From positions 11,135 to 75,134 of IMG/VR virus record IMGVR_UViG_3300044842_000168: DNA of 64,000 nt; one strand, 5' to 3'. A program made the translations under genes and the position numbers. The stretch comes from a virus (Duplodnaviria; Caudoviricetes). Below are positions 1 to 64,000 of the stretch, one piece after another. Position 1 is the stretch's first letter. Each line of letters starts with the position of its first letter. The notes beneath the pieces are model-generated. The model was not told the DNA's origin, did no database searches, and saw only the letters and a list, made by a program, of their open reading frames with translations.

Positions 1-2
1 CG

Positions 3-1535
3 ACGGCAGCCGCGAAGGAGCTCACCGACATCCTCGTCAATGAGGTGTGGAAGGCGAACCAGATGGATCTGGAGGCGCCGATCGCCCACCGTGGCGCGCT
101 GGTGTGCGGGGACGCCTACCTGCTCGTGTGGCCGGGGGACGGCGACAACGGAGAGCCGCCGGTGGAGGTGTTCTTCGAGAGCGCCAAGACCATGCGGATC
201 TTCTACAGCGAGGAGGATGAGCGCACGCCGGTGTTCGCGGCGAAGATGTGGACGGAAAGCGAGGAGTTCGCAGTCCACGACGACGACAAGAGCAACCAGC
301 GCTGCCGCGTCAACCTGTACTACCCGGACCGGATTGAGATGTACATCTCCAATCCAGGTGTCGATCCGAACAAGGCAGAGAGCGATAGCGACTTCGCGCA
401 GTGGATCGAAACGCACGCCGACGACGAGGCCGAGGAACAGGAGCCGATCGACAACCCTACCGTGAGTGAGGAGCTGGTCGGCGCGCAGATGGCTTGGTAC
501 GGCACATACCAGGGCACCACCTACTCTGGTCCAGGCTCGACAATGCCCGGCCCGGACGCCTCGACGGACCCGGACCTAACCTCCAACGTGCTGGATCAAG
601 GCGGTACGGCGGTACAGGGCGATACATGGCCTGTCAAGAACCCGTTCGGCATCATCCCGGTGTTCCACCTGCGGACGGACCGCCCGTACGGCCGGCCGGT
701 GCACGCTGACGCCTACGGGCCACAGAACGCCATCACCAAGATCGCCGCGACGCAGATGAGCGCGACGGAGCTGCACGGCTTCACCCAGCGGTACATGCTG
801 ATGGAGGGGATCACCGACGACCTCTCGGACACGCCGGACTGGGACGACAACGACGCGGAAGACGGGAACGACCCGGCCCCGGAAGGTGGTCTCGCCAACC
901 GGATGGAGGGCGGCCCCGGCACGATCATCCCGCTGCACGGCGTGAAGAGCGTGGGGGAGTGGCCGGCCTCGCCGGTATCCAACTTCATCGATCCGCTGGA
1001 GTGGTGGATCAAGGCGATGTCGACGGTGACCGAGACTCCGCTGCAGTACATCGATCCGTCCGGCCAGCTGCCTTCCGGGGTGTCCCAGGCCGAGGCCAAG
1101 TCCCCGCTGATCGAGGACTGCCGTCAGCTCACGATGATGTTCACGCCGCCATGGGAAGAGGCGCTGGAGTTCGCGCTCCACATCCTCGGCCATGAGGACG
1201 CCAAGGTGCAGATCCGCTGGGCGCCAGTGAACTCGGTCCGTGACCTCGACGGTTGGCAGACCATCGAGGCACAGCAGGGAGCCGGCGTGCCGGTCCGCGA
1301 ATCCCTGATCGAGGCCGGGTATGAGGCTGAGGTCGTGGACGGCTGGATGAAGACGCTGGAGCAGAGCAACTTCAAGGGCCGCGTGGAGATACTGCAGATG
1401 ATCGCGACGGCCCTGCAGTCGCTCGGCGCGGCGGCGAGCCTCGGCGTCGTGGACGCGGCTGAGGTCAACAAGTTCGCAGCCCAGCTGCTCCAGGTGGACA
1501 TCCCCGAGGCGCCAGAGGAGGGCAGCAGTGGCTGA
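3..1535 (+). CDS. Portal protein (SPP1 gp6-like), 5' truncated by window edge
   Basis: Frame is open from nt 3; about 500 aa acidic protein with portal-like segments (HRGALVCGDAYLLVW, IIPVFHLR, W..ALEFAL, I.W.P); first gene of the head module. Confidence 0.85.
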   Translation, partial: TAAAKELTDILVNEVWKANQMDLEAPIAHRGALVCGDAYLLVWPGDGDNGEPPVEVFFESAKTMRIFYSEEDERTPVFAAKMWTESEEFAVHDDDKSNQRCRVNLYYPDRIEMYISNPGVDPNKAESDSDFAQWIETHADDEAEEQEPIDNPTVSEELVGAQMAWYGTYQGTTYSGPGSTMPGPDASTDPDLTSNVLDQGGTAVQGDTWPVKNPFGIIPVFHLRTDRPYGRPVHADAYGPQNAITKIAATQMSATELHGFTQRYMLMEGITDDLSDTPDWDDNDAEDGNDPAPEGGLANRMEGGPGTIIPLHGVKSVGEWPASPVSNFIDPLEWWIKAMSTVTETPLQYIDPSGQLPSGVSQAEAKSPLIEDCRQLTMMFTPPWEEALEFALHILGHEDAKVQIRWAPVNSVRDLDGWQTIEAQQGAGVPVRESLIEAGYEAEVVDGWMKTLEQSNFKGRVEILQMIATALQSLGAAASLGVVDAAEVNKFAAQLLQVDIPEAPEEGSSG

Positions 1536-2397
1536 GCGCGTCTATCACTGGAAGCATGGCTGGATACCGCTCACTCCTGAGGCAGCCGTCATCAAGGCGC
1601 ACGGCTCTAAGGTCGGGGCACAGAAGCTTCTGGTTGACAAGGAGGTCGCAGCCGTCGCAGCCGGCGAGAAGACGGTTGAGGAGGGCAAACGATCACTAGG
1701 CACCTTGGTGTGGAAGCCGAGTAAGCCTGGCAGGTTTGATGTACACGACCCAGAGAGCGGGAAGAAGCTCGGTACCGTCGTAAAGACGAAGCCCAACCAG
1801 TACTACGTGTTTGACTTGCAAGACAGGCGGATCTCTGAGGCGGTAGACCGCGAAGAGGCCAATCTGTATCTGCGTCCCGGTGCAGATTCGCGCGGCCGGC
1901 TTCGGGGACAAGCAGCTCTGGAGGCTACGGGGATAGGGAACAGTGCCGCCCTCGCGGAGTATCGCAAGAGCGGATACCGAACCGTCAACAAGGGACTTCG
2001 GAAGTACAAGGGTGATGCGTCGAAGATCCGCGACCCCCATACCAGGCAGCTAGTAGAGGATCTGCGGAAGGACTTCGCTGACGCCCATCCCGTCTCGGCC
2101 GATATCGCTGTGTTTCGGGGGATCAAGTATGCCGGGCTCCCCAAGGAATCCATGAAGGGTATGGAGTTCGTAGATCACGGCTTCGTCTCGACCTCGCCCA
2201 GCGCCGGACAGAGCCAGATGTGGGGACGGATGGCGGTCATGCGGATCACCGTCCCGAAGGGCACCAAGGCTGTCGCCATGGGGCACAAGATCTCTGATCC
2301 TGAGACCGAGATCCTTTTGGGTGATGGCACCAAGTTCCGCATACTCAGCGATGAGATCCTGGACGGCAAACGCACCATTGAAGCTGAGGTGATCTAG
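1528..2397 (+). CDS. ADP-ribosyltransferase (VIP2/C2/ExoS-like, R-S-E class)
   Basis: YRKSGYRTVNKGLR helix, VFRG (catalytic R), FVSTS (STS motif), PETEILL (ExE); GTG start overlaps the portal stop. Confidence 0.8.
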   Translation: MAERVYHWKHGWIPLTPEAAVIKAHGSKVGAQKLLVDKEVAAVAAGEKTVEEGKRSLGTLVWKPSKPGRFDVHDPESGKKLGTVVKTKPNQYYVFDLQDRRISEAVDREEANLYLRPGADSRGRLRGQAALEATGIGNSAALAEYRKSGYRTVNKGLRKYKGDASKIRDPHTRQLVEDLRKDFADAHPVSADIAVFRGIKYAGLPKESMKGMEFVDHGFVSTSPSAGQSQMWGRMAVMRITVPKGTKAVAMGHKISDPETEILLGDGTKFRILSDEILDGKRTIEAEVI

Positions 2398-2453
2398 ATG
2401 GATGACCGATTCACTTGGAGTATTGGTGACATCGATATCACCAAGCGACCCTG

Positions 2454-3338
2454 ATGACAACGCCGGTTGACGTCCAGGCGGCCCAGGCACAGGCGAATGC
2501 TGATGTGCGGTCCGCTGCGCTCCGTGCGCTGGAGGCGAGTGTGCTGGCCGGGTTGTTGGCCGGTGTATCCATCGCGATGATCCGGCGACAGCTGTTGGCA
2601 GCAGCGGTGATCGGGACGTTCACGCTCGGGCTCGCCCGGCCGCTGATCGGGCGAGCCTTCTCGGGCGTGGACCTCAGCGCGTTGACGGCCGGCGGCGCCT
2701 CAGCGGTAGCGCTCGGCTCCAGCTTCGGCGGCTTCGCCTCGACGACTCCACCTGATCCGCCGGACATCGTAGCGATCCTGCGCGACGCGACGGCCCGCGC
2801 CCAGGCCGCGCTCGCCGTGGGCAGGAACCCACAGGAAAGCACCCTGACAGCCACAGGGAGCCTCGAACGCGGCCTGTCGGTGGTACGGGCCTCGGTGAAC
2901 GGCTACGTGGAGCGCGCAGCCGCTAAGCCGGCGATCGACGACCCCTCGCCGGTGATCTGGGTCGCAGAGCGGGACGCCTGTGTGGTGTGCCTGGCGTACG
3001 CCGGCCAGATCTCAACGGACGGTCGGTGGCCCGGCGGTCGGAGCTTCGATCCGAAGCGAACAGTGCACAAGGGGAAGCCGTTCGAAGGGCCGCCGGCCCA
3101 CCCGCACTGCCGCTGTGATGTGCAAAAGGTCGCCTCGGTGGAAGCCGGGCGGTTCCTGGCGCGAGCGCTGGAGCGCGAGGCGCAGCGATCGATCGCGAAG
3201 GGCTGGGCGCTGCCCAGCGAGGCCGACAGCGCGTCACGGCGTCGCGCCTTGGCCCGGCTGTTGAGCGGGCCGAACCTCCTGCCCAAGAGCGTGGTGGAGG
3301 AAGCACGACGAAACATGCCAACTAAGCTCGCTGCTTAA
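2454..3338 (+). CDS. MuF-like minor head / head morphogenesis protein
   Basis: WVAERDACVVC...PPAHPHCRC signature; lies between portal and scaffold. Confidence 0.75.
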   Translation: MTTPVDVQAAQAQANADVRSAALRALEASVLAGLLAGVSIAMIRRQLLAAAVIGTFTLGLARPLIGRAFSGVDLSALTAGGASAVALGSSFGGFASTTPPDPPDIVAILRDATARAQAALAVGRNPQESTLTATGSLERGLSVVRASVNGYVERAAAKPAIDDPSPVIWVAERDACVVCLAYAGQISTDGRWPGGRSFDPKRTVHKGKPFEGPPAHPHCRCDVQKVASVEAGRFLARALEREAQRSIAKGWALPSEADSASRRRALARLLSGPNLLPKSVVEEARRNMPTKLAA

Positions 3339-3353
3339 CAGACATCTGAGGAG

Positions 3354-4244
3354 GTGGGCGGTATGCCCATTCAGGACAACGACAACCCCGGTGACGACAA
3401 CGACGACGTGGTGGACCCCGCGCTGGAAGACGACGACGAGGCCGACGACGACAACGATCTCGACGTGGACTTCGACGAGTCCGACGAGGACGAGTCGGAG
3501 GGGGACGAGGAGGACGACGGCACCGGCCCACGCAAGGCGGCCGGCCGGAAGAACTCCGGCGGCACCGGTCGGGACGAGGAGAAGTCGCCGGAGCAGCTCA
3601 AGAAGGAGCTGGACGCCACCCGGGCCAAGCTCGCCAAGTCGCGCCGGGAGCAGACGCGGTGGAAGAACCGCGCCCAGGCGAAGGACACCAAGGCCACGGA
3701 CGGCCGGGAGCCCACGGCCGGCGACAAGCGCGCCGTCAAGGCGGTCGTGGCCAAGGGCGGTACGGACGCCGAGGCGCGGGAGAAGGGTGCCGAGCGCGGC
3801 CTGACCCGTGAGGACGTCGCGGAGATGATCGCCGAGGCGCGGGAGACCGAGGCGCGCAAGGCGGCGGAGAAGTACAAGCCCGTGGCGATCCGTTCCGAGG
3901 CCAAGGACCTGCTGACCGACGCCGGCTACAAGTTCGGCAGCGCCGAGGACCGTGACCGCCGGCTGGACCGCGCGCTCAAGCTGATCGACATGGATCAGGT
4001 CGAGGTGGACGACGACGGCACCGTGCTCGGCCTGGAAGACGAGATCGACAAGCTGCGGGACGACTGGCCGGAGCTGTTCGCGGACGAAACCGAGGAGGAG
4101 CCGGAGCCGGTGAAGCCGGCCGCGCGGCGCCGCGTCGCGCCGCGCATCAACGGTCGGGCCGGCCGCGCGGCGCGCGCCTCAACCCGTGAGTTGAGCGCGA
4201 GCGAGGGACAGCTGGCCTACCTCCGGGGGCACGGACAGCGGTAG
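3354..4244 (+). CDS. Capsid scaffolding protein
   Basis: Acidic disordered N-terminus, coiled coil, LDRALKLIDMDQV...IDKLRDDWPELF motif; directly before the capsid gene. Confidence 0.7.
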   Translation: MGGMPIQDNDNPGDDNDDVVDPALEDDDEADDDNDLDVDFDESDEDESEGDEEDDGTGPRKAAGRKNSGGTGRDEEKSPEQLKKELDATRAKLAKSRREQTRWKNRAQAKDTKATDGREPTAGDKRAVKAVVAKGGTDAEAREKGAERGLTREDVAEMIAEARETEARKAAEKYKPVAIRSEAKDLLTDAGYKFGSAEDRDRRLDRALKLIDMDQVEVDDDGTVLGLEDEIDKLRDDWPELFADETEEEPEPVKPAARRRVAPRINGRAGRAARASTRELSASEGQLAYLRGHGQR

Positions 4245-4263
4245 CTACAACACGAGCGCGCCT

Positions 4264-4299
4264 GAGCCGAGCGGGAAGAGTGGCGTTCCCGCTCGGCTC
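4264..4299 (+). terminator. 14-bp stem hairpin between scaffold and capsid genes
   Basis: GAGCCGAGCGGGAA-gagtggcg-TTCCCGCTCGGCTC perfect inverted repeat. Confidence 0.6.
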
Positions 4300-4411
4300 G
4301 CCAGTAAGTATCTGAACTCCAGTAGTACTATCCCGCAAGAGTGCTACCCACGAGACTCCCGGTAGGGAGTTGGGGCCGAAAGATGACTCCAACAACCGAA
4401 AGGAGCTGGGC

Positions 4412-5365
4412 ATGACCGCCCAGGATTTCTCCAGCTGGATCGCTGAGGAGAAGGGCTCCGACGTTCTCCAGCAGATCATGTTCACCTCCGTCATGGAGCG
4501 GATCGGCGCGCACGTGCCCATGCGTACCAACAAGTTCGACGTCCCGCGTGACGGCGGCGTGTCGGTGGGCGTCGTGGCCAAGTCCGCCTCGTACTCCGAG
4601 AGCACCGCCAACAACGACGACATCGTGCTGACGGCCACCAAGTTCGGCTCGGCGGTCCGGATCGCCGAGGAGGACATCGAAGACACCTCGATCGACATCC
4701 TCACCATCAAGAAGAAGGCGTGGGCGCGCCAGTACGCCAAGATGTTCGACAACGCCTGCCTCGGTACCACGGCGGCGGTCGGCGCGGGCGTACCGTTCAC
4801 CTCGCTGTACCTGGCGCTGAAGTCGGCCGACAGCAACGCCGGCTACTCCGCCAACGCCAACTACACCTCGGCGGCGCCGTCCGCGTTCGGCTACACCAAC
4901 CTGTCCAACGTGATGGGCCTGGTGGAGTCCGGCAACTTCTTCGACGACGGCCAGATGTGCTGGATCGCGCACCCGGCCTTCAAGGCGTACGTCCGGAACA
5001 TCACCGGCCTCACCTACAACGGTGCGGCCTCGGGTACGACCTCGAACGGCATGCCGGTGTTCGTGGACGGCCGGGAGGGCGACGGCCTGCCGCCGACCAT
5101 CCTGGGCTACCCGGTGTACTGGACCCAGGGGGCCAAGACCTCGGCCACCGCGCTGAGCAACCCGGGCGGGAACAGCCTGCTGTTCTTCGTCAACAAGGAC
5201 TACCTCATCGTGGGCGACCGGACCCCGGTGGAGTCGATGGTGGCCGGCGCGGACTCGGGGCCGGCGTTCCTGACGGACGAGGCGCTGCTCAAGGTCCGCA
5301 CCCGCAAGGGCTACGGCACCGGCTTCCCGCAGGCCGCGTCCGTCCTGGAGCTGATCGGCGGCTAA
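4412..5365 (+). CDS. Major capsid protein (HK97 fold)
   Basis: AAGGAG RBS then ATG at 4412; WIAEE...SVMERI, K(F)GSAVRIAEEDIEDT, PTILGYPV, FLTDEALLKVRTRKGY are typical actinophage capsid motifs. Confidence 0.85.
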   Translation: MTAQDFSSWIAEEKGSDVLQQIMFTSVMERIGAHVPMRTNKFDVPRDGGVSVGVVAKSASYSESTANNDDIVLTATKFGSAVRIAEEDIEDTSIDILTIKKKAWARQYAKMFDNACLGTTAAVGAGVPFTSLYLALKSADSNAGYSANANYTSAAPSAFGYTNLSNVMGLVESGNFFDDGQMCWIAHPAFKAYVRNITGLTYNGAASGTTSNGMPVFVDGREGDGLPPTILGYPVYWTQGAKTSATALSNPGGNSLLFFVNKDYLIVGDRTPVESMVAGADSGPAFLTDEALLKVRTRKGYGTGFPQAASVLELIGG

Positions 5366-5385
5366 GGGTAACCTCGGCTCGTAGG

Positions 5386-5415
5386 CGGCCGGGCCAGCGA
5401 TCGCTGGCCCGGCCG
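5386..5415. terminator. Perfect 30-bp palindrome after capsid gene
   Basis: CGGCCGGGCCAGCGA|TCGCTGGCCCGGCCG. Confidence 0.65.
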
Positions 5416-5437
5416 TTCGTCTAGGAGGGGAAGAAGC

Positions 5438-5908
5438 ATGGCAGCGAAGGCGAAGTCCACCACCACCAAGAAGCGCGTCAGCACCAACTCGGCGGAGTTC
5501 GAGCGGGACGTCGAGGCGCGGCACGGCGACAAGTCGGCCTACAAGCCGGGTCGGTACACCCGGGTGTTCGAGGTCGTGGAGAACGGTATCCCGCTCGTGG
5601 ACCACGACCACCAGGCCAACAAGGCGTTCCTCGTGGAGGAGGCGCGTAACAAGGGCGTCCGGGTCACCGCCATCGACGACGTGACGCTGGACGAGGACGA
5701 GTACCTGGACAATGGCAAGCGGCGCCTGGTGTACTCCGGCCCGGTCGCCGAGGTCATGCCGGTGGAGCAGCGCTCGGCCGAGGAGGACAAGGAGACCGAT
5801 CCGCTGGACCCGATGATGATGGTCTCGCACGACGCCAACCCGAAGCCGGGCGAGGGCCAGATGGGCCAGGAGCTGGACCCGGCGGCCGTCGCGAAGAAGA
5901 AGGCCTGA
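5438..5908 (+). CDS. Hypothetical virion-module protein
   Basis: GGAGG RBS, high-GC3 codon usage, between capsid and adaptor. Confidence 0.6.
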   Translation: MAAKAKSTTTKKRVSTNSAEFERDVEARHGDKSAYKPGRYTRVFEVVENGIPLVDHDHQANKAFLVEEARNKGVRVTAIDDVTLDEDEYLDNGKRRLVYSGPVAEVMPVEQRSAEEDKETDPLDPMMMVSHDANPKPGEGQMGQELDPAAVAKKKA

Positions 5909-5914
5909 CACGAC

Positions 5915-6646
5915 ATGGTATCGGCGGCACAGGGCACGACCGTCACGGTCGGGGCTTCCTACACCGATGGTGTGGGTGGGCCGCCGATCGATGTATCGGG
6001 TCTGGAGATCACGATCGGTGGCGGGGCAGGGATCGGGCCGACCTCGGCCGGCATCGTCCACCCCGCCACCGGGCAGTACACCTACAGCTGGGCGATCCCG
6101 GCCGACCAGACGCCGGGGAACTACCCGGTGTCTTGGACCTCAGATCAGCCGGAGGTTGACGACGTCATCGCCGTGGTGGCAACTGTGGCGAGCGTTGGAA
6201 TGACATGGGCTACTGTGGCTGACGTCGCCAACCTCACTGGCAAGGTCGTCACGGTCCAGACGCTGATGATGGCACAGGGCGTGATCGACCTCCACTCCGA
6301 GACGACAACCAACGCTCGCATCAACATCCGACCCCGTGACAAGTGGAGGCTGATGCAGGCGGTAGCCTACCAGGCGGCCTGGCTCAGCTCCGCGCCCGAC
6401 GCCTTCACTCGTAACGAGATCAGCTCCGCCGGCCACGCCGCAACGTCGTTCTCCTTTGTGGACGCGGAGTCGGTCACGCTGGCGCCGCTGGCGAAGCGCG
6501 CGCTATCCAAGCTGAGTTGGAAGCGCTCGCGCTCGGTGCGTATCCGGATGCAGCGGCGCGGCGGCCTGTCGCTCCGGCAGCGCTGGTACGACATGGAGCA
6601 TGACACCGGGGACTACGAAAGCTCCGCCTACTGGACACCGATGTAG
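5915..6646 (+). CDS. Head-to-tail adaptor with N-terminal Ig-like domain
   Basis: Beta-rich N-terminus (GQYTYSW...GNYPVSW); C-terminal WATVADVANLTG...AVAYQAAW...LAPLAKRAL adaptor-like domain; synteny. Confidence 0.6.
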   Translation: MVSAAQGTTVTVGASYTDGVGGPPIDVSGLEITIGGGAGIGPTSAGIVHPATGQYTYSWAIPADQTPGNYPVSWTSDQPEVDDVIAVVATVASVGMTWATVADVANLTGKVVTVQTLMMAQGVIDLHSETTTNARINIRPRDKWRLMQAVAYQAAWLSSAPDAFTRNEISSAGHAATSFSFVDAESVTLAPLAKRALSKLSWKRSRSVRIRMQRRGGLSLRQRWYDMEHDTGDYESSAYWTPM

Positions 6647-6648
6647 CC

Positions 6649-7005
6649 ATGTACGCCACTGCGACGACGACAGCCAGCATCTACAATGACGACGCGACGA
6701 CCATGGACGTCTACAACTACGGGACGGCCGACGACAACACGTTCCCGGCTGCTACTGGCGTGATCATGTTCTTGCTGGAGGAGAGCCAGAATGCCTCCGA
6801 TCCGGCCTCGCGCGAGCCGCGCGTGATCCGGAGCGCTACCGGCCGGCTCCCCTCGGCGTACGCGGGCATGGTTCACTCCGGCACCACCCGTATCAAGGAC
6901 GAACGGACCGGGGTGTTCTGGCGGGTCAAGTCGGTGGCCCACACGACCTCGCCGGTCATCGACTCTGACGTTGAGCTCACCCTAGACGCAGTTGATGCAG
7001 CGTAG
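6649..7005 (+). CDS. Head-to-tail stopper
   Basis: 118 aa after the adaptor; RIKDERTG..WRV..V; synteny. Confidence 0.55.
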   Translation: MYATATTTASIYNDDATTMDVYNYGTADDNTFPAATGVIMFLLEESQNASDPASREPRVIRSATGRLPSAYAGMVHSGTTRIKDERTGVFWRVKSVAHTTSPVIDSDVELTLDAVDAA

Positions 7006-7064
7006 TACCGTCGAAGACGCGAGCACGGCCGCTCGCCTTCGGTTGGATCCTGTTGGTTGCCTGT

Positions 7065-7101
7065 GAACAGCCCCGCTCCTGTGGAGGGAGCGGGGCTGTT
7101 C
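7065..7101. terminator. 15-bp stem hairpin
   Basis: GAACAGCCCCGCTCC-tgtggag-GGAGCGGGGCTGTTC. Confidence 0.65.
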
Positions 7102-7200
7102 CGTATCCGGTCCCACCACGTAAGATCACCCTCATAAGCGGTCCGGAGAGGGCCGTACAGCGCATGGCAAGGCTTCCCGGCCGGAGAGGGTGGGGTGAGG

Positions 7201-7566
7201 ATGTCGCACACGTCGGTGCCAAATCCGGCCGCCCACGACTGGGTGCTGAAGGTGGGCAACGAGAAGCTCCTGGACCCCACTTCGTCGGCTGTCTTCATCG
7301 TCGCCAGGGCCAGTGCTCCAGTGAAGTACGGCGACCTCGTGGCCAAGATGTACAACGAGCGCGTGGACGACCGGACGCGGCGGATCGGCTCCCGCTCGAA
7401 CCACACGCTGGTCACGGAGTTGGGCTCCCGTCCGCACGCCATCGACTCGCACGGCCGATACCCGCTCCGCAACCGCGAGACGGGACAGGTGTTCGGCCGC
7501 CACGTCAACCACCCGGGGACGCGCGCACAGCCGTTCCTCCGGCCGGCTCTGTACTCACAGCGATGA
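7201..7566 (+). CDS. HK97 gp10-like neck / tail completion protein
   Basis: APVKYGDL, ELGSRPHAI, VNHPGTRAQPFLRPAL family motifs. Confidence 0.75.
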   Translation: MSHTSVPNPAAHDWVLKVGNEKLLDPTSSAVFIVARASAPVKYGDLVAKMYNERVDDRTRRIGSRSNHTLVTELGSRPHAIDSHGRYPLRNRETGQVFGRHVNHPGTRAQPFLRPALYSQR

Positions 7567-8042
7567 CCACGCCTGTTCTGCGCCCAACGCCTGAGCTGGT
7601 GGCTCAGGCGTTGGTGCGTACCTTCGCGAACATCCCGACCTCCATTGTAGGGATGGACCTCCCGCAGAACACCTCTAAGTGGGTCCAGTACGGCTTTGTG
7701 GAGCTGTCGCTGCTGAGCGGATCACTGTTCTCTCCGGAGCTGTCGGGCCGGCGGTCGATCATCTCGGTGGACTGCTGGGGAATCCGGAGCGTCAACACCC
7801 TCAAGCCGGACTGGGGTAAGGCGGCTGTGTTGGCTGAGAACGTCTGGCGCGGCTGCTCGGATCACCGAGCGGTCGCCGTGACGCTCTCGCCTGGCCCGAA
7901 CTACCCTGACGCGCGGGTGCTGAGCGCGTTCCCGATGAACGAGCCGGTGCGCCGGCCGAGCGCGACCCCCGGCCCCGGGGACCAGGCAGCCTGGGCCCAC
8001 ATAGGTTTCGAGATGGTCATGAACTGGGTGGCCCTCTCGTGA
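7563..8042 (+). CDS. Tail terminator protein
   Basis: ATGA overlap at 7563 (MTTPVLRPTPELVAQAL); ISVDCWG motif; directly before the major tail gene. Confidence 0.65.
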   Translation: MTTPVLRPTPELVAQALVRTFANIPTSIVGMDLPQNTSKWVQYGFVELSLLSGSLFSPELSGRRSIISVDCWGIRSVNTLKPDWGKAAVLAENVWRGCSDHRAVAVTLSPGPNYPDARVLSAFPMNEPVRRPSATPGPGDQAAWAHIGFEMVMNWVALS

Positions 8043-8115
8043 GCACCATCACCAGCCAAGAGGCTCCCGGTAGGGAGATGGCGTTAACAGACCCGTCGAG
8101 GACGAGGAGCCTCAA

Positions 8116-8709
8116 GTGAGCAACAACCCGAACGCTGTCACCGCCGGCAACCTCGCCCTGGGGCCGGCGGACCTCTACTGGGCCAACTTCGACATCACCG
8201 GCGCCAACGAGCCCACCGACAACTCGGTGACCGGCGCGCCGCCCTCGGGCTGGAACGGCTTCGGCGGCACCAACAACGGTGTCACCTGGACCGTCACGCC
8301 CACCTACAAGGAACTGGTCGTGGACCAGATCGTGTACGACGTGGAGCGCCGGCTCACCAACGTCCAGCTCACCGTCGCCACGCAGCTGGCCGAGGTCACC
8401 CTCACCAACTACGGCGCCACGCTGAACTCCTCGGCGCTGGTGACCGCCGCGACGACCGGTGCACCGGGGACGTTCGAGCCGTCGCTGGCGAACAGCGGTG
8501 CGACCCCCAGCTACATCTCCATCATGGTGGACGGGTGGGGGCCCAACGGGAAGCGCCGTCGCGTCATCGTCCGGAAGTGCCTGTCCACGGCGGCGGTCGG
8601 AACCGCCGACAGCAAGGACGGGCAGAAGGTGTTCCCGGTGACGTGGATGGCGCACTACGTCAGCTCGACCCGAGCACCGTACCGAATCATCGACGCGCCG
8701 GGCGCGTAG
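8116..8709 (+). CDS. Major tail protein
   Basis: NLALGPADLY, FGGTNNGV, DQI..DV, LAEVTLTN, RRVIVRKCLS are siphovirus tail tube motifs. Confidence 0.8.
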   Translation: MSNNPNAVTAGNLALGPADLYWANFDITGANEPTDNSVTGAPPSGWNGFGGTNNGVTWTVTPTYKELVVDQIVYDVERRLTNVQLTVATQLAEVTLTNYGATLNSSALVTAATTGAPGTFEPSLANSGATPSYISIMVDGWGPNGKRRRVIVRKCLSTAAVGTADSKDGQKVFPVTWMAHYVSSTRAPYRIIDAPGA

Positions 8710-8776
8710 GCTCCCGGCGACCGTCCGGAGAGGACGGTCAAACAACCCATACGCATCCTGGAGAGGGAGCGACGCC

Positions 8777-9121
8777 ATGCCGATCATCGATCTGGATCCG
8801 CCGCCGATGGACGCCGATGCTGACGCCGAGGCTCCGACTCGGCCGCGCGACCCGCTGTTCAAGGTGGAGGGCAAGGTCTACACCATCGTCAGATCCTTCA
8901 CGGCGGCAGAGTGCCTGCGAGCCCTGGAGATCATGGTCAGTGTCAGCTACAGTGCGTCGCTCATCTACCTGATGAAGACAGCGCTGGGGGAGGACGGCTG
9001 GCAGGCACTGAAGAATGCCGAGTCCATGACCCCCGAGCAGTACACGCAGATCGTGGACATCATCAAGGCCAAGTCGGTCGCGACGTCGAAGCTGATGGCG
9101 GGAAACTCGAACGGCAGCTGA
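8777..9121 (+). CDS. Tail assembly chaperone, short form
   Basis: Between major tail and tape measure; ends just after the slippery site. Confidence 0.8.
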   Translation: MPIIDLDPPPMDADADAEAPTRPRDPLFKVEGKVYTIVRSFTAAECLRALEIMVSVSYSASLIYLMKTALGEDGWQALKNAESMTPEQYTQIVDIIKAKSVATSKLMAGNSNGS

Positions 9122-9399
9122 GAAGTGTGGCCTGGATACCGCTGCTCCTGGACGATGTGGAGTCGGACATGAGCGTGTACCACCGGGTCGATGACATCTT
9201 CCAGCTGCCGGGGCCCAAGTTCATCCGGCTGGCCGAGCGCCTGCCGAACTATGAGGGGAGCGTGAGAGCGACGATGCGCCGGTTGAGCGAGGAGGTTGAG
9301 GCCGCGCCGGCTCCGGCCGCCGTCATCACGCCGGAGTCGGCCGCGAGCCTGCCCACGCTCCCAGGAATGCCGCCTCTGTTCGAGTTCAATGCCGCGTAG
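8777..9399 (+). CDS. Tail assembly chaperone, long form via -1 frameshift at G GGA AAC (9100-9106)
   Basis: In-frame XXXYYYZ heptamer; the -1 frame continues WIPLLLDDVESDMSVYHRVDD...RLAERLPNYEGSVRA to 9399. Confidence 0.85.
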
Positions 9400-9410
9400 G
9401 GAGGTGAGCG

Positions 9411-11681
9411 ATGCCGGGCGAGAAGATTGGCGAGGGCTACGTCGAGGTCACTGTTGACATCGACGACAACGGCCTCAACGGAGCTACAGAGAAGGTCACC
9501 CGCAAGGTAGACGACGACCTTACCAAGGCTGCGCCCGGCATCGGTGAGGAGGTCGGTAAGGGCCTGGGCGATGGGCTGGAGAAGGGGATCGGTCCTTCGG
9601 GGGAGAAGGCTGCTCGCAACTTCAAGGAGAACTTCGAGCAGCACAAGTCGGAGTTTCTCGCCTTCGCCAAGACCTTCGGTGACGACTTCTACAAGCAGTT
9701 CAACGGGAACGGCGAGGCTGCCCTCAGCGAGCTGAACAAGCTCTTCAACAAGGAGTTCGATAGCGGCGGCCTGGACGCTTCGAACGTATGGTGGAAGGCG
9801 TTCGACAAGAGCGTCAAGAGCGCAGCCCCCAAGAGCGCTTCCGGCCTGTTCGAGTCGTTCGGCATCGCAGCAGAGAAGGCTGGCGTTGAGGGCGGCGACG
9901 TCTTCGGCAATGGCATCATCGATGGCGCCAAGAACGCATTCAAGATCTTCTCTGAGCTTCCTCCAGAGGTCCAGCTGGCGGTGGGCGGGGCGGCAGCCAC
10001 TGCTGGTTTGCTGTTCGGCTCCTTCCTGGCAGCCTCGGCCTCGGCGGCGATCCTGGGTGTGCTGGGTGGCGGTGCGCTCGCAGCGGGAATCATCGCTGAG
10101 GCCAAGAATCCCGAGGTTTCAGCTGCCTTCTCGGGCATGGCGAATACGGTACAGGCTGACTTGGAGCAGGCAGCCTCGCCGTTCATCGACAGGCTGGTGG
10201 GGTCGGCGGGCATCATCCGGGACACCTTCGACTCGGAGATGCCAGACCTGGAGAATCTCTTCAACACCCTGGCTCCGTCGATCACCCGCCTTACGGACGG
10301 CGCGTCTCAGTTCGTCCAAGAGCTGGTGCAGGGGGCGGACGAGGCCGGTCCGCAGATGGCGAATGTGCTCGGTGCCGTCGCGGACATCTTGCCGGTGATT
10401 GGCGGCGGACTCAAGGAGATGATGTCCGAGATCGCTGATGGTGGGCAGGGAGCAGCCGACGCCATCCGAGTCATCGGTACCACCCTGGCCGGCCTTCTGA
10501 TCTTCATCGGGTTCATCCTGGATGAAGGCTCCACCATGTTCGAGGGCATGATGAATGGCGCCCGTACGGCGCTGATTCCCTTGGAATACCTACTGAAGGC
10601 GCTCTCTGGAGTGCCCGGGATCGGTGGCGCCGCGAAGTCGGCGCTCAAGGATCTCAACGATACCTTCTATGGTGGGGAGACCTCCTCCAAGAGGGCTGCC
10701 AGTGGTGTGAAGGACTTCGGCGACACCACTGAGAAGGCCGCGCAGGCAGCCAAGGAAGCAGACGACGCTGTCCAGAAGCTGTTCGACGACTTCAACAATG
10801 ACGCCAAGGCATCCCTCAACGCCGATGAGTCGATGATCGCCTACAAGAACTCTCTGGTGCAGCTGAAGGCCGCTCTGGACGGTAGCGACAAGAGTCTCGA
10901 CCTCAACACTGCGGCCGGCCGCGCGCTCAAGCAGCAGTTTGACCAGACCGCCACAGCTGCCTTGGACTCGGCCGACGCAGTGCGGAAGAACGCAGAGAAC
11001 TCTGGCGCGAACGGTGTACAGGCGGCGCACGCCTACAGCGCTGCTCTCGCCGGTAACATCTCGGAGCTGGCTGCGACGGCGGAGCAGGCGGGCATGAGCC
11101 GAGCCGCGACGGCGAACCTCATCGCAACGCTGTTCGGTATCCCCAAGGATGTCGCAACCGAGTTCGCTACTCCGGGTGCAGCGGCAGCGAAGCAGGCCGC
11201 AGAGGATCTCGAATACGCCATTCAGGCGATCGAGACCAAGAAGGAAATCGACATCTACGTCAACACCCACTACTCCAAGACGACACAGAACACCCCGGGG
11301 TACTCACAGTATGGCTTCGGCAGCTACCGGTACGGCGGCATCCGGCACGCCGCGACCGGCTTGCTGGATGCGGGCGTGTACAACGACGGCCCAGTGGTCT
11401 TCGCTGAGCCGGAGACCGGTGGCGAGGCGTTCATCCCGCGCCTGACCAACGACCCGCTACGTTCCATGAACATCCTTGCCGAGGCCGCGTCCTGGTACGG
11501 TCTCAGCCTGGCCCCTAACAACACGTCTCCGGCCACTACGCCTGGCGCGAACCCTGCCTCTGCGCCGGCTCGCGGTACCGGCGGGAGCGGGAAGACCATC
11601 AACCTCTACTACAACGGGGCTCCGCCGAGCGGCACCGACAAGCAGCGGATGTTCCGCGACCTCGATCTGGCGGTGCTGTGA
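9411..11681 (+). CDS. Tape measure protein
   Basis: 756 aa Ala/Gly-rich helical protein; N-terminal IGEGYVEV; C-terminal FAEPETGGEAFIP; follows the chaperones. Confidence 0.9.
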   Translation: MPGEKIGEGYVEVTVDIDDNGLNGATEKVTRKVDDDLTKAAPGIGEEVGKGLGDGLEKGIGPSGEKAARNFKENFEQHKSEFLAFAKTFGDDFYKQFNGNGEAALSELNKLFNKEFDSGGLDASNVWWKAFDKSVKSAAPKSASGLFESFGIAAEKAGVEGGDVFGNGIIDGAKNAFKIFSELPPEVQLAVGGAAATAGLLFGSFLAASASAAILGVLGGGALAAGIIAEAKNPEVSAAFSGMANTVQADLEQAASPFIDRLVGSAGIIRDTFDSEMPDLENLFNTLAPSITRLTDGASQFVQELVQGADEAGPQMANVLGAVADILPVIGGGLKEMMSEIADGGQGAADAIRVIGTTLAGLLIFIGFILDEGSTMFEGMMNGARTALIPLEYLLKALSGVPGIGGAAKSALKDLNDTFYGGETSSKRAASGVKDFGDTTEKAAQAAKEADDAVQKLFDDFNNDAKASLNADESMIAYKNSLVQLKAALDGSDKSLDLNTAAGRALKQQFDQTATAALDSADAVRKNAENSGANGVQAAHAYSAALAGNISELAATAEQAGMSRAATANLIATLFGIPKDVATEFATPGAAAAKQAAEDLEYAIQAIETKKEIDIYVNTHYSKTTQNTPGYSQYGFGSYRYGGIRHAATGLLDAGVYNDGPVVFAEPETGGEAFIPRLTNDPLRSMNILAEAASWYGLSLAPNNTSPATTPGANPASAPARGTGGSGKTINLYYNGAPPSGTDKQRMFRDLDLAVL

Positions 11682-12547
11682 TGACGGCGGCGGTTGGGTA
11701 CTGGAGCGGGTCTCTCACCTACGGCACCAAGTCGATCCCCTTCGGCAACGTAGACGCCAACGGTACCATGTGGCTGCTGCACGGTGTCGATGGCTGGGAT
11801 GGTGCAGCGATCGGCTCGGGTCAGGTGACGCAGAACTCTGGCGACCACGGCGGTGTGCCCTCGCCACAGTTCTATGGCCCGCGCCTGATCACCCTTCGCG
11901 TGACCGCGATGGCCCCGACGCAGGCCCTCCGGGACGTCGCGCGCTCGGACATGGCACGGGCCTGCCCGATCGGCTCGGGCGGGGCGAACGACCTCGCGAC
12001 GTTCGTGTACAACGAGCCGATCCCCAAGACCACCAAGCTGCGCCGGGATGATCGGATCCAGGAGCTGTCGCTGGATCTCAACTCGGTGAGCTTCTCCGTC
12101 CCGCTCATCGCGCCGGACCCGCGCAAGTACTCGGTACAGACCTACACCACGCCGATCTCCCCACCGACTCCGCCAACCGGTCTGGCACCGCCCTTCACGC
12201 CGCCACTGCTCATCCCGGCGGCGGCGCCGAGCAACGAGGGAACGTTCACCAATCACGGCGACTTCGAAACCCCTTGGTATGCAACGGTTTACGGCCCCTG
12301 GACATCCCCCTCGTTTCATTCGGTGGAGCAGAACAGGACCGTGACCTACACGGGCTTGACGCTGGGGGCCGGCGACATCCTTCAGGTGGACTCCTTGAAC
12401 TTCATGGGATTCCTCAACGGATCGGTGTTCTACTCAGCCGACGCTGGAAGCGACTGGTTCCGGCTACAGCCGGACACCAACCGAATCCGAATCGGCGGTT
12501 CAGGTTCGGGCTCCGCGACCATCACCTACTCCGACGCATGGCAGTGA
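11678..12547 (+). CDS. Distal tail (Dit)-like minor tail protein
   Basis: GWDG...GPRLITLR...LIAPDPRKYS; first gene after tape measure. Confidence 0.75.
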   Translation: MMTAAVGYWSGSLTYGTKSIPFGNVDANGTMWLLHGVDGWDGAAIGSGQVTQNSGDHGGVPSPQFYGPRLITLRVTAMAPTQALRDVARSDMARACPIGSGGANDLATFVYNEPIPKTTKLRRDDRIQELSLDLNSVSFSVPLIAPDPRKYSVQTYTTPISPPTPPTGLAPPFTPPLLIPAAAPSNEGTFTNHGDFETPWYATVYGPWTSPSFHSVEQNRTVTYTGLTLGAGDILQVDSLNFMGFLNGSVFYSADAGSDWFRLQPDTNRIRIGGSGSGSATITYSDAWQ

Positions 12548-12556
12548 GGCGACGAC

Positions 12557-13645
12557 ATGGCAACTTCTGTAGCAACCTCCGCCGTCTACGCCATCGACCA
12601 GATTGCGTTGGATGGCAAGGATCTCCGGCTGGCGGCCGGCGTCACCGCGTCCGGCTTCAACCAGGCCGGCGGTCTGTCGGTGTGGAGCGGGATCAGGCCT
12701 TCGGGCGGAACGCCGGGCCTGTGCGTGTGGACCTCGGGGCTGAGCTTCACGGTCAAGGCGTTCCAGTTCGCGGTACAGGGCACAGACGCGAGCGACCAAG
12801 GTGTGTACCTCGGCGCGCTCAACGCTGACACCGTACTCACCACGGTTGCGGCCGACAGCGTCAACCCACGCTGGGATCTGGTGGGCGTAAAGATCGTGGA
12901 CAACGGAGACGGCACCTCGACCTCCAACGTGGTGATCGTGACCGGTGCGCCGTCGTCCACGCCGGCCGATCCCAACCCCGGCAGCAACTTCCTGCCGATC
13001 GCCCGGCTGGTCGTGCCGGCGACGGCAACAGACCTCGCGGGCGGCGGTGGCACGCACGGCTCGATCCAAGACCTGCGGCGCTTCTTCACGGCAGCCGGCG
13101 GCATCGTCCCGGTGTCCAACTCAGCGGCCTACCCGACTGCCGGGCCGGCCGGCACGTTCTTCTATGACCTGTCCACCGGCGCCTTCGGGGTGTGGAACGG
13201 TACGGGCAACGTCTTCGCGCGCTCTCAGTACCTCCGCGTCACCCGGGCAGACGGCAACACCCTCGCCTCCTCGTCGAACCACACCCCCTCGCAGATCCTG
13301 TGGAACTCCTCGGCGGACATGAACCAGGACTTCGGTGTGTACCCCTCCGGCTCGCCGCTGAACTTCTCGCTGCCCTCGGCGGGGCTGTGGCTCGGGTACC
13401 TCCGCGTCATCTATGACCCCAACACCTCTGGTATACGGCGTATCCACATCAAGCAGGGCTCGACCTTCTGGACGCACAGCCGGAACGCGGCAAACCCTGT
13501 CACCAACGCGGACTCCTCGCACTGCTCCTTCCTGTTCCCCATCCACGGCAACGCCGGTGACAGCATAGGATTCTACACCGACCACGACTCGGGAAGCACA
13601 CGAACGCTCTCGGGCCAGGTGGCAGCTCTGGTGAAGATCTTCTGA
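12557..13645 (+). CDS. Minor tail protein
   Basis: NPRWDLV..I, LPIARLVVPA, DLRRF.TAAGGIVPV motifs; C-terminal beta-sandwich. Confidence 0.7.
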   Translation: MATSVATSAVYAIDQIALDGKDLRLAAGVTASGFNQAGGLSVWSGIRPSGGTPGLCVWTSGLSFTVKAFQFAVQGTDASDQGVYLGALNADTVLTTVAADSVNPRWDLVGVKIVDNGDGTSTSNVVIVTGAPSSTPADPNPGSNFLPIARLVVPATATDLAGGGGTHGSIQDLRRFFTAAGGIVPVSNSAAYPTAGPAGTFFYDLSTGAFGVWNGTGNVFARSQYLRVTRADGNTLASSSNHTPSQILWNSSADMNQDFGVYPSGSPLNFSLPSAGLWLGYLRVIYDPNTSGIRRIHIKQGSTFWTHSRNAANPVTNADSSHCSFLFPIHGNAGDSIGFYTDHDSGSTRTLSGQVAALVKIF

Positions 13646-14748
13646 TGGACTGGGTGTACAAGGCGACCGACCTCCGGACTGGCCGTGTGATCGCGGACCG
13701 CATCCGGGGCTTCGCACCGGGCACGCTCACCCGGGCTCGCGGTGACGAGGCGGCCGGCGACGGTACGCTGAGCCTCGACGGGAACTCGGAGATGGTGAGC
13801 CGACTTGTTCCTAAGAGGACGGTGCTGTGGGCGGTCGGCGACGGCACGCCATATTGGTCCGGAGTCTTCTGGGACGACAGCCACTCCTCAGCGGCGGCCG
13901 GCGCGCTCCCCATGTCGTTCAAGACGCTGGAGAGCGTGTTCGCGTACCGCGAGATCCGCGACAACCTCACCTACGGCAACAACGACCAGTTCGACATCAT
14001 CCGGTCGCTGTTCAAGTACGCGCTCGCGAAGACGGGCGGCGAGATCGCCAACATAGTCATGGACAACAGCCTATCGACTGTGTTGCGCCAGCGGAGCTAT
14101 CTCGCCTCGGACCGGACGAAGGTGCTCGACGCAGCGAAGGATCTGGGCAACGTCATCAACGGGTTCGAGTGGACCTTCACCCCGACCTGGGTGGACTACA
14201 CCGGCGGGACGCTCGGCTGGCGGCTGCAGCTGGGATACCCGACGCTGGGAACCGCCGACGCGGCCGGTCGCATCCTGCGCTACCCGGGCAACCTCACCGA
14301 CTACGCGTGGCCTCGCACCACATCCCAGTCGGCCAACTCGACGGTGGCGGTGGGAGACGCGAACAACAACAGCACAGTAGCGATGCAATCCACTTCGGCG
14401 CACGGGTTCGAGGCTGCTGAGATCGCGGCCGGCTTCCCACTCATGGAGGAGTCGATCAGCTATGCAGGGCAAGGGATCACCGACGTCAACACCCTCAACG
14501 ACCACGCTGACGACGACGTCAACCGGCTGAGTGGCATCCTCGTCAACCCGACGTTCACGCTCTCGCTGGACAAGGCGCCAGGCCTCGCCCGGATCAACAT
14601 CGGGGACACGCTTCCCTACTGGCTGCAGTCGGCTCGGCATCCGACGCCGGCTCAGGGTACGATCCGGGTGGCCAAGATCGACATCAGGCCCACAGTCCCG
14701 GGCACGGCGATCATCTACGCGGATTCGGTGGTGGAGCATGTGTCCTAG
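13645..14748 (+). CDS. Minor tail / baseplate hub protein
   Basis: DLRTGRVIA, PYWSGVFW, RLQLGYPTLG, YPGNLTDY motifs in the tail module. Confidence 0.7.
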   Translation: MDWVYKATDLRTGRVIADRIRGFAPGTLTRARGDEAAGDGTLSLDGNSEMVSRLVPKRTVLWAVGDGTPYWSGVFWDDSHSSAAAGALPMSFKTLESVFAYREIRDNLTYGNNDQFDIIRSLFKYALAKTGGEIANIVMDNSLSTVLRQRSYLASDRTKVLDAAKDLGNVINGFEWTFTPTWVDYTGGTLGWRLQLGYPTLGTADAAGRILRYPGNLTDYAWPRTTSQSANSTVAVGDANNNSTVAMQSTSAHGFEAAEIAAGFPLMEESISYAGQGITDVNTLNDHADDDVNRLSGILVNPTFTLSLDKAPGLARINIGDTLPYWLQSARHPTPAQGTIRVAKIDIRPTVPGTAIIYADSVVEHVS

Positions 14749-16690
14749 CTACACCCAGCCGGCCGGCGACAAGGGCACCGCCAAGATCAAGGACTATGAC
14801 CGGCGTATCCGAGCGCTGGAGTTCCGACAGGGCTTGGTACTTCCGGACAACTCGGTCCCGGGCACGCCGAGCTTCAACACTCCGCTGACGGCCTTCTATC
14901 AGTCTACTTCGGACGGTACCACGAAGGCCGAGGTGACACTGAGCTGGACTACCCCGACCAACACCGACGGGTCCGAGGTCCTGGACGCGGCATACTATGA
15001 GATCCAGTACCAGCCCACAACGGTGTTCTCGGATCAGCCCACCTATGCACAGATTGCAGCGCTCGGTCTGACGTACGCCCAGCTGAACTCTGGTGGCTAC
15101 ACCTACCTGACGATGCCCGGGGCGAGCGAGCCGGACCAGGCGACAACGGACTGGCACCCTGTCGTCGTGCCCTGGAACAACGGGAACACCGTCACGATCA
15201 AGGAGCTCACCCCCGGCGTCCTGTACAACTTCCGCATTCGCTTCGCTGACACCGCGACGCCCACGAACCTGTCGGCATGGTCCTCAACGCTCACCATCAC
15301 AGCGGCGGCCGACTCCGTGGCGCCGAGCCAGCCGGCCGCGCCGGCCGTCGCCTCCTCGCTCATCGCGGTTCAGGTGACGCATACGCTCGGGAAGTTCTCT
15401 GGCGGCACCTATAACCTGGAGGCCGACCTTCACCACCTGGAGGTGCACGCCTCGTACGAGCCGGCTTTCATCCCCAGCAGCGCGACGTTGCTGGGGAAGC
15501 TGGTAGCGAACGCAGGCATGCTCACGGCGAACATCCCCGCGCTGGGTTCATTTGGCGTCTCCTCGACTGCCGGGGTGTACGTCAAGGTCATCGCCGTTGA
15601 CATCTCCGGCAACAAGTCTCCGGCATCCTCAGCGGCCTCGGCGACGGCCACGCTGATCGACAACCAGCACATCACCGACCTCTCCGCCGACAAGATCACC
15701 GCCGGCACGATCACGACACAGATCCTGCTCGCTGGATCCATCAAGACGTCCACCCTCGGGGCTCGGGCCGAGATCGATGCAGCCGGAATCCGGTTGTACG
15801 ACAACAGCAACAACAACACGGCGAACTTCAGCGCTGCGGACGGCTCGGTGGTGCTAACCGGTACGGTCCGTACCAACTGGGCACCGAACAACAATGCCGC
15901 CATCGTCATGGACCCGTTCTTCACGGCGCCCGGCGCAGGCAGCTATCCCACTCTGGTGTTCTACGATGGGATCAACTCCAAGGGGCCGGCGCGGCTGAAC
16001 GCGACGTCCTACGGAGTCAACGGGACAGGCGGAACGCAGACCGGCTTGAACTCGGGGCCGTCTGCTACCGGAGCATCCTTCAACCAGGCCACAGCCTTGC
16101 TCCGGCCAGACGGATTCATCATCAAGTACAACGACCAGTCTGGCAACAAGCGTGGCGGTTACGTCGCAGGAGACGCCTTTGGCGCGCACCTGGCTATGAC
16201 AGACAGCTCGGGCAACCAGATCAGCGGTCTGGACCTCAACTCGGACGGCTCGGTTCTGCTGCTGTCTAACTTGCTGCCCGGTAACGGTATGCAGGTGGAC
16301 AACTCCGGCAACGCCTACTTCCAAGGCACAGGCAGCGCACAGATCTACGGTGGCCCGAGCGCTGATATGTTCCTGCAGAGCGGCGCCGGCAACGGGAAGA
16401 TCTGGTTGGACAGCGGGGGAACCTATCGGCTGTACGGAAGGTTCACCAACTATGAGGCGATGACCTCGACACAGGCGCTGATGACCGGGCAGCAGTCCGG
16501 GAACTTCCAAGAGATGGACCTGACCTTCGGCGCGACGATGGCCGGCAGCATGGTCGCGTTGTGCACGATGCAGAACGGCTCTGGTGGCGTGTACGTTACG
16601 GTTACTGCCATCAGCTCAACCGGCGTCAACCTCCGGGCGAGCGTCTCCGCCAACCAGACATGGAACTTCTGGATCTTCAGGGACAGCTGA
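14738..16690 (+). CDS. Minor tail / central fibre protein with fibronectin type III domains
   Basis: VTLSWTTP...YYEIQY and ELTPGVLYNFRIRF...SAWS FN3 patterns; LSADKITAGTI; true start likely ATG 14738. Confidence 0.7.
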   Translation: MCPSYTQPAGDKGTAKIKDYDRRIRALEFRQGLVLPDNSVPGTPSFNTPLTAFYQSTSDGTTKAEVTLSWTTPTNTDGSEVLDAAYYEIQYQPTTVFSDQPTYAQIAALGLTYAQLNSGGYTYLTMPGASEPDQATTDWHPVVVPWNNGNTVTIKELTPGVLYNFRIRFADTATPTNLSAWSSTLTITAAADSVAPSQPAAPAVASSLIAVQVTHTLGKFSGGTYNLEADLHHLEVHASYEPAFIPSSATLLGKLVANAGMLTANIPALGSFGVSSTAGVYVKVIAVDISGNKSPASSAASATATLIDNQHITDLSADKITAGTITTQILLAGSIKTSTLGARAEIDAAGIRLYDNSNNNTANFSAADGSVVLTGTVRTNWAPNNNAAIVMDPFFTAPGAGSYPTLVFYDGINSKGPARLNATSYGVNGTGGTQTGLNSGPSATGASFNQATALLRPDGFIIKYNDQSGNKRGGYVAGDAFGAHLAMTDSSGNQISGLDLNSDGSVLLLSNLLPGNGMQVDNSGNAYFQGTGSAQIYGGPSADMFLQSGAGNGKIWLDSGGTYRLYGRFTNYEAMTSTQALMTGQQSGNFQEMDLTFGATMAGSMVALCTMQNGSGGVYVTVTAISSTGVNLRASVSANQTWNFWIFRDS

Positions 16691-17247
16691 TGACCATACA
16701 TATCAAGGAAGTCCAGGAGTACGAACATCACTTCGTGGTCATCCAAGACCGCGACGGTACCGAGGGACGTGTGGGGCACTTCATCCCCAAGGATGCTCTG
16801 GAGTGGAGAGCGGCAGAGTACGAGATCGACCCGGCGGACATCGACACCCTTCTGACCGTCGTTCTGTACGAGCCGCTGTTGGACGGCAACAGCCACGAGC
16901 ACCCGAAGCATCTCTACAACGCCGACTCGATCGCCGAGGCGCGGGAGTACCACCTGGGCCGGATCAAGGCTGCTGCCAAGGCGCACCCGATCTCGGACCC
17001 GGATGGACACCTGGACACGGTGCGGCGCAAGTCACACATGCATCCAGAGGCACTCGCGCTCAAGGCCGCTCATGTCGATCGGGGCCGATGGCTACGGAGG
17101 TCCAGGAAGGCCGCTGATCCACACGAGGATCGCCTGGCAACCCTCCGGGCGAACCTTTCCACCCCCGAGCCACCCGCAACGGCTCTGCGTGAGCCCGAGG
17201 CCGGCAAGCCGGCCGACACCAACGCCCTGCTGAGGAAGGACCGCTGA
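16690..17247 (+). CDS. Hypothetical tail-module protein
   Basis: TGATG coupling at both ends; high GC3. Confidence 0.6.
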   Translation: MTIHIKEVQEYEHHFVVIQDRDGTEGRVGHFIPKDALEWRAAEYEIDPADIDTLLTVVLYEPLLDGNSHEHPKHLYNADSIAEAREYHLGRIKAAAKAHPISDPDGHLDTVRRKSHMHPEALALKAAHVDRGRWLRRSRKAADPHEDRLATLRANLSTPEPPATALREPEAGKPADTNALLRKDR

Positions 17248-18227
17248 TGGCCACGACCACTCTTCGCCTCGGGCTGTCGAAGAAGGACGTCAACGACACC
17301 TTCAACGAGGTCCTGTACGACAACGGCAACGCTGACATCCTGGACGCGGCGGTGGGCTTTTCGGCGTGCACCTCGGCTACGCGACCGAGCGCGCCGTACA
17401 ACGGGCAGCCGATCCGCGAGACGGACACCGGGCGCTTCTTCGTCTCCAACGGCTCCTCGCCGGCTTCGGCGTCGTGGATCCAGCTTCTCAACACCGCCTC
17501 GGACATCACCCTCACTGGCCACAACATCACGCTGTCCGGCACCGGCTCGAACCTGACCGTGGGCGGCTCGGCCTCGGTCGCCGGCAACCTCTCACTACCC
17601 ACAACTGGCGGTAGCTCCAAGCTGCTGCTCGGTCCGGACGTGAACCTCTACTGGGGATCTTCCAACATCCTCAAGACGGACGACTCGTTGCAGGTGGTTG
17701 GGAACCTCAGCACAACCACAACCGCCTCCAACCTGAGCATCGGCGGCTCCGCCTCGATCTCGGGCAACCTGACGGTGGGCGGCCGGATCACTGGCATCTC
17801 CAACCTGTCCGGTGAGGCGACGGCTGGCCTGACGCTGTCGACTTCCTATCAGGATGTTCCCGGTGCATTCTTCAGCTTCACCACGACGAAATCCAACACC
17901 GTCGTGCAGGTCAGCGTATCAGCTGACATCTCCTGGGGCGCCGGCGATACCGCCTCGGACTACATCAGCGTCATCGTCAGCGTGGATGGAACAGACATCA
18001 CCACTGGTGGAGTTGTGGGTACGTCGCCTGGCTCCGCGTTCATCGGGGCCGGTGTGCCGGCTGGTGGACCACTCAATCCCATCACGATTGCTTCGCCGGG
18101 CAGCCACACCATCCAGCTCCGGGCCAAGCGGCAGGGCACAGGCGGTTCGGCTGCACTGAACAAGCTTGGGCAGCGCGCGGCCGGCGTCGGCGGCTGTCGT
18201 GTGGTAGGCACAGTATTCGACGTCTAG
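17247..18227 (+). CDS. Tail fibre / receptor-binding protein
   Basis: Repeated L.V.G..S..GNL fibre-shaft pattern; C-terminal beta-sandwich. Confidence 0.6.
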   Translation: MATTTLRLGLSKKDVNDTFNEVLYDNGNADILDAAVGFSACTSATRPSAPYNGQPIRETDTGRFFVSNGSSPASASWIQLLNTASDITLTGHNITLSGTGSNLTVGGSASVAGNLSLPTTGGSSKLLLGPDVNLYWGSSNILKTDDSLQVVGNLSTTTTASNLSIGGSASISGNLTVGGRITGISNLSGEATAGLTLSTSYQDVPGAFFSFTTTKSNTVVQVSVSADISWGAGDTASDYISVIVSVDGTDITTGGVVGTSPGSAFIGAGVPAGGPLNPITIASPGSHTIQLRAKRQGTGGSAALNKLGQRAAGVGGCRVVGTVFDV

Positions 18228-18237
18228 GATCGGCGCT

Positions 18238-18423
18238 ATGGCACAAGTTGAGGTCCCGGCACAGACGGTCGTGGACAAGCTCTCGGCACAGCTGGGCTCC
18301 GCGCTCGCGGACAACGCCCGGCTCCAGGCGGCTCTGGACATCGCTCTCACGCGGATCGATGTGCTGGAGTCCCACAACCATGAGCTCCAGGAGCTCACCA
18401 CCACCAAGGTACGCGAGGAGTAG
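18238..18423 (+). CDS. Small coiled-coil protein
   Basis: 61 aa with heptad pattern; common after actinophage fibre genes. Confidence 0.5.
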   Translation: MAQVEVPAQTVVDKLSAQLGSALADNARLQAALDIALTRIDVLESHNHELQELTTTKVREE

Positions 18424-18426
18424 CGC

Positions 18427-19275
18427 ATGGCGCCACACGCAGTCTGGACATCCTACCGGATCGAACAGCACCACGAGGACGGCCCGGGGTACCTCGGTCG
18501 GCACGTCGAACACGACCCGCGCTCGATCGCGTACGAACTCTCCCGGGACCTGTTCCCGAAGAAGCTGGTATCGGCGAAGCACGACCGGCTCATTCCCGTC
18601 CTGGACCAGGGCAACGTCGGCTCGTGCACCGGCAACGACGCGACCGGCCGAACGGGCACCGCGCCGAACTACGCCCCCATCCCGGCCGACAACAAGTACC
18701 GGCCGTCCGCCACCGACGCCGACGCGGACGAGAAGCTGGCCCGGGACACCATCTACCACATGGCCACCCAGCTCGACAACGTGCCGGGTACCTACCCGGG
18801 CCAGGACACCGGCTCCACCGGTCTGGCGGCCGCCAAGGCAGTCTCCAAGCTCGGGCTGATCGCCGGCTACCAGCACGCCTTCAACGCCGAGACCGCGCTG
18901 GCCGCCCTGACCACCTTTCCGCTAGGGATCGGCGCGGCGTGGCTCACGGGCATGGACAACCCCGACTCCAACGGCCTCGTGCACGTCACCGGCGACGTGC
19001 GCGGTGGCCATCAGTTCACAGCGGACGAGATCGACGTGGAGAAGAAGCTGGTGGGCTTCACCAACTCCTGGGGTCTCGGCTGGGGCGTCGGCGGCCGGTT
19101 CTTCATGAGCTTCGACGACTTCGAAGCCATGCTGGACAACGACGGCGACGTGATCTGCTACGTCCCGCTGTCGAAGCCGGCCCCGACCCCCACGCCCACC
19201 CCGACGCCCAGCGACGTCGACAAGGCGCTGCACGACATCATCGCCCTGGCACAGGGAGCCCTCGGCGCCGCTTGA
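18427..19275 (+). CDS. Papain-like cysteine peptidase (C1-like)
   Basis: DQGNVGSCT (oxyanion Q and catalytic C), GGHQF (His), FTNSWGLGWGVGGRF (Asn); PT linker at C-terminus. Confidence 0.8.
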   Translation: MAPHAVWTSYRIEQHHEDGPGYLGRHVEHDPRSIAYELSRDLFPKKLVSAKHDRLIPVLDQGNVGSCTGNDATGRTGTAPNYAPIPADNKYRPSATDADADEKLARDTIYHMATQLDNVPGTYPGQDTGSTGLAAAKAVSKLGLIAGYQHAFNAETALAALTTFPLGIGAAWLTGMDNPDSNGLVHVTGDVRGGHQFTADEIDVEKKLVGFTNSWGLGWGVGGRFFMSFDDFEAMLDNDGDVICYVPLSKPAPTPTPTPTPSDVDKALHDIIALAQGALGAA

Positions 19276-19311
19276 AGAGATCTTCGCCGGCTGTTCGGCC
19301 GGAGGTAGATA

Positions 19312-19347
19312 CCCAGCAGCCCCAGACCGAGGTCTGGGGCTGCTGGG
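19312..19347. terminator. Bidirectional terminator between converging arms
   Basis: CCCAGCAGCCCCAGACC-ga-GGTCTGGGGCTGCTGGG, 17-bp stem. Confidence 0.75.
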
Positions 19348-19364
19348 CCGTCTGGCGGTGGAGA

Positions 19365-19691
19365 CTAACTGCCCGGAGACGGCGGCCGGGGGTTCGGGAT
19401 GTTGGGCGTTGGGGCCGGCTGTGGCGGCTTCGGGTCCGTACCGGCCCGCGTCGGTCGGGGCTGGTTCGGGTTCTCCGGCCTCGGCGCCGGAACCGGCTCG
19501 CCCGGCAGCGGTGGCGCGGTGGCGTAGTGGGGGACCGGGTAGCCGGGAGTCCCGGGCTGCGGGACCGGCGTGTTCGGGTTGGGATCCGGCGGCCCGGGTG
19601 GGGTCGGCGGGATGTAGGCGGCCCAGCGCGGCCTCGGCGGCGGCGGACCGGATGGCTGCGGCGTGGGCCGCTGGATGATGGCTGTGGTCAT
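19365..19691 (-). CDS. Proline-rich small protein
   Basis: ATGA coupling to the upstream 54-aa ORF; PxP-rich. Confidence 0.45.
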   Translation of the reverse strand: MTTAIIQRPTPQPSGPPPPRPRWAAYIPPTPPGPPDPNPNTPVPQPGTPGYPVPHYATAPPLPGEPVPAPRPENPNQPRPTRAGTDPKPPQPAPTPNIPNPRPPSPGS

Positions 19692-19852
19692 CGGCGCGGT
19701 CCGCCCTCCAGGCGCAGGCCGTTCGCGGCGTTGGCGTAGCCGTTCCGGCCCTCGTTGGCCTGCTTGGCCTTGTCCAGCACCTCCTTGTTGTGCTGCTGGC
19801 GGCGGTACTCGCTCGCCGCGTCGGGCTTGTTGAACTTGTCGGCGTCCGTCAT
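19688..19852 (-). CDS. 54-aa hypothetical protein (not in ORF track)
   Basis: AGGAGG RBS; MTDADKFNKPDAASEYRRQQHNKEVLDKAKQANEGRNG...; follows the operator/promoter at 19895. Confidence 0.6.
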   Translation of the reverse strand: MTDADKFNKPDAASEYRRQQHNKEVLDKAKQANEGRNGYANAANGLRLEGGPRR

Positions 19853-19894
19853 GGTTCCTCCTGTGGTTGTTGATTACGCTCCGTAGCTTACGCG

Positions 19895-19914
19895 GCAGAC
19901 GGTAGTCCGTCTAC
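19895..19914 (-). promoter_or_regulatory. 20-bp palindromic operator over a leftward promoter
   Basis: GCAGACG-gtagtc-CGTCTAC; -10 TAAGCT 4 nt downstream on minus strand. Confidence 0.65.
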
Positions 19915-19931
19915 CCCGTCCCGGGGAACGG

Positions 19932-19962
19932 AACGGGGCCGCCTCGCCGAGGCGGCCCCGTT
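19932..19962 (-). terminator. Hairpin terminator
   Basis: AACGGGGCCGCCTC-gcc-GAGGCGGCCCCGTT. Confidence 0.65.
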
Positions 19963-19992
19963 GACGGCCCTAGGATGGCCGTAGAGCGACGA

Positions 19993-20748
19993 TCAGCCCT
20001 CGGTGCGCCTTCTCCGCCGGCTCACCGTCACGAGCACGGCACCGCCCACGAGGACGGCCACGCCGAGCACCAGTACCCCGGTGAGGGGTGCGCCGGTCAC
20101 CGGCAGGGTCGGTACGGCTGTGGCCGTGGAACTCGCCGAGGCCGTCACGGGCACCGCGCCGGAGGAACTCGGCGAGGCCGAGGTGCTCGGGCTGGTGGTC
20201 GGGCAGGCCTTCCCTGTCACGTCGCCGGCTGAGTCGTCGGAGCCGTCGTTGTTGTCCGAGGAGTCCGTCCAGCTCTCGCAGTCGGTCGCGTAGGTCCAGG
20301 TGTAGCCGGTCGAGGTGATCGCGACGTCTGTGTTGGGCGGGAACAGCCGGCGCGGCCAGTCGGAGGTGTTGGGCTTCCCGTTGACCGACTTCGGCAGCAG
20401 GCCCGTGTCCGGCGCGACCTCGGACACGACGTGGAACGTCATCTGGCCCTTCAGCGTCCCGGTCACCGGGGCGTCCGGGAGCGTCACGCCGTTGCGCGGC
20501 GAGGCCGCTCCGGCGAAGGTGGTGAAGTGGCCGTCGTCGTTGATGGTCACGGTGTAGCCGTCGTCGTCCTTGGCGACGGTGGTGTACCGGGTGAAGTCGT
20601 CGCTGGCCCAGTCGCCGTGGTGGCCGCCGTCCGGTGCCCCGGTGATCTGTGTGGTGCCCGAGTTCGGGTCGGTCGCCGAGGCCGGCGCGGCTAACGCGAG
20701 GAACAGCGCGCCGAAGAGGGCCAGCAGCGCCAGGATGCGCTTGGTCAT
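19993..20748 (-). CDS. Secreted LPXTG sortase-anchored surface protein
   Basis: Signal peptide MTKRILALL...APASA; C-terminal LPVTG, hydrophobic helix and RRRRR tail. Confidence 0.85.
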   Translation of the reverse strand: MTKRILALLALFGALFLALAAPASATDPNSGTTQITGAPDGGHHGDWASDDFTRYTTVAKDDDGYTVTINDDGHFTTFAGAASPRNGVTLPDAPVTGTLKGQMTFHVVSEVAPDTGLLPKSVNGKPNTSDWPRRLFPPNTDVAITSTGYTWTYATDCESWTDSSDNNDGSDDSAGDVTGKACPTTSPSTSASPSSSGAVPVTASASSTATAVPTLPVTGAPLTGVLVLGVAVLVGGAVLVTVSRRRRRTEG

Positions 20749-20823
20749 CGTCTTCTCCTTCTGGTCGCACCGTGCGACCCCAGGAACGGCCGGACGAGCC
20801 GGCCGCTCCGAGCGGGCACGGGA

Positions 20824-20952
20824 TCAGCGGGCGAATGCACGGCCGGCGACGTACGCGACGCTCAGCATCAGCGGGGAGGTCAGCACGAGTCCGGAGAACC
20901 AGAATCCACCGGCGATGATGGCTAGCTTCAGTTCCTTCGTCAACTTGTTCAC
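20824..20952 (-). CDS. 42-aa membrane peptide
   Basis: GTG after GAGGGAG; MNKLTKELKLAIIAGGFWFSGLVLTSPLMLSVAYV. Confidence 0.4.
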   Translation of the reverse strand: MNKLTKELKLAIIAGGFWFSGLVLTSPLMLSVAYVAGRAFAR

Positions 20953-20957
20953 CTCCC

Positions 20958-21284
20958 TCAGTAGCTCGGCGTTGCTGTCGGGGCGACCACTCCAGCCAAC
21001 CCACCGAACAGGCTGCCGAAGATCCACAGGACGGAGACCAGAACCGAGGGTCCGGCGAGGATGTATCCCATAACCAGGCCGGCGACGGCCATCCCGTGCC
21101 CCTTGACGGTGTTGGTGCGCGTCTCCTTCAAGGCGACGTGGCCAAGAACCACCGCGACGATGGAGAAGATGCCAAAGGAGCAGCATCCGGTAGCGAGCCC
21201 GACGATGCCCAGTACCATCGAGGCGACGGCCATGCCCGAGGTACGACGCGGGTCTACCGCGTACATGAACGGCGGCTGGTTCAT
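20958..21284 (-). CDS. DUF4190-like membrane protein
   Basis: RTSGMAVASMVLGIVG...AVVLGHVALKE...GHGMAVAGLVMGY; TGATG overlap. Confidence 0.8.
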   Translation of the reverse strand: MNQPPFMYAVDPRRTSGMAVASMVLGIVGLATGCCSFGIFSIVAVVLGHVALKETRTNTVKGHGMAVAGLVMGYILAGPSVLVSVLWIFGSLFGGLAGVVAPTATPSY

Positions 21285-22426
21285 CAGGCACAGCTCCAGG
21301 GGTCGAAGGGTTGCCAGCCGACCGTGGGGTTGTTGGGGGCGTTGTGGAACACGAGCGGTTGGATCATGTAGGTGGCGGCTGTCTGGTTCAGCTTGCCGGC
21401 GTCCCACAGGTCGATACCCTGGTACGCCTGGCCGTCCAGCACCATGACCGTCCGGGGCTGCCCGCCGCAGGTGTTGGCGCTGACGGTCGCCCGGTACCGG
21501 GCCGACATCGGCTGTGGGCCGGAGCCCTGTGCCGCCGCGTAGCCGGCCGGCGAGGTCCACGGCCCGATTGGGGTCGGGGCCGTACCGAAGATGGTGGGCA
21601 CCGCGTCGCAGTAACCACACTCGGGGTTGCTCAGCGTCATGACGTAGAGCGTCGCGGAGAACTTGTAGATGCCGGCGCCTTCGACCGCGCTGAACAGCGC
21701 GGCAGAGCCGTTTCCGGTGCCGTCCGTCCACGCGGCGTTGAGCGGCTCCACGAACTCCGCGTACCCGGTCCCTCCGGCACCGGTGCACACGAGGTAGGCG
21801 GCGGAGCCGTCCGTGAAGATGGAGAAGTCTCCGTTGGCATTCGCACAGGTGTACGCGGCCGGCTTGTGGAACGTCGTGCAGGGACCGGTCGGTCCGGAGC
21901 AGAGGTAGTTGTTGTAGGCGTTGGCGTGGTCCAGGTTGAAGTCGTCCGGGGCGTTGAACCACAGCACGTACTGTCCGTCCGGTCGCTGCACCATCCGTGG
22001 GTTGAAGCAGCCCGCCCCGTTCGTCCGGACGCACTGTGCATCCCACGTCCGCCCGCTCCACGGATCGATCATGGTGGGGGAGATCAGCTGTGTGATCCCG
22101 GACCACGGCCCGTCGAGGCTCGGCGCCGAGGCGACGGCGAAGCCACAGAAGTGGTTGGTGCTCGCGCCGACTCCCCAGGCGAAGCCGCAGGAGTACTGGG
22201 TGCCGTACAGGTAGTAGGTGTCGCCGAACTTCTGCACGATCCCGTCGTGCAGGTCGAGGCCGGTGATGGTCTTCCCGGACGGAACCGTGACGGCCGGCGC
22301 GGTGAGGGTGGTTCCGTGACTCGGGGGCACGGCGGTGCCACGCGGGCTCGCCGAGGCGACCCCCGAGATGAGGGCCGTGATCGCCAGCACGTTGGCCAGC
22401 AATACGGCCCAGCGGAGCCTGGTCAT
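21284..22426 (-). CDS. Secreted GH43-like (5-bladed propeller) glycoside hydrolase
   Basis: Signal peptide; DLHDG..QKFGDTYYLYG, FNPRMV...GQYVLWFN, GDFSIFTDG.AYL, EG..IYK. Confidence 0.65.
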   Translation of the reverse strand: MTRLRWAVLLANVLAITALISGVASASPRGTAVPPSHGTTLTAPAVTVPSGKTITGLDLHDGIVQKFGDTYYLYGTQYSCGFAWGVGASTNHFCGFAVASAPSLDGPWSGITQLISPTMIDPWSGRTWDAQCVRTNGAGCFNPRMVQRPDGQYVLWFNAPDDFNLDHANAYNNYLCSGPTGPCTTFHKPAAYTCANANGDFSIFTDGSAAYLVCTGAGGTGYAEFVEPLNAAWTDGTGNGSAALFSAVEGAGIYKFSATLYVMTLSNPECGYCDAVPTIFGTAPTPIGPWTSPAGYAAAQGSGPQPMSARYRATVSANTCGGQPRTVMVLDGQAYQGIDLWDAGKLNQTAATYMIQPLVFHNAPNNPTVGWQPFDPWSCA

Positions 22427-22437
22427 GCGAGTTCCCT

Positions 22438-22599
22438 TCAGGGGCCGAACGGCCCGACGTTGTAGAGGGTGGACGTGGGGACGACGTGTACGTTGGTCGC
22501 GGGGGTGTGCTCCTGGTAGAGGAACTGACCGTAGGCGATCAGGAACCCGATCGCGAACGCGGCGAAGCCGGCCGCGAGCCCGAGCCAGAAGCGCTTCAC
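22438..22599 (-). CDS. 53-aa membrane protein
   Basis: GTGA overlap; MKRFWLGLAAGFAAFAIGFLIAYGQF. Confidence 0.5.
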   Translation of the reverse strand: MKRFWLGLAAGFAAFAIGFLIAYGQFLYQEHTPATNVHVVPTSTLYNVGPFGP

Positions 22600-22769
22600 A
22601 GCTTGTACCACCTTTCGAAGTCGTCTTTGGTGAGCGCGCGGGCGATCGCCTTGGCTCGCCGCGCGGCCTTCCGGTCGCGCCGGAGCGCCCGCGCGGGCGG
22701 AGCGAAGGTGATCACGAGCACGAGCGTGACGATGAGGCTGGCGACCATACAGGCCGCGAAGAACTTCAT
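22596..22769 (-). CDS. 57-aa membrane protein
   Basis: MKFFAACMVASLIVTLVLVITF; overlapping start/stop chain. Confidence 0.5.
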   Translation of the reverse strand: MKFFAACMVASLIVTLVLVITFAPPARALRRDRKAARRAKAIARALTKDDFERWYKL

Positions 22770-22870
22770 CGTGGAGCGAAGATGCCGAGGCCGAAGCAGA
22801 CCGCGCCGCCCACGACCAGGGACAGGACCAGGAACACCCACACGCCGCAGGGGACGCGAGACGTCCTCAC
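22766..22870 (-). CDS. Small membrane peptide
   Basis: GGAGG RBS; GVWVFLVLSLVVGGAVCFGLGIF. Confidence 0.4.
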   Translation of the reverse strand: MRTSRVPCGVWVFLVLSLVVGGAVCFGLGIFAPR

Positions 22871-22946
22871 CACTCCTCCGTTCTGCGAATCCAGATGATG
22901 TTGGGGATGAAGCTGCTGACCAGGGTCCAATAGAAGGCCGCTCCGA

Positions 22947-23219
22947 TCACTCGGAGGTTCCACGGATCGCGTTCAGCCGAGCAAAGACGCGGGAGTCGCA
23001 CCACGACACGGACGGTGTGTCCTCGGCTGCCAACCGGCGCCTCGAAGACGATGTGCGGCTGTGCCACAGGTGCCACTCCCCTCGGCGGTAGCTGGACACC
23101 ATGCCCCGGACGAACCGGACCGGAAGCTGCACGCCGTAGAACCACAGGGCCAGGGCCCACAGGATCAGCAGGGCGATGGCGGCCACGGCCAGGACTGGTA
23201 TCAGCACGAACTCGATCAC
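22947..23219 (-). CDS. Membrane protein, probably leaderless
   Basis: N-terminal TM helix; GTG lies 7 nt after -10 TACAGT. Confidence 0.5.
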   Translation of the reverse strand: MIEFVLIPVLAVAAIALLILWALALWFYGVQLPVRFVRGMVSSYRRGEWHLWHSRTSSSRRRLAAEDTPSVSWCDSRVFARLNAIRGTSE

Positions 23220-23237
23220 GGCAATGACTGTACTCCA

Positions 23238-23257
23238 GTAGACGCGTATCCGTCTAC
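23238..23257 (-). promoter_or_regulatory. 20-bp palindromic operator / promoter
   Basis: GTAGACG-cgtatc-CGTCTAC, inverted repeat extends 23232-23263; -10 TACAGT. Confidence 0.75.
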
Positions 23258-23382
23258 TGGAGTGCGAGGAAGACGGTCAGCGCGGCGAGCAGCAGCAGCG
23301 CTCCGAGGAACATGACGGCTCTCCAGAATTGCTCACGGCGACGCCGGGACCTGTAGGTTTGTGGCTCCCAGTACTTCTTCAC
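23254..23382 (-). CDS. 42-aa membrane peptide
   Basis: GTGA overlap with the GT2 stop; MKKYWEPQ...MFLGALLLLAALTVFLALQ. Confidence 0.45.
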   Translation of the reverse strand: MKKYWEPQTYRSRRRREQFWRAVMFLGALLLLAALTVFLALQ

Positions 23383-23957
23383 CAACGGTCGGCCCTTCCC
23401 GAGGTGTTGCCGTCGTGGATGTTCCACACCCAGGTCCGCTCGGGCAGGTGGGAGAACTTGGCGCCGCCCCGGAGCAGCTGGACATAGAAGCCCCAGTCAT
23501 CATACGGAGTGCCACCCCACGGTGCGAAGTGTGCATCGGCTGCCTTCGCGACGTCGTACCGAACCAGCGAGGTGACCGGGATGTAGCTCCGCGCCTCCAG
23601 CAGATCCGCGTCGAAGGGCACGCCGAACCGGTCCGGCGACGGGTCAGCGCCACCGTTCATCACCGGCCACGGGTACACGACGTCGGCGCCGGTCTCCTCG
23701 GCATGCGTCAGTAGCCGGTCCAGATGGCCGGGCATGAACGCGTCGTCATCGTCCAGGAAGGCCATCCAGGTCGTGGCGACGGCCCTGAGCGCCCGGTTGC
23801 GAACGGCGGCGGCGCCGTCGTGGTCCTTGTCGACCTCGATGATGATCCGTGTGGGCGGTTCGGTCTGGTGCATCACCGAGGCTACGGCGCGGCGTAGCAT
23901 GGCCTGTCGCTTCGGGATAGTCGGGATGATGACGGTGACGTCACGCGCGAAGGGCAC
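23379..23957 (-). CDS. Glycosyltransferase family 2
   Basis: VTVIIPT, AAVRNRAL, AFLDDDD (DxD), DDWGF. Confidence 0.9.
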   Translation of the reverse strand: MPFARDVTVIIPTIPKRQAMLRRAVASVMHQTEPPTRIIIEVDKDHDGAAAVRNRALRAVATTWMAFLDDDDAFMPGHLDRLLTHAEETGADVVYPWPVMNGGADPSPDRFGVPFDADLLEARSYIPVTSLVRYDVAKAADAHFAPWGGTPYDDWGFYVQLLRGGAKFSHLPERTWVWNIHDGNTSGRADRW

Positions 23958-24870
23958 GGTGGACCCCTTCCTCCAGCTCGATGCGCGGGGTGTAGATCGT
24001 TCGGTACAGGGCGTCATCCCCCACGCGGTACGCGACTCCCTTGGGCTTCCCGTCCAACACCTTCACCTCGGGGTCGGCTCCCCAGTACGCGTAGTATGCC
24101 ATCCGGGCAAGCTCTGTCATGGAGACGCCCCGGCCGGTGCAGATGTTGACCGGGCCGTCAACCTCCATCTCGGCCATCAGCAGCATGGAGTGAACGAAGT
24201 CGTCGATGTGGATGAAGTCGCGTGTGGCGTCACTCCACACCTCGATCGGGCCGGTGTTGGGCGGTGTGGACTTGACGCGCTCGATGATGGAGGGGAACGG
24301 GTAGTCCAGACTCTGGTCCTCTCCGTAACCAGAGAACGGCCGAACCACGGTCACCCGACCGCCGGCCGCGCGGTACTCCTCGGCGAGCCGCTCACCAACC
24401 ATCTTCTCGAACCCATAGCTGATGTCCGGCCCGATGTGGGCGACGGGGTTGTACACCGGGGCGAAGTCCTCGTGCAGCCTCATCCCCCACTGCGCCTCTT
24501 GCATCGACGTCGGGTACACCGCCGAAGAGGAGATGTAGATGAGCCGCTCGGGCTGCGCCCTGGCCACCCAACGGAACAGCGCACCGTCGATGGAGAGGTT
24601 GCGCGACAGCACCTCCAGCGGGCTGATCTCCATTGTCATCCGGCCACCTATGAACGCGGCGCAGTGCACAGCGAGGTCGTAGTGGACGGCGGTGAAGTAG
24701 CCGGAATCCACCAGGCTCCCTACGCCCCGGTAGTGCCGTTGCACACCAGGCAGGGGCCGCTGGCTATGGCTCGGGAGATCGATGGCGTCCACGGCCCAGC
24801 CCTGCTTCGCGAGCGCTGCGGTGACGTGTCGCCCCACGAAGCCGGCCGCGCCGGTCACGAGTGCCTTCAC
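23941..24870 (-). CDS. NAD-dependent NDP-sugar epimerase/dehydratase
   Basis: VTGAAGFVG, YISSSAVY, YGFEK (YxxxK), VRPFSGYG, RDFIHIDD. Confidence 0.9.
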   Translation of the reverse strand: MKALVTGAAGFVGRHVTAALAKQGWAVDAIDLPSHSQRPLPGVQRHYRGVGSLVDSGYFTAVHYDLAVHCAAFIGGRMTMEISPLEVLSRNLSIDGALFRWVARAQPERLIYISSSAVYPTSMQEAQWGMRLHEDFAPVYNPVAHIGPDISYGFEKMVGERLAEEYRAAGGRVTVVRPFSGYGEDQSLDYPFPSIIERVKSTPPNTGPIEVWSDATRDFIHIDDFVHSMLLMAEMEVDGPVNICTGRGVSMTELARMAYYAYWGADPEVKVLDGKPKGVAYRVGDDALYRTIYTPRIELEEGVHRALRA

Positions 24871-25577
24871 GGCTGGCTCCCGTCCACCATTGTCTGGTCC
24901 TGCTTCAGCCGGCGAATCGCATCCTTGAGGCCGTCGCTGGAGCCGACCCAGCGGTGGTACTCCGCTCGGTCGTGCTCGTTGGTGTAGCGGCTGTTGGCGT
25001 CCTCATACGTCGTGTCCCACTCGGCGCGGCCGGCGTGCGGGTGTAGATGGGTTATCTTGATCTCCGGAAAGTAGCGCAGCGACTGCATCACTTCACCAAG
25101 CACCTTCCAGGCGTTGTCCACGTAGAGGTGATGCAGGCCGGGAGGCGCCATCCATCCGAGCGCCCGTACGATGTTGGCGTCCATGAAGACGGCGGTGGGG
25201 AGCGCTTCGTGCTGGTGCCCGTCGTCTCCGTAGGCGATCATCATCGGCTGCAGCGCATCGTTGAGCTTGGCGTCCCAGCCGCCCGTCTCGAACACGTGGT
25301 CATCCCCGACGAAGCCGAGTATGGTAACCACATCCTCGACGGCATAGGATGCGGCTTGGTTGAGCGTCTGTACCATGTTCCGACGCTTGCTGTCCACGTT
25401 GAGCAGGAACACCCCGGCCCCCGACACAGCATTGCTGTACCCGACCAGATCCGGGTCAGAGCTGTCCACAGCGATGATCAGCCGGGTGCTTCGGTGAACG
25501 CGGGTCAGGCGGAATGACTCGATGAGCCGGGCGACGTTCGCCGGCCGGCCGCGTGATGGACAGATGACGGTGATCAT
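24867..25577 (-). CDS. Glycosyltransferase family 2-like
   Basis: MITVICPSRGRP, GFVGDDHV (DD), HLYVDN, ITHLHP. Confidence 0.8.
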   Translation of the reverse strand: MITVICPSRGRPANVARLIESFRLTRVHRSTRLIIAVDSSDPDLVGYSNAVSGAGVFLLNVDSKRRNMVQTLNQAASYAVEDVVTILGFVGDDHVFETGGWDAKLNDALQPMMIAYGDDGHQHEALPTAVFMDANIVRALGWMAPPGLHHLYVDNAWKVLGEVMQSLRYFPEIKITHLHPHAGRAEWDTTYEDANSRYTNEHDRAEYHRWVGSSDGLKDAIRRLKQDQTMVDGSQP

Positions 25578-25969
25578 TGTTCTCCTCCGGGCCAGACGAC
25601 CCGATAGATGGTATGGCAGTAGACCTTCAACACGCGCCAGCATTCGGGGCATGGCTCGCGTGTGACGTACAGAACGAACCGCGCTCCGCCGTACGCCTTG
25701 AATGCCTGCTGTATGCAGTTGATCTCGGCGTGTGTCGCGATGCAGTTGTGGTACGGCGTATATGGGTCTGGAGCTTCGGTGACGCGTGGACAGTGCCCGG
25801 CCAAGCACGACAGCAGCGAGCCTGGATCGGTGCCGTTGTAGCCAGTGGCGATCAATCGGTTGTCCCGCACCGCTACAGCGCCGACTCGTGACCGAGAGCA
25901 GTCGGCTCGGGCTGCGACAGCGGTAGCGATCCCCAGGAAGTACTCATCCCAGGAGGGCCGGCCAGTCAC
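25574..25969 (-). CDS. dCMP deaminase (ComEB-like)
   Basis: RPSWDEYF, VGAV, ATGYNG, HAEINCI, PCPEC zinc motif. Confidence 0.92.
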   Translation of the reverse strand: MTGRPSWDEYFLGIATAVAARADCSRSRVGAVAVRDNRLIATGYNGTDPGSLLSCLAGHCPRVTEAPDPYTPYHNCIATHAEINCIQQAFKAYGGARFVLYVTREPCPECWRVLKVYCHTIYRVVWPGGEQ

Positions 25970-26373
25970 GAAGCCTGGTCCTTTCGCTTGTAGAGACGGA
26001 AGGCGAACAGTGCGCCGCGCATCTCCCACTCGAACCTCAGCGCGTGTGCGCGGGCGTAGTTGGTGCCGGCGGTGCGATAGGCAGCGACGGATACCACGAA
26101 GTCCTTGCCCGGTATGCGTTCCTGCCAACCTGCATCCACGAAGTTCTCCCAGTGATACCGAGTTCGTCCGCCTATGGTGGTCTTGGGCGCGCCGGTGGTG
26201 ATGAAGTCCTCAGAGCGGTACTCAGCCAGCACAGTAACCGCCGGCCGGCGATCTCCTGGGCAGGCGTTGGCGATATGAGAGGACAGGGAGGCGTGACAGC
26301 CTATCACCACGCGTAGGTCGGCGCCACAGTCGGGGCAGAACCGGGCTCGGTGACAACGCCCACAAGTACTCAC
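25966..26373 (-). CDS. Hypothetical protein with N-terminal Cys/His cluster
   Basis: CGRCH...CPDC; GTGA coupling at both ends. Confidence 0.45.
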   Translation of the reverse strand: MSTCGRCHRARFCPDCGADLRVVIGCHASLSSHIANACPGDRRPAVTVLAEYRSEDFITTGAPKTTIGGRTRYHWENFVDAGWQERIPGKDFVVSVAAYRTAGTNYARAHALRFEWEMRGALFAFRLYKRKDQAS

Positions 26374-27398
26374 GCGACCTCCCTGGCCTTCAACCCGTAC
26401 GCCTCACGCCACAGCTGGGCGTTGCCTTGGATGGTGTAGCTGGCAGCGAGTTCCTTTGCCCGCTGCCCCATCTCTTCGCGTAGGCCGGGGTCTGAGGCCA
26501 GGAGAGAGAGGTACTGCCCCCACTCGTGCGGCCGGCGCACGAGGAAGCCAGTCTGTCCGTGATCCACGAACCGCTCGTACGGCGGCTCAGCACTCACGAC
26601 CGCCGGGATACCCAGGGCCGCGTACTCCAACGCCTTGATGTGGCTCTTAGACCGGTTAAACACATGGCTCTTCAGCGGAGCCAACCCAATGTCGAAGTCG
26701 ATTGACCGGTAATAGCTGTCGAAGTCGGGGGACCAGGGTGTGAAGCGCGTCCGGTCGGCCGGGAACCGGAGGTGCTCGGTGAAGTCGGTGCCGATGCAGT
26801 GGAAGTCGGCCTCGGGGTGCCGCGCCAGCCAGCGACGGATCTGTGGCCCGGACTCGTCGAAGTCCATCAGGTGCGTGAAGGAGCCACCCCAGCCAACCGT
26901 GAGCCGCTCGCGCTTCGGCCGCTCCAGCTGGAGGAGATCGCCCAGTACGACGTTCGGCAGCACGACCACGTTGGGGTTGAACTGTCCGAACACCTCGGCG
27001 AGATGCGGTGTGGACACCGTGACGACATCGGCGACCTCGCAGTTGCGCCGGATGTTGGCGGCGATGACCGGGTCACCATACATCTTCGCACCGGCCGGGT
27101 TGGAGCGGGGATCGATGGTGAATAGGTCGTCATCCACCTCATACACGAGGCGGTGGAACCCCTCGGCCGCGAGCCGCTGCCAGATACCGGACGGGTCAGG
27201 CTTGCACACGCGCTGCCCGATGATGGTGACGGGTCGCTCGCCGAGCCTGAACGCCTTCGGCTCACTCAGCTCTGGCGGTATCCGCTCCGCGAGCGCGACC
27301 CGGTAGCCAAGCTCGCGCAGACCCCACAACGGGATGCCCACGCGGTACTGTCCACAGCCGAACCAGTCGGCGATCCAACCGAAGACGTCCAGGTCCAC
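26370..27398 (-). CDS. Glycosyltransferase family 4 (GT-B)
   Basis: YEVDDDLF, TVSTPHLAE, VGWGGS.TH, DIGLAPL..HVFNRSKSHIKALEYAALGIP. Confidence 0.9.
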   Translation of the reverse strand: MDLDVFGWIADWFGCGQYRVGIPLWGLRELGYRVALAERIPPELSEPKAFRLGERPVTIIGQRVCKPDPSGIWQRLAAEGFHRLVYEVDDDLFTIDPRSNPAGAKMYGDPVIAANIRRNCEVADVVTVSTPHLAEVFGQFNPNVVVLPNVVLGDLLQLERPKRERLTVGWGGSFTHLMDFDESGPQIRRWLARHPEADFHCIGTDFTEHLRFPADRTRFTPWSPDFDSYYRSIDFDIGLAPLKSHVFNRSKSHIKALEYAALGIPAVVSAEPPYERFVDHGQTGFLVRRPHEWGQYLSLLASDPGLREEMGQRAKELAASYTIQGNAQLWREAYGLKAREVA

Positions 27399-27401
27399 TC
27401 G

Positions 27402-27599
27402 CTACCTCCCCGTAACAGCCGGAGCGCCGAAGCACCCTGGGCAGAACACCATGTTCATCGCGACAGCGACCTCATACCGTACCGGCGTCGGGAAGCTCGC
27501 CGTCCACGACCCACACCCGGTCCGGAAGGGGTCGCTAGCTGTGCTAGAATGGACGGTATGGCCCGGAACGGCGTGGGCGGTGTAGAGGAGCGGTCTCAT
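27402..27599 (-). CDS. Hypothetical protein
   Basis: GGAGG RBS, ATGA overlap. Confidence 0.4.
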   Translation of the reverse strand: MRPLLYTAHAVPGHTVHSSTASDPFRTGCGSWTASFPTPVRYEVAVAMNMVFCPGCFGAPAVTGR

Positions 27600-27925
27600 G
27601 CCTCCTCCGAGCTTCGCGAGGCCAGTACGGCTCGATAGCGTTCGCGCTCGGCTGCCTCGGCGAGAAGCTCGGCCGTCGCGACGCCGGACCACATGTTGGC
27701 CAGCCGCTCCGCCAGTTGCTCTTCCTCGATAGCGTTCCGGACCCGGACGCTGTTGAAGGCGCGCATCTCGGCCTCGACCGGGGTGCAGGAATGGCCGCCC
27801 TGCTTCGGGCGGGCCATCTCCGCTGCCTTGATCTGATCCATCAAGCTGTAGAACTTGAGATATGCCTCGTGCGCCTTGTTGGCCTGTGCCCGCATTCGGC
27901 GCAGCGCGGTCTCTGCGCTAGACAC
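27596..27925 (-). CDS. Hypothetical helical protein
   Basis: Overlapping chain, high GC3. Confidence 0.5.
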   Translation of the reverse strand: MSSAETALRRMRAQANKAHEAYLKFYSLMDQIKAAEMARPKQGGHSCTPVEAEMRAFNSVRVRNAIEEEQLAERLANMWSGVATAELLAEAAERERYRAVLASRSSEEA

Positions 27926-28142
27926 CGAGAGCCCTTTCCAGCCGGCCGTCCACGATCTCTCCGGCGGCGAGTTCTGTCTTGAGGAGTCGCATGGCGATCG
28001 CCAGACGGGCCGGGTCGCTGTCCTCGTACGCCTTCAGTGCGGCCTCGGCGTACGTCGTGAGGGTGGAGATTCGGTGATACGGACTTTTGCTGATTTGCTG
28101 GATCTCGAATTCCAGTGTGTCGTCGTTCACAACGACTACCAT
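27918..28142 (-). CDS. Hypothetical protein
   Basis: Preceded by the GTGAGAAGGG start-associated motif. Confidence 0.5.
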   Translation of the reverse strand: MVVVVNDDTLEFEIQQISKSPYHRISTLTTYAEAALKAYEDSDPARLAIAMRLLKTELAAGEIVDGRLERALGV

Positions 28143-28212
28143 TGCAATTCCCTTCTCACCAGGAATGACGAGAGGAGCTTACTCGTGTAATAGCTGTTGG
28201 CGCTAGATACGA

Positions 28213-28238
28213 AAGGACCGCCCCGAAGGGCGGTCCTT
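28213..28238 (-). terminator. Hairpin terminator
   Basis: AAGGACCGCCC-cgaa-GGGCGGTCCTT. Confidence 0.7.
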
Positions 28239-28251
28239 GTAGTGGGATCTA

Positions 28252-29034
28252 TCAGGCGAAATAGCCGGCCTTACCGGCGCAGTCGCGACCCATGCCCCGG
28301 TCGATAGACTCCTGGTCAGTGAGGGTCCGGTGGCACCGGATGCACTCGCCGTAGAGCTGCCCGAACTTGGCGGCCTCGGCTGCGCTGAGCCGGTCCTCCT
28401 CGGCGAGCCGGCGGAGCGCGCCCGACGCGTACTCCCACGACCGCGTGGCGGGGTTGAACCGGTTGGCGTAGAGCCGGCCGGAACCGTGCACGGCGCGCTT
28501 GACCTGGAAGAAGTCGTCGCCGAGCCGGAACACGCCGTCGCCCTTGACCGGGGTCCGGGTCGGCTGGAGGGACTGGAACTTCTGGAGCCGCTCGCCCTGG
28601 CGCTGCGCGACCTCGCGGAGCTTCGACCGGCCGGCCTTGGTGGCGGCGAAGACGGGATCGATGCGGTACGGCTTGTGGCTGGTGGAGCCGCAGTTGTTGC
28701 AGAAGCCGCCCGGCGCCAGCGCCCGCTCGTTGGCGAAGTCGCACCAGACCTCGCGTGCCTCGGCGAAGGCACGGTTGCGGTCGGCCGCCTCCTGGACTCG
28801 GATCGTCATGGCGTAGGCGTCGCGGTCGGTGGCCTGCTCGCGCTCGGCAATGAGGCTGTCGTACCGGGCGAAGCGATCGATGCTCGCGGCAGCGGCCTCG
28901 GTGGCCCGAGCGCGCTCGCTCGACCACAGCGGACGGCCGTAGGTGGCCGCCTCGCCGGCCGCCCGGCGGCGGTAGCACTCGCGCACGTCGGCAGCGGTCG
29001 GGTGGGGCGTGTGGTGGATCCCGCAGATTGGCAT
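28252..29034 (-). CDS. Zn-binding protein with C-terminal DUF6011-like domain
   Basis: CIRCHRTLTDQESIDRGMGRDC; additional CGIH and CNNC motifs. Confidence 0.7.
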   Translation of the reverse strand: MPICGIHHTPHPTAADVRECYRRRAAGEAATYGRPLWSSERARATEAAAASIDRFARYDSLIAEREQATDRDAYAMTIRVQEAADRNRAFAEAREVWCDFANERALAPGGFCNNCGSTSHKPYRIDPVFAATKAGRSKLREVAQRQGERLQKFQSLQPTRTPVKGDGVFRLGDDFFQVKRAVHGSGRLYANRFNPATRSWEYASGALRRLAEEDRLSAAEAAKFGQLYGECIRCHRTLTDQESIDRGMGRDCAGKAGYFA

Positions 29035-29085
29035 GGCTTCCTCTTCACATCGGCTGGCTTCCTGCTGTGATGCCAGTCTACGCCA

Positions 29086-29105
29086 GTAGACGCCTTCGCG
29101 TCTAC
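29086..29105 (-). promoter_or_regulatory. 20-bp palindromic operator / promoter
   Basis: GTAGACG-ccttcg-CGTCTAC; -10 TAGACT 5 nt downstream. Confidence 0.75.
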
Positions 29106-29123
29106 CCCCAGTTTACAGATATG

Positions 29124-29162
29124 CCGAGGGCCGGCTGCTACGGGGAGGCAGCCGGCCCTCGG
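29124..29162 (-). terminator. Terminator ending the lysis cassette
   Basis: 15-bp stem CCGAGGGCCGGCTGC / GCAGCCGGCCCTCGG. Confidence 0.7.
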
Positions 29163-29180
29163 GGCGGGGGAGGAGTGGAG

Positions 29181-29552
29181 CTAGGCGGCGTGGTTGGGCG
29201 GCGCGGCGTTGATGGCCGGGGCCGACCGGGGTGGGATGACGGCGACGCCACCCACGACGGCGACGGTCAGCAGGACGTTCAGCCACTCGGCGAGCGTGAT
29301 GTGGCTGAGGCTCGCGCCGGCCGCGAGGTATGTCACGATCAACTGCAGCCCGGCGAGTACGCCGGCCAGGGCCGTCTTCGGCCACACCAGACCGGCCGGC
29401 AGCAGCCCGGCCAACCCGACCGCGAACGTCTGTGTGATGGCGATGCAGATCTGGAACCACTCCAGGGTGCTGATGCTGCCGTCTGAGAGCGCCGAGATGA
29501 TCGACACCAGGATCACGCCCAGCAGGGGCGGCAGGAGCTTGAGATAGGTCAT
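29181..29552 (-). CDS. Holin-like 4-TM protein
   Basis: Four hydrophobic helices with an internal repeat (STLEWFQI / TLAEWLNV); in the lysin operon. Confidence 0.65.
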   Translation of the reverse strand: MTYLKLLPPLLGVILVSIISALSDGSISTLEWFQICIAITQTFAVGLAGLLPAGLVWPKTALAGVLAGLQLIVTYLAAGASLSHITLAEWLNVLLTVAVVGGVAVIPPRSAPAINAAPPNHAA

Positions 29553-29956
29553 GACCAGGTCTTTCCTCTCCAGGCCCGCAGCCGAAGCTCGCGAGGCGGC
29601 TCGGGGGCGGTCAGCCCCTGGCCGGTGATGATACCCCGCAGACGCACTATGTAATCGACGGCCTTGTCCAGCATATTCTGCTGGTGCTCGATCTTCGCGT
29701 CTAGCTCGTTGTTCTTCTCTTCCAGGGCAGCAGCCCGGCGCTGGAGGCTTTCAATCTGCTGCCCCTGCGCGTTGGTGATTGCCACGAAGGCGGTCTGGTC
29801 CAACTCGCGCTGCTTTGACCAGTGATCCTCACGGGACGCCCGACGCGCCATCAACGCGGTGATGATTGCTGCTGCTACAGTCGGGACACCGACCAAGACG
29901 GTGCCCCATGTGATTCCCCCTGACGCTGCAGCGTCAACCGCCAAGATCATGAGCAT
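29549..29956 (-). CDS. Lysis-cassette membrane protein (TM plus coiled coil)
   Basis: One TM helix then heptads; typical neighbour of actinophage lysins. Confidence 0.6.
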   Translation of the reverse strand: MLMILAVDAAASGGITWGTVLVGVPTVAAAIITALMARRASREDHWSKQRELDQTAFVAITNAQGQQIESLQRRAAALEEKNNELDAKIEHQQNMLDKAVDYIVRLRGIITGQGLTAPEPPRELRLRAWRGKTWS

Positions 29957-30365
29957 CTACGTTCCCGTTCTCCGAAGGTGGCTCTGGCCAACTCGCTACC
30001 AGCATGACGATGCACGCCACAAACAACCAGATCACCGAGGCCAGCGCGCCGCGCTCGTATGTCCCCATCAGGAATGACACGAGTTCTGTCGACCCCCAGA
30101 AGAAGCATGGCGTGATGGCTCCGATAAACCCCAGGAAATCGTTCTTTCCCCGGAAAGCATAGATGATGCTCAATATCCCACCTAAGACAAACGTCCACCC
30201 CCAAAAGGGAAGAGGCAGGACGTTTTGGATCACCAGACGTTGGCCGGAGCCGAAGGCGGGGGACGGCTCGAACACGATGCCCAGCCCGTTGATGGTCCAC
30301 ACCGCGCCGATCAGCAGCAGGAAGATTCCTCGCCGACCGACGCGGCGTAGCAGACGCCACAGCAT
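29934..30365 (-). CDS. 4-TM membrane protein (holin-associated)
   Basis: Four TM segments; directly after the endolysin; visibly AT-richer DNA. Confidence 0.6.
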   Translation of the reverse strand: MLWRLLRRVGRRGIFLLLIGAVWTINGLGIVFEPSPAFGSGQRLVIQNVLPLPFWGWTFVLGGILSIIYAFRGKNDFLGFIGAITPCFFWGSTELVSFLMGTYERGALASVIWLFVACIVMLVASWPEPPSENGNVDAHDLGG

Positions 30366-30366
30366 G

Positions 30367-31422
30367 TCACTCGGGAACGTAGCTGGGGTTGATGACGGTG
30401 CGCCCGGCGTTCACCGGCAGCGCCAGGTAGGAGTTGAACTCGTCCCAGGTGATCGTGTTGGGACCCTTCACGCCGCCGTTCCGGTAGGCCACCTCGTTGT
30501 CGATGTTGTTGGCCTTGGGTGCGATGTGCTTCAGCATCCCGTTGTCGAACAGCATGAAGTCACCCGGCCACGTCTGGCCGGCCGGAACCTTGTTGCGGTC
30601 AGGGCTGATGATGACCATGGTGGGAACCTCCGTGTCATTGACGGGTGTTGGGGTGGGCTTGTTGCTGAACATCGCGGCGACGGCGCCGGAGCCCCGAACC
30701 GCGTTCGCGTCCACGTTGTAGCCGGCGACCTTCGCTGTGTCGGTGAACTGCCAGCCCCAGACGGACATGCCGCCGTAGCCGGCCGGGAAGGAGTTGTCGC
30801 CCGGGTAGAGGGCCGAGGCGTACCCCGAGCCGCCGACGTAGCTGGACACCTGCAGCAGCAGACCGGCGTTGGCGAGGGCGGCCAGCGAAGGGCTGCCCAT
30901 GTGATCCTGCCAGACCCAGTGCGGGAGGTAGGACAGGCCGACCTTGTAGCCCTTCGCCCGCATGGCGAGTGCGAACTGCAGGTGGTCGTTGACGGTGGGG
31001 ATCGGCGCGCCCGAGCCGTCCGGCTCGTGGTCGATCATCACCATCACCGAGGTGTCCCCGATGGAGCGAGCCGCCGTCGCCACCTGATCCGCGATGGAGA
31101 CGGACCGGGACGGGTACAGGAAGTGGTACGCCGCGAACGGCAGCCCGATGGACTGCGCCTGCCGCTTGAAGCCGGCGAACGCCGAGTCAGCCGACGACCG
31201 CATGGGTCCCTCGGCTCCCTTGTTCACGAGCGCGGCAGCGGCGTGCCGCACCTCCTCGTCATCGTGCATCCGCACGCTCAGGTGCCTGGCGAGGTTGTGC
31301 AGCCGGCTGACGCCGTAGCCGGTGGAGCTTCGGGCGATGACGCCAGCGAAGCCCTCAGTCTTGACAGCGGCCATGCTCAGGCCGGTCTGATAGAAGGCGA
31401 TATCGATGAAGAACTCGGTCAC
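30367..31422 (-). CDS. Endolysin, GH25 muramidase
   Basis: FIDIAFYQ, AAYHFL, MIDHE, WQFTD, VDAN motifs; PTPTP linker and C-terminal domain. Confidence 0.85.
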   Translation of the reverse strand: MTEFFIDIAFYQTGLSMAAVKTEGFAGVIARSSTGYGVSRLHNLARHLSVRMHDDEEVRHAAAALVNKGAEGPMRSSADSAFAGFKRQAQSIGLPFAAYHFLYPSRSVSIADQVATAARSIGDTSVMVMIDHEPDGSGAPIPTVNDHLQFALAMRAKGYKVGLSYLPHWVWQDHMGSPSLAALANAGLLLQVSSYVGGSGYASALYPGDNSFPAGYGGMSVWGWQFTDTAKVAGYNVDANAVRGSGAVAAMFSNKPTPTPVNDTEVPTMVIISPDRNKVPAGQTWPGDFMLFDNGMLKHIAPKANNIDNEVAYRNGGVKGPNTITWDEFNSYLALPVNAGRTVINPSYVPE

Positions 31423-31432
31423 GGCTCCCCTC

Positions 31433-32080
31433 TCATCCGTAGCGGAGCGGCCAGGCCTCCTCCCTCAACCGAGCATCCTTCTTCGCCCTCCGGAGGAACG
31501 TCAGACAGTGCCGCACCGCGTCTCTGCCGTGCTCCAAGCCTACGGTATCCCGATAGAGACCCCAGTCCTTCAGCCGGTCGTCCGTCACCGCACCCTTGGC
31601 GAGAGAGGGCGACTGGAGGAAGTACCGGCGCCCGTGGCGTAGCTTGGTGACGTTGCCATCGTCATCCATCTCGGCGGGTGTGTTCCCGGCTTGTCCACTC
31701 CACATCGCGTGATCGATCGCTGCGGTGATTCGCACCGGTGACAACACTTCTCGTGCCGCGTTCGACGTCCGCAGTATGAAGTCCTCGATGCCGATAGCCG
31801 CATCTTCCCAAGCGGACACCAGCGCGAGTGCCTCGGTAACCTGGCTGTTCTCCGGGCCAGTCCACTGTCCGCAGGACCAGTGGTGGATGTTGTCCAGCAC
31901 CTTGGCCTCTGGAGACTCTAGGGCGTCTGGGTGCACCGAGAACACTGCCCATCCTGTGGTGGACCCGGGATCGAACCACACCACGTTGGCGTATGGGGTG
32001 AAGTCGAAGTCGTCGGGGGAAGGTGCAGCGAGCCCGAAGTCAGCCGGCCGTACCGAGGGCAGCACGAAGGTTTCTGTCAC
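31433..32080 (-). CDS. ruvC: RuvC-like Holliday junction resolvase
   Basis: WFDPGSTTGWA, IGIEDF, HGRDAVRH acidic catalytic residues. Confidence 0.75.
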   Translation of the reverse strand: MTETFVLPSVRPADFGLAAPSPDDFDFTPYANVVWFDPGSTTGWAVFSVHPDALESPEAKVLDNIHHWSCGQWTGPENSQVTEALALVSAWEDAAIGIEDFILRTSNAAREVLSPVRITAAIDHAMWSGQAGNTPAEMDDDGNVTKLRHGRRYFLQSPSLAKGAVTDDRLKDWGLYRDTVGLEHGRDAVRHCLTFLRRAKKDARLREEAWPLRYG

Positions 32081-32084
32081 GGCC

Positions 32085-32315
32085 TCACGCCCACACCACG
32101 AGCCGGGGCACGGTGCGGGCCGGGATGGCGGTGACGGGGCGGTAGACCTCGGCGAGCGAAGCCAGGCGTTTGCCGGCCGTCAGACGGTGCGAGCCGTGTT
32201 CGTAGTACCGTCCGAGGTATTCGACGAATGCGACCGCGAGCGGCCATCCTAGGGTGGCGCCGTGGGTCTTGTACGCGAGCCGCAGCACGGCGAGGATCAT
32301 CCAGAAGGTGCTCAT
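32085..32315 (-). CDS. Hypothetical membrane-associated protein
   Basis: TGATG overlap with the ThyX stop; hydrophobic N-terminus. Confidence 0.45.
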   Translation of the reverse strand: MSTFWMILAVLRLAYKTHGATLGWPLAVAFVEYLGRYYEHGSHRLTAGKRLASLAEVYRPVTAIPARTVPRLVVWA

Positions 32316-33316
32316 CACGCCTCGATCCTGAACTTGGGGGTGGGAAGGAACGTACGCCGGTCCTGCTTGGCCCACGGGAAGCCGCACTGGCCCTCGACGC
32401 TTTCCCAGCCCTGGAACGTGCACTGCATCCCGACGCGCTTGGCGCCGGAGCACATCGGGCAGGTCACCAGCCAGCCGCGCCAGTCGCCATCGGTCTGCTC
32501 GCCGGCCGGATCCACAGCGAACAGCTTCCCGTCTCCGGAGCAATGTGGGCAGACGCTGCCCGTCTTCTCGCAGGAGATCTTGATGTACGGCTCCAGGAAC
32601 GGGTGGGCCTCGGCGAGCACCTTGCCCATCGATCGCATGACCGACACCATCTCCCACATGAACATGGAGCAGGCCCGGTACGCGTACACCGCGAGGAACT
32701 CCCGGACGGTGTACTCGCAGACGATGTAGTTGGTGGTGCCCTCGGGGAGGATGAACCGTGCGTCCTGGTACGAGATGTCCTCCTCGGCCGCGACCCGGTA
32801 CGCCCGCGCCGACATGGCCGCCGCCGCCTCGAACGCCTCCCGCGCCCGGGGGTTCCGGAACACGCTCTCGGGCATCCTGACGTCTGGCTCGTTGCCATAG
32901 AAGGTCGCCCGCTGCGACTGCTGGTGGAAGCCGGCGCGCCGGGACCGCACCAGCTGGTGTGTCAGGGCACGGGAGGCACCCCACACCTCGAACACGACCG
33001 TCTGGGACTCCAGCGCGGCCTGTAGACCGCCGCGCATCATCTCTTCCCAGTCGGTGCCCTCGTCTGTCTCTTCCACCGACACACCGGTCGTGGCCCGGGT
33101 CGCCCGCGACAGGACGCGGCGGAAGCTCTCCTCGTCCACGCCCTGCAGCAGCTTCACCCGCAGACCGTCCGTGCCGACCTGCAGCACACCGGGGGCGTCG
33201 GCGCCGGGAGCGGTGTGCCGGCCGTCCGTGTTCATCGAGTGTCGGTTGAACGCCTTGTCGGCCAGGATGGGGTCGTTGTCCCACTCGTTGTTCGGCCGGC
33301 TCCTGTGGTACGTCAC
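32315..33316 (-). CDS. thyX: Divergent flavin-dependent thymidylate synthase (ThyX-like) with CxxCxGxG Zn insert
   Basis: FEVWGASRALTHQLVRSRRAGFHQQSQR, ARFILPEG, YR.C...WE; CPHCSGDG...CPMCSGA. Confidence 0.8.
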   Translation of the reverse strand: MTYHRSRPNNEWDNDPILADKAFNRHSMNTDGRHTAPGADAPGVLQVGTDGLRVKLLQGVDEESFRRVLSRATRATTGVSVEETDEGTDWEEMMRGGLQAALESQTVVFEVWGASRALTHQLVRSRRAGFHQQSQRATFYGNEPDVRMPESVFRNPRAREAFEAAAAMSARAYRVAAEEDISYQDARFILPEGTTNYIVCEYTVREFLAVYAYRACSMFMWEMVSVMRSMGKVLAEAHPFLEPYIKISCEKTGSVCPHCSGDGKLFAVDPAGEQTDGDWRGWLVTCPMCSGAKRVGMQCTFQGWESVEGQCGFPWAKQDRRTFLPTPKFRIEA

Positions 33317-33370
33317 TGCATTCTCCTTCTCACGGGATCAGCTGATCTTACGGTCGATCTTGTGTTGCGT

Positions 33371-33673
33371 CTACTCGGGGTAGTCGCCGGCCTCCCAGTA
33401 ACCGTGCGAGGGCGGCTCCTCGGCCTTGACCGGACTCCAACCGGGGCAAGGCGCGACGTTGTTGGAATAGGGCGGCGCCCATTGGTGCGCCGCGTGCTCG
33501 ATCGCCATCGACCACTCCGGGCACGGCGACGGCTCGGCCTGTCGCGACTCGCGCACGGCCGTCTGGAACACCTCGACGCAGCGCTGTACCTCACGGTCGT
33601 TCGCGAGGTCGTGGCCCATCTCCTCGGCCACCGCCTTGAGACCGATGGCGATCTCTCCCCAGATCAGTTCCAT
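33371..33673 (-). CDS. Hypothetical protein
   Basis: 100-aa ORF in operon chain. Confidence 0.45.
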   Translation of the reverse strand: MELIWGEIAIGLKAVAEEMGHDLANDREVQRCVEVFQTAVRESRQAEPSPCPEWSMAIEHAAHQWAPPYSNNVAPCPGWSPVKAEEPPSHGYWEAGDYPE

Positions 33674-33891
33674 GACTGCTCCTCCTCATCCTCCAGCGCC
33701 AGCAAGCGCTGCTCGGCTTCTCCAGCGGCCTCGTCACAGTCGATCTCGTCCAGGAGCCGGCCAAGCTCCGTGACGTTGTAGTCGCTGGGGTCGATCTGCT
33801 CGGACTCCAGCGCAGCCTGCAGCAAATCCTCGCTCAGGTTGTCGATCGCACCGCGCACCAACTTCGCAGCAGCGTTCCGCAGCTCGCTCAT
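33664..33891 (-). CDS. Hypothetical acidic protein
   Basis: ATGA overlap with the MazG stop. Confidence 0.5.
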   Translation of the reverse strand: MSELRNAAAKLVRGAIDNLSEDLLQAALESEQIDPSDYNVTELGRLLDEIDCDEAAGEAEQRLLALEDEEEQSWN

Positions 33892-34292
33892 GCCCGCTTC
33901 CCTCCGTGCCGGTAGGGCCGGCCCTCGTTGTAGGCCATCTTCTCTGCCACGGCCTTGTCGAGATCGATCCCGTACCGGCCGGCGAGGTCGAAGACGCGGA
34001 TCAGGATGTCGGCGAGTTCGATCGGTACGCCTTCGGGCTTGTCGCCTACGTAGTAGGTCTCGGTGAAGCCGTGGCCGGCTCGCCACTCCTCGAACGCCTC
34101 GGTGACCTCGGTGTGCACGAGGGCGATGGAGGTACCGAAGTCCGGCGCCGGGTCCCAGAAGCCGTGCGACAGTGAGTTGCTGTGCGCTCGGTGCTGCAAG
34201 GAGTTAAAGGGATGTGCGGCAAGCTCCCGCACCGCAAGCCTCGCATCCTCAAGAGCCTCTTCCAGCTCCTTGATTCGGCTCTCAAGCGACAT
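33888..34292 (-). CDS. mazG: MazG-like nucleotide pyrophosphohydrolase
   Basis: ALVHTEVTEAFEEWR...EGVPIELADILIRVFDL...EKMAYN..RPYRHG. Confidence 0.85.
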   Translation of the reverse strand: MSLESRIKELEEALEDARLAVRELAAHPFNSLQHRAHSNSLSHGFWDPAPDFGTSIALVHTEVTEAFEEWRAGHGFTETYYVGDKPEGVPIELADILIRVFDLAGRYGIDLDKAVAEKMAYNEGRPYRHGGKRA

Positions 34293-37200
34293 CTTCGGCC
34301 GCCTCTCCTTCGTCGTCTTCCTCGGGGTCGATGACCGCGAGGCTCTTCACGTACAACGAGGCGCCGAATCCAGAGCGGGAGCGTCGGGCGCTCACCATCA
34401 CGACGTCGTGGTTAACGCGGAGTCCCTCCAGCGCCTCGGCGAACTTGGGGTAATCGAAGCGGGTGATGCGCAGGTACACATCCTCCTCGCCATCGTCGTA
34501 GCAGTGCAGCACACAGGAGTGCACGAGGTCCGGCCGCTTCATCTCGGCCTTGATCTCGTCAATCTCCTTGCCGGACCGGGCGCGCTCATCCTCGATGGCG
34601 TCCTTGTACTCCTTGAGCTTGACGAGGCCGACCCAGCGAATCCGGGCGCCGCCACGTGCCTCGATGATCTCGTCTGAGGTGTGTGTCGGGGCCGGCATGC
34701 GCAGCGAGCCCTCCGAGATCGCCGACCGGATCGCGGCGAGAGCGATCTCGGTACGCCGCAGCCCGAACGGATCATCTCCCAGCTGGTGCCGGAAGACTTC
34801 GATCTTCTTCGCACCGATCCCCTTGATGTTGGCGAGGTCGTCAATGCAGGTGATCTCGTGATCCTTCGCGTACTCCAGGATGACCCGGGCCATCTTGACC
34901 CCAATCCCCTTGAGCTGGGTCCAGCCGGCCGCCACGGTCGTCGAGTCCACCGCTGTCCAGGTCAGGCCGGAGCGCTTCGGGTCCACGCCCCGGACCTCGA
35001 TCCCGTGCGCCTCGGCGTCCCGGATCAACCGGGGCCACTTCTCCGGCTTCGTCTTCTGCAGCTGTGCGGTATAGAAGGCGACCGGGTGGTGCGTCTTGAG
35101 CCACATGCACCACTGCCCGAGCCGGCTGTACGAGATGGAGTGTGCGATGTTGAAGACGTAGGTAGCTGAGGTCACCAGCTTTCCCCACACCTTCCGGGCG
35201 GTCTCCTCGTCCATCCCGTGCAGGCGCTTCGCCCCCTCCACGAAATCGATAGCGCTCTTGTTGAACTGTGCCTCGCCGAGCTTCTGCGAGATGATCTTGC
35301 GGATCTCGTGGACCCGCTTGACGGGTAGACCGCCGATGATCCGGAGCGCATTCAGCACCTGCTCCTGGTAGATCACCTGGCCCTTGGTGTCCTTGAGCAT
35401 CTCGTCCAGCAGTGGGTGATACCGCGTCGGCTTCTTCTTGCCCTGCCTGACGGCGATGTACTCGGCAGTCGATCCGGAGAACAGCGGCCCTGGGCGTGAC
35501 AGGGTGTTGACGTCTGAGAGCTCCATGAAGTTCCGGGGCTTGACCTCCCGGCACACCAGCCGCGTCGCCCGACCCTCGAACTGGAAGATGCCCACGACAT
35601 CGTTGCGGCGAAAGGCTTCTAGCGTCTCCTCGTCTTCGGCTGGGATCGCATACAGGTCATCCAGCGTGAGGCCGGCGATCTCCAGAGCGATCCGGATCAT
35701 GCCCATGGTGGTGAGGCCGAGGAAGTCAGCCTTCATCAGCCCCAGATAGGCCGCGTCGTACTTGTCAACCGAGACAACAGAAATCTGCTCCTCAGAGCCG
35801 TCTTGGTACTTCTTAGTTCTGGTGTACATCGCGCAGGTGTCCGCGACCGGGGTGTTGGTGACCACGAGTCCGGCGGCGTGCACCGACATGCCTCGGTAGT
35901 TACCCTGCAGCTTCAGGGCGTACTGGAGGTACTCGGCGTTCCGCTCGTAAGCCTCCTTGGCTTGTGGGAACATCTCGATGGTGTCCAGCAGCGTGAAGTC
36001 ACCGCGCGAGTCACCGCCCGACCGCTCCACCAGCACGCCCTTGATCGCCTCGACGTCGGCCCGGTTGATCTCCTTGGGGAAGCCGCGCACGATGTCGTCG
36101 ATGGAGTTCTTGCCCTTGTACTTGGTGTAGGTACCGATGTTTCCCACCCGGTCCTCGCCGTACAGCTCGACCACGTGTGCCCGGACCTCGTGCCGCCTCT
36201 CATCATCGAAGTCCAGGTCAACATCTGGCTCATCCTCGCGGTCGGGCGCGATGAACCGCTCAAACTGCATCAGCGGGAACTCCAGCGGATCGATCTCGGT
36301 GATGCGCAGGAGATAGCTCACGAGCGAAGCTGCCGCTGAGCCACGCGCCGGCCCGACCGGGATGCCGTGATCCTTCGCGTGCCGCACGATGTCCGAGAGC
36401 ATCAGGAAGTAGTCGCAGAAGTCCTTGTTGGTGATGGCTTCCATCTCGTACCTGAGCCGGGCCACGTACTCGTCCGCGTGCCGGCGCATGCGTCGGTTCC
36501 CGTGTGCGACGCGGTACTGCCAGCCCTCCCGTAGCCACGTCCAAACCAAATCTACGGTGCTAACGCCCTCGGGGAGGGGGTAGCGGAGCCGTTCGGCCTT
36601 CGGCAGCGTTACGGAGCATCTCGCGGCGATCTCGGCTGTGTTCCGGAGCGCTTCCTCAGCGGAGCGCTTGGACAGACCAGTCGCCCGCAGCCGATCGTAC
36701 ACGTACCGATCCGAGGTCGGATAGTCGGCAGGTATCCCATACTCCCACTTGGCCTCCATGGCCGCGACCGAGCCGGCGCCTCGGCCGGCGGCGTGCAGGA
36801 TGGAGCGCATCTGCGAGTCGGCGGTACTCGGGTAGTGCACATCAGCCGTCGCCACGAGCGGGATCTTCAGCTCTCGGCCGATCCGCTCGAACGCCGGGTT
36901 GAGACGCTTCGTCCGGTCCAGCTCCGGAAAGATCTGGCACTCCAGGTAGTAGCTGTCGCCGAAGATCTCCCGGAACTGAGCAGCAACCCGCTTGGCTGCC
37001 TTGTAACCCTGCCCATCCCCCATCATCTTGCCACCGTCCAGTACACATGACAGTAGCGAGTCGGCGCAACCCGACAGCACGATCAAGCCACGCCGGTGCT
37101 CCGACAGCATACGCCCGGTCGCGGTAGGCCACTGATAGAAGTTCTCGGCATACGAACGCGACACCACACGATTGAGGTTCCGGTACCCCTCCAGATCCTC

Positions 37201-37458
37201 AGCGACGACGGTGAGGTGGCACTTCTGGCGATACGGGCCACCCTTTGGCTCGGTGTATAGCTCGGCTCCGAAGACCGGCTTGACACCGGCTGCCACAGCG
37301 GCCTTCTCCAGCTTGACGTGAGAGGAGACGTTGCCGTGCTCGGTGAGCGCGACGGCTCCCATGCCGAGTTCAGCGACCCGGGCGACATGGGCCTCGGGCA
37401 GCCCGAAGCCGTCGAGGTAGCTGAACGTCGAGTGGCTGTGCAGCGAAACGAAGTCCAC
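34282..37458 (-). CDS. dnaE: DnaE-like DNA polymerase III alpha subunit
   Basis: PHP motif SLHSHSTFSYLDG, ALTEHG, GPARGSAAASL, PDVDLDFD, K.DFLGL, FNIAHSISY; start GTG 37458 after AAGGAGG. Confidence 0.95.
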   Translation of the reverse strand: MDFVSLHSHSTFSYLDGFGLPEAHVARVAELGMGAVALTEHGNVSSHVKLEKAAVAAGVKPVFGAELYTEPKGGPYRQKCHLTVVAEDLEGYRNLNRVVSRSYAENFYQWPTATGRMLSEHRRGLIVLSGCADSLLSCVLDGGKMMGDGQGYKAAKRVAAQFREIFGDSYYLECQIFPELDRTKRLNPAFERIGRELKIPLVATADVHYPSTADSQMRSILHAAGRGAGSVAAMEAKWEYGIPADYPTSDRYVYDRLRATGLSKRSAEEALRNTAEIAARCSVTLPKAERLRYPLPEGVSTVDLVWTWLREGWQYRVAHGNRRMRRHADEYVARLRYEMEAITNKDFCDYFLMLSDIVRHAKDHGIPVGPARGSAAASLVSYLLRITEIDPLEFPLMQFERFIAPDREDEPDVDLDFDDERRHEVRAHVVELYGEDRVGNIGTYTKYKGKNSIDDIVRGFPKEINRADVEAIKGVLVERSGGDSRGDFTLLDTIEMFPQAKEAYERNAEYLQYALKLQGNYRGMSVHAAGLVVTNTPVADTCAMYTRTKKYQDGSEEQISVVSVDKYDAAYLGLMKADFLGLTTMGMIRIALEIAGLTLDDLYAIPAEDEETLEAFRRNDVVGIFQFEGRATRLVCREVKPRNFMELSDVNTLSRPGPLFSGSTAEYIAVRQGKKKPTRYHPLLDEMLKDTKGQVIYQEQVLNALRIIGGLPVKRVHEIRKIISQKLGEAQFNKSAIDFVEGAKRLHGMDEETARKVWGKLVTSATYVFNIAHSISYSRLGQWCMWLKTHHPVAFYTAQLQKTKPEKWPRLIRDAEAHGIEVRGVDPKRSGLTWTAVDSTTVAAGWTQLKGIGVKMARVILEYAKDHEITCIDDLANIKGIGAKKIEVFRHQLGDDPFGLRRTEIALAAIRSAISEGSLRMPAPTHTSDEIIEARGGARIRWVGLVKLKEYKDAIEDERARSGKEIDEIKAEMKRPDLVHSCVLHCYDDGEEDVYLRITRFDYPKFAEALEGLRVNHDVVMVSARRSRSGFGASLYVKSLAVIDPEEDDEGEAAEDVA

Positions 37459-37491
37459 GCCTCGCCCTCCTTCCACGATGACCCTATCGGT

Positions 37492-37511
37492 GTGGACGCG
37501 GTTGCGTCTAC
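37492..37511 (-). promoter_or_regulatory. 20-bp palindromic operator / promoter of dnaE
   Basis: GTGGACG-cggttg-CGTCTAC; -10 TAGGGT 5 nt downstream. Confidence 0.7.
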
Positions 37512-38113
37512 TCTTCGCCCCGAAGCCAAGCCCCGAACCTAGTCCAGTGTTCCTCGACTACCGGCCCCATAACCTTTCTGTTGCGTAGCACATGACTCGG
37601 GTGGAACATCGCCCAGTAGTCGATGTCGCCCTTGATCACGAGATGCTGCCCGGCGACCCGGGAGAGCGAGAAGGCCTGCCGCCCCCGGTGCTTCCGGGCT
37701 CGGTCCCGCAGGGAAGCGGCACCCAATACTGCATGTGCAACTGATCCGATCGCCACGAGACAGTCTGGCTTGACCGAGGCGTACTCCCGCCGGAGGTACG
37801 GCACCGAGGCCACCACGAGATCTCCAGCGGGCGTTGGGTTGCCCTTGCCGGGCCAGTACTTGACGACGTTGGTGACGTAGACGTCCTCCCAGTCCAGGCC
37901 GGCGAGGGCGAGCAGCCGGCCCAGGAGGATGCCCGAGGGGCCAACGAACGGCTTCCCGTGCAGGTTTTCCCGGGCGCCCGGTGCTTCGCCCACGAGCATG
38001 GCCATAGGGTGGGTCGTTCGTCCCCTCCCGGGCACGAGCCGGCGTCCGGGGAGCCGCAACGAGGCGAAGGCCGGATCGGTCCGGTAGTCCTCCCATACAT
38101 CGTCAAGCGACAC
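37508..38113 (-). CDS. udg: Uracil-DNA glycosylase family 4-like
   Basis: VGEAPGARE, PFVGPSG, YVTNVVK, FHPSHVLRN. Confidence 0.9.
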   Translation of the reverse strand: MSLDDVWEDYRTDPAFASLRLPGRRLVPGRGRTTHPMAMLVGEAPGARENLHGKPFVGPSGILLGRLLALAGLDWEDVYVTNVVKYWPGKGNPTPAGDLVVASVPYLRREYASVKPDCLVAIGSVAHAVLGAASLRDRARKHRGRQAFSLSRVAGQHLVIKGDIDYWAMFHPSHVLRNRKVMGPVVEEHWTRFGAWLRGEE

Positions 38114-38115
38114 CC

Positions 38116-38337
38116 CTACACCTCCCAGTACGACAGCACCGAGCTCAGCGGCCAGGAGCGCAGCAGCTCCGCGCACACCAGGTTGGAGTACGGATGGCCC
38201 CAGAGTTCCAGCACCGGAACGTCGCTCTTCACCACCAGTCTGAGAGCCGATCCCCGGTGCTCCTCTTCGGCCCCGTCGACAGTCTTGATGTGGAAAGTCT
38301 TGTCATTGTTGTAGTTGCCCGGGTGGGCCTCAGCCAT
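38116..38337 (-). CDS. Hypothetical protein
   Basis: 73 aa, overlaps the upstream stop. Confidence 0.45.
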   Translation of the reverse strand: MAEAHPGNYNNDKTFHIKTVDGAEEEHRGSALRLVVKSDVPVLELWGHPYSNLVCAELLRSWPLSSVLSYWEV

Positions 38338-39058
38338 CGCGCCGGCCCTCCTCCTCATCGATCATCGCGAGCGTGAGGAAGCAGTGCCCGATGAGGTCCT
38401 GGATGATCTCGCGTGGCTGCTCCGAGGCGAGCGGCTTCCCGTCCCAGATCGACTTCTTCAGCTTGCCCATCTTCCGCCACATGTCCGAGAACTGGCCCCG
38501 GATGCCGAGCACCTTATGGTTCTCGTGTGCGCCGTCGTTGTAGTCTTCGGCCTTGGCGTGGAACTGCTCCCACCACTCGGCCACCAGGAAGTCCCGGATG
38601 TACCGCATGTCCGCCGGGTCGTTGTCCTCCGGCTGTTCGTCAGCCTGTTCGCCGGGCCGGTTGCCGGGGCAGTACCTCTCCTGACCGCCTTCGTCCGGAA
38701 CCCAGTTGTGCTCCGGGTGCTCGGATTCGCTGGAGCACCAGAAGGGGAACGCCTCTCGGTTCACCACGCCGACGCAGTGGATGTCCCCTACCGGCGTAGT
38801 CCAGTCGTGCGGCGCGTGCGGCTCCGGATCGCCGCACGCGCCATCAGGGAGCGGCTCGGGCTTGGCTACGATACCAGAGCAGTACCGGAAGGGCTGCTCG
38901 CCGTACGGACCGTTGAACCAGTTGTGCTCGTCGTGGGGGAGCGGGTTGGGGCACGAGCCCTCATTCGTGCCCGGGCACCACACTTCGTCGTCGATACGGG
39001 TCCAGTTGTGGCCGGGGTGATTCGCCATGTTCCCGCAGTGGAGCGCGCCTCGCTGCAC
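38330..39058 (-). CDS. Four C-H-H-C repeats fused to a DUF1599 / nucleotide-modification-associated domain 1-like domain
   Basis: C-x5-H-x2-H-x-W...C-x-G four times; F..KAEDYN...G.RGQFSDMWRKMGKLK...E.PREIIQDLIGH. Confidence 0.6.
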   Translation of the reverse strand: MQRGALHCGNMANHPGHNWTRIDDEVWCPGTNEGSCPNPLPHDEHNWFNGPYGEQPFRYCSGIVAKPEPLPDGACGDPEPHAPHDWTTPVGDIHCVGVVNREAFPFWCSSESEHPEHNWVPDEGGQERYCPGNRPGEQADEQPEDNDPADMRYIRDFLVAEWWEQFHAKAEDYNDGAHENHKVLGIRGQFSDMWRKMGKLKKSIWDGKPLASEQPREIIQDLIGHCFLTLAMIDEEEGRRDG

Positions 39059-39059
39059 G

Positions 39060-39746
39060 TCAACGACCTCCGTTGATGGTCACGATCTCCCCGGTGTACC
39101 CGGGCGATGGGTTGAGGAGGATGTCCACGGCAGTGCGGGCGACCTCGCTCTTGGTCAGCGGCCGGCCGAGCGGTGAGGACGCGGCCTCATAGCGGTCAGC
39201 GTACTCCCGCGTCCACCCGCGCAGCGCCGGTACCGTGGAGTCCACGTAGTCGGTCATCGGCGTGTCGGCGACCTTGCCAGGGGCGATCGCGTTGACGCGG
39301 ACGTCTGGCGCGAGTTCCCGGGCGGCACAGCGCACCGCCATGTTCAGCGCGGCCTTGGAGGAGCAGTAGGCGATTGACGTACGCATCGGTCGTACCGCCG
39401 CGTCCGAGGACACCGCGAGCACCGAGCGCACCGGAGTTGTCCGCCGGGCGATGATCCCCATCAGCATGATGAAGCCGAAGGTGTTGACGTTGAACAGATC
39501 CTCGACGCCTTCGCGGTAGGTGTCCCGCAACCAACGGAGTTCGTTGACGCCGGCCGAGTACACCACGTGCGTGATGTGGTTGTCGATGATGGATCGCTCC
39601 ATCGTCCAAGCCTTCCGGACGTCCACCGTCGGCTCCGAGTCCGGGCACGCGCCCAGCCGGAACTCGACCTCTTCGCGTCCCCACACCTCTTCGAAGATGG
39701 CGGCCCCGATCCCCGACGTACCACCGATCACCAGAACACGGTTCAC
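39060..39746 (-). CDS. Short-chain dehydrogenase/reductase
   Basis: GGTSGIG, YSAG, SSDAA, YCSSK, RVNAIAPG. Confidence 0.9.
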   Translation of the reverse strand: MNRVLVIGGTSGIGAAIFEEVWGREEVEFRLGACPDSEPTVDVRKAWTMERSIIDNHITHVVYSAGVNELRWLRDTYREGVEDLFNVNTFGFIMLMGIIARRTTPVRSVLAVSSDAAVRPMRTSIAYCSSKAALNMAVRCAARELAPDVRVNAIAPGKVADTPMTDYVDSTVPALRGWTREYADRYEAASSPLGRPLTKSEVARTAVDILLNPSPGYTGEIVTINGGR

Positions 39747-40387
39747 CGGTGCTTCTCCTTCCAGTACCGGATTCCTCCGGATACCAACATATCCAGCTGT
39801 CCCACCGTAGCCCAGCGGATAGCCTTCCCGCCAAGCTCGCTGCTCTCGTTCCAGTATCGGTTGTAGGGCTGGTCGTGCAGCAGGAGGCGCCCGAAGCCGA
39901 CCGCCTCAGCCTGGGCGATCATCTCGGGCAGGTCATCGACGACCGCGACAACCCGCTCGGTACCCACGAGCCGTTTGAGCTCTCGGTACTTGTTGTGCCC
40001 GAACAGTACTGCGTCGTGCTGCATCTTGTTGCGGCGCAACCATTCCCGGGTGTCCGGGTCGATGTTGTCAAGGCGAAGGTATGGACGCGTGGTGCAGATC
40101 CATACCTCTGCGCCGGCGCGCCGCCAGGACCGCACAGCCTCGGGCATCCCTTCCACCACCGGCATGGCGCGTTTGAGACCGCCCTGCCGGTAGGCGAGCT
40201 TGACCCGGCGGTAGGTGGCTTTGCTGACGTGCATGAACTTGTAGAGCGGTAGGCCGGGGTTGTCCTCGGCGACCGGCATGGGGCGTCCGAGGTACATCTC
40301 AGCGAACCGCAGGAACCACTCGTGGTACAGCGCCGAGGTTCCGTCGATGTCCAGGGCCACCACCGGCTTCCGGGACGTGTCGATCAC
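39743..40387 (-). CDS. HAD-superfamily 5'(3')-deoxyribonucleotidase-like
   Basis: VALDIDGT, ICTTRPY, AVVDDLPE, QPYNR. Confidence 0.8.
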   Translation of the reverse strand: MIDTSRKPVVALDIDGTSALYHEWFLRFAEMYLGRPMPVAEDNPGLPLYKFMHVSKATYRRVKLAYRQGGLKRAMPVVEGMPEAVRSWRRAGAEVWICTTRPYLRLDNIDPDTREWLRRNKMQHDAVLFGHNKYRELKRLVGTERVVAVVDDLPEMIAQAEAVGFGRLLLHDQPYNRYWNESSELGGKAIRWATVGQLDMLVSGGIRYWKEKHR

Positions 40388-41037
40388 TCGTCGTCCCTCC
40401 ACCACCAGATGCGCCCGTCGCTGAGGATGTCAACCTTGAACTCACGTCGCTCGTACGGGTCGTCCTCCTCCGGCCGGCGCCACACCGGCGCCGGGAAGAA
40501 CTCCTGCCCGTCCGGTCTGATCATCACGCAGCCCTGGTGCAGGACGGATGTGGAGTGGATCACGGCCGGCGTCCGGTCATACCAGATTTTCCGGCCCAGC
40601 AGCTGCTCGGCGGCCGTCTGCCCGGCGCCCCAGTTGATCGCGGCGTGATCGGCGAGCTTGTGAACGGCCATCTCCATCGACCGCAGCGCGTGCGAGACGT
40701 CGGTACCGCCGTGACCCTCGTACACCTGCTCTCCGTCGATCTTGATCCACCACCAGATCTCGCCCCGGATCTCGTCACGGCCCTTCCAGTCGTTCACCTC
40801 CCGACTGTTCTCGGTGTGCAGGCCGGTCTCGACGTGGTAGAAGTGGCCTCGGTGGCGGGACCAGTGTCCCGGCTTCGTCTCGGCCCACCACACGCTGTCA
40901 GGCTTCGGCGGCTCGGGGCCGTAGTGGCGCGGCTGTCCGAGTGCGAGTCGCGCGTCACGGATGTTCTGGCCGTGGCCGAACTTCACCGTTCGCTTGGTGG
41001 TGTGGAGTTCGGCAGGGACGTAGTTGTCATCCGGCAT
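40384..41037 (-). CDS. Hypothetical protein
   Basis: About 217 aa Trp-rich ORF, GTGA-coupled to the HAD gene. Confidence 0.55.
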   Translation of the reverse strand: MPDDNYVPAELHTTKRTVKFGHGQNIRDARLALGQPRHYGPEPPKPDSVWWAETKPGHWSRHRGHFYHVETGLHTENSREVNDWKGRDEIRGEIWWWIKIDGEQVYEGHGGTDVSHALRSMEMAVHKLADHAAINWGAGQTAAEQLLGRKIWYDRTPAVIHSTSVLHQGCVMIRPDGQEFFPAPVWRRPEEDDPYERREFKVDILSDGRIWWWRDDE

Positions 41038-41827
41038 TGGATAGCACCTCACAGGCGGTTTCGTAGGCGTGGTGTGACAGGACGTCCTTGCGCCATGTGC
41101 CGTACCGGCCGAGGCCGACGACGGAGATGCCCCGTAGACAGGTGCAGGATGTCCGTACGGGCTTGTTCACGATCGCGGCGGCCGGATCCACCCCGTCCGC
41201 ATACGAGGCCGAGAGCGGCCATTCTACGGTCTTGTGCCCGTAGATGTTGCTGACGCGGTACCAGACGTCCTCCGGGCGCCCGGAGCAGATCACCGTGAAG
41301 GGCGGGCAGTCGATCGAGACGCGCTGCGAGATCGGCGGCGCGTCCCCCATCGCCCACACCGAGGTCTCCACGAAGCTGTGGTTGCGGTTCGAGCACAGGT
41401 CAACGAGCGGGAGGGTGGAGAGGATCGGGGCGGCCGGCTCGCTCTCCCGTAGCCGCACCACATCGACCATCTTCAGACGTCCGACCGGGAGCACGCGCCA
41501 GCCGTACGCTTCCCAGGCTCGGTCGTACGCCTCACGGATGTCCCATGCCTTGTGGGTGCTGCTGAGAACCTCTGGTGAGACGGGGTTGACCGCCTCGGGG
41601 CCGTACACCTTGCGCCGGTAGCCGTCCGAGTTCCCCAGAAGCTTGTATTGCACTTCGTACGGGTCGCGGCGTGACAGGCCGGGGATCGGGGCGTGCAGAT
41701 ACTGCGCACCGAACATGGTGGACTTGCGGGCCTTCTCCGCGAACAGCACCGGCGTGTGCCCCAGGGCGTGTGCTGCGTGCGCCGCGAACATGCCGGCCGG
41801 CCCGGCGCCGAGGATGTAGACCTTCAC
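41027..41827 (-). CDS. FAD-dependent oxidoreductase
   Basis: ILGAGPAGMFAA Rossmann motif, GAQYLH, GRYGTW C-terminal FAD motif. Confidence 0.8.
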   Translation of the reverse strand: MKVYILGAGPAGMFAAHAAHALGHTPVLFAEKARKSTMFGAQYLHAPIPGLSRRDPYEVQYKLLGNSDGYRRKVYGPEAVNPVSPEVLSSTHKAWDIREAYDRAWEAYGWRVLPVGRLKMVDVVRLRESEPAAPILSTLPLVDLCSNRNHSFVETSVWAMGDAPPISQRVSIDCPPFTVICSGRPEDVWYRVSNIYGHKTVEWPLSASYADGVDPAAAIVNKPVRTSCTCLRGISVVGLGRYGTWRKDVLSHHAYETACEVLSNAG

Positions 41828-42033
41828 GCGCTCTCCTCTTCACGATGCCAATGGTTGAAGTCGTTCTGCTTGTGCAGCCAAGCGTGGTACAGCTCCCAGG
41901 CGGACCGGGCTGCCATCCTCTTGCCGTACCTGCCAAGCCATCGCATCCGAAGTGCGTCGGCATGGCGCTTCTCCAGATGGTTGATGAAGTGTTCGTCAGT
42001 CATACCAGCGACGGCCGGAACCACGATAGTCAC
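41824..42033 (-). CDS. Hypothetical protein
   Basis: GTGA overlap; HFINHLEKRH...WHAWLH. Confidence 0.5.
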   Translation of the reverse strand: MTIVVPAVAGMTDEHFINHLEKRHADALRMRWLGRYGKRMAARSAWELYHAWLHKQNDFNHWHREEESA

Positions 42034-42056
42034 GAAGGAGCCCTCTCGGGGGAGGC

Positions 42057-42093
42057 GGACCGGGGCGGCGACAGTCTACCGCCGCCCCGGTCC
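42057..42093 (-). terminator. Hairpin terminator after SSB
   Basis: GGACCGGGGCGGCG-9 nt-CGCCGCCCCGGTCC. Confidence 0.7.
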
Positions 42094-42104
42094 TACAGGC
42101 GAGG

Positions 42105-42803
42105 CTAGAACGGCGCCTCGTCGTCGTCCTCGTCCTCGTCCTCGTCCGGCTCGGGCTCGGCGCGCCGCCGCGCCTTCTTCGCCGGAGCCGCCTTCTTGCC
42201 GGCCTTCTTCGCGGGCCGGCGCGGCGGCTCGTCCTCCTCGTCCTCGTCCTCGACGTCCGCCACGGACGGCTTCGCGGCCTTGCGGCCGGTGGCCTTCTTG
42301 CGGGCCGGCTTCGCGGTCTCCTCGTCCACCGGGGCGTAGCGGGTCGGCCGCAGCTTGTCGTCGTACTCGCCGCCCTTGTCGACCTCCAGCTTCAGGCGCG
42401 AGCGCACCTGCAGGCCGTTCATCTTCAGCGAGCCGATCTTGGTGATGACCGGCGGCTCTTCGTCGTTCACGACGCAGCCGCCCGACACGAAGTCGTTGTA
42501 GTCCGCGCCGATCGCGTCCAGGAACGGCTTGAGCCGGAACAGCGTCGAGGGCAGGATGGTGATCCGGTCCCACACCGGGCACCCCACGTAGTCGGCCAGC
42601 TCCGGGTCGTCGTCGGGGTTGTTGAACGTCATGTGGATCACCAGCATGTCGTTCCCGGCGGACGACTCGTCCACCTTGACCCAGTCGATGTCCAGAACGT
42701 ACCAGCCGGGGGTGGGCAGCAGTTCGCCGTCGTAGTCGTCGAACCCGCCGACCTCGGTGTCCTCCAGCTCACGGGCCGAGATGTCGAACTTCATCTTGGG
42801 CAA
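42105..42803 (-). CDS. ssb: Single-stranded DNA-binding protein (DUF669-like OB fold)
   Basis: PTPGWY...SSAGNDML...VWDRI...FRLKPFLDA; acidic tail ending EAPF; follows the AAA gene. Confidence 0.7.
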   Translation of the reverse strand: MPKMKFDISARELEDTEVGGFDDYDGELLPTPGWYVLDIDWVKVDESSAGNDMLVIHMTFNNPDDDPELADYVGCPVWDRITILPSTLFRLKPFLDAIGADYNDFVSGGCVVNDEEPPVITKIGSLKMNGLQVRSRLKLEVDKGGEYDDKLRPTRYAPVDEETAKPARKKATGRKAAKPSVADVEDEDEEDEPPRRPAKKAGKKAAPAKKARRRAEPEPDEDEDEDDDEAPF

Positions 42804-42820
42804 CAGTTGCTCCTGGGTTG

Positions 42821-43621
42821 TCAGGCGGCCGGCGTGCGCCGGGTCCGCGTCTTCTTGGGTCCCTCGATGAGGGAGATGAGGTCGGGGATGGTGGCGTCGT
42901 CCGTCCACCGTCCGAGCCGATCGAACTGGTCCTTGGCGAAGTACGGACCCCATGTCTGCCACAGAATCCGCCGAACCGGCCTGCCCTCCTTGTTCTCTGC
43001 CACGGACATGTACCCCACCGCGTCCATCAGGCCGCAGACGTACTGGGAAACCATGCCCTTCTTACCATCGAGGCCGGGCGCCACAACGTCCTCGCCGTCC
43101 TCGTCCTCTGACCGCGCCGGGTGCGCGAGCCAGAGCGTGTTGATCGGGGCGTCCACCATCTGTGCCACCCAGTCCTCGAACATCAGGTGCCACTTGCCCC
43201 GGTCTTGCAGCGCGGGGATGTACTTGTCCCGCTTGGGGTTCGCGGCCACCACATCGTCGAGGATTGAGCGCAGCGCCTTCTTCTGGGTCGTATCGGCGGT
43301 GTCGATCACGATCCAGTCGAATGGCCGGTATGCCGGATCTTCGTTGGTGACCTTCTCCAGGATGTCGACCGCATCGAACCAGGTGTCAATCCGGCGCAGC
43401 TTCGCCTTTGACCCCTGACGCTTCGCAGCCTTCGCGCCCGGCTCGGCCGACGCGATGAGGGCGTTGGGCGCCGTACCGCCCAGCACCGTCTTGCCGACGC
43501 CCGAGTCCCCGTAGACCAGGAGGTTGTAGCTCTCGCCGAACTCCTCCAGATCCACGATCGCGGTGGCCCGAGGCGCCGTCTTCTCCGGTGCAGCGGGCCT
43601 TGCCCGCCTCTTAGGTGGCAC
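42821..43621 (-). CDS. AAA-family ATPase (AAA_24 / Sak4-like)
   Basis: LLVYGDSGVGKT, IVIDT, LWLAH, DAVGYM, AKDQF. Confidence 0.85.
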   Translation of the reverse strand: MPPKRRARPAAPEKTAPRATAIVDLEEFGESYNLLVYGDSGVGKTVLGGTAPNALIASAEPGAKAAKRQGSKAKLRRIDTWFDAVDILEKVTNEDPAYRPFDWIVIDTADTTQKKALRSILDDVVAANPKRDKYIPALQDRGKWHLMFEDWVAQMVDAPINTLWLAHPARSEDEDGEDVVAPGLDGKKGMVSQYVCGLMDAVGYMSVAENKEGRPVRRILWQTWGPYFAKDQFDRLGRWTDDATIPDLISLIEGPKKTRTRRTPAA

Positions 43622-43781
43622 TATCGTCCTCCTTGCATTCCTTGTGGATCCAGCCACCGTCCTCTTCGGAGTTGACGATGCGGTCTCCGGGATAGATGCG
43701 CTCGCCACAGTCGGCGGCGCAGTCGCTCTCGTACTCGGCCTCGATGCCCTCGTCATCAAGAGAGAACTTACGAATGGGCAT
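43611..43781 (-). CDS. Small Cys/His Zn-binding protein
   Basis: CAADCGERIYPGD...WIHKEC. Confidence 0.55.
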   Translation of the reverse strand: MPIRKFSLDDEGIEAEYESDCAADCGERIYPGDRIVNSEEDGGWIHKECKEDDSAT

Positions 43782-43998
43782 AGGGAACCAGCCGGTCGTA
43801 GTTGTCGTACAGGTAGTTGGAGCGGTACACACCATCGGAGGGCGAAGCGGTAGCGCCGTACCGGTACCGCGCGACCCGCACGCCGTCACGTGATATGTAC
43901 AGCTCCTCTCGGAAGATGGGCAGAGGGATCTCGTCGTCTGGATATTCTTCCCAGGCTCCGCCGACCGGGCCACCGTCGAAGATGATGGTGTGGCTCAC
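43768..43998 (-). CDS. Small protein with GGPxxG motif
   Basis: IIFDGGPVGG...YRY; GTGA overlap. Confidence 0.5.
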   Translation of the reverse strand: MSHTIIFDGGPVGGAWEEYPDDEIPLPIFREELYISRDGVRVARYRYGATASPSDGVYRSNYLYDNYDRLVPYAHS

Positions 43999-44342
43999 TT
44001 CATCACCACCCACTCGCTGACGTCCCACACGTTCTGTGGGCCGCCCTCGCGCCGGATCAGCCGGCACGTCTCGACCTCGTGGAGGCAAGGGACCAGACGG
44101 TTGATCCGGACTGGCATGCGAATGCGAAGTGGTTCCCAGGGGGCGATACCGTCCTCAAAGGACGGTCCAGACTGCACCCAGAAGGCGAAGACGGCTGAGT
44201 TGCACCTCGGGCACGGCGGAGCCTTCGACAGCTGCTCTGTGCCCGGTCCGACCAGTCCGGGAGGGCAGAACAGCATGCCGCCCTCGTCACCTTCGAACTC
44301 GATTCCGACCGGCCCGGATGGGTTGCGTACCTTGATGATCAT
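43995..44342 (-). CDS. Hypothetical protein (CxxC)
   Basis: CPRC...PCLHE; ATGA overlap. Confidence 0.45.
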   Translation of the reverse strand: MIIKVRNPSGPVGIEFEGDEGGMLFCPPGLVGPGTEQLSKAPPCPRCNSAVFAFWVQSGPSFEDGIAPWEPLRIRMPVRINRLVPCLHEVETCRLIRREGGPQNVWDVSEWVVMK

Positions 44343-44686
44343 GGTTGCTGTGGCCACCCGCCTTCCCAGCTCGCGATGTGCGTCCACTCGTACAGGTAGT
44401 GCTCCGGCGCCGCGTCGAGATCCATAACACAGAAGTCGGGCATGGTGGTCTTGAGCGAGACGCGCGACACGAAGTGTCCGCACGGCTCGACCATGATCAG
44501 ACCCCAGGACTTGCGGAACTCGTTGAACTTCCCCCAGCCAGCCCGTGTGAAGTAGCGGAGTTCCTCCACTTCTTCGCCGCACGTTGGACAGGATGCCTCG
44601 CCCCGGTTGGTTATCGGCGTGGCCTCGACCGCCTTGACCACGAGGTCGCCAACGGACAGGGCCACTTCTTTGAGCTGCAGGCTCAC
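44339..44686 (-). CDS. Hypothetical protein (CxxC...C.H)
   Basis: CPTCG...PCGH. Confidence 0.5.
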   Translation of the reverse strand: MSLQLKEVALSVGDLVVKAVEATPITNRGEASCPTCGEEVEELRYFTRAGWGKFNEFRKSWGLIMVEPCGHFVSRVSLKTTMPDFCVMDLDAAPEHYLYEWTHIASWEGGWPQQP

Positions 44687-44868
44687 TGAACCTCCTCGCC
44701 GGCCGCGTCCTTCTCGGTCATGTTCACGATCCGAGCCTTGATCTCCTCCAGCCGATCGCAGATGTAGTCCGCGTCGGCCGGATAGATGCGCCCCATAGCG
44801 AGCGCCCGACGGGTCCGCCGAAGCAGCCTATCAGCCTCGGCGGTCCCGTTGACCTTGAGCGTCTTCAC
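44683..44868 (-). CDS. Hypothetical protein
   Basis: GTGA coupling; MKTLKVNGTAEADRLL. Confidence 0.5.
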   Translation of the reverse strand: MKTLKVNGTAEADRLLRRTRRALAMGRIYPADADYICDRLEEIKARIVNMTEKDAAGEEVQ

Positions 44869-45647
44869 TGCTTGGCCCTCCGGGCCAGACCGTGGTTGAG
44901 GAACCAGTCCACGAACGAGACGATGATGAAGTGCCGGCCGGCGTTCGTGTTGCGCTGCACCGACTGGAGCTTGAACCGGAACGCCTTCAGGAACTCGGCG
45001 TCTTCCTTGATGGTCTTGACGATGACGTCGGTGGGCACGCCGTTCACTTTCGCCTGCCAGAAGGCGACGCCGAACCACGCCGAGATGTCCGGCTTGGGGT
45101 CGACACCGGCCCGCCGGCACAGATCCCGTCCGTTGGCCTCGCCCCACTCCCAGGCGTGCATCAGCCCGGAGCCGGACCGGCTCAGCGAGTCCTTCCGCTC
45201 CTGCAGGAACGGCAGCAGCTCCTCCTTGTCCTTCGGGTACCGGCCGGCGTTGTAACTCGCGAACAGCGTGCGGGCGAAGGCGTAGAACGACGTGGCCTGG
45301 TTCCAGAAGCGCTCCGGCAGGATCGCCCGCGCGACCACGTACGCCTCGGCTGGGGACGTCCGCGCCGTCTCGCTCGGCTCGCCCCCGTTCCGGTGCTTCG
45401 GCTGCGCCTTGCTGGGGTTCCACCCGCCCTCGATCACCTTGAGCCGGCCGACTACGCCGTCCAGCGTCTCGTGCAACAGCGCGCAGTGCTCCTCCAACTG
45501 CGTGACCCGGGCGTAGAGGTTGCTGGTGCTGTCGCTGACCGCCTCGGCAAAGTTGTTGAGGTCGGGACCCAAAGTGCCCTCATACTCCTTGAGGGCGTCC
45601 CCCCTCTCCATCAGCGCCATGATCCTGTCGTCGTCCTCAGTCTTCAC
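44865..45647 (-). CDS. Hypothetical protein (coiled coil plus helical domain)
   Basis: 260 aa, high GC3, RBS present. Confidence 0.6.
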   Translation of the reverse strand: MKTEDDDRIMALMERGDALKEYEGTLGPDLNNFAEAVSDSTSNLYARVTQLEEHCALLHETLDGVVGRLKVIEGGWNPSKAQPKHRNGGEPSETARTSPAEAYVVARAILPERFWNQATSFYAFARTLFASYNAGRYPKDKEELLPFLQERKDSLSRSGSGLMHAWEWGEANGRDLCRRAGVDPKPDISAWFGVAFWQAKVNGVPTDVIVKTIKEDAEFLKAFRFKLQSVQRNTNAGRHFIIVSFVDWFLNHGLARRAKQ

Positions 45648-46773
45648 CTTGCGTCTCCTCTCGATGGTCCGCGTACGGGTCCTCCACCCGATACGCGGAC
45701 TGCTTGAAGTGCTCCCAACCCGGAGCCTGCGAGTCGTGCAATACGCACAAGTCGAAGAACTCGCAGCTGCCGCAGTTGGAGGTCGTGTGCTTGACCAGAG
45801 GGAGTTGCTTACGGCGCACAGCCTCCATCCACAGCGCCTCCTCCTGGATCTTGCGAATCTGTTGCGCCCGTTGGCGAGCGGTCTTGACTACCAGCTTCCG
45901 CTCGAACAGCGGGCGCGGCTGTGCCTTGGACCGGTCGCCCAGCACCGTCAGCCCCCGGCGCGCGGCGATCTCAGCCATGCCAGCGAGCGTCAGCGAGCGC
46001 GAGACGTCGGGCATGGCCGCCAGATAGTGCTCCTTCTTGGGCTGGTTGGTGGCGTACCCCTCCGCGTCGCGCGGCCGGTCGTCGGGCAGCGCTTTCCGGA
46101 GGTAGTTGTAGGTGATGCCCTTGAGCTTCGTTCCGGCCGGCACTAGTCCTTGGTGGATGATGGTCTGGGCTGCAACGGCGAAGTACGAGCCGGCCTGGTC
46201 GTCCAGCTCCAGATGCGATCCGTTGGGGATGGAGCTGGCTGTTTTGTGCTCCATGAGGAACAGGTCGCCGTTACGGGTGGCGAGGTCGCGGTACACCCCG
46301 TCGTACGTCAGGCAGTAGATCACGATGGCCTCACCCGGCTTCGTCGGGTGTGGGATGTCGATCTGTGTGGAGTACTCGGGCTGGATGACGTGCCAGTTGT
46401 CGTCGCGCCCGTACTCCTTGACGTACTCCCCCAGCAACACCTCGCCGAGTTCAGCAGCCTCCACCATACGTTCTTCGGTGAAGTACTCGCCGGCCGAGGT
46501 ATCAGCAGCCTTCGCCACGGACCGGACGAAGGTGGGCTCGGCGAACTTGGAGCAGTACTCCCGCCACGTCTCTACCGGGTGCGGTCCGCGCTTCCGCCCG
46601 GGGCCGCAGTACCACTCAGCAAGCGCGAGGTGTACGCCCGTGCCGAACCAGAAGGCGTCGCGCGGCCGGCCCTTCGGCACGAGCCCTTCGCGCCAGCTCC
46701 ACCACCACTTCTGGGGACACTGCTTGAACGTCCGGCGCTCACTCGTCCGGAGGAACGGAACGCGGCGGCTCAC
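45637..46773 (-). CDS. Cas4-like / PD-(D/E)XK exonuclease
   Basis: RTSERRTFKQCPQKW, FGTGVH, YDGVY..LMEHKT, DDQAGSY, NCGSCEFFDLC. Confidence 0.85.
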   Translation of the reverse strand: MSRRVPFLRTSERRTFKQCPQKWWWSWREGLVPKGRPRDAFWFGTGVHLALAEWYCGPGRKRGPHPVETWREYCSKFAEPTFVRSVAKAADTSAGEYFTEERMVEAAELGEVLLGEYVKEYGRDDNWHVIQPEYSTQIDIPHPTKPGEAIVIYCLTYDGVYRDLATRNGDLFLMEHKTASSIPNGSHLELDDQAGSYFAVAAQTIIHQGLVPAGTKLKGITYNYLRKALPDDRPRDAEGYATNQPKKEHYLAAMPDVSRSLTLAGMAEIAARRGLTVLGDRSKAQPRPLFERKLVVKTARQRAQQIRKIQEEALWMEAVRRKQLPLVKHTTSNCGSCEFFDLCVLHDSQAPGWEHFKQSAYRVEDPYADHREETQGED

Positions 46774-46997
46774 GGGCGACCCCGCTTCTTCAGCGAGTAG
46801 GCCGAGTGCAAGCAGGTACCGATCGGGTACGGCCCGTTGCAGATCAGGTAGGACTTGTTGGGGTCGCAGTGGCGCGGCGCCACCTGCCACCGACGCATCT
46901 CGCTTCGGTAGTACTGCCAGATTTCGGCCTTCGTCCACCCGCGTTCGTCCGGAAGCTCGCGATGGAACCACCGATAGGCCGCTGTACGCCGGCTCAT
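46770..46997 (-). CDS. Hypothetical protein
   Basis: 75 aa, GTGA overlap. Confidence 0.45.
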   Translation of the reverse strand: MSRRTAAYRWFHRELPDERGWTKAEIWQYYRSEMRRWQVAPRHCDPNKSYLICNGPYPIGTCLHSAYSLKKRGRP

Positions 46998-47105
46998 GCG
47001 TCCTCCTCTCCCGATAGGAGGGGCCAGGAAACCACCCTAGAATGGCCTCCTGGCCCCGAACGGCCGGCGCGGGTCTTCCCCTCCCCTACCGGCCCTCGGC
47101 AGCGC

Positions 47106-47573
47106 CTAGAACGGCGCCTCCAGCTCCTCGTCCTCGTCCGCGTCGTCCTCGGCCGGCGCCGCGCGCCGCCGGGACTTGGCCGCCGTCTTCTTCGCGGCCT
47201 TGGCCGGGCGCGGGGCACCCTTGCGGGCGCGCTTCGGGGCCGGCGCCTCCTCCTCGGCCTCCTCCTCGGCCTCCTCCAGCTCCTCGGCCGCCTCCTCGGC
47301 CTTCTTGGCCGCCTTCTTCTTGGCCTTGGCCTTGGCCGGCGCGTCGTCGGTCCGCAGCGCGGCCAGCCGCTCCTGGTTGGCCTCGGACTTCTGGTGCTCC
47401 ATCCGGAGCGCCACCGTCAGCTTCACGCCCATGGCGAACGCCTCGGCCTTGGTCCGGGCCTTGGTCGGGTCGTACTCCGTCACCTCCTGCAGCCAGTCGG
47501 TGATGTGCTCCTGCAGCGCGGTCGGCGCCTTGTCGACGTACGCCGTGTAGTCCTTGGCCTCGCTCTTCGCCAT
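47106..47573 (-). CDS. Lys/Ala/Glu-rich protein with SSB-like acidic EAPF tail
   Basis: N-terminal helical domain, KKAAKK low complexity, ends EDEELEAPF. Confidence 0.7.
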   Translation of the reverse strand: MAKSEAKDYTAYVDKAPTALQEHITDWLQEVTEYDPTKARTKAEAFAMGVKLTVALRMEHQKSEANQERLAALRTDDAPAKAKAKKKAAKKAEEAAEELEEAEEEAEEEAPAPKRARKGAPRPAKAAKKTAAKSRRRAAPAEDDADEDEELEAPF

Positions 47574-47698
47574 GGGTTTCCCTTCCGTCTCGGCGAACCT
47601 TACCGTGTGATCTCGAATGCCGCTAGAAGTGACTACTTTTTGATCACTTTTACCAGCTGCATATCACAGCGACCGGGCAAGCCTACCTGATGCAGTGG

Positions 47699-48172
47699 TT
47701 ATGCCGAAACCTTGTAGGCCAGACATTCGACCTTGACCTGGATATACTGCTCGCTGAACAGCTCTTCCATCCCGGGCATGGGCGTCAGGCCCTCGGTTGC
47801 GTCGTGGACGCGAAAGCCGGGGATCAGCGTGTACCCTTCGTCCCCCAGCTCGATGAAGCACTTTCGGATGACGCCGTCGATCGCGTTGGCAGCGAGAAAC
47901 ACCAGATCCTTCTTATCCAGTGCATCCTTCTCCAGCTCTCGTGACGCGGTCCAGGTGTAGACGCACCTATTAACTTGTAGGCCCTGGAATGCGTAGATGA
48001 TGTGGCCGTGCACCAGGTCACGGAGCCCGGTTATGTGGTACGCAGCGTACCTCGGTCGCGGTGAGCCCTCCTCGTACTGTTGCATCACGTACGGTCTGTG
48101 GCTTGCCACAGCGTCGTGCGGGAGGTCGTGCACATCACCGTTCCTCGGACCTCCTACCAGCAACACCCTCAC
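47699..48172 (-). CDS. Hypothetical protein with GGPxxG motif
   Basis: LLVGGPRNGDV; GTGA overlap with the helicase stop. Confidence 0.5.
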   Translation of the reverse strand: MRVLLVGGPRNGDVHDLPHDAVASHRPYVMQQYEEGSPRPRYAAYHITGLRDLVHGHIIYAFQGLQVNRCVYTWTASRELEKDALDKKDLVFLAANAIDGVIRKCFIELGDEGYTLIPGFRVHDATEGLTPMPGMEELFSEQYIQVKVECLAYKVSA

Positions 48173-50040
48173 AGCATCCTCCTCTCCAGCACAGCCTTCT
48201 GCACTGCGTCTGCGGTCAGGTTCCCGGCAGCGATCCGTTCCTCCACGGTGTTCCGCGACCGGAGGTAGTAGTACGTGACCGGGCGCGGCCGGCTCACGCG
48301 GTGGATCCGGTCCTCCAGCTGTTCCTGGTCGTCCGGCACCCATGTCTCGTCACAGATGATCATCTCGTCTGCGAGGTCGAGGGTGATTGCCACGCCGCCG
48401 GCCGTCGTGTTGATGAGCATGATCCGCCGGCCGCCCTCATACTGGAACTCCTCGACAGCGGCCTGCCGCCGGCTACCGGTGATCTTCCCGGTGATGCGGA
48501 GAGGATCGATGCCGGACTTCAGGTAGATCTGGGAGGCAATCCAGTCGATGACGGTGGTGAACTGAGAGGCGATCACGATCTTGGAGCCGGCTACCGGGTC
48601 GTCCAGCATCCCGCGTTCGTCCAGCGCCTCCAGTATCCAGGCGAGCTTGTTGCTGGGCGCTGCCGGCTCGAAGTTTCCAGCTTCGTCGTACCGACCGAAC
48701 GCCGAGGCGAACTGGCGGAGTCGGGTGTACTCCGCTAGCACCCCTACCGCGTCCAGCTCACCATTCTCGATCCGGGCGCGGGCCGTCTTCTCCATCGAGG
48801 CGTACGCCTTCGCCTGCTTCGGCTCCATATCCAGCCATACGCCGACCGGGCCGTCTCCACCACCGAGCGGCTCGCCCGCGTACGTCTTGGGCGGGAGATC
48901 AGGGGCGACCTCGGCCTTGGTCCGCCGAAGCATCAGCCCCTGCAGGCTCTCACGAAGCTCGGGCAAGCGGTCGGCCCTTGGGCCGCCGATGACCTCCCCG
49001 AAGCCGTTGGAGGTGACTTCGAAGAAGCGCTCTTTCCACGCCGTGAAGCCTCGGTAGCGGTCCGGGTCCAGCCAGTTGAGCGTGCCGAAGAGGTAATGCG
49101 GCTTACCGCGCATGGGCGTACCTGAGAGAGCCACGCGCAGGCCATTAGGGGCCAGCCGAAGCCGCACGGCACCCTCTCTCGCGAGCGTCTTCCAGCCCGA
49201 GGTCCGACACAGCACGCGGTGGCTCTCATCGATGATGATGGCGCCCCACTCGCGGGCGAACAGCTCCGGCCACCCATGCTCGACCTCGACGCGGACCTTC
49301 TTGGGGTCGTGGCCACAGTCCACCACACTCGACTTCGGACGGTCTGTGGCGCGCCACCGGCTTCCGCAGAAGCGACAGACCCAATCCACCTTCGTCCGCA
49401 GCATCTCTGGATTCACGATGATCCAGCTGTAGGGATGGTGAATGGCGGCCTCGGCCTCTTCAGCGAACTGCTTCAAAGCCCACTCGCGAATCGGCCGGCT
49501 TCCCGCGATGGGGATTACTCGGTGCGTTCCGGAAGTCCACCGTTCGACCTCGCCGGGCCACACAGCGGTCACGGCGGTAGCCGGCGCCACGACCAGATAT
49601 GGCCCAGGTACGCCCGACTCGATCACCCCGCCTATGGATTGGATGGTCTTGCCGAGACCGGGCTGGTCCGCGAGCAGCGCCCGGCGTGAGTCCGCCAAGA
49701 ACCGGATTCCCACTCGCTGGTACGGTCGCGTCGCGGTGGCTTGGCGGATCGCGCCGGGTGACCGGGGCAGCAGGAGCGTCTCTCCTGTGGAGCCGGCGAG
49801 GTCGGTGAAGTAGGCCGTCTTGGCGCGCTCGGCCTTGGCCCAGGCCCACAGCCGGCGCCCGATCTCCAGCCCATCGCCGAACACCTCGCGCGTCGCCAGG
49901 CAGGAAGCCATAGACAGCGGAACGCTCCAGACGCCTCGCTTGTTGCTCCAGTAGGCGCCTGGAATCCGCTCCTTGAGTCGGATGGGGCGCTCGGTGGTGA
50001 TGATGATGCGCTTCCCACCCAGCTCCGCGCGAGCCCTCAT
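48169..50040 (-). CDS. SNF2/SF2 DNA helicase
   Basis: LADQPGLGKT, IIDESH, LSGTP, LRRTKAEV, QLEDRIHR. Confidence 0.92.
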   Translation of the reverse strand: MRARAELGGKRIIITTERPIRLKERIPGAYWSNKRGVWSVPLSMASCLATREVFGDGLEIGRRLWAWAKAERAKTAYFTDLAGSTGETLLLPRSPGAIRQATATRPYQRVGIRFLADSRRALLADQPGLGKTIQSIGGVIESGVPGPYLVVAPATAVTAVWPGEVERWTSGTHRVIPIAGSRPIREWALKQFAEEAEAAIHHPYSWIIVNPEMLRTKVDWVCRFCGSRWRATDRPKSSVVDCGHDPKKVRVEVEHGWPELFAREWGAIIIDESHRVLCRTSGWKTLAREGAVRLRLAPNGLRVALSGTPMRGKPHYLFGTLNWLDPDRYRGFTAWKERFFEVTSNGFGEVIGGPRADRLPELRESLQGLMLRRTKAEVAPDLPPKTYAGEPLGGGDGPVGVWLDMEPKQAKAYASMEKTARARIENGELDAVGVLAEYTRLRQFASAFGRYDEAGNFEPAAPSNKLAWILEALDERGMLDDPVAGSKIVIASQFTTVIDWIASQIYLKSGIDPLRITGKITGSRRQAAVEEFQYEGGRRIMLINTTAGGVAITLDLADEMIICDETWVPDDQEQLEDRIHRVSRPRPVTYYYLRSRNTVEERIAAGNLTADAVQKAVLERRML

Positions 50041-50042
50041 GG

Positions 50043-50558
50043 TTACACCTTCTCCAGATATCCGCGCCGCTCCAGCTCCTCCTGGAGCTTCGAAACCCTA
50101 TCGGACACCTGAGCGATGTCGGCCTTGCGCTCAACGTTCTCCTTGCGCAGCTTCTCCACGCGGCGGTTCAGGATCTCTTGCTGCTGCGCCAGCATGGCTT
50201 GCCGGTTGCGCATCTGTCGAACCTCTTCGCGTGTCAGAAGCTGGATATCAGTTCCCTCCAGGATCTCCTGGGCACGCTTGATCCGGCGCCGGGCGCGAAT
50301 CTGTTGCTTGTGCGAAAGCCGGTCGTGCTCCCGAGCCTCCACCATCCGGTATCCGACGCCTCGGACGTTTTCCAGCGTTCGCTTGTGCGATCGCTCCAGC
50401 TCACGAACGGCGCGCCCGACCGGGATGTACACACCACGTCGCGGAAGCTTCAGGATCTTCTGCAGCCTCTCGAACTTGATGACATCGCCGATATCCATCT
50501 TGGCAATGACCTCATAGACCAGCTCCCACTGGCTTTTCAGGCCCTTCGGCTCAAACAT
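50043..50558 (-). CDS. Winged-helix-like plus coiled-coil protein downstream of the pentamer array
   Basis: LENVRGVGYRMV wing-like motif, basic helix, C-terminal heptads. Confidence 0.6.
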   Translation of the reverse strand: MFEPKGLKSQWELVYEVIAKMDIGDVIKFERLQKILKLPRRGVYIPVGRAVRELERSHKRTLENVRGVGYRMVEAREHDRLSHKQQIRARRRIKRAQEILEGTDIQLLTREEVRQMRNRQAMLAQQQEILNRRVEKLRKENVERKADIAQVSDRVSKLQEELERRGYLEKV

Positions 50559-50592
50559 ACCATATTCCTGTCAACAGTCGGTTTGGGATCCC

Positions 50593-51127
50593 CTGCCCTG
50601 CCTAGCCCCACCCTGCCTAGCCTCGCCGTTCCGCGCCTGACCCGGCCAGTTCCATGCCAGACCCAGCCCCGCCGGGTTACGTGCCCGGTAGAGGTATGAC
50701 CCTCTACCGGGCTCCATGCCATGCCCTGCTCCGCCGCGCCCTGCCCCGCCTTGCCTAGCCCGGCCCTGCCCGGCCGCGTTTACGCGCTCCATGCCTTACC
50801 GAGCCATACCGTTCCTTGCACCGCCTTGCCGTTCCATACCGGACCCGGCCCTGCCTCGTTGCGTGGCCCAGAGAGTTTCGAGGCTCTCTGGGCCTCCTTG
50901 CCTTACCGCGCCCGGCCCTGCCGAGCCCAACCTGGCCGCAGCCACACCGCGCCGAGCCGAAGCCGAACCGCGCCGCGCCAGAGCTTGCCATGCCCCGCCG
51001 AGCCGCGCCCCGCCGAGCCTTGCCTTGTAGCGTGGCTCGGGGAGTTTCGAGGCTCCCCGAGCCTTCCATGCCCTACCTTGCCACACCGATCCGCACCCAG
51101 CCCTGCTGTGCCGAGCCTCGCCTTGCC
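50593..51127 (-). ncRNA. GGY-NN pentamer array (putative guide RNA precursor): five units, hairpin-separated
   Basis: 78 pentamers counted by hand (69 GGC/GGT-NN); three 30-nt hairpins at 51034-51063, 50865-50894 and 50683-50712, each followed by a 9-nt ACG linker. Confidence 0.8.
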
Positions 51128-51134
51128 GCGTGAG

Positions 51135-51725
51135 CTATTCGCCGAGCAGCTCGACCTTGGCGTCGAACCGCCCGTACATCCGGCGGAAGTCGCCGAGGCC
51201 CTCGAACCGGCCAGCGTCGGCGGCGATCCGCTCGAACTCCTCCAGCTCCATGATGGAGTAGTCCAACACGAAGTCGGCGGTGAACTCCCACTCCGGGAAC
51301 CACGGGCGGCAGCGTTCCACGCGCTGCTGGCCGATCCGGACGGTGCGGTAGTCCACGAAGGGAGACTCGCCGTCGCCCCACAACGCCTCCTTGTCGCGCG
51401 GGCCGGCGTAGAACAGTGGGGCCTGGAACGTCTCGATGGACAGCCCGCGCTCGATCTTCTTCCCGTTCTTGGTGATACGGGCGCCTCCCAACAGGCAGGC
51501 GAAGATGTTCTCGCCGGGGATGTAGGGGCCGATCTCCTCGTCGTAGTACAGCGCGGCCTCCCAGTCGATCCGCGCCATGGCGGCCCGATCCTCGTCGGTC
51601 TTGGTGCGCTTGGAGCTGAACTCCTTCATCGCCTTCGCGAACTTGTTGCTGGGCGAAGCCGCCTGTGCGCTGTGCATCAAGAGCGGCCGAGTCCCCTTGC
51701 CGGTGAGCCTTACCCTGTTCTCCAC
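51135..51725 (-). CDS. RAMP/Cas7-like protein (Vipr-like effector)
   Basis: VRLTG..TRPLLMH beta-1, PYIPGENIFACL (cf. RAMP P.IPGSS.KG), C-terminal Gly loop GRFEGLGDFRRMYGRF; 7 nt upstream of the array. Confidence 0.7.
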   Translation of the reverse strand: MENRVRLTGKGTRPLLMHSAQAASPSNKFAKAMKEFSSKRTKTDEDRAAMARIDWEAALYYDEEIGPYIPGENIFACLLGGARITKNGKKIERGLSIETFQAPLFYAGPRDKEALWGDGESPFVDYRTVRIGQQRVERCRPWFPEWEFTADFVLDYSIMELEEFERIAADAGRFEGLGDFRRMYGRFDAKVELLGE

Positions 51726-51772
51726 TGCGTTCCCCTTCTCACAAGGAATTGCAACTGAATTGAATATAGTCG

Positions 51773-51792
51773 GTAGACGGATTCGCGTCTAC
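51773..51792 (-). promoter_or_regulatory. 20-bp palindromic operator / promoter of the RAMP gene and array
   Basis: GTAGACG-gattcg-CGTCTAC; -10 TATATT 4 nt downstream. Confidence 0.75.
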
Positions 51793-52283
51793 CTCACCGG
51801 GCTACTCCCGTTCTCATCCAACGGCCTGCCCTTGCCCCACTCGGGGCCCAGCTTCTTCGCCTCGGCCCACTCGATGACGGACGGCGGGTTGAGGTCGCGG
51901 GACAGCGCCCGGAACCGGCTGTAGAGACTTTCCCAGGCTGAGAGGTGCCGGACCTTGACCCGGGACATCTTCGCCGCGAGGGCGGCGCGGATCATCTCCG
52001 CCTCTTGAGCGCTGACGGCCACCTGGGCGTTGTCGGCTGGCTCGGGCTGCTCCTCGGAGCGGACCGAGAGGGCGTCGGTGAACACCCTCTCCATGCCAAG
52101 GATGCGCCGGATCAGCGAGGCCTGGCCGAGACCACCCCAGGTGATCCTCGCCTGCTGTACGGCCAAATGCAGGCCCTCGATGTCCTCGTCTGACAGGGCT
52201 ATCACGGTGGAGTCGGGCGGGATGTCCACCCCGCCCCGCAGCGTCAGTGGCTTCGCGGCCCGGTTCCACAACAAGATCTTCAC
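51789..52283 (-). CDS. Hypothetical protein
   Basis: 164 aa with AAGGAGG RBS. Confidence 0.55.
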   Translation of the reverse strand: MKILLWNRAAKPLTLRGGVDIPPDSTVIALSDEDIEGLHLAVQQARITWGGLGQASLIRRILGMERVFTDALSVRSEEQPEPADNAQVAVSAQEAEMIRAALAAKMSRVKVRHLSAWESLYSRFRALSRDLNPPSVIEWAEAKKLGPEWGKGRPLDENGSSPVR

Positions 52284-52343
52284 GCGTCCTCCTTCGGGAC
52301 GTGGGACACCCGGGCTGGCCGCGAACCAGCCCGGGTGCAGGAA

Positions 52344-52670
52344 CTACTGTACGGAAGTGATGGCGGAGAGACGAACCGACCGGACCCCCGACGCGGCGGC
52401 CGGGAAGGTCAGCACCCCATCTTCGATCTTGATGGAGTGCGTCTTCTCCATGACGCGCTCGGTCTCCTCAGCGCCCGAGATGCCGTTGATCCAGGTGATC
52501 TTCCGGCCGGCGAAGTCGTTGGGCACGGCGTCAGCGACGTCGAACGCCGGGCGCTTCGCCGCCGGGCGCGACTTCGTTGGCTTGATGGCGCGCTCGGCGC
52601 GCTTCACACGGACCGGGCGGTGGTCTACTTCGCCGCCTTCTTCGGCGACTGGGGCGTCAGCCCTTTTGGG
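52344..52670 (-). CDS. -1 frame extension of the 52625-54136 gene (long isoform C-terminus)
   Basis: Open -1 frame from the slippery C CCA AAA (52664-52670) to 52344; no clear own RBS; high GC3. Confidence 0.55.
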   Translation of the reverse strand, partial: PKRADAPVAEEGGEVDHRPVRVKRAERAIKPTKSRPAAKRPAFDVADAVPNDFAGRKITWINGISGAEETERVMEKTHSIKIEDGVLTFPAAASGVRSVRLSAITSVQ

Positions 52671-54136
52671 GCCGGCGCCTGACGCTTCGGCTCCAGCTCC
52701 GCCGTGGACTTCGGCGCCCAGTTCTTCAGGATGTCCGACGCGTTCCGCAGGATGCGCGGCCGGCCGTCCCGGATGTACTGCCCGGAGCCCGGGACGTACA
52801 CGCCGCCGTCCCAGGAGATCTCGATGCGCTCGCGGTCTCCGCGCTTCGCCACGACGGTGGCGGCGTCACCGTCGAACTCGGACAGCGTGATGCCGGTCCA
52901 GCCGGTGTTGAGTTCGCGCAGCTTCGCCATGAAGGCGTTGGCCTTGACGGACGTCTTCGACCGGCCCTCGGTGTTGACGGCGGTGTCGCGGTCGCCCCGC
53001 TCGATCTTCTCCACCTTGGCGGGGATCTTCTCGACCGGCGTGGCCTTGGCCTTCTTCGGCAGGCGCTTCGTCGGCTTCTTCGTCACCTCGGCCACGGCCT
53101 CCTCGATCGCGGAGAGCATCTCGGCGGACTTGTCGTCTCCGCGCTTCGGCAGCGGGGTGCGCTGCGCGGCCTTGCGCGTGCGCGCGGCGGCCGAGGCGCG
53201 GTTGGTTCCCTTGCGGACGGTGGTCGTGGTCACGGCCTTCTCCTTCGGCGGTGCCGGCTCGGCGGCCGGCGTTGGGTCGGTTGGGTGATGTACAGGCTGG
53301 CTGCTACGGCGACGACTGCCTGTGTCGTCACCAGGAGGGCTATCAACAACAACTGTAGTGCTTTCGGGCTCAGAAGGGAAGACGACGGCCAGAATCGTAT
53401 CGGTCGGCCGGGCGCGGAAGCCCTGCCCGTCCCCCATGTTCAGCACCCACAGGCCCTGGGCGCGCGGGATCAGCTCAACCCCGTTCAGCAGGGTCTCCTT
53501 CGACCCGTCGTAGTACCAGACCGCCAGCGGCGCCCGTTCGATCGCCTCGGCGACCGTCAGCCGCTCGTACGAGCCCTCTGCCACACTCGGAGGCGTCCAG
53601 GGTAGGTCGGGCTCGACCGGGGGCGGTTCGGCCGCGAGCGTGGCTCCTAGGTTGCCGGAACCGGCATCGTTGGGCGGGTAACCCTCCGCCACGCTCATGT
53701 TGAGGAGCGCGGGCGGTCCGGGCTCCAACTTGGTGACGCCGAGACTCGGCCTCGGCGGCGGTGAGGCCATCGGGTCGAACTCGGGTTCATCGTCGCCCCA
53801 GGGATCTTCCTCGTCGGTGTCGTCGAGGTCATCCGGGTCGGGGCCGAGCGGGTTGATGATGGCGGCCTCCTTGATCCTGTCTTCGGGAGTCGGCTCGGCG
53901 GCCGGCTCCGGCTCGGGTGGACGAAGCTCATCCGGCGGGATGTGCGCCCGGCGGACACACCGCACACACACCGTCTCCCCCAACCCGAACGCCTCGCCAG
54001 GCTGCAGCTCGATGACGCTGACTAAGAAGATCGACCGGTTACACCGGGCGCGCGGGCTGTCGTCAATAGCTGAGGTGTGGACGAGATGGCGGTGTAGTGG
54101 GCGGGACTTGGTACAGCCCCACGACCGGGTTGGCAT
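52625..54136 (-). CDS. Large multi-domain hypothetical protein, leaderless start
   Basis: ATG 6 nt after -10 TAGGAT; Cys cluster, Pro-rich linkers, Lys-rich C-terminal half; internal AAGGAG-GTG start possible at 53234. Confidence 0.55.
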   Translation of the reverse strand: MPTRSWGCTKSRPLHRHLVHTSAIDDSPRARCNRSIFLVSVIELQPGEAFGLGETVCVRCVRRAHIPPDELRPPEPEPAAEPTPEDRIKEAAIINPLGPDPDDLDDTDEEDPWGDDEPEFDPMASPPPRPSLGVTKLEPGPPALLNMSVAEGYPPNDAGSGNLGATLAAEPPPVEPDLPWTPPSVAEGSYERLTVAEAIERAPLAVWYYDGSKETLLNGVELIPRAQGLWVLNMGDGQGFRARPTDTILAVVFPSEPESTTVVVDSPPGDDTGSRRRSSQPVHHPTDPTPAAEPAPPKEKAVTTTTVRKGTNRASAAARTRKAAQRTPLPKRGDDKSAEMLSAIEEAVAEVTKKPTKRLPKKAKATPVEKIPAKVEKIERGDRDTAVNTEGRSKTSVKANAFMAKLRELNTGWTGITLSEFDGDAATVVAKRGDRERIEISWDGGVYVPGSGQYIRDGRPRILRNASDILKNWAPKSTAELEPKRQAPAPKGLTPQSPKKAAK

Positions 54137-54153
54137 GCCGACATCCTACCCCA

Positions 54154-54173
54154 GTAGACGCAGGTTCGTCTAC
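54154..54173 (-). promoter_or_regulatory. 20-bp palindromic operator / promoter
   Basis: GTAGACG-caggtt-CGTCTAC; -10 TAGGAT. Confidence 0.75.
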
Positions 54174-54595
54174 TAGCCGGCGAACTCATAGATGAAGTGC
54201 CAGGAGGCGTTCCGGGCGTAACCGGCTTCGGTCACCAGCGGGCGGTAGGCCCAGGGCTGGGGAAGCTCGCGCGGTGCGTACACGTCATCCCACAACCCAA
54301 TTGAGGTGAAAGCAAACTCGGGGTCACCGCCAGGCAGCACGAGACCGCCTCCAGACTCGTGTGGGATCTGGTATAGGGCCGGCGGCTCGCCTTCGAAGGT
54401 GAAGGTGTAGCCGTCCGCCGGACCGCCCCGGCACTCCGCGATGCGGCGTCGTTTGATGCGCTCCTCGGTACCCCGGTAGTCCGCCGAGCGCTCGCCACAG
54501 ATGGCGCCACAGCGTAAGCAGTGGATAGATCCCAGCATTGCGTAGTGCTGGGCGAGCGTGTGCGAGCAGCCCGGGCACAGACCGTTTACTGTCAC
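54173..54595 (-). CDS. Hypothetical protein (CxxC, GGPxxG)
   Basis: CPGCSH...CLRC; ECRGGPADG. Confidence 0.5.
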   Translation of the reverse strand: MTVNGLCPGCSHTLAQHYAMLGSIHCLRCGAICGERSADYRGTEERIKRRRIAECRGGPADGYTFTFEGEPPALYQIPHESGGGLVLPGGDPEFAFTSIGLWDDVYAPRELPQPWAYRPLVTEAGYARNASWHFIYEFAG

Positions 54596-54723
54596 GGGCA
54601 GATCACCACTTCCCAGCTCACCAGTCGGCGGTGCTCAGTCCGTTCCGCCCGGCGGCGTGCCAGGTCGAAGTCGGCGGTGATCAAGATGACGTCGCTGCCC
54701 TCCAGTACCGCGTACAGCCTCAT
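54592..54723 (-). CDS. 43-aa hypothetical protein
   Basis: ATGA/GTGA coupling; MRLYAVLEGSDVILIT. Confidence 0.45.
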   Translation of the reverse strand: MRLYAVLEGSDVILITADFDLARRRAERTEHRRLVSWEVVICP

Positions 54724-54932
54724 CGGTTGGCCTGCTTCCATCTCGCCATGGCCTCCTGTCGAACCCACGGCAGGCCCTTGTTGCTCGGGTAGAAGTACGC
54801 GATGCAGGTGGCGACGCCGAGTGCCCGGCCCCGGTCGTCGTCGTTGTACACGTCCGGGCCGGCCATCAGCCGCTCGGTGATCGCGTCCAGCTCCTCCCAC
54901 ATCCGGTAGAGCGCGTGCCGGTGCTCAGCCAT
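54720..54932 (-). CDS. Hypothetical protein
   Basis: 70 aa in overlap chain. Confidence 0.5.
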   Translation of the reverse strand: MAEHRHALYRMWEELDAITERLMAGPDVYNDDDRGRALGVATCIAYFYPSNKGLPWVRQEAMARWKQANR

Positions 54933-55185
54933 CGATCACACCGCCCAGCCGCGTGTATGCCTGTGCCACCGAGTCCGGCATCTTCGCCATCCAGTCGATG
55001 TCGACGGTCATGTACATCGCGTAGTACATCTGGAGAGCAGCCGACTCCAGGGCGGTGAAGGCAGTATGCTCCAAGGCGGTGCTCGTGCCGTTACAGCGCG
55101 GGAAGTCGGCCGGCTTCTGCTCGTCGGTAGAGCGGAAGGTGTGCGAGCGGTGCGGCACCTTGACGGGGCAGTCGGGATGCTTCAC
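54925..55185 (-). CDS. Protein with one C-x5-H-x2-H...C-x-G motif
   Basis: CPVKVPHRSHTF...RCNG. Confidence 0.5.
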   Translation of the reverse strand: MKHPDCPVKVPHRSHTFRSTDEQKPADFPRCNGTSTALEHTAFTALESAALQMYYAMYMTVDIDWMAKMPDSVAQAYTRLGGVIDG

Positions 55186-55436
55186 TTCAGGTACTCCCTA
55201 CACCAGGACCACTTGGGTCGGTTACTCCAAGCACGGCGTGGCCGCCCGCGCCGGATCCACCACTGGGCACCGAGGGTCCACCAGATTGCTTGGCTAGCAA
55301 GCCAGAGGAGCACCGTCGCCACGAGGCGACCAGACCCACCACCAGATTCGTCGCGAGCGTCTCGGGGGACAGGCGTCCACTCCACGCCCGCAAATCCTCG
55401 GCGAGCCGGGCGCGGACGTCCGGGCTGTGCAGCCAT
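55182..55436 (-). CDS. Hypothetical protein
   Basis: GGAGG RBS; frame uncertain (an alternative overlapping ORF exists). Confidence 0.3.
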   Translation of the reverse strand: MAAQPGRPRPARRGFAGVEWTPVPRDARDESGGGSGRLVATVLLWLASQAIWWTLGAQWWIRRGRPRRAWSNRPKWSWCREYLK

Positions 55437-55439
55437 TCC

Positions 55440-55724
55440 TCAACCTCCTTTGGCATTCCACTCCTCCTGCTTCCGCAACATATCCGCGTGCTCGGCTTCG
55501 AAGACGCTCTGCGGAACGCCGATCCACTCCAGCAGCAGGATGTTGATGTCGGCCTCATCAACGAACGGCAGTCGGTAGCCGGCTTCGTGCCCGTAGTGCT
55601 CCAGCAACCAGGCCGCGAAGTCGCCGGCTGGCTTCGTCCGCAGCCGCTGCTTCACGACCTCCAGGTGGGCCGGGTAGTCGTTCCAGTCCAGCACCGGGCC
55701 GTCTTCACCATCCCGACATGCCAT
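55440..55724 (-). CDS. Hypothetical protein
   Basis: 94 aa, high GC3. Confidence 0.5.
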   Translation of the reverse strand: MACRDGEDGPVLDWNDYPAHLEVVKQRLRTKPAGDFAAWLLEHYGHEAGYRLPFVDEADINILLLEWIGVPQSVFEAEHADMLRKQEEWNAKGG

Positions 55725-55941
55725 GCAGCAGCTCCTCGATGTCCTTTGGGGTGAAGTGTGGCCCCGGCGGCCGGAACCGGCGGTGCAGCTCTCCGGAGAT
55801 CACGTCGTTGCTCCGGTAGGTCATCTGCCCTCTCCACTCCGTGACGAACGTGATCCGGCCGTCTGGTCGATCGGTGCGGGACTCGATCGCGCCGGCCGCC
55901 TCGATTGTGTCGTGGGGGTGGAACTCTCTTGCGAGAGGCAT
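55705..55941 (-). CDS. Hypothetical protein (SH3-like)
   Basis: GGAGG RBS; 78 aa. Confidence 0.5.
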   Translation of the reverse strand: MPLAREFHPHDTIEAAGAIESRTDRPDGRITFVTEWRGQMTYRSNDVISGELHRRFRPPGPHFTPKDIEELLHGMSGW

Positions 55942-56207
55942 GTGTCATCCCTCCTCAGTCGGTACTCGGCCCGCGCCGCGTCGTACGGGGCGTCCAGAGC
56001 CTCGCTCGGCAACAGATCCTCGATTGGTTCGCCGAGGAGCTTCGCCAGACCCTCACGCACCTCGGGACGCGCGTGAACACGCCCCTTCGCCGCGTGGCGG
56101 AGATGGTTGGGGGAGACGCCGAGCAGCCGAGCGGTGCCCGCGAGGGTGCGCCCGGTAGCTGCGAGGATCTCCACCAGGTTCGGTGTCACAGAAGTAGTCG
56201 CGTTCAC
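55821..56207 (-). CDS. XRE/Cro-like helix-turn-helix regulator
   Basis: LAATGRTLAGTARLLGVSPNHLRHAAKG...LAKLLGEPIEDL; GTG start at 56207 or 56189. Confidence 0.75.
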   Translation of the reverse strand: MNATTSVTPNLVEILAATGRTLAGTARLLGVSPNHLRHAAKGRVHARPEVREGLAKLLGEPIEDLLPSEALDAPYDAARAEYRLRRDDTCLSQESSTPTTQSRRPARSSPAPIDQTAGSRSSRSGEGR

Positions 56208-56213
56208 GTCTAC
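56194..56213. promoter_or_regulatory. 20-bp palindromic operator over the XRE gene start
   Basis: GTAGTCG-cgttca-CGTCTAC. Confidence 0.65.
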
Positions 56214-56503
56214 TAGGGTATCCCTGCTGCGTTTCGCAGGGTGGCGATCACCTCCCGGGCCGTCCGGCCGGGCCGGTCGTTCCAGCTGATGATGTCGCGG
56301 GTGCCGATGTAGGCGGCCAGCCGGTTGTGCGCTTCCTCCAGCGCCACGAACGACAGCCCGAGGTTGGCCCTCGCGCGCCGCAACGCGACGTCGGCGGAGA
56401 CCTCCCCTCGCCGGCCACGCGGATTCCCCTGCACCCACCCGAGGGCCTCGATCTGCCCGGCCGCCCGTTCCAGCAGCAGGGATACGTTGTCTGGTATTCG
56501 CAT
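56213..56503 (-). CDS. DUF6197-like small protein, leaderless
   Basis: LERAA..IE..GW.QG...WND.PGRTAREV..LR.AA; ATG 6 nt after -10 TACCTT. Confidence 0.6.
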   Translation of the reverse strand: MRIPDNVSLLLERAAGQIEALGWVQGNPRGRRGEVSADVALRRARANLGLSFVALEEAHNRLAAYIGTRDIISWNDRPGRTAREVIATLRNAAGIP

Positions 56504-56520
56504 GGTCCGAAGGTACCCCG

Positions 56521-56540
56521 GTAGACGGTTATGCGTCTAC
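56521..56540. promoter_or_regulatory. 20-bp palindromic operator at the divergence point
   Basis: GTAGACG-gttatg-CGTCTAC between the leftward arm and the rightward helicase. Confidence 0.75.
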
Positions 56541-56573
56541 CGTAGACTTGACCGTCCGTGAGAAGGGATACCA

Positions 56574-57770
56574 ATGGAGCTAACTGCAGCGCAGAGGGAG
56601 GCTGTGGACGCGGCCTCGGATTGGGTCGCGGCCGGCGCGCCCGGCGGCGTGTTCCGGCTGTTCGGCTACGCCGGTACCGGCAAGACCACCGTCGCACAAC
56701 ACATCCGCGTCCCGGACGGTAAGGCGATCCTGTACGGGGCGTACACCGGCAAGGCTGCCTCGGTGCTGAGCGGGAAGGGTTGCCCCGCCACCACTCTCCA
56801 CTCCCTCATCTACATCCCCCGCAACAAGAGTCGGGATCGCCTGGAGGCGCTGGAGCGGCAGTGGGACGAGATGCCGGAGGAGCAGCGCGGCAAGCGCGCC
56901 GGGCGCCGGCTGGCCCGGGAGATCTCGGCCGAGCGCGTCAATGTCAACCGGCCCGGCTTCCAGCTGAACCTGGAGAGTGAGCTCGGCGCCGATCACGTTG
57001 GGGCGCTGGTGGTTGATGAGGTGTCGATGGTGGATAAGCAGATGGCCGAGGATCTGCTCTCCTTCGGTAAGCCGCTCGTGGTGCTCGGTGACCCGGCACA
57101 GCTGCCCCCGGTCGGTGGGGAGGGTGCACTGACCAACGTAGAGCCGGACCGGCTGCTCACCGAGGTGCTGCGGCACGACGGCGGCCGGGGATCGATCCTG
57201 GAGCGCGCTACGGCGATCCGGGGCGGTGAACGGATTCCGCGCGACGCGTACGACCGGCCCACCCGGGCGCAGGCGCGGGCAGCGGACGTGATCTTGTGCG
57301 GTACGAACAAGACCCGCTGGAGCCGCATCCGGCAGATCCGCGCTATGGAGGGTCGGGGCGAGGCGGTGGAGCCCGGAGACCGGATCATCTGTCTGGCGAA
57401 CAACCGGGATCTCGGCGTGTTCAACGGCCAGACGTTCCGGGCGGTACGGGTGATCTCGTACGACGGTGACACCGCGATGTACCTGGAGGTCGAGGACGAC
57501 ACCTCGGGTGAGCGCCGGGTCGTCCGAGCCGCCGCCGCCCCGTTCACCGGTCCGGAGGGGGAGAAGTGGGCCAGGGAGTTCCTGTGGAGGGATCGCTCGC
57601 TGGGCTTCTTCACCTTCGGGCACTGCCTCACCGTGCACAAGAGTCAGGGCAGCGAGTGGCCCCGGGTCATCGTGATCGACGAGTCACGGGTGTTCCGGTC
57701 CGACCGGCACCGCTGGCTGTACACCGCCGTCACCCGGGCGCGGGAGGAAGTGCTGGTCATGCGCGGATAG
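56574..57770 (+). CDS. RecD/Dda-like SF1B helicase
   Basis: GYAGTGKTT, DEVSMV, GDPAQLPPV, TVHKSQGSEW, LYTAVTRA. Confidence 0.92.
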   Translation: MELTAAQREAVDAASDWVAAGAPGGVFRLFGYAGTGKTTVAQHIRVPDGKAILYGAYTGKAASVLSGKGCPATTLHSLIYIPRNKSRDRLEALERQWDEMPEEQRGKRAGRRLAREISAERVNVNRPGFQLNLESELGADHVGALVVDEVSMVDKQMAEDLLSFGKPLVVLGDPAQLPPVGGEGALTNVEPDRLLTEVLRHDGGRGSILERATAIRGGERIPRDAYDRPTRAQARAADVILCGTNKTRWSRIRQIRAMEGRGEAVEPGDRIICLANNRDLGVFNGQTFRAVRVISYDGDTAMYLEVEDDTSGERRVVRAAAAPFTGPEGEKWAREFLWRDRSLGFFTFGHCLTVHKSQGSEWPRVIVIDESRVFRSDRHRWLYTAVTRAREEVLVMRG

Positions 57771-57771
57771 A

Positions 57772-57810
57772 GCAGTGCCCCGACCGGATGGAGGAAGGTC
57801 GGGGCACTGC
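57772..57810 (+). terminator. Hairpin terminator
   Basis: GCAGTGCCCCGACC-11 nt-GGTCGGGGCACTGC. Confidence 0.7.
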
Positions 57811-57876
57811 GAGTGAGAAGAGAACGCACCCCGAAGTATACGACCTAGAATCCGAACGGCCCTGGTGTAATCCCAG

Positions 57877-58647
57877 TTGTGGCGAACTGGGCCAGGGCCG
57901 TTCGTTAACGCTGCAGAAAGGAGCTGCGCCATGCGTAGTATAGCGAGGCGCACTATCTGGCGGTACCCCCGTCCAATCGGCCTGTTGGGCAACCTCGGAT
58001 TCTCAAGTAGGGATGGGTTTCAGCACGTCAAGATCGAGACGTTCGAGGGATCGACGCGGGTCGATAAGACGTTTGGCTACCGGTTCCGCGCTGGTGGGCG
58101 TTGGGTCCGGGAGAAGCCAGAGTGGGCCGATGCAGTGCCGTACAAGGCGGAGGAACTCCGGGCTGCTGTTGTTGATGGCGGTCAGCGGATCTGGATCACC
58201 GAGGGCGAGGCCGACGCTGATGCCTTGGCGGCTATTGGGGAGGTCGCTACAAGCTCGCACCGTGGCGCCGAGGGCTGGACGCCCGCGATGGTGCAGTGGT
58301 TCTACACCTCGTGGTGGCCCCGGGAGGTCGTCATCATCGCTGACGCCGATCCTACGGGCGCGTACTGTGCTGCGAAGACGTTCCGGCTCCTTCGGGACCT
58401 CGGGGTGCCGTTCGGCCGTCTCCGTGTGGCTCGGGCGGCCGTACGGGGTCTCGGCGCGGACACCCGGGATCACCTCGCGGCCGGCTACGGGGTTGAGGAC
58501 TTCCGGGATGTGGATATTGAGGAGTTGCTGAAGGTTGTGTCGAGGAACGCCCGTGAGGTCGGCGGCGCCGGCGGAAGCGGGCCGAGGAACAGCGTGAGTG
58601 TCGAGGACGTCAAAAAGCTGGCGGAGTGGAAGCCGAGGCGCGCATGA
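57877..58647 (+). CDS. TOPRIM-domain primase (start uncertain)
   Basis: WITEGEADADAL, IIADADPTG (DxD), D.RDHL. Confidence 0.75.
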   Translation: MWRTGPGPFVNAAERSCAMRSIARRTIWRYPRPIGLLGNLGFSSRDGFQHVKIETFEGSTRVDKTFGYRFRAGGRWVREKPEWADAVPYKAEELRAAVVDGGQRIWITEGEADADALAAIGEVATSSHRGAEGWTPAMVQWFYTSWWPREVVIIADADPTGAYCAAKTFRLLRDLGVPFGRLRVARAAVRGLGADTRDHLAAGYGVEDFRDVDIEELLKVVSRNAREVGGAGGSGPRNSVSVEDVKKLAEWKPRRA

Positions 58648-60149
58648 GCATTGAGGAAGACTTCAACTTCGCCGAGGCCGAGGAGCGGTCGGCGAGGAAG
58701 CGGGCCGCGAGGAAGTCTGCGCCTCGGAAGTCTGCGGCGAAGAAGGCCGTCAGCATTGATGACGCGCTCGCGGACTTCCCCCGGAACGATGATGATCTGG
58801 CGCGGATGCTGGTGGAGCGGTTCGGGCCGTCGATGAAGTGGGTGCCGGGGCTGGGTGAGTGGGTGGTGTGGAGGAACGGCGCGTGGACCGAGGATGAGGA
58901 CGGAATCCGGGTTCGGGCGATGGTCGCGCGGATCGGCCGGACGCTGATGAAGGCGGCGACAGCCGAGAGCGATCCCCAGATCAAGGCGGCCAAGAAGCGT
59001 GCAGCGGACCGGGCGCTGAACGTGGGGACCGTGAAGGCCGCGATGGAGCTGGCGAAGTCGATCCCTGGTGTGTCGGTGAGTGCTGCGTCGTTCGACGCGG
59101 ACGGGTACGCCCTGGCCTGCTCTGAGAGTCATGTCCGGCTCGGAGAGACGACAGTCGCCCGGCCGGTTGAGCGCGGGGACTTCATGCGCTTCAACACTGG
59201 TACGCGGTACGAGCCCGGGGCACAGCACGAGGCGTGGACAGACTTCCTGGAGACGTTCCAGCCGGACAAGGAGATCCGGCGCTGGCTACAGAACTTGGCA
59301 GGGTACTCGCTGATTGGTGGGAACCCTGAGCGGATCTTCGTGGTGTGCCTTGGGGGTTCTACTAGTGGGAAATCGTTCTTCGCGGTGTCGATGGTGTCGG
59401 CGCTCGGGGCGTACGCCGGCCCGTTTGGTCTCCAGCTGCTACGGGCGAAGCAGGACTCAGACATCAACGTCGCGCTCGCTGACGCGCTGGACAAGCGGTT
59501 CATCTACGCCGAGGAGCCTAGTGACGGGTGGATCCTCCACGCGGACGAGATCAAGCGGCTGACTGGAGAAACGCACGTGACGGCGCGCCGGCCGCACGAG
59601 CGCCGGGCGCGGAGTGGGATGATGAGCTTCACGCCGTGGATGGTGGCGAACGCGGTACCCACGATCCGAGGCGCGGACACCGCGCTGAAGCGGCGTGTGA
59701 TTATGGTGCCGTTCAGCTCTTCGCTGTCGCGGGCTGAGGAGAAGGTTGAGCGGCGCCGGGCGCTGAACGAGAGCGGATACCGCGAGGCGATCCTGGCCTG
59801 GGCGATCGCGGGCGCCGAGCGGTACCTCCGGCAGGGTTGGGCAGCGCTGGAGACGCCGGAGAGGGCTGTCGCGTTCGCGGCCGAGGCGATCGCCGACATG
59901 AACCAACTGGAGCAGTTCCTCGCGGACCGTACTGTGCGTGGAGAGGATCGGCGCGAAGTTCCCTCGGAACTCTACAAGGCGTATGAGCGTTGGTGTGAGG
60001 AGAACAACATCCCCGAGCGCGAGCGCGACAGCGTGACGCGGTTCGGGACGTACCTCACCAGGAATGGGTATCCAAAGCGTTGGGGGCGGACCGACGACGG
60101 CGGAAAACGCGAGTTCCGAATCGGTCTGGTGCTCAAGTCTCATGCGTGA
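58644..60149 (+). CDS. D5/P4-family SF3 primase-associated helicase
   Basis: D5_N (W.VW..GAW), GGSTSGKS P-loop, EEP, IKRLTG, DTALKRRVIMVPF; ATGA overlap. Confidence 0.9.
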   Translation: MSIEEDFNFAEAEERSARKRAARKSAPRKSAAKKAVSIDDALADFPRNDDDLARMLVERFGPSMKWVPGLGEWVVWRNGAWTEDEDGIRVRAMVARIGRTLMKAATAESDPQIKAAKKRAADRALNVGTVKAAMELAKSIPGVSVSAASFDADGYALACSESHVRLGETTVARPVERGDFMRFNTGTRYEPGAQHEAWTDFLETFQPDKEIRRWLQNLAGYSLIGGNPERIFVVCLGGSTSGKSFFAVSMVSALGAYAGPFGLQLLRAKQDSDINVALADALDKRFIYAEEPSDGWILHADEIKRLTGETHVTARRPHERRARSGMMSFTPWMVANAVPTIRGADTALKRRVIMVPFSSSLSRAEEKVERRRALNESGYREAILAWAIAGAERYLRQGWAALETPERAVAFAAEAIADMNQLEQFLADRTVRGEDRREVPSELYKAYERWCEENNIPERERDSVTRFGTYLTRNGYPKRWGRTDDGGKREFRIGLVLKSHA

Positions 60150-60480
60150 TTTCGGCGTCTGCCCCCAGACGGATGGGGGTTACGTCTGTGATGTGACCTG
60201 CGCAAATATGGGGTCTGTGGGTCTTGTGAAAACTCCCCTGCGTATGCGCGTACGCCCGCGCGTCGCGCGAGAGCGCGCGTATACGTACCTATTCCGTACC
60301 TACTCACAGACGTCCCAGACTAAGTAGAGATAGAGAAGAGTAATACCTGATAGATTGATATGCAATGTTGGTCTGGGGGTGCGTCTGGGGGGCGTGGTCA
60401 GCCCACAGATCACCCACAGACGGGGCGTATTTACACCAGTGCAGTAGAATTAGATCGACTTTGCTACATTACAGGAGGGC
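60150..60480. other. Putative replication origin (non-coding, GTCTG/CAGAC iterons)
   Basis: Lower-GC gap right after the helicase with many GTCTG(G/T)G / CCAGAC / CACAGAC copies, CGCGCG runs and an A-rich patch. Confidence 0.45.
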
Positions 60481-60483
60481 GTT

Positions 60484-60945
60484 GTGCCGATCGAGAACAA
60501 CTGGAGGCGTGCCCGAGGGGCTCGCAGCCCTGAGTTGCAGGAGCGGATGCGGCGCTGTTGGGTGATGCGGCGGGACGGCTTCGACTACGAAACCATTGCT
60601 GAGAAGCTCGGCGTCACTGTAGCGACGGCGCACAGCTACATCACTCGGTACCGAGGCGAGATGGTGAAGCCGGATGCAGCCCAGTACTTCGATGAGCTGT
60701 TCGCCGACCTCCGAAACCTTCGGGTCCGGCTGCAGCCCGGAGTTATGGAGGGCGACCCACAGGCGATCCGCGCTGCACTCGCCGTCAACGAGAGCGCGCG
60801 GAAGATGCTCGGGCTGGACGCGCCGGTCCGCGCCGACGTCACGGTCACGGAGCTGAGCGAGGAGGACCGGGCCTTCGCCGAGATGCTGCGCGAGGAGGCC
60901 GCTAGGAACGCCGTAGAGCGTGCCGAAGCCCCTTCCGAGGGGTAG
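60484..60945 (+). CDS. HTH protein resembling actinophage terminase small subunit
   Basis: GFDYETIAEKLGVTVATAHSYI HTH; GDPQAI...ARKMLGLDAP. Confidence 0.6.
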   Translation: MPIENNWRRARGARSPELQERMRRCWVMRRDGFDYETIAEKLGVTVATAHSYITRYRGEMVKPDAAQYFDELFADLRNLRVRLQPGVMEGDPQAIRAALAVNESARKMLGLDAPVRADVTVTELSEEDRAFAEMLREEAARNAVERAEAPSEG

Positions 60946-60949
60946 ACCG

Positions 60950-60984
60950 AAGCCCCGGAGAGCCGCAATGGCTCTCCGGGGCTT
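60950..60984. terminator. Bidirectional terminator
   Basis: AAGCCCCGGAGAGCC-gcaat-GGCTCTCCGGGGCTT between converging genes. Confidence 0.75.
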
Positions 60985-60998
60985 CTAGGCGGTCGTGG

Positions 60999-61127
60999 CT
61001 AGTCGGTCGGGATGAGGACGAAGCCAGGCTTCTTGAGGAAGTGGTAGTAGGCCGTCTCGCTCAGGTACATCCGGGAGCTGAGGAGCCGCTGGGCGCAGTA
61101 GACGGTGTAGTAGCCGGACGGGAACAT
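60999..61127 (-). CDS. 42-aa hypothetical protein
   Basis: AGGAGG RBS; MFPSGYYTVYC. Confidence 0.5.
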   Translation of the reverse strand: MFPSGYYTVYCAQRLLSSRMYLSETAYYHFLKKPGFVLIPTD

Positions 61128-61147
61128 TGGAGCCTCCTGGTGTGTAG

Positions 61148-61384
61148 TCAGCCCTGGCGGAAGCAGCCGAGGCCGTACCGCGAGTTCCACTCGCAGCCGT
61201 AGCCGGCGGTCACGAAGCCGTCCGAGTCGGGGCCGACGTAGACGCTCGCGGCCGGCCCGTTCGCGTAGGCCGCGCCGGTGTTGTAGTTGAGGTTGGCGTG
61301 GCCGCTGTAGACGGCCCAGCACCACAGCGCGGCGAAGGCGACGGCGGCCAGACGGGGGAAGAGGCGGCGCGCGAACTCGGTCAT
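61148..61384 (-). CDS. Small membrane/secreted protein, leaderless
   Basis: N-terminal hydrophobic helix; ATG 6 nt after -10 TAAGAT. Confidence 0.55.
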   Translation of the reverse strand: MTEFARRLFPRLAAVAFAALWCWAVYSGHANLNYNTGAAYANGPAASVYVGPDSDGFVTAGYGCEWNSRYGLGCFRQG

Positions 61385-61390
61385 ATCACC

Positions 61391-61413
61391 ATCTTACCCC
61401 GCTGCAGTGCAGA
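61391..61413 (-). promoter_or_regulatory. CTGCA-C-TGCAG class promoter, copy 1
   Basis: Minus strand TCTGCACTGCAGCGGGG-TAAGAT. Confidence 0.65.
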
Positions 61414-61420
61414 AGTAAAG

Positions 61421-61455
61421 CACGACCGCCCCCTACTACGTAGGGGGCGGTCGTG
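61421..61455 (-). terminator. Hairpin terminator
   Basis: 16-bp stem CACGACCGCCCCCTAC / GTAGGGGGCGGTCGTG. Confidence 0.7.
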
Positions 61456-61472
61456 GCTGGGGAGGCGAGCGC

Positions 61473-61721
61473 TCAGCCGGAGTTCCGCGCCGCCCACTCC
61501 GCGATCTCGGCGCTGTTGAGGCGAGCGGTGAGGACGAGGCGCCGGGTCTCGGCCGCCGCGACCTCATACCACACCAGGCCGCGCCGGGCCGGGAGACCCT
61601 CGACCGTCATGACGTGATCGGCGTACGCCTCGCCGGCCGCGAGCGCCTCGGGGTTGGTGACGGCCGCGTCGTTCAGGTAGGCCAGAACCTCGGCGGTCCG
61701 AAGCTCGGTGATGTGGGACAT
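61473..61721 (-). CDS. Hypothetical protein
   Basis: AGGAG RBS; own promoter and terminator. Confidence 0.6.
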   Translation of the reverse strand: MSHITELRTAEVLAYLNDAAVTNPEALAAGEAYADHVMTVEGLPARRGLVWYEVAAAETRRLVLTARLNSAEIAEWAARNSG

Positions 61722-61756
61722 GGTGGCTCCTGGTGGTTAGAAGTGGGCTGGAGACC

Positions 61757-61780
61757 ATCTTACGCCATCTGCAGTGCAGA
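61757..61780 (-). promoter_or_regulatory. CTGCA-C-TGCAG class promoter, copy 2
   Basis: Minus strand TCTGCACTGCAGATGGCG-TAAGAT. Confidence 0.65.
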
Positions 61781-61783
61781 GGG

Positions 61784-61808
61784 AAGCCCCGGCCCGAGGC
61801 TGGGGCTT
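61784..61808 (-). terminator. Hairpin terminator
   Basis: AAGCCCCGGCC-cga-GGCTGGGGCTT. Confidence 0.6.
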
Positions 61809-61826
61809 GGGTGGTGAGGCGGAGGG

Positions 61827-62066
61827 CTAGATACTGTAGGTGGGAAGGGACGTGACGGCCTCCAGCAGCAGGCACGGCGCCACGTCGATCTCGGCGAGGC
61901 AGGTGTCCAGCGCGTCGTAGTCGGTCTCGGTGTCGGGGCCGTAGACCTTCGTCACCAGGTCCGCCAGGGAGGAGACGTCGTTCAGCTCCCGCGCGCCGAC
62001 CTTATCGCAGGTGCAGTGGGGAGCGTGGAGGAGCTTGTCTTCGGAGACTACCAAGTTGATCGCCAT
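61827..62066 (-). CDS. Hypothetical protein, leaderless
   Basis: LHAPHCTCD...APC; ATG 6 nt after -10 TAGACT. Confidence 0.55.
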   Translation of the reverse strand: MAINLVVSEDKLLHAPHCTCDKVGARELNDVSSLADLVTKVYGPDTETDYDALDTCLAEIDVAPCLLLEAVTSLPTYSI

Positions 62067-62072
62067 ACCAGC

Positions 62073-62095
62073 AGTCTACTCCACTGCAGTACAGA
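62073..62095 (-). promoter_or_regulatory. CTGCAG class promoter, copy 3
   Basis: Minus strand TCTGTACTGCAGTGGAG-TAGACT. Confidence 0.6.
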
Positions 62096-62097
62096 TG

Positions 62098-62130
62098 GGA
62101 AGAGGCGCGCCGGACCGGCGCGCCTCTTCC
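62098..62130 (-). terminator. Hairpin terminator
   Basis: GGAAGAGGCGCGCCGG-a-CCGGCGCGCCTCTTCC. Confidence 0.7.
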
Positions 62131-62142
62131 GGGGCATTGCTG

Positions 62143-62340
62143 CTACCGCACGCACGCCGGGTCGGAGCACTCCAGCACGTGGGCGGCCGGAACGACCTCG
62201 GTGGTGCCGTCGTCCTCGAACGTGACCGAGACGCGCTCCAGGTCGCCGTCCGGCTCGACCGGGGTGACGTCGCGGACGTCGTACCCGACCGGGCCACGCT
62301 CGCCGGTGCCATCCTCGGGGAAGTAGATCTGGTGCGCCAT
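62143..62340 (-). CDS. Small SH3-like hypothetical protein
   Basis: GAGGAGG RBS; 65 aa beta-rich. Confidence 0.6.
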   Translation of the reverse strand: MAHQIYFPEDGTGERGPVGYDVRDVTPVEPDGDLERVSVTFEDDGTTEVVPAAHVLECSDPACVR

Positions 62341-62384
62341 GGATCCTCCTCAGTGGTTACGGTTACCAGAGGTACCCTACGCCA

Positions 62385-62404
62385 GTAGACGCCTTCGCGT
62401 CTAC
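62385..62404 (-). promoter_or_regulatory. 20-bp palindromic operator / promoter
   Basis: GTAGACG-ccttcg-CGTCTAC; -10 TAGGGT; part of a 32-bp exact repeat of 29078-29109. Confidence 0.75.
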
Positions 62405-62423
62405 CCCCTATCTAGACGCGCAG

Positions 62424-62454
62424 CCGAGGGCCGGGAGCTACTCCCGGCCCTCGG
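62424..62454 (-). terminator. Hairpin terminator
   Basis: CCGAGGGCCGGGAG-cta-CTCCCGGCCCTCGG. Confidence 0.7.
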
Positions 62455-62458
62455 TTGG

Positions 62459-62719
62459 TTACTGCTCAGTGTCGGGCAGGACTAGCTCTCCGATGATCGC
62501 TCGGGCCAGGCTCTCCATCTCGGCCTCGGCCTCCTCCATCGTCTCGCACAGCCGGTCGGACAGCCGAACCCGAGCGAAGCTCTCGACGTCGCCGTGCACC
62601 GCCCAGGCCTGCTCGGCGCTGATTGGTAGCACGAGCAGCCGGCGGATGTCGGCGGGCCGTACCAGGAGCGGTGCCCAGTAGCCGTCCCTACACATCCACG
62701 CCTTGATGAACTCCATCAC
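62459..62719 (-). CDS. Hypothetical protein
   Basis: 86 aa, overlap chain. Confidence 0.5.
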   Translation of the reverse strand: MMEFIKAWMCRDGYWAPLLVRPADIRRLLVLPISAEQAWAVHGDVESFARVRLSDRLCETMEEAEAEMESLARAIIGELVLPDTEQ

Positions 62720-63045
62720 AGCTCCTCGGTCTCGATCAGCTCGCTGACGCGGACGTGGTGCACCTGACCGTCGTCGTACTCGACCTCGGCGAGGTCTGGT
62801 GAGAGGTAGCGCCGTAGCCAGGCGCGGCCGGCCACCACGTCCTCGACGCGGCGCGCGATGGAGAGGCCGAAGACGCTGTCGTTGAACCAGCCGAGCCGGC
62901 CGCGCACGTACACCTTGCCGGACCGGCCGAAGTCTGGCGCGCGGCCGACGCCTTCGAAGATCCGGGTGTCACCACGGAAGTCGGTGACCTCATCGCCAGG
63001 AGAGATCTCCTTGCCCTCCTTGTTGGTGACGCGGTAGATGGTCAC
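62716..63045 (-). CDS. Hypothetical protein
   Basis: GTG after GGGAG; MTIYRVTNKEGKEISPGDEV. Confidence 0.55.
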   Translation of the reverse strand: MTIYRVTNKEGKEISPGDEVTDFRGDTRIFEGVGRAPDFGRSGKVYVRGRLGWFNDSVFGLSIARRVEDVVAGRAWLRRYLSPDLAEVEYDDGQVHHVRVSELIETEEL

Positions 63046-63188
63046 AGCTTCGCTCCCTTCTTGGCGGCGGTCTCGACGCGGCCGGCGACGCGGCACGCCT
63101 CCAGGCTCGTGTCCAACTTGGTCTGCGTCGGGTCCGGCTTCCCGTAGGCGCGGAGCGCGTCCCGGTAGGCCGGCGGGTCGTCGTTCAT
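63042..63188 (-). CDS. 48-aa hypothetical protein
   Basis: TGATG/GTGA coupling. Confidence 0.4.
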   Translation of the reverse strand: MNDDPPAYRDALRAYGKPDPTQTKLDTSLEACRVAGRVETAAKKGAKL

Positions 63189-63535
63189 CAGATGTGCCTC
63201 GCGAGGTGTGCAGTGTAGCTCTCGGACTGGGGGACGGGGCTGGAGCACCACGAGCACCAGCGCTCGCGGTCGGTACGGCGGCGGCGCGCTCGTGTCCGGA
63301 GTTCGGCAGCGATGAGGTCGCGCGCCTCGGCCTGCTCAATGAAGATCGCCTGCACCTCGGCCGGGTAGCGCTCGGCGAGCCGGCGCAGCAGGGCCTTCGC
63401 CTCCTCGTGGTTGAGTTGGAGCGGTCGGGCTGAGAGGGACGGCTCGTACAGCGACACGCGCTCGCTGTCGGCCGCGTAGTCGATCGGCGACGGGATCAGG
63501 TGGTCGGCGCCGGTCAGCGTCTCACGGTGTGTCAT
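63188..63535 (-). CDS. Hypothetical protein
   Basis: 115 aa; C-terminal CSWC...H..H. Confidence 0.5.
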   Translation of the reverse strand: MTHRETLTGADHLIPSPIDYAADSERVSLYEPSLSARPLQLNHEEAKALLRRLAERYPAEVQAIFIEQAEARDLIAAELRTRARRRRTDRERWCSWCSSPVPQSESYTAHLARHI

Positions 63536-63776
63536 CGTCGAACTCCTTGGTGGGCTGAAGACGCCGGACCTCCTTGAGGCACGCCTCGGCGAGGTCCGGG
63601 TACTCCTTCACCAGCAGGCCGAGCAGGTTGATCTGCTCGCCGAAGTCCAGCACCACGCTCTCCTCGTCACCCTCATCGATCAGGCTGAGGTGGTCCGAAA
63701 CGCCGTCGAACCGGTAGCGGATACCGGGGATGGCGAGGCTGGTCGTGAGCCGGCCTCGCAGCGTGGAGTCAGGCAC
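63522..63776 (-). CDS. Hypothetical protein
   Basis: 84 aa, overlap chain. Confidence 0.5.
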   Translation of the reverse strand: MPDSTLRGRLTTSLAIPGIRYRFDGVSDHLSLIDEGDEESVVLDFGEQINLLGLLVKEYPDLAEACLKEVRRLQPTKEFDDDTP

Positions 63777-64000
63777 CGCGCGCCGCCAGACCGCAGCCCT
63801 TGTGGCCGCACGGGTCGAGGTTCTCGCACTCTCGCTTCGCGGACTCGCCGGTGTTGCAGCTGCACTTGCACGGGATGGGCTTCCGGGTCCGCTGGGGCTT
63901 GGCCGGCTGGTTCACGGAGTCGCCGTCCGAGCCGACGTGGGTGGTGATGCCCCGAGCGGCCAGGGACTTCCGGGCCTGCTTGGCCCGGAAGTCCCTGGCC

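Follow-up and report, generated by a model that had tools for sequence, protein, structure and literature searches.

To what kind of system does a phage gene belong when its stop codon is followed, within a few nucleotides, by ~540 nt of DNA with a 5-nt period? The question is raised by a stretch of 64,000 nt (here, the window) that comprises bases 11135-75134 of a 75,134-bp IMG/VR virus, IMGVR_UViG_3300044842_000168, with 66% GC and an estimated completeness of 92%. The original prediction had named the recently reported VIPR systems, in which a Vipr protein is paired with a GGY/NN vrRNA, and this identification proved sound: Viral Interference Programmable Repeat (VIPR) is described in three 2026 bioRxiv preprints (10.64898/2026.04.26.720920, 10.64898/2026.04.26.720927, 10.64898/2026.10.15.759431), and the window protein matches PDB entry 36pp, 'SUSP1 Vipr protein', with an E value of 8.6e-29 over residues 10-191. 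A VIPR system is defined by a minimal RAMP protein, Vipr, plus a vap accessory gene, with mostly viral hosts; its vrRNAs carry 9-16 YNNGG repeats and a structured 3′ tail, and dsDNA is read with one base skipped per NN (10.64898/2026.04.26.720920). At a probability of about 0.9, we consider that the window, which comes from an uncultured actinobacterial phage, holds a type II-like VIPR locus that is complete and probably functional. The type II-like assignment is suggested by the presence of a Vap1 homologue and by similarity to SUSP1. The features of the locus, in minus-strand order and in window positions, are as follows.

51763..51792, minus strand: promoter-like site, TAGACG, 17 nt, TATATT, the -35 hexamer lying within a 20-bp palindrome
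51135..51725, minus strand: vipr, encoding a 196-aa minimal RAMP
51129-50590, minus strand: NNGGY pentamer array, ~540 nt, between vipr and vap1
50043..50558, minus strand: vap1-like accessory gene, 171 aa
50040-48169, minus strand: SNF2-family helicase gene, starting 3 nt past the vap1 stop

The 20-bp palindrome, GTAGACG-N6-CGTCTAC, spans 51773-51792 and occurs in nine copies in the window versus none in 100 shuffles. One of its arms supplies the TAGACG that forms the -35 element of the promoter-like site; on the minus strand, TATATT follows after 17 nt, and a scan with the promoter consensus gave one site where 0.2 were expected. Since the palindrome at this promoter-like site recurs elsewhere in the window, with nine copies in all, the locus seems, judged by these motifs, to lie within a phage-wide transcription programme. 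Of the operator-controlled promoter originally proposed, the repeated palindrome overlapping a promoter-like site was thus found, and operator control remains an interpretation. The neighbours of vipr, array, and vap1 are the SNF2 helicase and a 164-aa protein without a family match, and no cas or nuclease gene adjoins the locus among the neighbouring genes checked, in agreement with the earlier observation that no Cas1, Cas5, Cas6, or nuclease is adjacent. Cultured phages yielded no Megablast match to the locus.

The protein with the quoted motifs VRLTG..TRPLLMH, PYIPGENIFACL, and GLGDFRRMYGRF was found in the minus-strand open-reading frame 51725-51135, which starts with GTG and encodes 196 aa. 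The IMG annotation calls this gene as 180 aa and omits the conserved N-terminal strand; a purine-rich (Shine-Dalgarno-like) stretch precedes the GTG at 51725, a start that agrees with those of homologues. A tblastn comparison with phiSUSP1 gave 35% identity (E 4e-27, 95% coverage), and the protein falls in phrog_4652 (E 5.6e-52), the PHROG that also holds SUSP1 Vipr, while Pfam has no family for it. By sequence, then, the window protein and the structurally solved Vipr of SUSP1 are direct homologues. In the SUSP1 cryo-EM structure, one protomer covers each 5-nt repeat, with GGY clamped and NN displayed, and H17, K33, R138, D177, W178, and R179 make the contacts to G1, G2, Y3, and the target backbone (10.64898/2026.04.26.720927). 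The phiSUSP1 vipr gene numbering puts H17 and K33 at the positions given in that structure paper, and five of these residues are identical in the window protein, where H17, K33, R138, D177, and R179 correspond to H18, K34, R140, D179, and R181. The sixth, W178, is F180, still aromatic, within the G-loop GLGDFRR (residues 176-182); the pi-stacking Trp of this loop is kept in the four other aligned homologues (SUSP1 and three actinophages), whereas the window Vipr has Phe.

An AlphaFold2 model built with 34 homologues (pLDDT 95.5) has a beta-alpha-beta core and a long beta-hairpin at residues 124-143, and every top PDB match of this model in Foldseek was a Csm3, a Cmr4, or a type VII Cas7 (E ~1e-6, TM ~0.5). 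The modelling of 51135-51725 thus bore out the RAMP/Cas7-like call, and Vipr is predicted to adopt a Csm3/Cas7-like RAMP fold with a single RRM core, as 196 aa is too short for a second RRM. The Cas7 proteins of class 1 CRISPR-Cas (Csm3, Cmr4, type VII Cas7) share with it the RAMP fold, the RRM core, a Gly-rich loop, and a thumb. Cas7 proteins are arranged along the guide with one protomer per fixed RNA step; that step is 6 nt with one base flipped, in contrast to 5 nt with three bases sequestered for Vipr, and identity between the two is 12-17%. The window locus also differs from class 1 CRISPR-Cas in having no repeat-spacer array, Cas5, Cas6, large subunit, Cas1, or Cas2, and in belonging to a phage and not to a cellular genome.

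The array begins 6-8 nt past the vipr stop. Base autocorrelation within it reached 0.485, 0.46, and 0.44 at lags 5, 10, and 15, compared to ~0.21-0.32 at other lags, and segmentation yielded 83 NNGGY pentamers on the minus strand, so that the periodic tract described earlier is present as such. GG is found in 79/83 pentamers, with G at position 3 in 80/83, G at position 4 in 82/83, and C or T at position 5 in 73/83; 14/83 depart from GGY. The NN positions are hypervariable, using 15 of the 16 dinucleotides with an entropy of 3.65 of 4 bits. GGC is more frequent than GGT, unlike in SUSP1 and in keeping with a genome of 66% GC. On both strands of the 75-kb genome, this is the sole place with tracts of at least seven units; a 576-nt segment here has 63 units in tracts of that length, and no other segment of 576 nt has more than five. 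A protein-coding reading of this DNA was rejected because a 5-nt period is incompatible with a codon repeat. A CRISPR reading was rejected as well, for want of a repeat-spacer pattern; the locus has no direct repeats of 25-40 nt, and the period of the array is 5 nt. The array divides into five vrRNA units, all on the minus strand.

51027..51129, minus strand: vrRNA unit 1, 13 pentamers; tail of ATGGA-A, an 11-bp hairpin with loop CCTCGAAA, and ACGCTAC
50858..51026, minus strand: vrRNA unit 2, 26 pentamers with two 1-nt register slips and one degenerate unit; hairpin tail and ACGCAAC
50778..50857, minus strand: vrRNA unit 3, 14 pentamers with an internal ATGGA; truncated tail remnant (ATGGA, GCGCGTAAAC), no long hairpin
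50676..50777, minus strand: vrRNA unit 4, 13 pentamers, ATGGA, a 12-bp hairpin with loop GTCATA, and ACGTAAC
50590..50675, minus strand: vrRNA unit 5, 17 pentamers with one register slip after an internal ATGGA; no hairpin tail

The blocks thus hold 13, 26, 14, 13, and 17 pentamers, all beyond the four units taken as the minimum for a VIPR array and blocks 2 and 5 being above the published 9-16, and unit 5 ends 31 nt ahead of the vap1 start codon. Intact tails of 42-43 nt, consisting of NNGGA, an 11-12-bp hairpin, and ACG(C/T)(A/T)AC, are present in three of the five units (1, 2, and 4), and the tail is assumed, by analogy with SUSP1, to form the 3′ end of the vrRNA. Across nine tails from the window and its nearest relative, in which Vipr is 88% identical, 92.6% of the hairpin positions were paired and compensatory double changes were seen in 9/12 pairs; none of 500 shuffles reached the observed covariation, and slid registers paired at 28-50%. 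The few G-U pairs in the tail hairpins fit a minus-strand RNA only. Rfam searches of five loci at E values up to 1 gave no match, and in the window locus no tRNA was called by ARAGORN.

Unit 2 is probably a fusion of two or three guides that followed tail loss, and more generally we infer that the slips, extra length, and internal ATGGA motifs of blocks 2, 3, and 5 reflect guides fused on losing their tails. This raises the alternative of a VIPR remnant, decaying or inactive in part, in which the protein is intact and much of the array no longer yields guides. Units 3 and 5 are without hairpin tails, unit 2 runs to 26 pentamers with two register slips, the internal ATGGA motifs resemble leftovers of lost tails, and no targets were found. 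However, Vipr and Vap1 are full length with key residues conserved, three canonical units of 13-26 pentamers plus tail are present, and the arrays of close relatives turn over and do not erode. The tailless units, the long unit 2, and the 14/83 pentamers off GGY could represent partial decay, and a locus that is largely a remnant is unlikely.

The turnover is seen in the nearest relative, which is represented by two JGI contigs (L006 and L007) with the same tail type. No NN string of the window recurs in this relative, although both conserve GGY and the tails, and between the two contigs, whose Vipr proteins are identical, whole vrRNA units have been gained or lost. Each of the 15 related loci examined has a same-strand array; they belong to SUSP1, three actinophages, six bacterial genomes, and five metagenome contigs. 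This answers the earlier call for homologues with an adjacent pentamer array; a search of genomes for related loci with the single Vipr protein as query gave no match. Actinobacterial VIPR loci were found in LittleE (gp34/gp33), MakoManhole (gp78/gp77), and Trine (gp41), which are phages of Mycobacterium, Gordonia, and Gordonia, respectively, and in prophage-like form in Nonomuraea, Streptosporangium, and Micromonosporaceae. Their Vipr proteins are 42-60% identical to that of the window, and their Vap1 proteins 24-38% where compared. The synteny vipr-array-vap1 is common to the window and the actinobacterial loci from metagenomes and genomes, with ACGC after the tail in all. In GenBank, these genes are annotated as hypothetical, apart from MakoManhole gp77, which is labelled 'DNA binding protein'; the open-reading frame called as Trine gp40 runs across the array.

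Compared to the SUSP1 type II system, the window locus shares a Vipr of 33-35% identity with contact residues kept and a Vap1 in the same PHROG, and both have gene-strand NNGGY arrays whose tracts end in ATGG(A/G) plus a structured tail and are phage-borne without cas genes. In phiSUSP1, a 146-aa gene follows vipr and the arrays flank the genes, one upstream and three downstream, as published. The gene order therefore differs, the window having vipr-array-vap1 with no upstream vrRNA and SUSP1 one vrRNA upstream and three past vap1. The two further differ in the tail, a plain 11-12-bp hairpin in the window and a pseudoknot in SUSP1, in the Phe at the position of SUSP1 Trp178, and in the apparent fusion of some window units.

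The original prediction comprised a protein and an array; both are present, and the 171-aa protein encoded within the same interval had been overlooked. This protein falls in phrog_5926 (E 6.7e-12), as do LittleE gp33, MakoManhole gp77, and the SUSP1 gene right after vipr (E 1.1e-75), and BLASTP matched it to SUSP1 Vap1 (4e-07), LittleE gp33 (7e-20), and MakoManhole gp77 (3e-12). On these matches it is a Vap1 homologue, and of eight actinobacterial loci tested, six have a Vap1 homologue 3′ of the array. A search of PDB sequences gave no match for it, and Pfam gave sub-threshold coiled-coil matches only. In an AlphaFold2 model (pLDDT 80.6), an H-S-H-H-S-S topology is followed by helices at 75-102 and 110-164, ~90 residues of long helix in total, and the best Foldseek rows were MarR, GntR, and OmpR-type winged helices, all weak (E at least 0.02). 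The model thus tentatively points to a winged-helix-like N-terminal domain, and it predicts a long coiled coil; the predicted winged helix agrees with the term 'WH-like' used for Vap proteins in the VIPR paper. In SUSP1, deletion of vap1 phenocopies deletion of vipr (10.64898/2026.10.15.759431).

Because VIPR types III-V carry nuclease or helicase vap genes (10.64898/2026.04.26.720920), the SNF2-family helicase at 50040-48169 might itself be the effector, which would make this a helicase-associated type and not a silencing-only type II. It starts 3 nt past the vap1 stop on the same strand, and the same order is found in the 88% relative L006. The arrangement in L006 is shared because it belongs to the same phage lineage as the window, and the gene tables of L002-L004, L008, L009, L017, and L018 list no helicase or SNF2 gene beside vipr-vap1. 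Homologues of the helicase, the best of them from Streptomyces and Rhodococcus phages at ~41% identity, occur in 283 cultured actinophage records, the listed ones being annotated as 'DNA helicase', compared to six records for Vipr. As vipr in the more distant relatives has no annotated helicase next to it, the helicase was not counted in the system, and a role for it as effector appears very improbable.

Returning to the type II-like VIPR reading, we searched for sequences that its guides might recognize. The published nhmmer search accepts an NN match of at least 80% (10.64898/2026.04.26.720920), whereas our scans of the sequence collections required exact matches of 9-11 units, which makes their negative results weak. 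Exact 10-unit cores of units 1, 3, 4, 5, and 2a gave zero matches in IMG/VR, and exact 11-unit scans of metagenomes with units 1 and 4 also gave zero. The 9-unit tract of unit 2c had one IMG/VR match, on a 323-kb contig of 48% GC, which was rejected because, by a rough estimate, 18 specified bases give about as many matches by chance. Unit 1 with up to three mismatches had zero matches in four Vipr-bearing genomes and zero in 401 genomes of the same class, and comparisons of 47 guides of relatives with the window phage, and of the window guides with all related loci compared, stayed at noise level. In its own 75-kb genome, the best matches under the NNx rule covered 15-18 of 18-28 informative bases, perfect matches being confined to the array itself at skip 3, and there were no self-targets under the 1-nt skip rule. 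That the vrRNAs regulate the phage's own genes, as a temporal self-control suggested by the same palindrome-promoter motif at eight other window sites, is hardly credible, since the best own-genome matches are no better than those of shuffled guides and published VIPRs are likewise without self-targets.

For the type II-like VIPR locus, a mechanism can be drawn up by analogy with the SUSP1 work, from which it takes transcription and processing, assembly of the RNP, silencing of DNA, and the kind of target. A phage promoter would drive a minus-strand transcript of vipr, the vrRNA array, and vap1, and the array transcript would be cut into vrRNAs, each an NNGGY run with its hairpin tail. Vipr protomers would polymerise one per pentamer, with H18, R140, D179, F180, and R181 clamping GGY and NN displayed, the clamp-and-display arrangement that the original prediction had proposed and that cryo-EM reports for SUSP1 (10.64898/2026.04.26.720927). 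The displayed NN would read dsDNA with one base skipped per pair (NNxNNx), and the filament would block transcription of a competitor, whether satellite, prophage, or rival phage, assisted by the winged-helix Vap1. Such silencing of competing elements would parallel SUSP1, whose growth on satellite-bearing hosts needs vipr and vap1 (10.64898/2026.10.15.759431).

The cutting step may be illuminated by the tails of the actinobacterial loci. In relatives with 42-60% Vipr identity, the tail has an acceptor-like stem of 5 bp that a 12-nt linker joins to a 6-bp T-arm, whose loop reads TTCGAnT, and RNAalifold showed compensatory changes in 10/11 pairs across 18 such tails. One tail of phage Trine was called by ARAGORN as a tRNA of unknown type, and Rfam models gave no match. 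These tRNA-like tails differ from the linker-less 12-bp hairpin, which is restricted to the window phage and its 88% relative. The loop of the window hairpin has an invariant TC (TCGA in two tails), and an unpaired A and then CGC follow the helix as they do in the tRNA-like tails; because the loop TC and the trailing A and CGC are common to both, the window hairpin looks like a derivative of the tRNA-like tail element, minus its linker. A tRNA minihelix has 12 bp (7 + 5 bp), the same as the 12-bp helix of the window. It is possible, though we hold it to be rather doubtful, that vrRNA tails of the actinobacterial clade mimic the acceptor/T-arm half of tRNA. If so, maturation of the array would be passed to the enzymes that process tRNA in the host, namely RNase P, RNase Z, or both. 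The VIPR papers mention pseudoknot tails, staggered arrays, and hammerhead ribozymes (10.64898/2026.04.26.720920, 10.64898/2026.04.26.720927, 10.64898/2026.10.15.759431); a tRNA-enzyme route of maturation was not found in the text of the three preprints, and the word 'tRNA' is absent from the text of 10.64898/2026.04.26.720920 and 10.64898/2026.10.15.759431.

VIPR as a type of system was already published in 2026 and knowledge of its mechanism is unchanged by the window locus, which adds a member with a lineage-specific gene order, tail form, and array fusions. Well resolved and from an actinophage lineage of high GC, it extends a family so far characterised in elements of E. coli and Pseudomonas. 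Its value for follow-up lies in an array placed between vipr and vap1 and in the gain and loss of whole guides among near-identical phages, and the series of tails from tRNA-like to plain hairpin bears on how vrRNAs mature.

Most actinobacterial VIPR arrays carry vrRNA tails that resemble tRNA, in which a 12-nt linker separates a 5-bp acceptor-like stem from a 6-bp T-arm (loop TTCGAnT) and ACGC follows, with covariation in 10 of 11 pairs across 18 tails. The word "tRNA" is absent from the text of the VIPR papers 10.64898/2026.04.26.720920 and 10.64898/2026.10.15.759431. The tails were located as follows.

tRNA-like vrRNA tails in actinobacterial arrays
Mycobacterium phage LittleE (L003): 2747-2927 and 4203-4248
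Gordonia phage Trine (L004): 3806-3853
Related locus L008: 939-984
Related locus L009: 1694-2375
Nonomuraea genome (L011): 4587-4742
Streptosporangium genome (L013): 3673-4736
Related loci L017 and L018: in the arrays

The long arrays of Nonomuraea (L011 3613-4683) and Streptosporangium (L013 3721-4777) lie 3′ of vipr, contain 9-10 repeat tracts each, and mix the tRNA-like tail with a second, distinct type: a GC-rich hairpin that reads GACGGCGGT..CGCG.

In Trine, the gp40 CDS (L004 3585-4388), annotated as a hypothetical protein, spans the vrRNA array, and what ARAGORN calls a tRNA of unknown type (L004 3783-3851) is the tail of a vrRNA; the array seems to have given rise to both as artefacts of annotation. 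The source gene call for the window Vipr is 180 aa and starts at Met17 (window 51678-51725 being the segment concerned), resulting in the loss of an N-terminal strand (G11, T12, P14) that is conserved with the founding homologue, SUSP1 Vipr.

The LittleE VIPR locus (L003, record 24726-25888) is an island within the structural module, with the vipr-vap1 pair and the arrays on the opposite strand, flanked on one side by the tape-measure gene and on the other by the tail genes that lie downstream of that gene. In the window, a 20-bp palindrome, GTAGACG-N6-CGTCTAC, is present in nine copies, six of them perfect, with 0 expected by chance, and the copy at the VIPR locus (51773) overlaps the promoter-like site.

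Palindrome copies, window: 19895, 23238, 29086, 37492, 51773, 54154, 56194, 56521, 62385

Upstream of this site, a 164-aa ORF (window 51789-52283) has no Pfam or PHROG match; the relative with 88% identical Vipr has a 160-aa gene in the same position, and nothing points to the ORF being part of VIPR.

Two metagenome contigs of that relative encode identical Vipr proteins and have unlike arrays (L006 4589-5100 versus L007 4589-5060), the difference consisting of whole guide-plus-tail units inserted, lost or recombined, which shows that array turnover is rapid.

Follow-up and report, generated by a model that had tools for sequence, protein, structure and literature searches.

A GGY/NN repeat array of an uncultivated actinophage is very probably the vrRNA array of a type II-like VIPR locus

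Introduction

On the minus strand of a viral genome sequence of 64,000 nt (IMGVR_UViG_3300044842_000168:11135-75134; hereafter the window), GGY/NN pentamers recur with a period of 5 at 50593-51127, in tracts interrupted by three perfect 30-nt hairpins. The question raised by this locus is what such an array specifies. The original prediction, made from the sequence alone, read it as several RNA guides with informative NN dinucleotides, structured boundaries and one target base skipped per NN.

An RNA-guided DNA silencing system of phages with repeats of this form, VIPR, is already known from preprints of 2026, and what is new here is another example of it. Vipr, a minimal RAMP protein with an RRM core, a G-loop and a thumb, binds vrRNAs that are encoded on the vipr strand in neighbouring intergenic DNA and are composed of 9–16 GGY/NN repeats and a structured 3′ tail. 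Double-stranded DNA is recognised through the NN dinucleotides, with one base skipped between pairs, and the operon also holds vap accessory genes, vap1 in the case of type II. The system has been worked out mainly in Escherichia phage SUSP1, whose arrays are transcribed and co-purify with Vipr (10.64898/2026.04.26.720920). Cryo-EM has placed one protomer on each repeat, named the residues holding G1, G2, Y3 and the skipped base, and shown that a 3′ pseudoknot caps the filament and that filaments dimerise through their 3′ ends (10.64898/2026.04.26.720927). The SUSP1 gene YP_009199429.1 is named as Vipr in a further study (10.64898/2026.10.15.759431). All of the VIPR literature is in preprint form, and its author groups overlap. 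As set out below, an uncultivated actinophage very probably carries a complete type II-like VIPR locus at 50043-51791 (minus strand), with 50593-51127 as its vrRNA array.

Layout of the repeat array

Re-reading of the minus strand confirmed the five units of the original prediction, with their coordinates and pentamer counts:

51068..51127, minus strand: U1, 12 GGY/NN repeats
50898..51024, minus strand: U2, 25 repeats in three phase blocks (13+4+8) with 1-nt insertions between them
50791..50855, minus strand: U3, 13 repeats, of which 3 of 13 are degenerate
50716..50775, minus strand: U4, 12 repeats
50593..50673, minus strand: U5, 4+11 repeats without a structured tail, abutting the vap ribosome-binding site

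Base identity at lag 5 was 0.50 in the array, compared with about 0.25–0.31 at lags other than multiples of 5, and in-phase GG pairs, which average 1.0 per 100 nt over the window (sd 1.6), rose to 18. Tract lengths of 12, 13, 12 and 11 repeats fall within the VIPR range of approximately 9–16, a range that U2, with 25 repeats in three phases, exceeds. The count of 25 pentamers with two 1-nt insertions proposed for U2 was correct, and the unit is made up of the three phase blocks. Similarly, U5 kept the coordinates proposed for a single unit of 16 pentamers but is split 4+11 around the sequence GGCAT-GGAAC, which follows repeat 4 and resembles a unit end. Degenerate repeats (AGC, GGA, GCT, TGC) are present in U1–U4, and ACGC or ACGT precedes all five units, U1 included. 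The proposed number of five guides is uncertain: U2 and U5 are composite, the boundary of U3 is weak and that of U5 is absent.

Scanning the complete 75,134-bp virus record from which the window is taken revealed no second GGY/NN array. Weaker period-5 signals at 29.1 kb and 19.5 kb (plus strand) were due to GC-rich coding sequence and were rejected as arrays. No match was returned when the region was compared by blastn with 50,697 phage records.

Genes flanking the array

The array lies between two genes and downstream of a candidate promoter, in the order promoter, vipr, array, vap1 on the minus strand:

51763..51791, minus strand: candidate sigma-70-like promoter directly upstream of vipr, by consensus match only
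51135..51725, minus strand: vipr, encoding a 196-aa RAMP protein (PHROG 4652, E 5.6e-52)
50043..50558, minus strand: vap1-like gene encoding a 171-aa putative winged-helix DNA-binding protein with a coiled coil (PHROG 5926)

SUSP1 Vipr belongs to the same family, PHROG 4652. The 196-aa protein matched the SUSP1 gene YP_009199429.1 by tblastn, and BLASTP against SUSP1 Vipr gave 35 % identity (E 2e-36). Residues H18, K34, R140, D179, F180 and R181 align opposite the published GGY- and skip-base-contacting residues, which in SUSP1 are H17, K33, R138, D177, W178 and R179, so that F180 is an aromatic replacement of the tryptophan; H18, R140, D179 and R181 are invariant among 35 homologues. The Vipr of a relative (P0002) is 88 % identical. 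An AF2 model of the protein had a pLDDT of 94.8, and a fold search of the PDB with this model returned Csm3/Cas7 RAMPs for all of the top matches (E about 2e-7). By homology, the 196-aa protein is a Vipr RAMP, predicted to read GGY triplets. The recorded vipr protein (P0001, 180 aa) begins 16 residues downstream of a GTG start at 51725 (51678-51725); the longer, 196-aa form is favoured on the basis of the homologues and of the first beta-strand of the model.

PHROG 5926 also holds SUSP1 vap1 (E 1.1e-75). The 171-aa protein matched SUSP1 vap1 (BLASTP, E 4e-7) and gp77 of Gordonia phage MakoManhole, a 'DNA binding protein' (E 3e-12). In most loci of the clade the vap1 product begins with MFE. 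The candidate promoter agrees with the consensus at 9 of 12 hexamer positions, has a 17-nt spacer and was the sole match in 2.5 kb (shuffle mean 0.3); no terminator-like site was found within the VIPR locus. Since the flanking genes fit the published system, the locus is read as type II-like VIPR with the order vipr-array-vap1.

Hairpins and unit boundaries

The following elements separate the tracts or precede the first of them:

51128..51148, minus strand: short stem before U1, ending in ACGC and overlapping the vipr stop codon (-6.1 kcal/mol)
51025..51067, minus strand: tail 1, GGAA, a 30-nt hairpin (51063-51034) and a 9-nt ACGC linker
50856..50897, minus strand: tail 2, GGA, a 30-nt hairpin (50894-50865) and a 9-nt ACGC linker
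50776..50790, minus strand: weak boundary between U3 and U4, made up of GGA and a short spacer with ACGC at its end (-1.6 kcal/mol)
50674..50715, minus strand: tail 3, GGA, a 30-nt hairpin (50712-50683) and a 9-nt ACGT linker

Sequence and folding bore out the prediction that U1, U2 and U4 each end in GGA(A), followed by a hairpin of exactly 30 nt and a 9-nt linker beginning with ACG. Hairpin 1 has 11 bp and an 8-nt loop (-23.6 kcal/mol), hairpin 2 has 11 bp and the same 8-nt loop (-22.1 kcal/mol), and hairpin 3 has 12 bp and a 6-nt loop (-26.2 kcal/mol). Hairpins 1 and 2 had been described as sharing a loop, CCTCGAAA, on different but fully paired stems; this holds, with three stem pairs differing between them and compensation at all three. 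The stem before U1 has the same frame of a helix followed by ACGC that is seen in the linkers before U2, U3 and U5. A mini-hairpin proposed between U3 and U4 did not stand, being marginal in folding energy (-1.6 kcal/mol), and this boundary is better read as GGA and a spacer ending in ACGC.

The testable defining sequence features of VIPR are present at the locus, apart from 3′ tails that are weak on U3 and missing on U5. Perfect 30-nt hairpins after GGA are confined to U1, U2 and U4, and the 1-nt slips of U2, the weak U3 boundary and the tail-less U5 fit poorly with a tidy unit of one tract plus one tail. The safest reading takes the window hairpins as this phage's form of the 3′ tail that caps the filament; they may in addition be processing signals, one of the two roles named in the original prediction.

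No tRNA was detected in the window by ARAGORN, and Rfam searches of the window and of four relatives gave only chance-level matches. A 14-nt motif common to hairpins 1 and 2 had 105 single matches in IMG/VR, which were dismissed as chance because no IMG/VR locus carried two copies. The self-complementary sequence UCGA occurs in the loop of hairpins 1 and 2 and also in the T-loop-like loops of the relatives described below. A loop-loop contact through UCGA is conceivable, as filaments dimerise through their 3′ ends according to the cryo-EM preprint.

Arrays in related loci

The set of related loci comprised 35 Vipr loci, from SUSP1, Gordonia phage MakoManhole, 29 IMG/VR contigs and 4 actinobacterial genomes; these were gathered with a closer homologue alignment (A2), a single-protein query having given none. 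GGYNN arrays were present in 28 of the 35 loci, on the vipr strand in all 28 and on the opposite strand in none. An array-first set was obtained by searching IMG/VR for eight consecutive GGCNN pentamers, which gave at least 120 loci (L110–L229). Among the 120 array-first matches listed, 71 had a Vipr-like ORF, located on the array strand in 69 of these, and 49 had no Vipr-like ORF in the fetched stretch. The latter could be solo vrRNA arrays or loci in which vipr lies outside the fetched stretch. Contigs with this pattern ranged in GC content from 39 to 76 %, with arrays of up to about 1.6 kb (L179:1959-3547) among the matches listed.

The actinobacterial relatives, from Micromonosporaceae, Streptosporangium and Nonomuraea prophages and soil contigs (L231–L293), encode Vipr proteins 45–60 % identical to that of the window. 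Among the relatives, 101 distinct tract-tail pairs had a median of 13 repeats (interquartile range 10–15, maximum 41); the tail started with GGA or GGG in 66 %, and the spacer ended in ACGC in 29 of 101. Like these relatives, the window has vipr, a multi-unit array and vap1, units that end in GGA and a last unit that enters the vap start. In six relatives read to the end of the array (L231, L232, L260, L261, L262 and L264) the last unit ends in GGA and enters the start of vap. The corresponding sites are 50559-50592 in the window and L260:2443-2470, L261:5807-5836, L262:5799-5828, L232:4848-4874, L231:5604-5630 and L264:1516-1541. Within the clade, the last tract, which has no structured tail, ends in GGA or GGG and enters the vap1 ribosome-binding site and start.

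The expectation that related arrays would keep GGY constant and vary in NN was borne out by one pair of relatives, L260 and L264, and by that pair only rather than by this phage. Their Vipr proteins are 97 % identical and their tails 69–95 % identical, while between 2 of 15 and 9 of 16 NN units are shared. In L260:1614-2377 and L264:692-1460 syntenic tails accompany different guides, with units gained or lost.

The tail of the relatives

The main tail type of the relatives is approximately 54 nt long and consists of a 5-bp outer helix, a CTGGCAG connector and a 6-bp arm closed by a T-loop-like loop, TTCGAGN; two connector bases pair with the last two loop bases in a 2-bp pseudoknot. Sites include L260:1689-2377, L262:4692-5743, L264:772-1460 and L232:4655-4812. 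In an alignment of 30 distinct tails (A3), 96.4 % of cells were paired and 9 of 13 pairs had changed on both sides, values that none of 500 shuffles reached; slid controls paired at 37–49 %. G-U pairs are among the RNA-type covariation of these tails, and a compensated change in a pseudoknot pair was seen in one orthologous tail pair of L260 and L264.

Unlike these relatives, the window has a continuous hairpin in place of the tail of approximately 54 nt with connector, T-loop and pseudoknot: its hairpins have no connector and no pseudoknot partner, and their loops are of 8 and 6 nt. A covariance model of the relatives' tail, run against the 3-kb region, placed hairpin 2 best (9.2 bits, E 0.39), hairpin 1 second (7.6 bits, E 0.85) and hairpin 3 at 5.5 bits (E 2.3), none of these being significant. 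The two kinds of tail have in common the GGA start, approximately the combined helix length (11–12 bp) and the ACGC end. Given scores of 5.5–9.2 bits and E values of 0.39–2.3, these sequence likenesses are no more than suggestive of homology between the window hairpins and the relatives' tail type. Other arrays, too, have tails that consist of a hairpin only (L237, L292, L174 and L120), and the SUSP1 tail has a pseudoknot of another kind.

The relatives' tail looks like a tRNA elbow (T-loop). It is conceivable, but rather unlikely, that the clade tails mimic the tRNA elbow and that the 11–12-bp hairpins of the window with ACGY are connector-less 'minihelix' versions of it. If so, the polycistronic array could be divided into single vrRNAs by the host's tRNA-processing enzymes RNase P and RNase Z instead of Vipr, in a natural parallel to the tRNA-guide arrays used in engineering. 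None of the three VIPR preprints (10.64898/2026.04.26.720920, 10.64898/2026.04.26.720927 and 10.64898/2026.10.15.759431) uses the word 'tRNA' in its main text, and 'RNase' occurs there once in all. The T-loop/pseudoknot tail, the most useful by-product of the analysis, and the cutting of the array are the only leads here that go beyond these preprints, and they pose a testable question about processing.

NN content and target searches

The NN content had been predicted to be A-rich, and A occupies the first NN position in 32 of the 77 dinucleotides (42 %). Scored against the composition of codon positions 1–2 of the phage, the 77 NN dinucleotides gained 8.4 bits (sense) and 14.3 bits (antisense) over background. 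Registers that include the wobble base scored from -16 to -59 bits and are rejected by the NN composition. A is in greater excess at the first NN position than codon composition predicts. As an indirect test, the NN composition agrees with the published rule of one skipped base and codon positions 1–2.

Target patterns were written as NN-x-NN for blocks of the array, the scans of collections used exact cores, and the collections are a thin sample of diversity. In the phage's own 75-kb genome, searches with the six blocks of 8 or more units (U1, U2a, U2c, U3, U4 and U5b) at skips of 0–3 gave matches no better than shuffles, in agreement with the original inspection by eye, which saw no convincing self-target in the window. 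At a 1-nt skip, the best matches covered 15–18 of 22–26 positions (12 of 16 for U2c), at or below the shuffle maxima; the search at skip 3 recovered the array itself. A lack of self-targets is likewise reported for the published VIPR systems. The same six blocks did no better than shuffles, at skips of 0–3, in 2.5 Mb of fetched loci. In IMG/VR, exact 1-nt-skip cores of 10 units from U1 and U4 and an exact 9-unit core of U2a had no match. An exact 9-unit core of U5b had one match (L336, 19 of 22 positions), which was rejected because approximately 1–2 chance matches are expected, the contig has 48 % GC and the skipped base falls on codon position 1. In approximately 400 Actinomycetes genomes, searched with up to 3 mismatches, U1 and U4 had no match and a reversed U4 control had 4.

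The gapped search recommended in the original prediction thus returned no natural target for any unit searched at any skip length, and gapped hits were no better than shuffles in every collection, all of them thinly sampled. As no external target was found, the reading of the NN strings as decodable rests on homology. The predicted scheme of several guides, informative NN, structured bounds and one skipped base is, at its core, the published VIPR mechanism; its targets are the part that was not recovered.

Alternative explanations

The least plausible alternative, which we consider scarcely credible, is that the array is a simple-sequence expansion produced by slippage or a coding region rich in Gly, Ala and Arg. 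Tandem Repeats Finder does call period-5 stretches in the array, and ORFs of 61–104 aa cross it in several frames. However, the period is not a multiple of three, the 1-nt insertions break every frame, and the same grammar is found beside vipr in dozens of unrelated contigs. GGY alone is constant while NN differ from unit to unit. The comparison across loci already contradicts this alternative. Highly improbable, though less so, is that the pentamers are double-stranded DNA iterons of an origin, partition site or operator, bound by a winged-helix or replication protein, with cruciform-prone hairpins. This would suit the position of the array, in a replication module beside genes for an SNF2 helicase, an exonuclease and DnaE and directly upstream of the gene for the putative DNA-binding protein. 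It does not suit the co-orientation of arrays with vipr, with none on the opposite strand in 28 Vipr loci and 69 of 71 co-oriented in the array-first set, nor the RNA-binding RAMP fold of the partner protein. Moreover, the homologous SUSP1 arrays are transcribed and co-purify with Vipr, and the relatives' tails have RNA-type covariation with G-U pairs and a pseudoknot. A TRAP-like ring protein on triplet-repeat RNA was also considered and was displaced by the RAMP partner and the VIPR papers.

The remaining alternative accepts a VIPR-type array but holds that it is decayed or non-targeting, either a sponge or decoy that titrates Vipr or the remnants of old guides. No target was found for any unit searched, and the phase slips of U2, the degenerate repeats of U1–U4, the weak U3 boundary and the tail-less U5 could all be signs of decay; satellite-encoded decoy 'solo vrRNAs' have been reported (10.64898/2026.10.15.759431). 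Against this, vipr and vap1 are intact with their key residues conserved, the three hairpins are perfect with compensated stem changes, and degenerate repeats are frequent in working vrRNAs (10.64898/2026.04.26.720920). The target search, furthermore, covered a small sample of actinophage and host diversity. A decayed or decoy array is therefore considered improbable, and a complete type II-like VIPR locus remains the preferred reading.

Proposed mechanism and comparison with known systems

By homology with SUSP1 and with the VIPR of a Pseudomonas fulva prophage, the array would be transcribed and give several vrRNAs. Vipr protomers would polymerise along each tract, one per pentamer, so that each GGY is buried and each NN presented. 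If the skip rule extends to this clade, the resulting filament would bind double-stranded DNA with successive NN pairs one unread base apart, which in coding DNA would amount to reading codon positions 1–2. The expected outcome of binding would be transcriptional silencing of a competitor, be it a phage, a prophage or a satellite. The GGA and hairpin would serve as the structured 3′ tail that caps each filament and marks unit boundaries, and the ACGY linkers would mark the 5′ side of the next unit.

The locus resembles the type II VIPR of SUSP1 and of the P. fulva prophage in several respects: its Vipr falls in the same PHROG and shares the GGY-reading residues, a homologue of vap1 is present, tracts of approximately 12–13 units lie on the vipr strand, structured 3′ elements follow U1, U2 and U4, and there is no self-target. 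It differs from SUSP1 in its order, vipr-array-vap1 rather than vrRNA-vipr-vap1-array, and in tails that are plain 11–12-bp hairpins rather than a pseudoknot of roughly 40 nt. It also differs from both published systems in that GGC outnumbers GGT, one tract has 25 repeats with slips and the last unit has no tail; its host is a high-GC actinomycete, and the system is known from sequence. With class 1 CRISPR systems it shares a RAMP protein of Csm3/Cas7 fold, here predicted to polymerise on guide RNA with bases flipped at a fixed period, and structured elements that separate guides within one transcript, as the Cas6-type repeat hairpins do. However, the array is not a member of CRISPR. It has neither spacers nor direct repeats of 25–40 nt, and adaptation genes and a nuclease are absent; a phage encodes the system, three bases are sequestered in each 5-nt period, and the guide is noncontiguous.

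The locus provides a complete VIPR from an uncultivated high-GC actinophage, a host group absent from VIPR experiments so far, in a compact vipr-array-vap1 layout with unusually simple hairpin tails. It leaves the picture of VIPR function unchanged, the 'grammar' described in the original prediction being a restatement of the published model. It may be of use in asking what a vrRNA tail must do, in designing minimal tails for engineering and in learning which competitors are silenced by soil actinophages.

Other features of the window and of a related contig

Downstream of the VIPR locus of the Micromonosporaceae contig L260, at 3023-3136 (plus strand), there is a near-threshold match to the Rfam atpB RNA motif (33.6 bits against a gathering score of 37.4). 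In the window, a gene following the portal gene (1528-2397, plus strand) encodes a 289-aa protein whose C-terminal half matches PHROG 3895, 'ADP-ribosyltransferase exoenzyme toxin' (E 6.5e-16). The nearest isolated relatives of the portal protein itself (45-1535, plus strand) are those of Streptomyces phages KimJongPhill and Zuko (37–39 %). The portal of the window is also similar to those of Mulchroom and MiniFlayer, which are Streptomyces satellites (33–34 %); satellites are known targets of SUSP1 VIPR.
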